28,922 bases of DNA from a virus. Its lineage: Duplodnaviria; Caudoviricetes. The position numbers and the translations under genes were made by a program. This document shows, piece by piece, positions 1 to 28,922 of the stretch; the first letter of the stretch is position 1; the number at the start of each line of letters is the position of its first letter. The stretch covers positions 1 to 28,922 of the IMG/VR virus record IMGVR_UViG_3300006851_000691. One strand, 5' to 3'. Below the pieces are notes generated by a model, which saw nothing but the letters and a program-made list of their open reading frames with translations, made no database searches and was not told the origin of the DNA.

Positions 1-732
1 TTATTGAAATTTAGAACTCCCGTTAGTGATATTCTCTTTAATTTTATCCTTCAAATTATTATAAATACCAGGATGGATTAAATATTCATCTGATTCGTTA
101 TATACCCGCCAACCCTCAACTTTTGCTAATTCTCTAAAATTATCATAATTTAACTCTTCAAAGCTTTCCCTGCTGTATACAATATTGAGCGCATCGCCTT
201 TTGATTCATTTCCTTTGTTGTCTGTCAAAGTAACTTTCACCACTGCATCTACTGTCTGCACCTCTTTGTCAGCAAATGCTTCTTTCATAATCTCTAATAT
301 TTCATAAGCTCGGTTGGTAACTAAGCTATTCTCGCTAAACGACGCATCACCATCAAGTTTAACAATTAGCATACCTTCATCATATAGATCAGCATCAATG
401 ACATCATCGTTGTCTTCTTTTAGATTTTGATCTATTGATTTATTTTTCTTCTTTTCACCGTCACCCTTCACTTGTTCTTTCTTCTTATCTTCATCAGGTT
501 CTTTATCTAAATCTGCAGGTGCTGAAGTTTCCGTACTTTCAGGCTCTTCTTCATCTTCAAGCGCACTTGCGATTCCCCCAATAACAACGAGTGCAATAAT
601 AACAATAAACCATGAACGTTTGTAAAATGGTTTCTTTCTATCTTTGCTCTTCTTTCCATCTGCACCTTTATTAAGGTTCTTATTGCCCCGAAGTTCTTTT
701 GTATTTGGATCCCAACCTTTTCTGCTAAACAC
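1..732 (-). CDS. Single-pass membrane-anchored protein of the lysogeny module (possible superinfection-exclusion/host-surface protein)
   Basis: Basic N-terminus, KKPFYKRSWF followed by a hydrophobic TM segment, acidic/Lys linker and globular C-domain. RBS GAGGGGG precedes the GTG. Lies downstream of immA. Confidence 0.75.
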   Translation of the reverse strand: MFSRKGWDPNTKELRGNKNLNKGADGKKSKDRKKPFYKRSWFIVIIALVVIGGIASALEDEEEPESTETSAPADLDKEPDEDKKKEQVKGDGEKKKNKSIDQNLKEDNDDVIDADLYDEGMLIVKLDGDASFSENSLVTNRAYEILEIMKEAFADKEVQTVDAVVKVTLTDNKGNESKGDALNIVYSRESFEELNYDNFRELAKVEGWRVYNESDEYLIHPGIYNNLKDKIKENITNGSSKFQ

Positions 733-805
733 TATAACATCCCCCTCAATAGTTAAATAGCACTAGATGCTATGTATAATTAAAACGGCCGTTGAGATCG
801 TTGTA

Positions 806-1240
806 TTAAAGTTTTTTCAAATGACTAACTTCTTTTGGTATACCATAAATGTTGGCAGCTTCATTAATAGTTAGATTGGTGTCATTCATTTTATAAAGTT
901 CATTATCAGGCATTAACAACTCGACAGCAAATGTATTTGCTTCTATTTCAATACGGCTTACCGAAAACAGTGTTTTACTTCTCATGAACGGAGTGTTGAA
1001 TCTAGGATGCAATTCCGAATGACCTAATTCATGAGCGCAAACAAATCTCTGGAAATTGTAATCTAAGTTATTATTGATAAATATATACTTATTTCTTTTG
1101 TCATATTTATAGAATCCTTTAATCTCTTGATGGAGATTCCACAGGATGACGTGAATATTTTTCTTGGTCGCCAAATCAAAAGGATCATTGGTGTTATGTT
1201 TTTTCGTTATATGTTCTACAAGTTCTTTTATTCGCGTCAA
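806..1240 (-). CDS. immA: ImmA/IrrE family metallo-endopeptidase (anti-repressor protease)
   Basis: RFVCAHELGH (HExxH) and E-x-EAN-x-FA motifs; adjacent to the repressor gene. Confidence 0.92.
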   Translation of the reverse strand: MTRIKELVEHITKKHNTNDPFDLATKKNIHVILWNLHQEIKGFYKYDKRNKYIFINNNLDYNFQRFVCAHELGHSELHPRFNTPFMRSKTLFSVSRIEIEANTFAVELLMPDNELYKMNDTNLTINEAANIYGIPKEVSHLKKL

Positions 1241-1259
1241 CTAACCCACCTCGAATCCT

Positions 1260-1673
1260 TTACTCATTTTCCTCTCTATACTTTTTAGGGATATATTTTT
1301 TATTGATTCGCTTAGTTTGTCGGACAGCATATTCCATCGCATCTATGAGGGATTCCTTGGCTTCTTGACTCATTGGTTCGCCAGAGAAATTAAGGCCGTC
1401 TCCATTAATTAAGTCATCCTTTATCTTTTCCATTTGCTTAGCGATGTCTTTTTCGTCTTTGGCTGTTAAGTCTGGTGAATCTGTTCTACCTAAAAGATAA
1501 TCAGACGTAACGCCAAAAAAATCAGCTAGTCTTCTTAAATTATCTGTGTCAGGCGTACGGTCGCCACTTTCATAGCCGGATATAGACACCTTGGTAACAT
1601 TGATGATATTTCCTAGTTCTGTTTGAGTTAACTTTTTATCGTTCCTTAATCTTCTTAAACGTTTACCATCCAT
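1260..1673 (-). CDS. XRE-family HTH prophage repressor (ImmR-like); alternative in-frame start at 1697
   Basis: LRNDKKLTQTELG...ISGYESGDRTPD...LADFFGVTSDYLLGRT. No LexA-type peptidase domain. AAGGAG RBS before both ATG 1673 and ATG 1697. Confidence 0.9.
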   Translation of the reverse strand: MDGKRLRRLRNDKKLTQTELGNIINVTKVSISGYESGDRTPDTDNLRRLADFFGVTSDYLLGRTDSPDLTAKDEKDIAKQMEKIKDDLINGDGLNFSGEPMSQEAKESLIDAMEYAVRQTKRINKKYIPKKYREENE

Positions 1674-1720
1674 AGGTTTTAACTCCTTCAATAACATAAC
1701 TACAACTCCTTTCATTATAA

Positions 1721-1830
1721 GTTAACTAATAGTTAAATTAAACGATATTAACTAAATAGGAACTTTTGTTATATATATGCTTGACAAGTTAACTGTATGT
1801 GAACTATAATGAAATTAACCTCAAGTTAAC
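1721..1830. promoter_or_regulatory. Cluster of 17-bp palindromic operators RTTAACY-N3-WGTKAAM
   Basis: GTTAACTaatAGTTAAA at 1721-1737, GTTAACTgtaTGTGAAC at 1788-1804 (promoter spacer), ATTAACCtcaAGTTAAC at 1814-1830, and a degenerate copy at 1747-1763. Confidence 0.8.
1781..1810 (+). promoter_or_regulatory. SigA-type early lytic promoter
   Basis: TTGACA (1781-1786), 18 nt spacer, TATAAT (1805-1810), upstream of cro with RBS AAAGGGGTG. Confidence 0.9.
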
Positions 1831-1848
1831 CGAAAGGGGTGATACAAA

Positions 1849-2082
1849 ATGGCGCTTGATAAATTAAAAGAAATGCGCACCAAAGAAGGGTTAACGTGTC
1901 AAGAAGTAGCTGACCAAGTAAATATATCCAAAGAGTATTATTGGATGATCGAAAACGGTAAGCGCCGATTAACTTATGAGTTAGCTGTAAAAATAGCGAG
2001 TGTGTTCAAGTCGAGTCCTGACTATATTTTTTTGGACAACGAGTTAACTAGAAGTGAACTCAATAAACAACAAGCAATCTAA
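1849..2082 (+). CDS. Cro-like XRE HTH regulator
   Basis: 77-aa HTH_3 pattern; first gene divergent from the repressor. Confidence 0.88.
   Translation: MALDKLKEMRTKEGLTCQEVADQVNISKEYYWMIENGKRRLTYELAVKIASVFKSSPDYIFLDNELTRSELNKQQAI
2043..2059. promoter_or_regulatory. Distal operator copy within the 3' end of cro
   Basis: GTTAACTagaAGTGAAC matches the intergenic operator consensus. Confidence 0.65.
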
Positions 2083-2090
2083 TCATCGTC

Positions 2091-2209
2091 TTCACATCCG
2101 ATATCAACATCTAAACGAGCAGAGTACGCCACGATATCCCAGTTTCGGGAGGGAGCGACACCCATATAGGGCATATGCCACGACGTTAGGTGCTGATATC
2201 GGGTGTGAA
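2091..2209 (+). ncRNA. Candidate structured RNA (long closing stem with internal hairpins)
   Basis: TTCACATCCGATATCAACATCTAAACG (2091-2117) pairs with CGTTAGGTGCTGATATCGGGTGTGAA (2184-2209), including G-U pairs. Internal TCCC/GGGA and CCC/GGG stems. Confidence 0.6.
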
Positions 2210-2242
2210 ATCAAAAGCGATAGATTAATAGGAGGTAATCAA

Positions 2243-2392
2243 ATGGATACTATTAAACAATTGGAAAATGAGATTGAAGCACTACAAGAAAGCATTTCAT
2301 GCGGAGCAGATGGCTGGGAAACCATCGTACTCCTACACGATCAATTAATTCAATGCTTGGAGTTACACGCAAAACTCAAAGAACTACTTTAA
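2243..2392 (+). CDS. Small hypothetical protein, 49 aa (MDTIKQLENE...)
   Basis: AGGAGG RBS at 2230-2235 supports ATG 2243 rather than the ORF-track start at 2054. Confidence 0.7.
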   Translation: MDTIKQLENEIEALQESISCGADGWETIVLLHDQLIQCLELHAKLKELL

Positions 2393-2414
2393 AACCTTTC
2401 AAGGAGGAAAAACA

Positions 2415-3170
2415 ATGAATCAATTAGTTTTTATTCAAGATGATGATGTATTAACAGACACACTGACTATAGCTGAGATTTTTAACAAAAGGCACGATTT
2501 AGTTTTAAGGGATGTCAGAAAAACATTTCTATCCTTAGATGAACTAGCTAATAGAAAAGAAGTTAAGGATCTAGGTATTGATATTAGCTCCCTCAAATTT
2601 GAGGAGACCCGATATACGCACGAACAGAACAATCAAAATTATCCAATGTATTTACTTAACTTTGACGCTTTTATGTTAGTGACGATGTCTTACACAACTG
2701 AAAATGCAATGTTAATAAAAATTAAATATATGAATCGCTTTAATGAAATGAGAGATCAGCTATCAAAACCAAAAGTTCTATCAGAAAAAGAGCAGTTAAA
2801 AGCTTCTATGAAATTGACGCTCGAAGCAAACGAAACGTTAGAAGAGCACAATGAACGTATCTCTGAGTTAGAAAACAACATGCGAATTGATGGTGTCCAA
2901 GAAAGAAAGCTTCAAAACAAAGGTAATCACGTCGTTCTCGAATCTCTTAGTGGAAAAGAATCGCCAGCTTACAAAGAGATTTCCCGAAAAGCATTTTCAG
3001 CAATGTGGCGAGACTTTAAGAACCACTTCATGATTCCGAGATTTTCAGAATTACCTAAGGTTCAATTTGAAGAAGGACTGCGCTTTGTAGGTATGTGGCA
3101 ACCTTCAACAAGTTTAAAGATAGAAATTGATAACTTAAATCGGCAGCAAACAATGAAAGAGGTGGTCTAA
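2415..3170 (+). CDS. Rha-family phage regulatory protein/antirepressor with ORF6C-like C-terminal domain
   Basis: IAEIFNKRHDLVLRD...YPMYLLNFDAFMLVTMSYT...KIKYMNRFNEM; C-terminal WRDFKNHF...WQPS. Confidence 0.85.
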   Translation: MNQLVFIQDDDVLTDTLTIAEIFNKRHDLVLRDVRKTFLSLDELANRKEVKDLGIDISSLKFEETRYTHEQNNQNYPMYLLNFDAFMLVTMSYTTENAMLIKIKYMNRFNEMRDQLSKPKVLSEKEQLKASMKLTLEANETLEEHNERISELENNMRIDGVQERKLQNKGNHVVLESLSGKESPAYKEISRKAFSAMWRDFKNHFMIPRFSELPKVQFEEGLRFVGMWQPSTSLKIEIDNLNRQQTMKEVV

Positions 3171-3383
3171 ATGCTTTACCACAAACTTCCTCTTGAAGAT
3201 GGAAAGTATAAAACTGTTGAATTATACGATGATGAAATCGTCACATTTTGCCCAACTTGTGGCAATGAATATCAGCTTGAACCGGAAGAAATTGCGGACA
3301 TTATTCATTCTGGTGCTGATTTCGGCGGAACAAGCTACTACTGTAACGGTTGCTACACAAAACCATTAAGGGCGGTGAAATAA
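3171..3383 (+). CDS. Small zinc-ribbon protein
   Basis: CPTC...CNGC; RBS GAGGTGG; abuts the rha stop. Confidence 0.7.
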   Translation: MLYHKLPLEDGKYKTVELYDDEIVTFCPTCGNEYQLEPEEIADIIHSGADFGGTSYYCNGCYTKPLRAVK

Positions 3384-3566
3384 TTGGAACGCTTCACAGT
3401 TAAGCAAGCGGCAGACTATCTAGGAGTCCACCAAGACACCATCTACACAATGGTTAGACAGAAAGAAATACCGCATTTCAGATTACGTCGTCGGATCATG
3501 TTTTCGAAGCAAGCCATCAACGATTGGATCCGACAACAAGAATCTGAAAGTACACAAGTCATCTAA
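3384..3566 (+). CDS. Excisionase-like HTH_17 DNA-binding protein
   Basis: FTVKQAADYLGVHQDTIYTMVRQKEIPHFR...INDWI. Confidence 0.85.
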   Translation: MERFTVKQAADYLGVHQDTIYTMVRQKEIPHFRLRRRIMFSKQAINDWIRQQESESTQVI

Positions 3567-3637
3567 TCAAGCAATCTAGCAAAACAACCAACGAGGGAGT
3601 TGGTACTTATAGTATATGACGACCAACGCCCTGTGTC

Positions 3638-3671
3638 TGTTCGACAGTTGAACATGTTCGTTTAACGAACA
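3638..3671. promoter_or_regulatory. Two abutting 17-bp palindromes TGTTCG-N5-YGAACA (putative operators)
   Basis: TGTTCGacagtTGAACA (3638-3654) and TGTTCGtttaaCGAACA (3655-3671), directly before the RBS of an XRE gene. Confidence 0.65.
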
Positions 3672-3687
3672 TTAGGGGGTGAGAAAA

Positions 3688-3975
3688 TTGGATTTTGGAA
3701 CGGCTCTAAAATTAAGAAGAAAAGAGGCTGGTATTAGCCAAGAGGAATTAGCGGAGAGGATATATAAGTCTCGATCATCTATTTCAAAAATAGAAAACAA
3801 CAAAGAATCGCTTGAAGCAGAAACGTTAATTCAGTGGGTTCATGCCACTCAAATACAAGCACAAGAACTAGCGGTAGTAACACTTTGTAGTGTAGATGCA
3901 ATAAGCATTGTTCAAAGTATATCGGAAACTATAAGCGCCACAATCAACTTTATATTCTTAGGAGGGATTATATGA
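3688..3975 (+). CDS. XRE-family HTH protein
   Basis: FGTALKLRRKEAGISQEELAE...ISKIEN. TTG 3688 fits the RBS GGGGGTG better than GTG 3679. Confidence 0.82.
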   Translation: MDFGTALKLRRKEAGISQEELAERIYKSRSSISKIENNKESLEAETLIQWVHATQIQAQELAVVTLCSVDAISIVQSISETISATINFIFLGGII

Positions 3976-4250
3976 AACTAGAAAATTTATTTTTACCAAA
4001 AGATCTTGTGAGTGCAGGGAAGGAACTTGATTGCTACGGATACTGTTTAAATCAATCCATTAAACATTTTTTAAACGCTGATTTCGAAAGAGCGGCAGCA
4101 TTTCACAAAAACATAGCACGATCATTAAAAGAGTTACAACGCATGAAAGAAGATAAACGAGTAGATGATCAAGCAAGATACATTTTAAGTCAGATTCAAG
4201 CACGTCAGAATCAAGAAGGTCTGCATAACAGATTGAGGTCAATTTTATGA
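3972..4250 (+). CDS. Hypothetical phage protein
   Basis: RBS AGGAGGG; ATGA overlap with the upstream gene. Confidence 0.75.
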   Translation: MKLENLFLPKDLVSAGKELDCYGYCLNQSIKHFLNADFERAAAFHKNIARSLKELQRMKEDKRVDDQARYILSQIQARQNQEGLHNRLRSIL

Positions 4251-4333
4251 GTGAGCGCTTTGTAAATGGATTCTATGGTGTATCAGGGATCGCAATATTA
4301 GTGTTTTTGTACTTTGCATTAACTAACGCTTAG
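4247..4333 (+). CDS. 28-aa membrane micropeptide MSERFVNGFYGVSGIAILVFLYFALTNA (not in ORF track)
   Basis: ATGA-coupled start, GAGG RBS, hydrophobic helix; stop overlaps the next RBS. Confidence 0.6.
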   Translation: MSERFVNGFYGVSGIAILVFLYFALTNA

Positions 4334-4344
4334 GAGGGATTTTA

Positions 4345-4569
4345 ATGAGAGCTAAAATTAAACTTTGGGGCAATGAATATTTAGCGTTGTCGGTGGCTTG
4401 GCTTAAAGATGGAAACATCTCGCATGTTGTTATCGCTGACGAGGCTGAAGCTAAAGTTATTTTCCAGAAAGCCAACCACATTTCGGGACTTGATGCAGAA
4501 AACAATCGTCATGCAGATGAACTGATTTACGCAAATTTAAATGAAATTATCGAATGGGTGGAGGTGTAA
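4345..4569 (+). CDS. Hypothetical phage protein
   Basis: RBS AGGAGGG; tight packing. Confidence 0.75.
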   Translation: MRAKIKLWGNEYLALSVAWLKDGNISHVVIADEAEAKVIFQKANHISGLDAENNRHADELIYANLNEIIEWVEV

Positions 4570-4571
4570 AC

Positions 4572-4790
4572 ATGGGTTTAGAACATCCTGCGGTCAGTCG
4601 GACGTTAAGAACAAGTTATCCATACAGTCCATTACGTCAAGTGGTAGGTAACGACCCACTAGGAAACGAGATTTTACCGGGTGATGAGATTTTGGTCTTT
4701 GATGATGAGTTTTTCCTGGTAGAAACAATGGGATCAGAAGCGATTGAAGTATTGGAGTTATTAGGTGCAAGTTATGAAATTGCAAAATAA
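4572..4790 (+). CDS. Hypothetical phage protein (YqaI-like)
   Basis: RBS GGAGGTG before ATG 4572; EHP...RTxYP...DPLGNEILPGD pattern. Confidence 0.65.
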   Translation: MGLEHPAVSRTLRTSYPYSPLRQVVGNDPLGNEILPGDEILVFDDEFFLVETMGSEAIEVLELLGASYEIAK

Positions 4791-4817
4791 AAAACGCCCT
4801 TTGGTGGAGGACGTTTT
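4784..4817 (-). terminator. Intrinsic terminator on the minus strand
   Basis: Minus strand reads AAAACGTCC-TCCACCAAA-GGGCGTTTT-TTATTTT; one pair is G-U only on this strand. Confidence 0.7.
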
Positions 4818-4850
4818 GATAAACACTGATTAAATTAAATTTGTCCCTCT

Positions 4851-4879
4851 ATTATACAACGAATGTGTTGTGAGGGCAA
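4851..4879 (-). promoter_or_regulatory. Leftward SigA-type promoter (antisense to the early operon)
   Basis: Minus strand TTGCCC - 17 nt - TATAAT. Confidence 0.6.
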
Positions 4880-4892
4880 GGGAGGCAACAAA

Positions 4893-5126
4893 GTGAATAA
4901 GTATGTTAAAAAGTATCAGGATTGCCGTAATGAAGGAAAAAGCGAATATGAATCATTTGGGGTTGCTGCAACATTCATATCTGCAACCGGAACAATGAAT
5001 GACTTGCAATTGATGCATGATCATTTTCGCAAGGATCTTATGACCAATGTTGACAAATGGCTTGAAGAGGCAGAAAAGGTATCTCAAAAAATAAAATTGG
5101 AGGAATCAAATTATGAAACAGCTTAA
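4893..5126 (+). CDS. Hypothetical phage protein
   Basis: RBS AAGGGAGG before GTG 4893. Confidence 0.7.
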   Translation: MNKYVKKYQDCRNEGKSEYESFGVAATFISATGTMNDLQLMHDHFRKDLMTNVDKWLEEAEKVSQKIKLEESNYETA

Positions 5127-7073
5127 ATTACAAAATCTAGTATTGACCAACTTTAAAGGGATTAAACATTTCGAGTTAAATGCTGCGGGCGATGTTCAGG
5201 TATACGGTGATAACGCTACAGGAAAGACAACGCTGTTCGATGCATTTGTGTGGCTGATGTTTGACAAAGATAGTCAGAACCAAAAGGACTTCTCTATCAA
5301 AACTTTAGTTGGCGGTAAAACGGTTCATAATTTGAATCACGAAGTAGAGGCAACGTTGTTGATCGATGGCGTACAGCTAGCCTTGAAAAGTCATTTTCCG
5401 AGAAGTGGACCAAGAAACGTGGTTCTGTTTCAAAGGAATTTACCGGTCACACAACAGATTATTCAATTAATGGTGTTCCGGCAAAGAAAAAAGAATTTAC
5501 CGAGAGAGTAGCTTCTATTGTAGATGAAAACATTTTCAAACTCTTAACCAGCCCAAGTTATTTCAATGAACAACTGCACTGGAAAAAGCGACGTGATCTT
5601 TTGCTAGAGATTGCCGGAGATGTAACAGATCAAGAAGTAATTGAAGTAAATAAGGACCTGGAAAAGCTTGCTGAAGTATTGAATGGACGTTCTGTTGATG
5701 ATCACAAAAAGGTGATTGCAGCCAAGCGTAAAGAGATTAACGAAGAACTAGACCGGATCCCGATCAGAATTGATGAAATTAATCGCGGTCTACCAGATGT
5801 TTCAGGACTGAATAAAGAATCAATTAATGCTGATCTGCAGAAAGCGGGGTCAGACATTGATGCAAAGCAGGAGCAGATCAACAGCATTAGAAGCGGTAGC
5901 GAAGTAAACAAGATCAAATCAGAAATAAGTGATATTGATTTAAAGCTCTCTAATGTAAAGAACGAGCACGAACAGGAAGGACAACAGATTCTGTTTAGTT
6001 TGAAAGCCAGGCTGCAAGAAGAACAATCTAACATAAATATCCAACGTAGCGAATTGGAGTATTTAAAGGCATCAAATGATCAAAATAGCAAACGTATTAA
6101 AGATAACGAAGAGCTCATGAATAAGCTCCGCAACGAATATATAGAAGAAAATAAAAAGGAATTCAATCACGAGTCTGAATGTGTCTGTCCTACATGTGAA
6201 CAGGATCTACCACAAGATCAGGTATTGGAGGTAGAAAATAAATTCAATTTAAACAAAGCGAAAAAACTTGAAGAAATAAACGAGCAAGGGAAACATCTGA
6301 AAGAACAAAACACGTCATTGAATGAAGACGTGGAAAGAACGCAGGCAAAGATTGACAAAACAACTGAACAAGGCAAGGAAAAAGCAAATGAGATTAAGCG
6401 ATTGAAAGAAAAAATACAAGATGCCGAATCAAATGTAAAGCCAATCACTGAAAATGATTCTTACAACAAGCTTATGCAAGATAGACAAGCATTAGAACAA
6501 CAAATTGAATCACTACAAAATTCAGTCGAAGAATCGGTACAGCAAGTACAGGCGGAAATCCTATCCCTGAAAGAGAAGCAAAGCGCTCTACAGATTGATC
6601 AAAGTAAGTTGACTCAGACTGAACAATCTCATAAGCGGATTGCAGAATTGGAAGAACAGGAAGAAGAGCTTGCTGCTGAATTTGAAAAGATGGAGCACGA
6701 ACTGCACTTGGCAGAAGAATTTATCCGGACGAAGGTTAATCTCCTAGAAGAAAAGATCAACAGCAAGTTTAAATATGCACGATTCAATCTGTTTAAAACG
6801 AATATTAACGGTGGCCTGGAAGAGATATGCGAAACAACTTACGAAGGTGTTCCGTACTCAAGCGGCTTAAATAATGCGGCCCGTATCAATGTCGGCTTAG
6901 ACATTATTAATACACTATCACAACACTACGGTGTACAAGCTCCAATCTTTGTTGACAACGCAGAGTCCGTTACACAGTTGATTGATATAGACAGCCAGGT
7001 AATCAGCCTAGTTGTTTCAGAAGCGGACAAACAGCTGCGGATTGAAAGTAAAGCAGCAGAAGAGGTGGCGTAA
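5113..7073 (+). pseudogene. Rad50/SbcC-like (SMC-like) ATPase, about 653 aa, interrupted by a 1-nt frameshift at ~5386-5389
   Basis: Walker A GDNATGKT in the 5' part. The -1 frame continues KSFSEKWTKKRG... without a stop into ORF 5601-7073, which has coiled coils, a CPTC hook and Walker B PIFVDNAE. Confidence 0.8.
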
Positions 7074-7265
7074 ATGAGTTTAAAAGCACGAGATAGTGTA
7101 TGGATCACTGATTCCGCAGGCATGAAAATTGCGGGAGGGACAATCGTGAATGTTAATGATTTTAGAGAACCGGAAATGAAATACGCTGTTGATGTCGATG
7201 GATATAAAGAAGATGTTCTTTTCTTCGGGGAAGACAGACTTATTAAACAGGGGGAGTCAAAATGA
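7074..7265 (+). CDS. Small hypothetical protein (SH3-like beta pattern)
   Basis: RBS GAGGTGG; coupled to both neighbours. Confidence 0.7.
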   Translation: MSLKARDSVWITDSAGMKIAGGTIVNVNDFREPEMKYAVDVDGYKEDVLFFGEDRLIKQGESK

Positions 7266-8176
7266 GTAATCAAAATCAAGTAGCAGTTTTGCAGAAGGAT
7301 ATAACTGATGTTGTTAACGGAAAACTAACAGAGTTAAAGGATGATGGCTTAGTTCTACCTGCCAACTATAACGCAAGTAACGCGCTAAAGAGTGCCTTTT
7401 TTAAACTACAGGAAGTAAAGGATAAAAAGGGATCACCTGCATTAAATGTTTGTTCTAAAGATTCTATTGCAAACTCATTGCTAGATATGGTTACCCAGGG
7501 TTTAAGTCCAGCCAAAACGCAATGCTACTTCGTCGTTTATGGTAATCAGTTGCAATTAAATCGCTCCTATTTCGGTACACAGGCAGTTCTCAAGCGACTG
7601 ACCAACGTCAAGGACATTTGGGCGAACGTTATTTTTGATGGTGATGTATTCGACTATGAAATTGATGGTGGTAAGGAAAAACTAACCAAACATGAAACCC
7701 ACTTTTTGAATAGGGATAACAATATCTTAGGAGCTTATGCTGTAGTCAAAACAAACGAAGATGAAGAGTTATTAACGGTGATGACTCGAAAGGAGATTGA
7801 TGCCTCCTGGGGGCAATCAAAAACAGGACAAGCAGTGCATAAGAAGTTTCCGCAGGAAATGGCAAAAAGAACAGTGATTAATCGAGCGGCCAAAGCGTTT
7901 ATCAATACTTCTGATGACAGCGACTTGCTTGTTGAAGCGATTAATAATTCAACTGAAAATGAATATGACAATGAGCGGAAAGACATTACTCCAGAAGAAC
8001 AAGCGCAACAACAGATTGAACAAAACGCAAACAAAGAAACACTTGATTTTGAGGATCCTAACCCAAATGAGCCTATTGACGCGCAATACACAGAAGTGCA
8101 GGAAGAACCCCCTGCAGATAGCGGCGAGGAACAGCAAGAAAGCTTATTTGCCACTAATGAGGGGCCGTCATTCTAA
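7262..8176 (+). CDS. recT: RecT-family single-strand annealing recombinase
   Basis: SIANSLLDMVTQGLSPAKTQCYFVVYG...RSYFG...EMAKRTVINRAAK; acidic tail. Confidence 0.9.
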   Translation: MSNQNQVAVLQKDITDVVNGKLTELKDDGLVLPANYNASNALKSAFFKLQEVKDKKGSPALNVCSKDSIANSLLDMVTQGLSPAKTQCYFVVYGNQLQLNRSYFGTQAVLKRLTNVKDIWANVIFDGDVFDYEIDGGKEKLTKHETHFLNRDNNILGAYAVVKTNEDEELLTVMTRKEIDASWGQSKTGQAVHKKFPQEMAKRTVINRAAKAFINTSDDSDLLVEAINNSTENEYDNERKDITPEEQAQQQIEQNANKETLDFEDPNPNEPIDAQYTEVQEEPPADSGEEQQESLFATNEGPSF

Positions 8177-8877
8177 TGATCGAAATCACAACACTTGCCT
8201 CCGGATCCAAGGGAAACTGCTATCTGGTGACAGATGGTAGCACTACCTTGCTCCTGGAGTGCGGAATATCGTTGAAGGAAATCAGGAAGGCACTAAATTT
8301 CAATACTAGCAATCTAGCAGGGTGTTTAGTCACGCATGAACATAAAGACCACAGCGCTGGCTTAAAAGATGTTACAAGATCAGGTATTAATTGCTATATG
8401 TCAGCTGGCACCGCAGAAGCAACCGGGATTGAACATCACAGAATCAAAAAGGTACAAGCTAAGCAGAAATTATCTATTGGAACTTGGGACATACTCCCAT
8501 TCGACGTACAGCACGATGTCAGTGAACCATATGGATTCCTGCTTCAAAACAAGAGCGGTGAGAAGCTTCTCTTTGCCACCGATACCTATTACATCAGATA
8601 CAAGTTTAAAGGTCTAACGCACCTTCTTATAGAGTGTAATTACAGCATGGAAATACTAAACGAAAACATTGCATCCGGACGAGTCCATAAAGGCATGAAG
8701 GGTCGTTTAATAAAGTCACATTTCAGCTTAGAAAACGTCAAGGAATTTCTAAAAGCTAATGATTTATCGAAGGTCCAGGTGATTCATTTGCTGCACCTGT
8801 CAGACACTAACAGTAATGAAGAACAGTTCAAAAGAGAGATACAAGAGCTTACCGGAAAAGCCGTATATATTGCTTAG
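8176..8877 (+). CDS. MBL-fold metallo-hydrolase (probable exonuclease)
   Basis: LASGSKGNCY, THEHKDH, HDV, ATDT, IECNY and LLHLS motifs. Confidence 0.9.
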   Translation: MIEITTLASGSKGNCYLVTDGSTTLLLECGISLKEIRKALNFNTSNLAGCLVTHEHKDHSAGLKDVTRSGINCYMSAGTAEATGIEHHRIKKVQAKQKLSIGTWDILPFDVQHDVSEPYGFLLQNKSGEKLLFATDTYYIRYKFKGLTHLLIECNYSMEILNENIASGRVHKGMKGRLIKSHFSLENVKEFLKANDLSKVQVIHLLHLSDTNSNEEQFKREIQELTGKAVYIA

Positions 8878-8939
8878 AAAAATAACTTTAAAGAAAGATT
8901 TGCTTTTTGCGAGATTAATAGATAAAGGAGTTTTAGAAA

Positions 8940-9773
8940 ATGACCAAAGGTGCTTTCCAAGTGAGTAGAGAGATATTCGAAAACGAGATATGGTCGGACA
9001 TCGTGAAGTTTAGGATTTTCTTTTACATTCTTGGGAAGGCGGTCTTTTCTCAAGAAGGAATTGACCAGGCTGGTATTCATCTTGAGAGGGGACAGTACCT
9101 GCGATCATTGCGGAACCTACAAAGCGATTTGTCTTACAAAGAAGGGCGAGGCAACGCGGTTAAAAAGCCTCCATTAGAGACCTTGAGAAGGAAGATTAAA
9201 TCACTTGAAAAAGAAGGCAGAATAACAACCAAATCAACAGAATATGGGACGCTCTTCACAGTCGTTAACTATGCGAAGTATCAAGGTTTTGACCACTACA
9301 AAAAGCAGTCAATGGGTCAGCAATGGGACGGCAATGAGACAGCTGTGGGACAGCGATGGGACAATAATAAGAATGGTAATAATGCTAAGAATGATAATAA
9401 AGATATAAATACATTACGTTCCAAATTAAAATTTGAAACCCACCATATGAAACTAGCAGAACTATTATTCAAGAAGATTAAAGAGAATAACCCATCTGCA
9501 CGAGAACCCAATCTTGAGTCATGGGCTAATACATTTAGGTTGATGATGGAACGACCTAAAGAGAAGCGGTCAGGTAAAGACATTCAGGACATCATCTTAT
9601 GGAGTCAGTCGCATCATTTTTGGTACAAGAATGTTCTATCTGCGGACAAGCTAAGAAAGCAGTTTGATAGATTACAACTAGAAATGAAAGACGAGACAAA
9701 CAAACCTTTGAAAGTAATTAATGGCGGAAGATTTGAAGTTCCCGCGGATGAACAGTTTGAGAATTTATTCTAG
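8940..9773 (+). CDS. Phage replication initiator (replisome organiser)
   Basis: N-terminal winged-helix-like region, repeat-encoding linker, C-terminal FWYKNVLSADKLRKQFDRL; precedes the DnaC-like gene. Confidence 0.85.
   Translation: MTKGAFQVSREIFENEIWSDIVKFRIFFYILGKAVFSQEGIDQAGIHLERGQYLRSLRNLQSDLSYKEGRGNAVKKPPLETLRRKIKSLEKEGRITTKSTEYGTLFTVVNYAKYQGFDHYKKQSMGQQWDGNETAVGQRWDNNKNGNNAKNDNKDINTLRSKLKFETHHMKLAELLFKKIKENNPSAREPNLESWANTFRLMMERPKEKRSGKDIQDIILWSQSHHFWYKNVLSADKLRKQFDRLQLEMKDETNKPLKVINGGRFEVPADEQFENLF
9310..9420. repeat. Putative replication origin: five tandem 11-bp iterons plus AT-rich tract
   Basis: CAATGGGTCAG, CAATGGGACGG, CAATGAGACAG, CTGTGGGACAG, CGATGGGACAA (9310-9364), followed by an AT-rich stretch. 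Confidence 0.8.
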
Positions 9774-9784
9774 GAGGTTATCGC

Positions 9785-10603
9785 ATGAAAGCTACAAGTG
9801 CAATAAAAGAAATTTTTGCTGGATGGGAGAAACGGAATATTATAACTGCAATTTGTTCCGAGTGTGGTGAGCAATTTGAAAACTATGATCTGTACGGAAA
9901 CGGAGAGTTTAAAGCAAATATTGACGATGATGTCTGCCCGACATGTAAAAAGAACAAAGAAGAAGCGGAAATGGTCAGGCAAATCATGGAACGGCGCGAG
10001 GAAAGAAAGTATATAAAGTTCGATAGATTTTCCATTCTTCCGGTTGAACTGGTACACGCGTCATTAGATAACTACGTGCCAAAAAACGAAAGTCAGACAG
10101 ATGCGGTAGAAACAATAAACCAATTTGTTTCAGGTGAACACGAGAAAACAACGATGTTTTTCCAGGGAGATACTGGTCTCGGCAAGACTCATCTTTCTAT
10201 GGCTACTTATAAGCGATTTAAAGATAACGGTCATTCAGCGGTTTTTATTGATTTGCCATCACTATTAGCGAGCATCCGGAACACATACAGCGGTCACAGC
10301 GATATGACTCAAGATAAAATAATGCAACTGATTAAAGACTGCGAACTTCTTGTGTTGGACGACATTGGCGCTGAATACGTAAAGCCTGATGCCAGCGGGT
10401 TTGAAAGCTGGGCTGCAGATATACTTTTTCAAATTGTTAATGCTCGACAAAGCATGAAGAATATTTACACAACGAATTTCACGGCGAAATACCTTAATCA
10501 AAAATACGGCATGATGTCGAAGCGAATCCTATCCCGACTAATGAACAATGCGAAGGTTATCAAAATGGAAGGCAAGGATCATAGATTGGAGGGGCTGGAC
10601 TAA
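9785..10603 (+). CDS. DnaC/IstB-like AAA+ helicase loader
   Basis: CSEC...CPTC zinc motif, Walker A GDTGLGKT, Walker B LLVLDDIGAE, TTN, RILSRL. Confidence 0.9.
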   Translation: MKATSAIKEIFAGWEKRNIITAICSECGEQFENYDLYGNGEFKANIDDDVCPTCKKNKEEAEMVRQIMERREERKYIKFDRFSILPVELVHASLDNYVPKNESQTDAVETINQFVSGEHEKTTMFFQGDTGLGKTHLSMATYKRFKDNGHSAVFIDLPSLLASIRNTYSGHSDMTQDKIMQLIKDCELLVLDDIGAEYVKPDASGFESWAADILFQIVNARQSMKNIYTTNFTAKYLNQKYGMMSKRILSRLMNNAKVIKMEGKDHRLEGLD

Positions 10604-10788
10604 TGGACAATGAAGTTTTCTCCGATACAGCAAAATGCGGCCGTTGTGGCCGTGAATTGACAGATGTAATAAGTATGGAGCGCGGTTATGGTCCGGTCTG
10701 CTATGAAAAGCACTTAACAGCGCTGGCGGATGAGGAATTTGAAAAGAATCAGGTAACTATTGATGAAGTGATGGAAAGGGATGGGTAA
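10603..10788 (+). CDS. Small zinc-finger protein (DUF6011-like)
   Basis: CGRCGRELTD..S.ERGYGPVC. Confidence 0.75.
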   Translation: MDNEVFSDTAKCGRCGRELTDVISMERGYGPVCYEKHLTALADEEFEKNQVTIDEVMERDG

Positions 10789-10790
10789 AT

Positions 10791-11138
10791 ATGCGTCAGA
10801 AACTTGATCTAGGTTATATGCAAGATGTTTTAAAAGAAAATTATGTATCCAAATCAGATATGGCAAAGAGCTTAGGCATAACCCGATCACATATACAGGA
10901 AGTGTTCAAAAATAAAGGAGTTGGAGGAAAAGTACTTGATGGTTTGAAGAAAGAAGCTGCAAATAAAGGTTTTGATTATGAACTTTGTTTAAAACCGAAA
11001 CCGATTGTGATGAATGGTCAGTATTTCGATTCAATTGTAGTCACTACTGATGACGATTATTTAATTGCTTCCATCACATCAAGAGACATTATAGCTGAAA
11101 ATGGCACAAAAGTTATAGTGGTTCCTTTTGACTATTAG
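10791..11138 (+). CDS. HTH-domain protein
   Basis: SKSDMAKSLGITRSHI HTH-like segment. Confidence 0.7.
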   Translation: MRQKLDLGYMQDVLKENYVSKSDMAKSLGITRSHIQEVFKNKGVGGKVLDGLKKEAANKGFDYELCLKPKPIVMNGQYFDSIVVTTDDDYLIASITSRDIIAENGTKVIVVPFDY

Positions 11139-11347
11139 TCTAGATTATTATTTTTTGATCCATCAGGATTTGATACGGGCGTAGCAACGCCATCAATAAC
11201 TCTAACGTGATGTTTTGGATAATTACCAGCTTTAATTTCTTTAACAAACTGATTGTTAGTCATGGTCTTCTTTTGGTAATTATCACGAAACTTAAGATTA
11301 CGACCTGTGTCACTTTCTAAAATTGTTGAAACTCTTTTTCTAGCCAT
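11135..11347 (-). CDS. DUF3892-like small protein, inverted moron
   Basis: RBS GAGGTGG; C-terminal SNPDGSKNNNLD; minus-strand TGtTATAAT at 11409-11401. Confidence 0.75.
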   Translation of the reverse strand: MARKRVSTILESDTGRNLKFRDNYQKKTMTNNQFVKEIKAGNYPKHHVRVIDGVATPVSNPDGSKNNNLD

Positions 11348-11447
11348 TTAACCACCTCAGTATTATAAATTGAAACCACTATAATTTGTGCTTGTACTAA
11401 ATTATAACACAATATATTGTACAAATGAAGAACGGAGATGAGAGCAA

Positions 11448-11624
11448 ATGTTTCAAGGTATGAAATCAGTAATGGCATTTGATCCAAAAGATACGGATGA
11501 ACAGACGGCAACAAAGTATATGGACTGGATGCGCGACAACAAAATAAGTGCTGTTGGGGATAAAGCAGTTCCCAATGCGGAGCAGACACGAATCTATTTA
11601 AGCAAAAGGAAGAGGCTGGCATGA
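11448..11624 (+). CDS. 58-aa hypothetical protein MFQGMKSVMAFDPKD... (not in ORF track)
   Basis: GGAGATG RBS-like site; stop overlaps the next ATG (ATGA). Confidence 0.6.
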   Translation: MFQGMKSVMAFDPKDTDEQTATKYMDWMRDNKISAVGDKAVPNAEQTRIYLSKRKRLA

Positions 11625-11977
11625 AACCGGAACGTGCAAGAGACTATGTCATTCTGCTAGACGATTTAAATTTCCAGGTGTCGAAAAGCGAATTAAAACA
11701 CATCACGAATCTACATAACGACGGCATGGATTTTGAAGACATAGCGAAAGAAACGAATCGGGATCCCTACGAAGTCGTTCTTGCTTTGTTGCACCAGGCG
11801 AAAATAGGAGCGAATATCAAGCCAATTGCATACCGGGTGCAGAGGCCAAAGCAAATTGCAAAATATGATCGGCTGAACGCCGCTGTAGAAGTGAAAAAAA
11901 TGAAAAAAGGCAAACCTACCGTAATAGAGATTGATGGACATCGGTATGTACATGAACCGGAGACGAAAAGAAGGTAA
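11621..11977 (+). CDS. HTH-containing phage protein
   Basis: GMDFEDIAKETNRDPYEV..ALLH. Confidence 0.7.
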   Translation: MKPERARDYVILLDDLNFQVSKSELKHITNLHNDGMDFEDIAKETNRDPYEVVLALLHQAKIGANIKPIAYRVQRPKQIAKYDRLNAAVEVKKMKKGKPTVIEIDGHRYVHEPETKRR

Positions 11978-12006
11978 AACTTACAAAAATTATAGGACGT
12001 GATCTC

Positions 12007-12180
12007 ATGAAAGTAGTCGATACGCAAGAACAACTCATGATTAATCACATCACGGAACAACTTCACGAGTTAAATTATTATGACACCGAAGGCAAAACCG
12101 GGAGAGAACTGGCATACATCCTGGCCCGGATCCGGTACATGCAAATAGAAGCCGGTAATCCGGAAAGTGGGTGGTTTTGA
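12007..12180 (+). CDS. 57-aa hypothetical protein MKVVDTQEQL...NPESGWF (not in ORF track)
   Basis: AGGACGTG RBS-like site; TGATG coupling to the next gene; fills the gap. Confidence 0.65.
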   Translation: MKVVDTQEQLMINHITEQLHELNYYDTEGKTGRELAYILARIRYMQIEAGNPESGWF

Positions 12181-12425
12181 TGGACCAATTATCACTTTTT
12201 ACGGAAACAGAAACGAGCGAAACAATCATCCCAGATGACGTTATTTCACCATTAGAAACTAACAAAAGTGTTAAGTCAAAGGAATTTAAAAAGGTACAGG
12301 AACGCTGGAGCAAGTATGTTAAGTCTGTTCAGAGTACATTTAATTGCTCTTGGTTCGAAGCCAGGAAGATATTAATTGAACATCGGGACAAACAGGATCC
12401 AATCAGTATCCGTTTGGCGGAATAG
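12180..12425 (+). CDS. Hypothetical protein with N-terminal QLSLF clamp-binding-like motif
   Basis: Starts MDQLSLF at a TGATG overlap. Confidence 0.7.
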   Translation: MDQLSLFTETETSETIIPDDVISPLETNKSVKSKEFKKVQERWSKYVKSVQSTFNCSWFEARKILIEHRDKQDPISIRLAE

Positions 12426-12439
12426 GGGGAGGAATTGGG

Positions 12440-12649
12440 TTGAGATTAAAGGAATATGCCGTTTATAAAGGTGAAGAAAATTTATGTATTGGAACAGCAA
12501 GAGAATGTGCTGAAATGCTAGGAGTTACAGCAAAGTATGTATATTGGCTTGTAACACCTACAGCTAAAGGGAGATTAGCAAGCAGGAAATGTCCTGAAAA
12601 GGCTATAACTGCTGTGGTTTTAGATGATGGGAGTGAGAATGAATGTTAA
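12440..12649 (+). CDS. Small phage HTH-like protein
   Basis: EYAVYKGE..LCIGTARECAEMLGV; RBS GGGGGAGG. Confidence 0.75.
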   Translation: MRLKEYAVYKGEENLCIGTARECAEMLGVTAKYVYWLVTPTAKGRLASRKCPEKAITAVVLDDGSENEC

Positions 12650-12921
12650 TAAAACTAGTGTTAGCACTTGGGTTAAGTTCTACATTCGCAGGAAGCGATG
12701 CGGAAACATTCCAATGTGAAGTAATACCATTAGCAGGATACGGGTTTGAACAGGTAAGCAATGATCATTCCGAGTATGTCTGCGTGCATCCTAACGATTA
12801 TACAGATTTTATTATTGTTGAATCTCCAAATGGGTTAGATACCGGAGACATAATGCAGGTTGAGTTGAAGAATGGCGAGGTTGTAAGTCAGCACAGGGTT
12901 AAAAGTTTGAATTCATTGTAG
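12643..12921 (+). CDS. Putative exported small protein
   Basis: Signal-peptide-like MLIKLVLALGLSSTFAG; two Cys. Confidence 0.65.
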   Translation: MLIKLVLALGLSSTFAGSDAETFQCEVIPLAGYGFEQVSNDHSEYVCVHPNDYTDFIIVESPNGLDTGDIMQVELKNGEVVSQHRVKSLNSL

Positions 12922-12932
12922 GAGGTAATCCA

Positions 12933-13046
12933 GTGAAAATCTACGTTAAAGAAATCAAAGAACGCACTGTAGATGGGGATTATATAACTGTGGTGAAAAC
13001 ATACGAAAGTCAGCCTAAAGGAAAGTATTATATTGTCTGGAGATAA
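12933..13046 (+). CDS. 37-aa hypothetical protein MKIYVKEIKE...YYIVWR (not in ORF track)
   Basis: Strong AGGAGGT RBS before GTG. Confidence 0.6.
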   Translation: MKIYVKEIKERTVDGDYITVVKTYESQPKGKYYIVWR

Positions 13047-13050
13047 CACT

Positions 13051-13170
13051 ATGAACCTATCAAAACTAATTACTAAAGTACGTGAAGCATTTAACCACGC
13101 AGATCAGGCAGCTGCGGAACGGATATTACAGCAGATTAACTTCATGCTGAATGGGAGGGCTAATAGATGA
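13051..13170 (+). CDS. 39-aa hypothetical protein MNLSKLITKV... (not in ORF track)
   Basis: GGAG RBS; ATGA overlap with the dUTPase start. Confidence 0.6.
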   Translation: MNLSKLITKVREAFNHADQAAAERILQQINFMLNGRANR

Positions 13171-13700
13171 AAGTAAAACGAGTACACAAAGATGCAGTGC
13201 TTCCTAGATATGCAAAGGAAGGCGATAGCGGATTTGACCTTGTGGCTGTTCAAGAAACGATTATTGAGCCTGGGGAAACCAAACTCATTAAAACAGGATT
13301 GGCGTTTGATATCCCTAAAGGTTATGAAATACAGGTTAGACCGCGTTCAGGAGTTACTCTAAGAACTAAGTTGAGAGTGCAATTAGGAACAGTCGATTCT
13401 AATTATCGTGGTGAAGTTGGTGTAATTGTGGACCATATATTAGATGAACCTTGGAATTGGTCTACTGGGGGATTAACAGTATTGCCAACCGTGAGTACGT
13501 TGGATGGAGAAATAATCGACTGGAAAGAAGATATAGCATTAGATTCTTACCTAATCCGCAAAGGTGATCGCATAGCACAAGGTGTATTAGTTCCGGTAGT
13601 GCATACCACGTTTGAAGAAGTAGACAAGTTATCAAATTCCGAAAGAGGTACTAATGGTTACGGTTCAACTGGAGTGAGCGCCAATGTCGATAAGCATTGA
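13167..13700 (+). CDS. dut: Trimeric dUTPase with phage-specific insertion
   Basis: Motifs SGFDL, RPRSG, GTVDSNYRGEV, GDRIAQ, RGTNGYGSTG. Confidence 0.93.
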   Translation: MKVKRVHKDAVLPRYAKEGDSGFDLVAVQETIIEPGETKLIKTGLAFDIPKGYEIQVRPRSGVTLRTKLRVQLGTVDSNYRGEVGVIVDHILDEPWNWSTGGLTVLPTVSTLDGEIIDWKEDIALDSYLIRKGDRIAQGVLVPVVHTTFEEVDKLSNSERGTNGYGSTGVSANVDKH

Positions 13701-13959
13701 TGGAAAGGTATATAGAGTAAAGCAGAAAGTGAAGTATGCCGAGGACTTTCCGAAGCCGAATAGCAATAGAAACGTTATTCAACCCAAACTTGGTCGTTGT
13801 CTGATTTATATAATATCGGTTGGTATACCTGAGTGGTCGAACGACATGTCTGTACTTGTGCCGATTCGATTTTACATTACGCAGATAATCGAACCTAACA
13901 AGGAGTATTTGGCAGATAAAAAACGGAAAGATAGCAAATTAAAATTGGTTAAGGGGTGA
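13684..13959 (+). CDS. Hypothetical phage protein
   Basis: GGAGTG RBS; operon packing. Confidence 0.6.
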   Translation: MSISIDGKVYRVKQKVKYAEDFPKPNSNRNVIQPKLGRCLIYIISVGIPEWSNDMSVLVPIRFYITQIIEPNKEYLADKKRKDSKLKLVKG

Positions 13960-13963
13960 TTTT

Positions 13964-14182
13964 ATGTTCAAACCAGTTAGCAGACTACGGCATAAAAGCA
14001 TTCACAAGCTGATCAAAATGTGCCAAGAAAAAGAACAGGCGGGCTGGGAATGCATAAAGCCTATACAGAAATCAGACAGTTATTTCAAGCATTTCTCTAA
14101 AGATAGTTACAACCGGTATGAATATCAAAACACAGATGTAAACAACTACTATGAAGCTGTTTATCAAAAGAAGGTGATGTGA
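13964..14182 (+). CDS. Hypothetical phage protein
   Basis: RBS AAGGGGTG. Confidence 0.7.
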   Translation: MFKPVSRLRHKSIHKLIKMCQEKEQAGWECIKPIQKSDSYFKHFSKDSYNRYEYQNTDVNNYYEAVYQKKVM

Positions 14183-14620
14183 ATGTATTTAGACTTTATT
14201 ATTCCCGGTCCGTGCATTCCGCAGGGCCGACCGAGGGCATCGAGAAGAAATGGAAAACTAGTAATGTACGATCCAAAAGAATCACGTGAGTATAAACAGT
14301 ACGTTGCTTTAATCGCTAAACAACATGCACCTAAAAAGTTATATACAGGAGCACTACACGTTCATTTGAAGATTTATAGACAAATACCCAAGTCAACAAC
14401 AAAGAAGAATAGGGAACTCTTTAATGCAGGAATTAAGTGTCCTGTTGTAAAGGCTGATATTGATAACTATTCAAAGAGCATACTGGATTCTTTGAACGGG
14501 ATCATTTACAAGGATGATAGTCAAATTGTGGATCTAAGCGCCAGCAAATATTATTCAGATAACCCACGGGTGGAAGTGATGATAAAAGAAATAATGCGGG
14601 AGGGGATAGCTTGCGAATGA
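14183..14620 (+). CDS. rusA: RusA-family Holliday junction resolvase
   Basis: QGRPR, KADIDNYSKSILDSLNGIIYKDDSQIV, PRVEV. Confidence 0.92.
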   Translation: MYLDFIIPGPCIPQGRPRASRRNGKLVMYDPKESREYKQYVALIAKQHAPKKLYTGALHVHLKIYRQIPKSTTKKNRELFNAGIKCPVVKADIDNYSKSILDSLNGIIYKDDSQIVDLSASKYYSDNPRVEVMIKEIMREGIACE

Positions 14621-14841
14621 CGGGTTTAATACTACTTGTATTGCTTACAATCGGGCTTGGAGTTACAACGGTAATCAATTACAAATCGTATGAGGACACA
14701 CAAGCAAAATATGAAAAAGCACTGGATGAACTGGAACGGCAGGAATTTAAGAATTACTTGCTCCAGGAAGATAATGCAACAATGCAGGATCAGATATGGC
14801 ATCTCAACCAGAATTTGATGCATAGGGAGGCGGAGGAATGA
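14617..14841 (+). CDS. Small membrane-anchored coiled-coil protein
   Basis: N-terminal TM helix then heptad pattern; ATGA overlap. Confidence 0.7.
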   Translation: MTGLILLVLLTIGLGVTTVINYKSYEDTQAKYEKALDELERQEFKNYLLQEDNATMQDQIWHLNQNLMHREAEE

Positions 14842-15026
14842 AAGCACAAACTATCATTACACTAACGGAAGATATGTCAGAGGAAAAATACGAGGCATTT
14901 AGAGAATTGTTAAGCTCACCGGCCTTATTAGAGCATAGTAAAAATGCGTTAAAAGAAGTGGTTGCAAATACATTTGATGGTTCTACAGAAACCATTGAAG
15001 TAGATTTCAAAGAAGTTGAAGAATGA
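14838..15026 (+). CDS. Hypothetical phage protein
   Basis: RBS GGGAGG; ATGA overlaps. Confidence 0.65.
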   Translation: MKAQTIITLTEDMSEEKYEAFRELLSSPALLEHSKNALKEVVANTFDGSTETIEVDFKEVEE

Positions 15027-15205
15027 ATTTTAGGAGTGATCGAGCAATGAAGCAAGACAAAGCAACACATAAGAAAAAAAGAAAGAGCCATTTAAAATTG
15101 GGTAAGGAAACGTTTGGCGATATGCCGATTGATGAATGTTTCAGGAAAGCATTTGAGCCATACTTTTGCCCTGATAAAATGAGGGAATTTATACAGAGAA
15201 GCTAG
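15023..15205 (+). CDS. Hypothetical protein (start possibly ATG 15047)
   Basis: AGGAGTG RBS inside the ORF; operon packing. Confidence 0.55.
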   Translation: MNFRSDRAMKQDKATHKKKRKSHLKLGKETFGDMPIDECFRKAFEPYFCPDKMREFIQRS

Positions 15206-15270
15206 GGAAAAAAGATCAGGACTTTTCCTGAATAATGATAAATCTAAACATATACAGGAGGGGATTTTCA

Positions 15271-15468
15271 ATGAACACACAAGATATAGAGCCTACTAGT
15301 AATAACAGACTAGAATTTGATATGATGGATATACCTTCCAGTTGTGTGATAGTTATTTGCGATGGTAAAGCTAAATTGAGGGAGCTGCCGCCATTCGGGG
15401 AATACAAAATTGTTACACATCAAGGGAAGGTGAAACGAATGCGGAGGGAAGAGGGGGAGGAATTTTGA
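15271..15468 (+). CDS. XtrA/YqaO-like small protein
   Basis: VIVICDGKAKLRELPPFGEYKIVTHQGKVKR pattern; RBS AGGAGGGG; located upstream of the late regulator as in PBSX/skin. Confidence 0.7.
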   Translation: MNTQDIEPTSNNRLEFDMMDIPSSCVIVICDGKAKLRELPPFGEYKIVTHQGKVKRMRREEGEEF

Positions 15469-15983
15469 CCCAGCAGGAACTATTAGAAGTCTTGTCGCTT
15501 TACCAAGAGAAAGACTGGATGGATTGGGCAACTTTTATCGTATCAATACTGACTCCAATAATTACGTTAGTATCAGTTATTATTGCTTGGAGAGCAACCA
15601 AGGTTTCTAAAAGAGCAACGGAATTAAATTTGAAAATGTATAAAGAACAAAAGGAAGAGAGCGAAAAGAGCCACTTACCAGTTTTCGAGGTGCAAACTCT
15701 TATATTGTCTAGTGATACTGTAAGAGTAAACCTAATCAATAGAAACAGTAAAACAATTTCTATTTCGAATATTGCATATGAAGGTTCAATTGATGCTTTT
15801 GAAAAAAAGAGGCCGAACGAAGATGAATTAAAAATGCAATTTCTAGGCGACTTTAAAGATAATGATCAAATAAAAGTATGGTTGTATTATACAACCCAAA
15901 GTCATAACTATTATGCTTCTGAAATTGTTTTTCGGATAGTTGAAAGAGCTGTTGTGATAGAGAGTCATAAAATTACAAACTGA
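15465..15983 (+). CDS. AT-rich membrane-anchored hypothetical protein (accessory insertion)
   Basis: One TM helix (ATFIVSILTPIITLVSVIIAW), short coiled coil, beta-rich domain. Confidence 0.75.
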   Translation: MTQQELLEVLSLYQEKDWMDWATFIVSILTPIITLVSVIIAWRATKVSKRATELNLKMYKEQKEESEKSHLPVFEVQTLILSSDTVRVNLINRNSKTISISNIAYEGSIDAFEKKRPNEDELKMQFLGDFKDNDQIKVWLYYTTQSHNYYASEIVFRIVERAVVIESHKITN

Positions 15984-16001
15984 AATTAATTTAAAGTTCT
16001 A

Positions 16002-16060
16002 CCAGCCAACTGGAGGACACTGAATGACGCAATAAGCGTTGTTTGGTGTCCTTTTTATAT
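16002..16060 (+). terminator. Small hairpin plus 17-bp terminator hairpin before the late regulator
   Basis: CCAG-CCAA-CTGG, then AGGACACTGAATGACGC-AATAA-GCGTTGTTTGGTGTCCT-TTTTATAT with four G-U pairs. Confidence 0.8.
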
Positions 16061-16074
16061 TGAGGGAGGAAAAC

Positions 16075-16272
16075 ATGTACAAGTGGAAGATCAGCGAATA
16101 CAGAAAAGACAAGCGAACGGGAGCAATTAGTCCCGTGGAACCTAGCAAATATTACAAACATCTACTTGAGGGAGTGGAGCTGTATGAACGAAAAACAGAT
16201 CGAAAGCGCGCTAAGGGATTACAATTGGATGATAAACGAGATCAAAAGACAGCGTCAGTTAATGGGGTATGA
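16075..16272 (+). CDS. Small basic ORF overlapping the late regulator start
   Basis: Very strong RBS GAGGGAGG before ATG 16075; 89-nt out-of-frame overlap with the next gene. Confidence 0.5.
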   Translation: MYKWKISEYRKDKRTGAISPVEPSKYYKHLLEGVELYERKTDRKRAKGLQLDDKRDQKTASVNGV

Positions 16273-16609
16273 AGGTGGGAACCTGGTTGCCCAAGGCGGA
16301 ATAGAATCGACCATGCCAAAAGCACAAGGGGGTACTAGCGACCCGGTGGCTTTAGAGGTTATTAGGAGAGATAAAGCTAGTAAGTGGGTTCTCAAATTAG
16401 AGGATAAGGTGCTCTACATTCAAGAGCGTATGTGCATTATACAGGATGAGCGGGAAAAGGCTGTGCTTGAATGCATGTTGGATGGATTAAGCATGGTTGC
16501 AATCACTAAGCATATGGGGCTTTCCAGGACACATATTTATAGAATAAAAGACAGCATAATTGGCAAAATGTTACACTTTGAACAGTATGAACAAACAATG
16601 ACAGGATAA
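16184..16609 (+). CDS. Late transcriptional activator (ArpU/RinA-like, C-terminal sigma region-4-like HTH)
   Basis: REKAVLECMLDGLSMVAITKHMGLSRTHIYRIKDSI; last gene before the packaging module. Confidence 0.8.
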   Translation: MNEKQIESALRDYNWMINEIKRQRQLMGYEGGNLVAQGGIESTMPKAQGGTSDPVALEVIRRDKASKWVLKLEDKVLYIQERMCIIQDEREKAVLECMLDGLSMVAITKHMGLSRTHIYRIKDSIIGKMLHFEQYEQTMTG

Positions 16610-16627
16610 AAATGCATAGTGTAGAAT
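16569..16627 (+). promoter_or_regulatory. Putative late promoter with 9-bp-period activator repeats
   Basis: TGTTACA (16569), TTGAACA (16578), ATGAACA (16587); ATGACA (16598-16603) - 18 nt - TAGAAT (16622-16627). Confidence 0.6.
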
Positions 16628-16768
16628 GGAAGGTGAGGTCGGCGAGGTAAAGTCCTCCGGCCGATCCACCCTTTCGGGTGAAAAGCACTTGTTCATATCG
16701 AAGTTCTAAGTTCCACTTGGAATATTAGTAGATATGGAGGGGTGCTTCTGTTAATTATTGTAAATGAA

Positions 16769-16796
16769 GCAGGAAAATAGTCCTCTTTTGTCGTAT
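16769..16796 (+). promoter_or_regulatory. SigH-like promoter of a moron
   Basis: GCAGGAAAA - 12 nt - GTCGTAT (one mismatch to RNNGAAT). Confidence 0.5.
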
Positions 16797-16819
16797 GATG
16801 TAGGCAAGGGGGGATTTTT

Positions 16820-17158
16820 ATGGATATTATTAAAGGTATAAAAGAAGTTGCTGACGTTGTAAGAAAAGCGGATAACATTGAATTGTATAGACAAATATTA
16901 GATTTGCAAAAAGAAGCCTTGGATTTAGTAGAGGAAAATCATGAATTAAAAAACGAGATTAGAGAACTGAAAAAGGTTCCAGATTTACAGAAAAAGCTAA
17001 CTTTTAAGAACAATGCATATTACTTAGATAATGATGATGTAGCAGATGGGCCATTTTGTTCAACGTGTTGGGACGCAAGAGACATGTTAGTAAGGTTGCA
17101 CGATAATGATTATGGATTTATATGCGATCATTGTTTGAGGTTAAACAAAAGCAATTAA
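16820..17158 (+). CDS. Coiled-coil plus C-terminal zinc-ribbon protein (moron)
   Basis: Heptad region, GPFCSTCWD...CDHC; has its own promoter-like site and terminator. Confidence 0.8.
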   Translation: MDIIKGIKEVADVVRKADNIELYRQILDLQKEALDLVEENHELKNEIRELKKVPDLQKKLTFKNNAYYLDNDDVADGPFCSTCWDARDMLVRLHDNDYGFICDHCLRLNKSN

Positions 17159-17181
17159 GCGCCCATCGAGGTGCTTTTTTT
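17157..17181 (+). terminator. Intrinsic terminator
   Basis: AAGCGCC-CATCGA-GGTGCTT-TTTTT. Confidence 0.8.
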
Positions 17182-17227
17182 ATATCTAAAATAAGCGTTT
17201 AGCATAAGGTTGGTGGTGGCATGTAAC

Positions 17228-18004
17228 GTGGCAAAGTGGGAGAACATTAGAAATGAGTGGGAAACATCCAAGATTACATTAAAGACATTAGCTGAAAAGC
17301 ATGGTGTTAAATTAGGTACTTTAAAGAGTAGAAAGAGTCGTGAAGAATGGTCGAGAGATGCACATAAAAAGGATGCAGCCAATTCAAGTGAGGTTGCAAC
17401 CCCGAAAAAGCAACGCTATAAAGAAGGGAGTAGAAAAGGTGCTGGGAACCCTAATCCGGTCAAGCAGTTTACGAAACGAAACTCAGCTGCGAAGAAGCAC
17501 GGACTGTTTAGCAAGTACATCCCGCAAGAAACATTAGAAATAATGGGCATGCTTGATAAGAGCGATCCGGCAGACTTGATATGGGATCAGATACAGATAC
17601 AATACGCTGCCATTATAAGAGCGCAACAGATCATGTATGTAGAAGATCAGTACGATATGACGAATGAATTAAAGAAAAAGCAAAAAAGCGACTTCGGCTC
17701 AATGAAAGAGTACGAAATTCAGTTTGCTTGGGATAAACATGCAACATTTATGAATGCACAGTCCCGGGCAATGTCGGAGCTCCGTTCATTAATTAAACAG
17801 TTCAATGATATGGCTCATGAATACGATGAGCGCAGGATTAAACTTGAACAAATGCAGGCCAATGTTGAAAAGACAAAAGTAGAAATAACCAGGTTATCCG
17901 GTGAAACGATTGACGAATATGAAGATGATGGATTTATAGAAGCGCTGGGAGATGCGGTGGAGGTGTGGGATGATGACGACGATGGAAGCACCGAGGAAGC
18001 TTAA
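17228..18004 (+). CDS. terS: Terminase small subunit (PBSX XtmA/YqaS-like)
   Basis: N-terminal HTH (LAEKHGVKLGTLKSRKSREEW), AKKHGLFSKY, YEIQFAWDKHA. Confidence 0.9.
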   Translation: MAKWENIRNEWETSKITLKTLAEKHGVKLGTLKSRKSREEWSRDAHKKDAANSSEVATPKKQRYKEGSRKGAGNPNPVKQFTKRNSAAKKHGLFSKYIPQETLEIMGMLDKSDPADLIWDQIQIQYAAIIRAQQIMYVEDQYDMTNELKKKQKSDFGSMKEYEIQFAWDKHATFMNAQSRAMSELRSLIKQFNDMAHEYDERRIKLEQMQANVEKTKVEITRLSGETIDEYEDDGFIEALGDAVEVWDDDDDGSTEEA

Positions 18005-19268
18005 ACCAGCGCTATTTAAATTCCAACCATTCTCTAAAAAGCAAAAGAAAATATTAACCTGGTGGCATCCTAAATCACCTGTAAAAGAAAAAGACGGCAT
18101 AGTGTGCGATGGATCCGTTCGTGCAGGAAAAACGGTTGTTATGTCTTTATCTTATGTAATGTGGGCAATGGATGACTTTGAGGATGAAAACTTCGGCATG
18201 GCCGGGAAGACAATTGGTTCATTTCGTCGTAACGTTATACGTCCATTAAAGAGAATGCTTAAATCGAGAGGATATAGCGTTAAAGATCATCGAGCCGACA
18301 ACTATTTAACTGTCTCTTTTCGGGGCAAAACGAATTACTTTTATATTTTTGGTGGTAAAGATGAAAGTTCCCAGGATTTAATACAGGGGATCACGTTAGC
18401 AGGCATGTTTTTTGATGAAGTTGCTTTGATGCCAGAATCATTCGTAAGTCAGGCAGAAGCGCGTTGTTCTATTGATGGTTCTAAATACTGGTACAACTGC
18501 AACCCGGCAAGCCCATATCATTGGTTTAAAGAGAATTACATCGATAATCTCGAAGAAAAGAACCTTATAAGACTCCATTTCACAATGGAAGACAACCCTT
18601 CATTATCCGCAAGGGTTATTAATCGTTATAAAAGGATGTTTACAGGCGTTTTCTACAAGCGATTCATATTAGGTCTATGGGTGCTTGCTGAAGGTGTTAT
18701 TTATGATGCATTTAATCATGACGATCATGTTGTTCCTACAGAGGAAAGAAGATACTCCGAATACTATGTCTCTATTGACTATGGTACGCAGAACCCGACC
18801 ACATTCAGCTTGTGGGGAAAACATCGTGATACTTGGTACAAGGTAAAAGAGTATTTTCACGATGGAAGAAACTCCGGTAAGCAGAAAACAGATGTGGAAT
18901 ACAGCAAGGATTTAAAGGAATTTACAAAAGGCATTAGAGTTAAGTCGGTTATTGTGGATCCATCTGCATCTAGTTTTATTGCTCAATTAAAGAAAGATAG
19001 ATTTAATGTAACAAAAGCTAAAAACGAGGTGCTGGATGGCATTAGAAACATGCAAACAGCATTGAGTGAGAAAATGATTTTATTTAATGATTGCTGCATT
19101 GAGACGTTTAGGGAGTTTTCATCCTATGTATGGGATAAAAAGGCATCAGATCGGGGAGAAGATAAGCCTGTAAAACAGTTTGATCACGCGCTTGATGCGG
19201 ACAGATATTTCATACAAACGATTTTATTCGCTCCTAAAGCTAGAGTGAGCAGCACTAACGTATGGTAG
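17970..19268 (+). CDS. terL: PBSX-family terminase large subunit
   Basis: DGSVRAGKT, MFFDEVAL, NCNP, IDYGTQNP, DHALDADRY; RBS GGAGGTG before ATG 17970. Confidence 0.95.
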   Translation: MMTTMEAPRKLKPALFKFQPFSKKQKKILTWWHPKSPVKEKDGIVCDGSVRAGKTVVMSLSYVMWAMDDFEDENFGMAGKTIGSFRRNVIRPLKRMLKSRGYSVKDHRADNYLTVSFRGKTNYFYIFGGKDESSQDLIQGITLAGMFFDEVALMPESFVSQAEARCSIDGSKYWYNCNPASPYHWFKENYIDNLEEKNLIRLHFTMEDNPSLSARVINRYKRMFTGVFYKRFILGLWVLAEGVIYDAFNHDDHVVPTEERRYSEYYVSIDYGTQNPTTFSLWGKHRDTWYKVKEYFHDGRNSGKQKTDVEYSKDLKEFTKGIRVKSVIVDPSASSFIAQLKKDRFNVTKAKNEVLDGIRNMQTALSEKMILFNDCCIETFREFSSYVWDKKASDRGEDKPVKQFDHALDADRYFIQTILFAPKARVSSTNVW

Positions 19269-19283
19269 AAAGAAGGTGAATAC

Positions 19284-20873
19284 ATGCCAAACTGGACGAA
19301 GTTCGATGCTTCCGTGATTGAGAAGGTGCACGGGAGCATTTTTTATTACCGTAATTTATACGAGGGAAAGCATGCCGAGATATTTCCTCGGGCTAAAAAC
19401 CTTATTGACAAAGGCGAGATAACCGACAATATTATGTACGGTCAACAACAGGCTCAAAATGTGCAAACGCCGTACATTGTAGCGAATATATGTAAGTTGA
19501 TACCTGAGATACCCGCCATGCTTGTAAGCCGTTCTATTGGCAATATACAGTCCTCTTTGTCCCCGGATGATTTCCAGGCAGATAATATCAATGCTGATAC
19601 TGATGAGATAGTGGACGAACCACGGGATGAAGTGAGCAAGATTATCCATGTACAGCAAGAAGTTATTGATCAGATACAAAAGAATAGCAACCTAGCATTT
19701 GAACATTGGGGAAATATACTGCAACAGCAGGTAGATGGTGGGCTTGTGGGTGTTCCTTGGCTAGATGAACGAGGACTGCGCCTGGAATTTAAAGCCCGTG
19801 ATGTTTATTACCCGCATGAAGATGGAATGGGGGCAGACCTTGCTTATGAGATTGAAATAGACGAACAGGAGTATTTGCATGTTTATCGTGAGCAGGTATT
19901 CGATGGCGACCTATACACAAGCCACATGCTTTATAAATTGAATGAGCAAAAGAAAACAGAAGAGGTTCTCGACGATGAAGCGAAAGAGCTTCTTGGCATG
20001 AAAGAATTGGAAAAGGTTTATTCCGGTCGGGGTAGGCCTTTTATTATTTACTGGCCGAATGAAAAAACATTCATGAATCCGTTGGGTACTTCATGTCTCA
20101 AGGGGCAGGACGGCAAGCAAGATGAGGTTAACTGGACGCTCACAAGAAATGCGATCACGTTTGAGCGTAACGGGAAGCCGCGTTTAGCTGTAAGTAAAGA
20201 AGTTATGCAGGCACTAATGGACAAAGCTCAAGAGCGATATGGCGATGAAAACAAAATAGATCACCGTGATTTAGAAGTGACTGAGATGGATGAACACGGC
20301 AACGCTATAGAAGTTATTCAGATAGATATTACCAAGATTGGCGATATACAGTGGGTTAAAGATCTAATGAAGCTCATGCTCATGGAAACAAAGACATCTG
20401 AAAAAGTAGTCGATTTCTATATGGAGAATACTTCAACTGGTGCTCAATCTGGTGTAGCGAAGTTTTATGACTTGTTTACTTCACTGATCAAAGCTGAGCA
20501 GATCCAGTCTGAATATATCTATTTCCTGCAGCAACTAATTGAGAGTGCGCTATGGCTCTCCAATTACAATGATGATGCCGTGATCATTGAAGAACCAGAG
20601 ATCATACTTAAATCCATGATCCCGATTAGTCGCAAGGAATTGATTGAGGAAAACAATCTGGCTTACACATCTAAAACGCAATCTCTTGAAACGACCATTC
20701 GGCGGAACAACCCTAATGCTAGCGAGGAATGGGTACAGGAGGAACTTTACCGTGTCGAGGCTGAACGTTCAAATGATGATAGTTTTTCGTTAATGGCAGG
20801 AAGGCAAAGCCTGCAGCAATTTATGGGCAATAAGGATAAGGATGGCAATCCAATAGAGGAGGATGATGAGTGA
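19284..20873 (+). CDS. Portal protein (SPP1 gp6/A118-like)
   Basis: 529 aa directly after terL; C-terminal SLETTIRRNNP...EEWVQEELYRV pattern. Confidence 0.85.
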   Translation: MPNWTKFDASVIEKVHGSIFYYRNLYEGKHAEIFPRAKNLIDKGEITDNIMYGQQQAQNVQTPYIVANICKLIPEIPAMLVSRSIGNIQSSLSPDDFQADNINADTDEIVDEPRDEVSKIIHVQQEVIDQIQKNSNLAFEHWGNILQQQVDGGLVGVPWLDERGLRLEFKARDVYYPHEDGMGADLAYEIEIDEQEYLHVYREQVFDGDLYTSHMLYKLNEQKKTEEVLDDEAKELLGMKELEKVYSGRGRPFIIYWPNEKTFMNPLGTSCLKGQDGKQDEVNWTLTRNAITFERNGKPRLAVSKEVMQALMDKAQERYGDENKIDHRDLEVTEMDEHGNAIEVIQIDITKIGDIQWVKDLMKLMLMETKTSEKVVDFYMENTSTGAQSGVAKFYDLFTSLIKAEQIQSEYIYFLQQLIESALWLSNYNDDAVIIEEPEIILKSMIPISRKELIEENNLAYTSKTQSLETTIRRNNPNASEEWVQEELYRVEAERSNDDSFSLMAGRQSLQQFMGNKDKDGNPIEEDDE

Positions 20874-21016
20874 TGGTAAGTAAAATAGCAGAACTAACAA
20901 CTGAATTTGAAGTGACTGGCATTGATGAAGTGGATAAGTGTATAGAGGATGTTCGGGAAAGCCTTCAAAGACTAGATAAGGCACTTCATAATGTAAAGGC
21001 TGTACAGAAGAAGTAG
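20873..21016 (+). CDS. 47-aa hypothetical protein MVSKIAELTTEFEVTG... (not in ORF track)
   Basis: TGATG coupling to the portal stop; GGAGG RBS. Confidence 0.6.
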   Translation: MVSKIAELTTEFEVTGIDEVDKCIEDVRESLQRLDKALHNVKAVQKK

Positions 21017-21025
21017 GGTGATCCT

Positions 21026-22111
21026 ATGAACCAAAAACAACTACTTGAAGTCATCTCAGCCATGAAGCATGAAATCCTAGACCTGCTTATCAATCAGAAC
21101 CTTGCTGATGATGAAGTGGCACAACAGACACTCAGTGTGATCAATGAGATGTTCAGCCGGCTTGATGTGACTGTAGAGGATGTTATCCCGAAAGAAACGC
21201 TCGTGTCTTATTTTGGTGGCGTTGATGAAGCTACAAAGGCATTGGATAAGGCTGGCATTGATCCGAAAGGTGGACTTGCTGCAAGTATATCCAGTAGCGG
21301 AAAGGTCAGAAGCGCATTTGATAACCACGTCCACATGGAAGCTATAGCAGAAATAACCGATAACAGCATGCTTGATTTGAGGGCGGCCATACGGACTGCA
21401 AAGCGTAATGCAAATGCAAGTATTGAAACAGCATTGTCTGCGGTTAAAAACGATTTGCAGAAAGGCATTATCCAGGGAAAGGCTAGGCAGGTTACTACCC
21501 AGCGTGTGGCTGAAAGCTTTGCCAAGGAAGGTATGACTGCATTCACAACTGTAGATGGCAAGAGGTTACCCTTGGACTTTTATAGCCAGGTGGTTACAAG
21601 GACTAATTTAAAGAAGGCTAATATTGATGGTGCAATTAATCGGTATAAAGAAAACGGGGAGGATCTTGTGAAAATAAGTGGTAATACACCGACTTGTCAT
21701 GAATGCCATGCCTATAGAGGGATGGTTTTTAGTTTGAGTGGAGAAGATAAACGTTTTCCGCCTGCAGAAGGGAACCTACCTCCTTATCATCCGAATTGCA
21801 ATTGTTCTGCATCTGTATACGTTATTGCATACAAGAATGATAAGGAAATTGATAAAGAGATTAAAAAGGCAAAAATGTTCGATCCGAACAAAGATACTCG
21901 AAGCATTTCACAACAAAAAGCCTATGCAGAACAACAACGTTTAAATCGTATCAACAATTACGAGAAGAAGCGTTATGCCGACATAAAAGGTGTGCTTGGC
22001 GATGATGCCCCTGCTAATTTAGGTGCATTTAAACGCATGAAACGAGCAAACAGCGAGAACTACAATACATTGATTCAAGACTACCAAGATGCATTGAAAT
22101 CTATTAAATAA
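21026..22111 (+). CDS. Minor capsid/head morphogenesis protein
   Basis: TCHEC..YRGMVFSLSG...PPYHPNCNC. Confidence 0.88.
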   Translation: MNQKQLLEVISAMKHEILDLLINQNLADDEVAQQTLSVINEMFSRLDVTVEDVIPKETLVSYFGGVDEATKALDKAGIDPKGGLAASISSSGKVRSAFDNHVHMEAIAEITDNSMLDLRAAIRTAKRNANASIETALSAVKNDLQKGIIQGKARQVTTQRVAESFAKEGMTAFTTVDGKRLPLDFYSQVVTRTNLKKANIDGAINRYKENGEDLVKISGNTPTCHECHAYRGMVFSLSGEDKRFPPAEGNLPPYHPNCNCSASVYVIAYKNDKEIDKEIKKAKMFDPNKDTRSISQQKAYAEQQRLNRINNYEKKRYADIKGVLGDDAPANLGAFKRMKRANSENYNTLIQDYQDALKSIK

Positions 22112-22126
22112 TGGGGGGTGGTTGGG

Positions 22127-22354
22127 ATGGCGAAGAAACGAGATTACAAGAAAGAGTACCGCGATTATCACGGTAAGCCTGCTCAAGTTAAAAATCGCGC
22201 TAAACGGAATAAGGCTAGAAGCACAATGGGATTGAAGAAAGGCGATAAGCGTGAGGTTGACCACAAGAAGCCTTTATCCAAGGGCGGTAGTAATAAGAAA
22301 AGCAACTTAAGGGCTGTTAGCAGGACTACCAATAGAAGAAAGGCGGCTAAGTAA
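22127..22354 (+). CDS. Small, very basic HNH endonuclease-like protein
   Basis: EVDHKKPLSKGGSN..SNLRAVS...NRRK. Confidence 0.8.
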   Translation: MAKKRDYKKEYRDYHGKPAQVKNRAKRNKARSTMGLKKGDKREVDHKKPLSKGGSNKKSNLRAVSRTTNRRKAAK

Positions 22355-22578
22355 TGAAGCTTTATGAAGCTACCAATGGTTTTACAGGATACAGCTATGT
22401 CAGGTGTTTAGTTTGGGCGAATAACGAAGAAGAAGCTTTGAAGTTAGCGCGTAAATCCTTTCAAGAATCAGGGCAAGGTGATTTTCATGGCGAAAGATAT
22501 TGGAATAACATTGAACTAAGCTTGATCGTGGATGCGGAAAAGGAAAAAGAACCTTTTTATACTGAACCTACTGACTAG
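22354..22578 (+). CDS. Hypothetical protein
   Basis: TAATG coupling to the upstream gene. Confidence 0.7.
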   Translation: MKLYEATNGFTGYSYVRCLVWANNEEEALKLARKSFQESGQGDFHGERYWNNIELSLIVDAEKEKEPFYTEPTD

Positions 22579-22598
22579 ATTAAAGGGAGGCAAACATA

Positions 22599-22835
22599 AT
22601 GAAAAACGAATTACTATTAAAACAAGCCATTGAATTGTTGCAGAAGGTTGACCCGGAAGAATTGGAAATCGTGCAGATCGAAAATACGAAGTACGATGAT
22701 GGCTCCGTTGGGTTTAATGTTAGTTTGACGTATCCGGCGGAAGAAGAAAAGGCGGTGTATCCTCAATTACCAAAAGGAGCTCCGGTCTTAGGAAGTAGTA
22801 CAACAAAAGAACTGTTATCCAATAAAAATGATTAA
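22599..22835 (+). CDS. Hypothetical protein
   Basis: RBS AAAGGGAGG. Confidence 0.7.
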   Translation: MKNELLLKQAIELLQKVDPEELEIVQIENTKYDDGSVGFNVSLTYPAEEEKAVYPQLPKGAPVLGSSTTKELLSNKND

Positions 22836-22838
22836 CAT

Positions 22839-22871
22839 GCACCTAGCAGACAAGCGTTAGGTGCTTTTATT
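22839..22871 (+). terminator. Intrinsic terminator-like hairpin before the scaffold gene
   Basis: GCACCTAGC-AGACAAGC-GTTAGGTGC-TTTTATT. Confidence 0.75.
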
Positions 22872-22951
22872 ATGCCTTTTTCCATGACTGCAGGCATTAA
22901 AGAACAACATGAGTAATGGCTCCTGCACCTAAGCAGAGGAAGGAAATAGAT

Positions 22952-23716
22952 ATGTTAAAACAATTAATTACATGGTTTATCTCATTATTTGAGCGTGACC
23001 TTTCTACGATAAAGAAAGAGGTTGAACCACTGAAGTTAAATCTGCAGTTCTTTGCTGACGAAGGTGATAGCTCCGATGACGATGATGCAGATGATGGCGA
23101 CGATGGTTCTGATGAAGATGCGGACGATGAAGATGGCGTTCCTAATCTCGATGAATTGCTGAAAGATAAAGATTTCAAAAAGCAGTATCAAAAGAAGTTG
23201 AAGGACCAACTCAAGAAGCGTATGAAAAAATACGAGGATGTTGATCCGGAAGAGTATCGCCGACTCAAAGAACAGGCTGGCAAGAAAAAAGACAAACAAG
23301 AAGACGATTCAGATGATGACGAATTGGAATCACTTAGGACACAACTAAGTGAGAAGGAAAAGCGCATCGAACGTGCCGAACGTAAGGAAAAACGCGCAAT
23401 GGTCAAGGAGTATGCGGTAGATAACCAAGTCAATCCAAAACTATTATCACGTCTGATCAACGTGGATGACATTGAATTGGATGACGATGGCGAAGCTGAA
23501 AACCTTGATGAATTGTTCGAGGAATTGGAAGAGGAATTCCCGGAGTATTTTGGTGCTGTAGATGACGACGAAGAGGAAGAAGAGCCACCAAGAAAGAAAA
23601 GGAAATCATCTTTCGTTCCTGGTGCCCGACAAAAGAGCAACAAGAAAAAGAAAGTTGATCCGAAAGAAGCGGGTCGTCAAAAAGCAATGGAGCGACATAA
23701 AAAGGAGGAAGATTAA
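22952..23716 (+). CDS. Capsid scaffolding protein with Prp-cleavage-like motif
   Basis: LKLNLQFFA followed by an acidic tract and coiled coils; upstream of the capsid genes; RBS GAGGAAGG. Confidence 0.85.
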   Translation: MLKQLITWFISLFERDLSTIKKEVEPLKLNLQFFADEGDSSDDDDADDGDDGSDEDADDEDGVPNLDELLKDKDFKKQYQKKLKDQLKKRMKKYEDVDPEEYRRLKEQAGKKKDKQEDDSDDDELESLRTQLSEKEKRIERAERKEKRAMVKEYAVDNQVNPKLLSRLINVDDIELDDDGEAENLDELFEELEEEFPEYFGAVDDDEEEEEPPRKKRKSSFVPGARQKSNKKKKVDPKEAGRQKAMERHKKEED

Positions 23717-23718
23717 TT

Positions 23719-24114
23719 ATGAATTTACAGCCGACAAAACAACGAATTGTAGGTCAGAAGGAGTTCCTGCGTAACTCAGTAGGAATGGAATTTAAAACAG
23801 GTGGCGCAACGTTAGATGCAGATGCATTTTCCGATGTAACAGAAAATGGATATGTAAAAGCTGGTACAGCCGTTTATTTAGGTGAGGAAGGTCTTTACAT
23901 TCCATGGAAGGACCCATCCGATGGTGGAGAAGAAGAAGAATCAGACGCTGTTCGTGAGGGTGCTGGATTAACTTCTCACGATGTGAAGCTTGTTAGTGGT
24001 TCTAATCCAGTTGTTGGTGTTCTTATCTCCGGACATCCACTGGAAAGCAAATGCACGGGTGTTACAGATGGTTTTAAAGAAGAAGTGAAAGGATACCTAC
24101 GCTTTGATGCGTAA
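23719..24114 (+). CDS. Head decoration/cement protein
   Basis: 131 aa between scaffold and capsid; GYVKAGT pattern. Confidence 0.7.
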   Translation: MNLQPTKQRIVGQKEFLRNSVGMEFKTGGATLDADAFSDVTENGYVKAGTAVYLGEEGLYIPWKDPSDGGEEEESDAVREGAGLTSHDVKLVSGSNPVVGVLISGHPLESKCTGVTDGFKEEVKGYLRFDA

Positions 24115-24136
24115 GGAATAGAGGGAGGAATAATTT

Positions 24137-25138
24137 ATGCCATTACATTTAGATGAATTTCAACGAGACCAATTGCAAGGATATATTGAGAATGTGCCAC
24201 CACAACGAGAGTATTTATTGAGATCTGTTATGCCAGAGGAAACAACGTCCGACATTAACTTTGCTTTTAATGTTATAAATGGTCGCTACAGCACATCGGC
24301 ATCGATCACAGGTTGGAATGCTTCAGCGCCCCTTCGTGATAAAAAGGAAATTGAAAAGGCATTTGCTGAAGTTGCTAAGGTGCAACATGGTGTGCGATTG
24401 GATGAAAAGGAACTATTAGCATTTAACCGTCCACGTTCAGATCAAGAGCGTGCGCAAGTTATTGAGTATGTTTATACAACTACTGATGAACTATCACAAG
24501 GCGTTGACGACATCGAGGAGTACATGCGTGCACAAGCCATTTATACAGGCGGGTTAAAATACGATGACGATGAGAACGACATCCACATTGATGTTGATTT
24601 TGACATTCCGAATGATAACAAGATCAATGTTACTACTTCTTGGGATGAGGCTAGTGCAAATCCGTTAGAAGATATTCAGGCTGCTGTTAAACAGTATCAA
24701 AAGAACAACCAACGTCGTAAGCCAGCAGTGATGCATATCACGTCTGCAACAGAAGCTTTGTTGCTTCAGAATGATCAGATTCGCGTACAAGTATACGGAA
24801 CTAATAATGGTGGTCGCTTATTAACCAAATCAGATGTACAAAATGCGCTTACTGCATTAGGATTGCCACCTTACCAAGTGAACGATGATGTAATTGTGGT
24901 AAATGATGAAGAGGTGCAATTGCTTGAGGATAACAAAGTAGTGCTTCTTGGCAATGATTTAGGAAAGACATTTTCCGGTCCTACAGTTGAAAACTCCTAT
25001 AATCCAGGGAAGTTTGTTGTTCCGGAGATCACCAATAACCCACCAAGTCAAACAGTAATTGTAGGTAAAGCGTTATTCCCTGCATTGCAACGTCCGCAGT
25101 CTATCGTAATCATGAATGTTGGTGATGCCACACCCTAA
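24137..25138 (+). CDS. Major capsid protein (capsid E-like); predicted +1 frameshift form ends at 25190
   Basis: 333 aa; EYMRAQA..TG, W....ANPLEDI, PALQRPQSI; ends CCC TAA. Confidence 0.9.
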   Translation: MPLHLDEFQRDQLQGYIENVPPQREYLLRSVMPEETTSDINFAFNVINGRYSTSASITGWNASAPLRDKKEIEKAFAEVAKVQHGVRLDEKELLAFNRPRSDQERAQVIEYVYTTTDELSQGVDDIEEYMRAQAIYTGGLKYDDDENDIHIDVDFDIPNDNKINVTTSWDEASANPLEDIQAAVKQYQKNNQRRKPAVMHITSATEALLLQNDQIRVQVYGTNNGGRLLTKSDVQNALTALGLPPYQVNDDVIVVNDEEVQLLEDNKVVLLGNDLGKTFSGPTVENSYNPGKFVVPEITNNPPSQTVIVGKALFPALQRPQSIVIMNVGDATP

Positions 25139-25203
25139 TGAACCGCCAATTGGGCAGGCGGAAATCGGAAAGAATTTCACAATTAGATAGTTGGTGATAA
25201 ACG

Positions 25204-25542
25204 ATGACCAATGAGGATATTAAAAGTTATCTGGAACGCCTGTATGACAATGAGCTATATAAAGAGTTGATCAATGCAGACCAAGACAAAATTATATTTG
25301 AAGCTTATGAGCTACTAAAGGATAACTTCAAGGTGGAAACTATCACTGATCGTGCGGTCGCTCTACAAGTTTTGTACATGCTTGAGGGGGAGGAAGAAGA
25401 ATACGCCAAGTTAAAGCGACATGGCGTGAAATCCTACAGCGTGAAGGGTGTTTCTGTAACATTTGACGGAACGGACATTTCTCCTGCCGTTCTGAAGCTA
25501 TTAGGATATATTCCTAAGGCGAAAGTGGGTCGTTTAATATGA
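25204..25542 (+). CDS. Head-tail adaptor (connector) protein
   Basis: AVALQVLY...GVKSYSVKGVSVTF; follows the capsid gene. Confidence 0.75.
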   Translation: MTNEDIKSYLERLYDNELYKELINADQDKIIFEAYELLKDNFKVETITDRAVALQVLYMLEGEEEEYAKLKRHGVKSYSVKGVSVTFDGTDISPAVLKLLGYIPKAKVGRLI

Positions 25543-25880
25543 AGCCACCTATGAAACAGAAAGTAAACGCAAACGTGCCTTACTTGGATAATAACGGGAA
25601 GCCGATAATAGACAAGTATGGTAGACCGAAAACAAAAGCAATCGAATCGAAAGCGCGCGTTCAATTTAAATCGCAATTAATACGTGACGCTAATGGTCAA
25701 GAACGTCGAACCAGTCTCGAAATCGATCTGCCACGGGACTTCAATCCTAGCCAAGGAACTGAAATAGATTACGTGGCAATGGGTGGGGATAAAGGCAGTG
25801 GAACCATTGTTGCAAAGGAAGAATCTACTAATCTAGCTGGTAGCAAAGTCTACTATAGGACGGTGTTTGTCGATGGCTAA
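25539..25880 (+). CDS. Head closure/stopper protein
   Basis: Beta-rich 113 aa; synteny. Confidence 0.65.
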   Translation: MKPPMKQKVNANVPYLDNNGKPIIDKYGRPKTKAIESKARVQFKSQLIRDANGQERRTSLEIDLPRDFNPSQGTEIDYVAMGGDKGSGTIVAKEESTNLAGSKVYYRTVFVDG

Positions 25881-26361
25881 AAATGATGTGTTTAGCATTG
25901 AGTGGGAAGGTTTGGACGAATTTCACCAGATGCTTGAAAACATGAGTGAAGAAGCTGAAAACATCGTCATGGAGGAAATGACCAAGTTTGGTATGTTGGC
26001 TGAGGAAGGAACAAAAGCATTAGTACACCATGATGAGGGGACGCTTGAGGATTCAATCAGCTTTGATAAAGCGAAAAGTTATGGAAGCATAATCGAAGTA
26101 AAAGGCGGAACCAATCTTGATTATGCATTGCGCCGTCACGAAGAACCTTATCGCATGGGTGTCCATCACAAGTACAAAGAAGGCAAGAAATGGCCTAACT
26201 ATTATGTAGCTGGGCGTGGACGCGGTACCTGGAATAAACCAATGTGGCGCGGTTATCGTCCTGGTCGTAAGTATATGGAAAATGCAATCAAGGCCATTGA
26301 GTCTGATTACGATAAAATGAATGCTCGTGCATTAGAACGAATATTGGAGATAGGGAAATGA
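25873..26361 (+). CDS. HK97 gp10-like neck/tail completion protein
   Basis: IEWEGLDE, DEGTLEDSI, YALRRHE, KYMENAI. Confidence 0.8.
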   Translation: MAKNDVFSIEWEGLDEFHQMLENMSEEAENIVMEEMTKFGMLAEEGTKALVHHDEGTLEDSISFDKAKSYGSIIEVKGGTNLDYALRRHEEPYRMGVHHKYKEGKKWPNYYVAGRGRGTWNKPMWRGYRPGRKYMENAIKAIESDYDKMNARALERILEIGK

Positions 26362-26774
26362 TACAAGGATATCTCAGAGAAGAACTACAAGCGGTAATTC
26401 CTGGTCTAACATGGACGGAGGATTATTATTTAGCAGATGACAATACAGGTACTGTTTATGCAACTTCAAGCGGTCAACCCGATCGTTATGATACAGAATA
26501 TCGTTATCCTGGTTATCAAGTCTGGATTCGATCATCAGACTGGGATTTTGCGAAACTGGCTGCCGAAATGGCATATATGAAACTGCACAAGAAAAGCAAT
26601 TTCAAGGTCACTGTAGACTATGAAAAAGATGGACAAGTAGTGTTAACCAAACATTATCTTGTCCTTTTTGTTGTGGCTGCAAGTGATCCTCTACGCATTG
26701 GTGACAATGACGGAATTATGGAATACAGCGTCAATTTTGACGTTACTTTGAAGGAGGAAAAATACAATGGCTGA
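26358..26774 (+). CDS. Tail terminator-like protein
   Basis: YPGYQVWIRS...EYSVNF; directly before the tail tube gene. Confidence 0.72.
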   Translation: MIQGYLREELQAVIPGLTWTEDYYLADDNTGTVYATSSGQPDRYDTEYRYPGYQVWIRSSDWDFAKLAAEMAYMKLHKKSNFKVTVDYEKDGQVVLTKHYLVLFVVAASDPLRIGDNDGIMEYSVNFDVTLKEEKYNG

Positions 26775-27348
26775 AAATAAAGAGTACATTTTTGGTGTAG
26801 CCGACATTGAAGTTGGCGAAGGAAAAGACGCAATTAATTTTGATGGTAAAGATTATTTGCAAGCAGAGGGTGGATCTTTATCTTTGGAACCTCAATACAC
26901 AGAATTCCAATTTGAGGACTTTGGAGAAACAATCGTAGAACGACGTTTATCCGGTTGGGAAGGTACGCTTACTATTGTAGCAGGTCAAGAAGACGTGAAT
27001 ATTTTGCAACTCGCTCTTGCTTCCACAGAAGAAATCACAGATACCGATGGTGGAGAGTCTGGAGCAATGGATGCTGCTATTGGGACAAAAGTGAAAGGTC
27101 GCAAAGTACGGATTCATCCAAGAATATTGCCTGACAGTGTTAAAGACATGGATTGGAACATTTACAATATGGCTTCAATCGGTGGATTTGAGCGTGAGTA
27201 TAACCAAGAACAGGGAAGTATTTCTATTGAACTGACGATGATGCCACGTGAGGGATTTGACGCATCTAAACCAGGTAACTTCTTCTATCGTGGTGGTGTG
27301 GATCCGAATGCAGAGGAAGAAGATGGTGGTGATGACGGTACACCCTAA
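26767..27348 (+). CDS. Major tail (tube) protein; predicted +1 frameshift form ends at 27403
   Basis: 193 aa, acidic, synteny; ends with an acidic linker and CCC TAA. Confidence 0.85.
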   Translation: MAENKEYIFGVADIEVGEGKDAINFDGKDYLQAEGGSLSLEPQYTEFQFEDFGETIVERRLSGWEGTLTIVAGQEDVNILQLALASTEEITDTDGGESGAMDAAIGTKVKGRKVRIHPRILPDSVKDMDWNIYNMASIGGFEREYNQEQGSISIELTMMPREGFDASKPGNFFYRGGVDPNAEEEDGGDDGTP

Positions 27349-27416
27349 TGATCCCCGTTCAATCGGGGATGCTGAAATTGAAAAAAATTTTATTATCAAT
27401 TAGGAGATGAAAATAC

Positions 27417-27659
27417 ATGGCGACAAAAGAAGAATTAAAAGAAAAGTTTTCAACAGGAAAGAAACCAACGGGTGATGATTTTGCAGAATTGATTGATGGT
27501 GTCGAAGGGCCAAAAGGGGCAACTGGTGCAGCCGGCAAAGATGGTGCTGACGGGTCGCAAGGTCCAAAAGGTGAAACTGGACCAGCGGGGAAAGATGCAA
27601 CAAATCAATTTACCGAAGACGAAGTAACTGCATTAAAAGCACTGATTGAAAAAGAGTAG
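27417..27659 (+). CDS. Small collagen-like protein (putative virion fibre/decoration)
   Basis: N-terminal LKEKFSTGKKPTGDDFAELID, 11 Gly-X-Y triplets, short C-terminal helix. Confidence 0.8.
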   Translation: MATKEELKEKFSTGKKPTGDDFAELIDGVEGPKGATGAAGKDGADGSQGPKGETGPAGKDATNQFTEDEVTALKALIEKE

Positions 27660-27679
27660 GGAATCCCTGCTCTTTTTTT
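27649..27679 (+). terminator. Intrinsic terminator
   Basis: AAAAAGAGTAGGG-AAT-CCCTGCTCTTTTTTT. Confidence 0.8.
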
Positions 27680-27708
27680 AATACCCAAATATCTAGGAGG
27701 AATCATTC

Positions 27709-28209
27709 ATGAAAGTAAATTTGAAAATCAAAGAAGGTAATACAGTACAGACAGAACAGCATGAGGTAGAAGAGTTAAGCATTCGCCAAGTGACAAATTC
27801 CATTAAAACAATTAAGGGCATTATCGATCTAGCACGTGAAGATCAGCATTTACAAGCGTCGCTTGTAGAAATGTTCGATGAAGCTCAGCAGGACAATGAA
27901 GAAAAAGAAGATGCCGAGGATTTTGGGAAAGTCGTCATGAAAAATGCTGCTGGAGCTATGGACGTGCTTCTAATGGAAGTACCGGACAAAGCATTTGAAT
28001 TGCTTTCCATTCTATCAGGCATTGAATACGAAACGCTGATGAATCAAAAGGCGGAAGATGTATTTGATATTTACGATGCTGTTATTCAAGTAAACGACAT
28101 TGGAAAACTGGTCAATCGCGCAAAAAAGTCTTTGGCATTAACGAAAGCACAAACGAAAGTTATGAATCTTTTTCCGAAGAAAGAACAACAGGTGCAGAAG
28201 CAAGCATAG
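27709..28209 (+). CDS. Tail assembly chaperone (gpG analogue)
   Basis: Between tail tube and tape measure; contains in-frame A AAA AAG. Confidence 0.85.
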   Translation: MKVNLKIKEGNTVQTEQHEVEELSIRQVTNSIKTIKGIIDLAREDQHLQASLVEMFDEAQQDNEEKEDAEDFGKVVMKNAAGAMDVLLMEVPDKAFELLSILSGIEYETLMNQKAEDVFDIYDAVIQVNDIGKLVNRAKKSLALTKAQTKVMNLFPKKEQQVQKQA

Positions 28210-28556
28210 AAGAAGCCTTTATTTTCAAACTTTCAAAGAAATTAGGCGGCAGAAAAGAGATTGTGACTAGTCCCGCGGTTGAGTTGTTTAAGTATATGGA
28301 CATGGAACTGGAGGAGGAAAGAAATCAAGCCGAGCAAGAAAAAGCAAAAATGTACATTCAGTATCTATCAAATATATTTTCTCAACCGCAAGAAGGAAAA
28401 CCCGATCCTAAATTTGCACGCGCTAAAAAGGAATTTGAAAGTTTGTTAATGCCTAAGACGAATCAAAAGGAAAAAGAATCTACAAAAGACTATGAGTGGG
28501 ATTTTGATCCCAATGAATTATTGGAGGAACAAAAAGTATTAGAAGAAAGGAGGTAA
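27709..28556 (+). CDS. Tail assembly chaperone gpGT analogue via -1 frameshift at 28122-28128 (about 282 aa)
   Basis: The -1 frame is open from the slippery heptamer (KVFGINEST...) into ORF 28263-28556. Confidence 0.85.
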
Positions 28557-28559
28557 CTT

Positions 28560-28922
28560 ATGGCAACTGTTAGAGAGTTGCAAGCTTCCTTTGTCGCAAA
28601 AGCTGACGGCATGAAGTCCACCATCCAGGGTGTTAAAAAAGAAATAGAGGGATTGGGCAAAGACACTAAAAAAGTCTCTGGTGGCATGGAAAAAGACTTT
28701 ATTAAAAGTACATCAGGTATCGCTAATTCTGTCGGTGGCTTATCTAAACATTTTCGCAACATAAGTATTAGCGCCTCTAAAAGCTTTGAAAATATCGGAA
28801 ATTCGATTCAAACAGCAGGGACATTATTGGAAATTTGGGGAGATGATATTAAAAAGACTGGTAAGACGGCTACCAAGGTTCTTTCTCCATTGACTGCTTT
28901 TTATGCAACTGCAGCTGTCACA
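28560..28922 (+). CDS. Tail tape measure protein, 5' part (runs off the window)
   Basis: RBS AAAGGAGGT; MATVRELQASFVAKADGMKSTIQGVKKEI...; open to the window end. Confidence 0.88.
   Translation, partial: MATVRELQASFVAKADGMKSTIQGVKKEIEGLGKDTKKVSGGMEKDFIKSTSGIANSVGGLSKHFRNISISASKSFENIGNSIQTAGTLLEIWGDDIKKTGKTATKVLSPLTAFYATAAVT

Follow-up and report, generated by a model that had tools for sequence, protein, structure and literature searches.

Why should the genes for two unrelated virion proteins, the major capsid protein and the major tail (tube) protein, end in the same 12 nucleotides and be followed by +1 frames that read alike? The question is raised by a 28,922-nucleotide stretch of viral DNA (hereafter, the window), a prophage with terminase, portal, capsid and tail-tube genes that stops at the start of a probable tape-measure gene. 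Twin capsid and tail frameshifts are already known (PSA, SPP1). In SPP1, a +1 slip at the CCCUAA that ends the tail-tube gene gives two tail forms, gp17.1 and gp17.1*, in a 3:1 ratio (PMC6316719), and the Listeria phages PSA, A118 and A500 have paired cps and tsh frameshifts at the ends of their capsid and tail genes, with CCC-UGA and ACA CCC UCC as sites and, for PSA cps, a 3' RNA stimulator (a pseudoknot) (PMC5009743).

The original prediction described identical gene ends with open +1 frames on the capsid and tail-tube genes, and both were confirmed here, with extensions of 17 and 18 residues. The 12-mer ACACCCTAATGA is found at 25130-25141 and 27340-27351 and nowhere else in the window; a search tolerating up to one mismatch returned two matches against 0.12 expected, a number reached in 0 of 100 shuffles. 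Among 51 plus-strand ORFs listed by hand, just the capsid and tail-tube ORFs end in CCC-stop, and CCC is rare over all 51 (18 of 242 Pro codons). The +1 frame reads NEPPIGQAEIGKNFTIR and then a stop after the capsid gene (end, 25190) and NDPRSIGDAEIEKNFIIN and then a stop after the tail-tube gene (end, 27403); for both, 13 nt separate the end of the +1 frame from the next ATG. A loose motif search of the six frames of the window detected the tag at these two extensions only. As to the carriers, relatives of the phrog_2175 gene are annotated as tail tube or major tail protein, and the capsid protein is 48% identical to that of TP-84, on which C-terminal tags are surface-exposed (PMC12205831). 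A PDB sequence search with the capsid gave no significant match.

Table 1. Observed and predicted features of the two frameshift cassettes and of the adjacent fibre gene (window coordinates)
Feature	Position	Strand	Remarks
Major capsid protein, 333 aa, ends Thr-Pro(CCC)-TAA; predicted +1 product 350 aa	24137..25138	+	phrog_29 E 5e-57; PF03864
Predicted +1 shift site, capsid gene	25130..25141	+	CCC 25133-25135, TAA 25136-25138
Capsid +1-frame extension, 17 aa	25137..25190	+	tag core 25149-25184
Predicted 3' hairpin, capsid (CCGC/GCGG register)	25143..25161	+	-8.6 kcal/mol, z -1.6 vs synonymous recodings
Major tail (tube) protein, 193 aa, ends Thr-Pro(CCC)-TAA; predicted +1 product 211 aa	26767..27348	+	phrog_2175
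Predicted +1 shift site, tail-tube gene	27340..27351	+	CCC 27343-27345, TAA 27346-27348
Tail-tube +1-frame extension, 18 aa	27347..27403	+	tag core 27362-27397
Predicted 3' hairpin, tail tube (CCCC/GGGG register)	27351..27370	+	-12.7 kcal/mol, z -3.8 vs synonymous recodings
Collagen-like mini-fibre, 80 aa: collagen stalk between a conserved N-terminal domain and a short C-terminal segment; likely tag partner	27417..27659	+
Fibre N-terminal anchor domain, LKxxFxTGxxPTxxDFxxLID, 28 residues	27423..27497	+	two predicted helices; like eCIS Pvc13/AfpX13 baseplate anchors
Collagen triple-helix repeat, residues 28-58	27498..27590	+	PF01391 E 6e-7, above curated cut-off

The comparative check proposed with that prediction, conservation in relatives of CCC-stop and of the +1 frame at the amino acid level, was run and passed: the tag is kept across diverse phages. 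CCC is the last codon at every one of the 61 distinct +1 junctions, compared with 0 of 353 control long ORFs (the cores used to train the tag scoring matrix had CCCT upstream); in a held-out set, CCC-T precedes 16/16 out-of-frame tags (13 CCC-stop and 3 CCC-TCN), two further tags being in frame. The 64 distinct DNA cores encode 55 peptides, counts that, like the others given here for tag and domain, are not independent because the sequences are related. The consensus given first, IGxAEIxKNFxI, is corrected for the family to IGxAxIGxxFxI, in which Ile-Gly is invariant. A Glu at position 7 of the core, as in the window's tail tag, is rare (2/64 distinct DNA cores). In the +1 frame of the cores the mean entropy at the three codon positions is 0.50, 0.51 and 1.59 bits; pN/pS is 0.31 in the tag frame and 1.09 and 1.25 in the other two, and stop codons occur in 0/64 cores in the tag frame, and in 48/64 and 27/64 in the others. 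The extensions have 17 to 26 residues (17 or 18 in 56/61) and, unlike those of the SPP1, A2 and T3 type, do not amount to a whole Ig or FN3 domain.

In the 38 of 65 carriers scanned, the tag was found on the major-head families phrog_10, 29, 247 and 422, on phrog_2729, and on the major-tail families phrog_88, 238, 820 and 2175. It is also reached through -1 frames at five junctions, four of them at an in-phase G GGA AAN, and is in frame on the phrog_238 tail tubes of two relatives, L098 and L118. In another relative, L003, tag-like +1 frames follow CTT-TAA and CCT-TAA. An order-wide sample had the tag in 1 of 401 genomes, the centre genome itself; thus, the close form of the tag is patchy. The in-frame versions could suggest that a once in-frame tag was broken here by mutation or assembly error, a reading to which we give almost no credence and which the comparative data already contradict, as the same CCC-stop architecture recurs at the 61 junctions, in separate gene families and in a cultured phage, Virgibacillus phage Mimir87, which grows on Virgibacillus halotolerans. 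Nor do we find it at all probable that the +1 frame has a start codon of its own and yields a small, unfused peptide: ATG codons do lie inside the window's own +1 frames, and some in-frame ATG, GTG or TTG lies upstream in 40 of 59 tags, but 19/59 have no start codon and only 8/59 have a start with an SD-like 4-mer, counts on which independent initiation was rejected, and a free peptide would leave the CCC at every +1 junction, the -1 heptamers and the in-frame fusions unexplained.

The original prediction had not noted a conserved 3' hairpin. The hairpin follows 57 of 59 +1 sites, with covariation between its two registers and the 3' arm. When pairs were counted in a single register, both the cells paired and the covariation exceeded those of all 500 shuffles, with slid partners scoring similarly; the two-register test is the better evidence for the hairpin, relatedness being uncorrected in both. 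The control was mixed, in that the slid registers scored similar covariation and the in-frame L098 and L118 still fold (-12.0 and -10.6). The -1 variants keep the peptide and lack the hairpin (-0.3 to -3.2 kcal/mol). An upstream Shine-Dalgarno-like stimulator was found at none of the 59 sites (mean z +0.35; below -1.64 in 0/59). So well kept a hairpin is what would be expected if the gap were a conserved RNA element, a hairpin or a processing site, and the likeness of the peptides a by-product. However, the excess of variation at third codon positions spans all 12 core codons, including those beyond the hairpin, the -1 variants retain the peptide without it, and no terminator was found in either the capsid or the tail-tube gap; we regard an RNA element as the sole function of the gap as very improbable. 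These junctions, in some 60 natural variants, add to the bacterial +1 sites a predicted one whose conserved 3' hairpin switches register.

The reading of the extensions as a common docking tag, put forward with the original prediction, is supported here and complemented with a candidate partner that it had not named, the collagen-like gene at 27417-27659, which is adjacent, co-occurs with the tag and has an anchor-like domain. This mini-fibre joins a predicted helical N-terminal domain to collagen, without any Ig or FN3 fragment or a recognisable receptor-binding tip. In the domain of L098 helices are predicted at residues 5-13 and 20-30 (mean pLDDT 69); Foldseek with the 45-residue model gave no match at E <= 0.001, and an ESM Atlas search returned collagen clusters alone and zero structure matches. 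Of 47 distinct loci retrieved with the fibre domain as the only query, 42 had a tag within 250 nt upstream. Whole-genome searches found the tag in 12, the domain in 12 and both in 11 of 246 genomes of a first host family (both exceptions were resolved), and in 6, 7 and 6, respectively, of 351 genomes of a second, the profile training set overlapping 6/12 and 4/6 of the tag-positive genomes. In cr127_1 and lotta8-1, the ORFs directly preceding fibres of this kind end, in frame, in tag-like peptides. An orphan, truncated domain was seen in G954.

Alternatively, the frameshift could be real with a tag that binds a different protein of the phage, some component of the host surface or further tags, the fibre attaching to the virion by itself. 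The tag and its neighbour, the fibre gene, may travel as one cassette, and adjacency can account for their co-inheritance; yet a second tag, about 2.2-2.5 kb off and on an unrelated gene, tracks the fibre too, in 19 of the 29 loci having full flanks. The anchor domain is present in the herelleviruses LpeD and SAC12B, where the tag was not found at E <= 0.05, and was not detected in L003 (a record 45% complete) despite its tag-like frames. Against this, the fibre N-terminal domain is replaced where both tags are absent (L002, L004 and PM1), the tail tube of L002 being 90.5% identical, with neither CCC-stop nor tag, and the in-frame pairing of tag and domain is seen again in crAss-like and Flavobacterium phages. 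Self-attachment has a precedent in SPP1 gp12, a small, non-core, collagen-like trimeric decoration of the virion that binds capsids directly, and the window gene is likewise a short collagen in a head-tail module; gp12, however, binds the unmodified expanded capsid, no binding to a tag or to the tail being described in the available text of PMC6316719, and the known homologues of the fibre domain anchor fibres at a C-terminal baseplate region (see below). We thus see a different partner as unlikely.

Those homologues are the eBAP1 anchors of extracellular contractile injection systems (eCIS), in which the N-terminus of Pvc13 or Afp13 binds Pvc12 (PMC12546770, PMC12923769); two helices, made by residues 29-55 of Pvc13, bind this baseplate protein in its C-terminal region (PMC12546770). 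A broad profile of the fibre domain matches 9QGO at residues 31-53 (E 3.5e-6), AfpX13 (8UUR; 2.8e-4) and 8ON5 (0.007), and a narrow profile matches eCIS fibres at E 0.03-1 only. The similarity covers the segment of two helices that is modelled where fibre and baseplate meet, and in both cases the domain is N-terminal on a fibre gene placed after the gene of its partner, a candidate one in the window. In contrast to the eCIS anchors, the window fibre is an 80-residue collagen and lies not in an eCIS locus but in a prophage that has capsid genes (the window ends before the tail-tip genes), and its proposed site is a 12-residue motif added to capsid and tail tube by recoding. On the tag side, the profiles matched no Pvc12 or Afp12 chain, their sole relevant match being 9RCE residues 1296-1309 of 1323 (E 2.4). 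PDB searches with the narrow tag profile, with two cr127_1 proteins and with a Pontibacter baseplate-region protein gave nothing significant (best E for the latter 0.75, baseplate gp16).

Complex prediction for the tag-domain pair of L098 scored 0.39, against 0.02 for the best control, with contacts agreeing by at least 97% between runs and a partner pLDDT of at least 59. Of 157 solved complexes, 116 attained the mark set for this score, as did 2 of 215 mismatches, passes scoring at or below 0.60 comprising only 18 of the 157 solved complexes, yet both passing mismatches. A score of 0.39 lies in the range that the tool, without a prior, rates more often wrong than right; the predicted complex lends weak support to the pairing, and its score may mirror likeness to solved eCIS complexes.

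We consider it probable that a +1 slip at both CCC-TAA ends adds a surface tag that binds the two-helix N-terminal domain of the mini-fibre. The slip would rest on a rare CCC codon, a stop starting with U, an open +1 frame and conservation throughout the family; by analogy with SPP1 and PSA, peptidyl-tRNAPro would re-pair from CCC to CCU as the ribosome waits at the stop, probably stimulated by the hairpin, whose start lies some 5-8 nt downstream of CCC. Tagged subunits would presumably be a minority in head and tail, and the acidic/Gly linker before Thr-Pro may hold the tag outward. Judging from co-occurrence, homology and the complex prediction, fibre trimers would clamp onto the tags of both proteins, and thus one small gene would decorate head and tail, with the slip rate determining how dense the fibres are. 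The fibres may serve adhesion, spacing or stability.

Compared with SPP1, the predicted slip site at the end of the tail-tube gene is alike; gp17.1*, however, adds 87 residues homologous to FN3, and to the tail only (PMC6316719), whereas the 17-18 residues added in the window to capsid and tail are too short for such a domain and have a separate candidate partner gene. PSA, A118 and A500 share with the window the paired capsid and tail frameshifts (predicted in the window), the CCC sites and, for PSA cps, a 3' RNA stimulator, but are counted among extensions by Ig-like domains, for which +1, -1 and in-frame decoding are discussed as interchangeable, with no mention, in the relevant passages, of a shared short tag or a separate partner (PMC5009743). 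Searches of the open-access literature turned up no account of a shared, short docking tag. The tag gives a candidate job to frameshift extensions too short for domains, and its pairing with the fibre would explain how one 80-residue gene decorates two unrelated virion lattices. It also connects the accessory fibres of non-contractile phages with the anchor that contractile injection systems use for their fibres, and suggests that this anchor binds at a short linear motif.

A broader reading, which we find quite possible but stop short of calling probable, sees in the tag (12 residues) and the two-helix domain (28 residues) a single fibre connector, ancient and portable, that also holds tail fibres on the baseplates of eCIS, Bacteroidetes myophages and crAss-like phages, and that recoding has moved, in Bacillaceae-type siphophages, onto capsids, tail tubes and head-decoration proteins, where the hairpin-stimulated +1 slip would set fibre density. 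If so, tag and domain would form a natural tag/catcher pair of minimal size that no gene caller sees, and a 12-residue tag with a 28-residue trimeric catcher might be of use in phage display. The whole system is present, unannotated, in the cultured Mimir87, and is thus testable now.

The capsid and tail-tube genes of the window had been predicted to run on, by a +1 shift at a terminal CCC-TAA, into one shared short peptide (the tag; consensus IGxAxIGxxFxI), and the sequence features behind that prediction were confirmed: the 12-mer common to both gene ends occurs twice in the window against 0.12 copies expected, the extensions measure 17 and 18 residues and fill the intergenic gaps, with 13 nt between the end of each and the next start, and the CCC-stop ending is peculiar to these two genes among 51 hand-listed ORFs. 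Sixty loci (L022-L081) were collected with the N-terminal part of the fibre gene alone, so that the tags had no influence on their choice; a loose motif search ignoring CCC found a tag after the upstream structural gene in nearly all of them. A scoring matrix trained on 49 cores, all with CCCT upstream, gave scores of at least 25 bits to 96 of 903,277 sequence windows, with none scoring in the range from 16 to 25. The 64 non-redundant DNA cores encode 55 peptides; they vary mainly at third codon positions (1.59 bits vs 0.50 and 0.51), show a pN/pS of 0.31 in the tag frame (1.09 and 1.25 in the others) and carry stops in 0/64 cores in that frame vs 48/64 and 27/64, figures that describe a pattern and are no formal test, because core pairs share ancestry. 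On these sequence comparisons, the +1 frame is a conserved protein sequence.

Distinct carriers of the tag number 65 (54 at 90% identity). The 38 scanned include major-head families (phrog_10, 29, 247, 422), major-tail families (phrog_88, 238, 820, 2175) and phrog_2729, phrog_11771, 909 and 4147. The cultured Virgibacillus phage Mimir87 has both tags, on capsid and tail families unlike those of the window, together with the fibre gene. The junction is of the +1 type in 61 of 66 distinct cases; CCC is the last codon in all 61, followed by TAA (51), TAG (6) or TGA (4), and Thr precedes Pro at 54, while none of 353 other long ORFs, taken as a control, has a terminal CCC. Of the five -1 junctions, four have an in-phase heptamer (G GGA AAG or G GGA AAC) and the fifth has a G run. 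Among the tags of held-out loci, outside the training set, CCC-stop precedes 13 and CCC-TCN, as in PSA cps, precedes three; two are in frame. As +1, -1 and in-frame routes all give one peptide, we argue that the C-terminal peptide itself is under selection. SPP1 likewise uses CCCUAA (available part of PMC6316719) and capsid and tail genes are both frameshifted in Listeria phages (excerpted text of PMC5009743); the recoding itself is of a known kind, and frameshifting at the tag junctions is very probable.

Some sites depart from this scheme. The tail genes of L106, L107 and L108 have CCC-TCC-TGA, CCC-TCA-TGA, or CCC-TCA without a near stop, PSA-cps-like +1 sites that reach the same tag. The in-frame tag of L098 either arose by a recent fusion that is now constitutive or reflects a sequencing error; that of L118 bears no trace of a former CCC-TGA junction.

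At 57/59 junctions the 36 nt past the stop form a more stable fold than their synonymous recodings do (z below -1.64 at 44); with codons sampled from the tags themselves the count is 58/59 (30 below -1.64). The stem mostly starts 2-5 nt past the stop, in one of two registers, a CCCC arm with Gly as GGG (28/30 cases) or a CCGC arm with Ala as GCG (20/22); after arm swaps 0/200 fold equally well, and single-register pair counting was equivocal. The hairpin is missing in all five -1 tags and in the in-frame L123 and L124, and persists in the in-frame L098 and L118. It may stimulate the +1 shift.

The 80-aa fibre protein encoded next has 87 homologues, in which the 28-residue N-terminus (the anchor domain) is constant and the stalk, collagen or non-collagen, variable. 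A tag ends no more than 250 nt upstream of this domain at 42/47 distinct loci; of the other five, one is a truncated contig and four are divergent (L031, L050, L051, L052); three of these four have, by eye, a divergent tag-like in-frame ending. Tag and domain occur together in 11/12 of the relevant genomes among 246 (exceptions: G146, tag beside a divergent domain; G244, domain beside an in-frame tag) and in 6/7 among 351 genomes of a second family, the seventh being an orphan fragment, with 6/12 and 4/6 tag-positive genomes overlapping the training set. In L143 (G954) an anchor-domain frame stands orphaned, truncated and tag-less outside any evident phage module. Among 19 loci found by capsid/tail homology, one has both, L003 is ambiguous and 17 have neither, some of these covering less than the whole module. 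Adjacency of the genes, rather than docking, is an alternative cause of the co-occurrence; L002 offers a natural control, its tail tube being 90.5% identical, without a tag, and its fibre having a different N-domain. The collagen-type genes of L002, L004 and L015 (PM1) share another conserved N-terminal domain.

Three fibre N-termini with the natural in-frame L098 tag scored 0.39 in complex prediction (best control, 0.02), where the score mark is reached by 116/157 solved complexes and 2/215 mismatches, and passing scores of 0.60 or less came from no more than 18 of these solved complexes and from both of the passing mismatches. Contact agreement between runs was at least 97% and partner pLDDT at least 59. 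The modelled score weakly supports tag-fibre binding, and could partly stem from likeness to solved complexes of eCIS, the bacterial injection machines. Exposure of the tag on the virion is plausible, since C-terminal tags on the TP-84 capsid protein, 48% identical to that of the window, let virions bind nickel resin (available part of PMC12205831). The tag probably docks on the adjacent fibre, although the weak complex score, the partnerless L003, the tag-less LpeD and SAC12B and the lack of a structural match count against this. Neither a fibre gene downstream of the tail gene nor an anchor domain was found in L003 (a 45% complete record), which points either to decay once the fibre had been lost or to a variant whose partner was not seen. 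In the mainly open-access literature searched, we found no publication describing a shared short tag paired with a separate fibre.

A 19-row profile of the domain, from phage and prophage sequences, matched 9QGO residues 31-53 (E 3.5e-6), the eCIS fibre AfpX13 (2.8e-4) and 8ON5 (0.007). The preprint version of the PlPVC1 paper names the structure 9QGO, and the PlPVC1 model sets residues 29-55 of the fibre Pvc13, a pair of helices, against the C-terminal part of the baseplate protein Pvc12 (available part of PMC12546770); such anchors have been named eBAP1 (excerpt of PMC12923769). The L098 domain is likewise predicted as two helices; no structural match to the predicted anchor-domain model was found. 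The domain is probably homologous to the eCIS anchor and would act like it, without the window's protein being classed as an eCIS component. In crAss-like cr127_1 an in-frame tag-like ending (E 2e-6) lies upstream of anchor-type fibre genes (no PDB relative of the L123 proteins was found), and in Flavobacterium phage lotta8-1 one lies just before such a gene. In the Bacteroidetes-type, myophage-like L031, L050, L051 and L124, a small baseplate-region protein has an in-frame tag-like C-terminus and the domain begins a fibre of the same module. The broad tag profile met a baseplate J-like chain of 9RCE (SalCIS baseplate) at E 2.4, ending 14 residues before the C-terminus; the accessible SalCIS text has the fibre N-terminus modelled on SalCis11 (10.1101/2025.06.01.657177). 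Tag profiles matched neither Pvc12 nor Afp12, and no tag was found in the genomes of LpeD and SAC12B, which carry the domain outside an obvious tail module. That tag and domain form a connector common to eCIS and other phage baseplates is a possibility we hold with slightly more doubt than belief.

Coordinates of features in the window and in related loci
Record	Positions	Feature
Window	22118-22835	Small HNH-like gene and two short genes without known match, splitting head module between minor head and scaffold genes
Window	23719-24114	Probable head-decoration gene; matches phrog_11771 and 909
Window	24137-25138	Capsid gene; CCGC register
Window	26767-27348	Tail-tube gene; CCCC register
Window	27417-27659	Fibre gene
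Window	27709-28556	Probable tail-assembly chaperone pair, usual G/GT layout (by eye)
Window	28122-28128	In-phase A AAA AAG; -1 frame open into ORF 28263-28556 (by eye)
L002	5642-5950	Tag-less; collagen-type gene at equivalent locus
L004	near 5627-5990	As L002
L015 (PM1)	5675-6121	As L002
L003	3090-3155	Capsid end CTT-TAA; divergent tag-like +1 frame; hairpin -12.9
L003	5545-5605	Tail end CCT-TAA; divergent tag-like +1 frame; hairpin -7.1
L019 (Bacillus phage 035JT001)	5540-5796	Tail-tube gene; 81-codon FN3-looking +1 frame, second part annotated as separate ORF; no terminal CCC-stop
L021 (Staphylococcus phage Sazerac)	3320-3390	Capsid end CCC-TAA; other 20-aa +1 extension, resembling in-frame C-terminus of own tail protein
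L021	5760-6459 region	That tail protein; Ig-like gene next
L040; L079; L060	1338-1806; 30-423; 1200-1794	Small head-module proteins with tag (phrog_11771, 909, 4147)
L098	1490-1554	In-frame tag, still with Thr-Pro and hairpin; one base short of CCC-TGA junction
L122 (LpeD, herellevirus)	6382-11052	Pair of long proteins starting with anchor domain; second gene unannotated
L125 (SAC12B, herellevirus)	6001-9390	Pair of long proteins starting with anchor domain
L123 (cr127_1)	4260-6046	238-aa protein with terminal in-frame tag, then two anchor-domain genes

The provirus record is an estimated 57% complete; it holds repressor, antirepressor, replication, terminase, portal, head and tail genes, and its last bases begin a probable tape-measure gene. 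Closely similar cassettes are found in prophages of Oceanobacillus, Virgibacillus, Lederbergia, Lysinibacillus, Ureibacillus and Viridibacillus. The A AAA AAG heptamer is a predicted third recoding site in the window.
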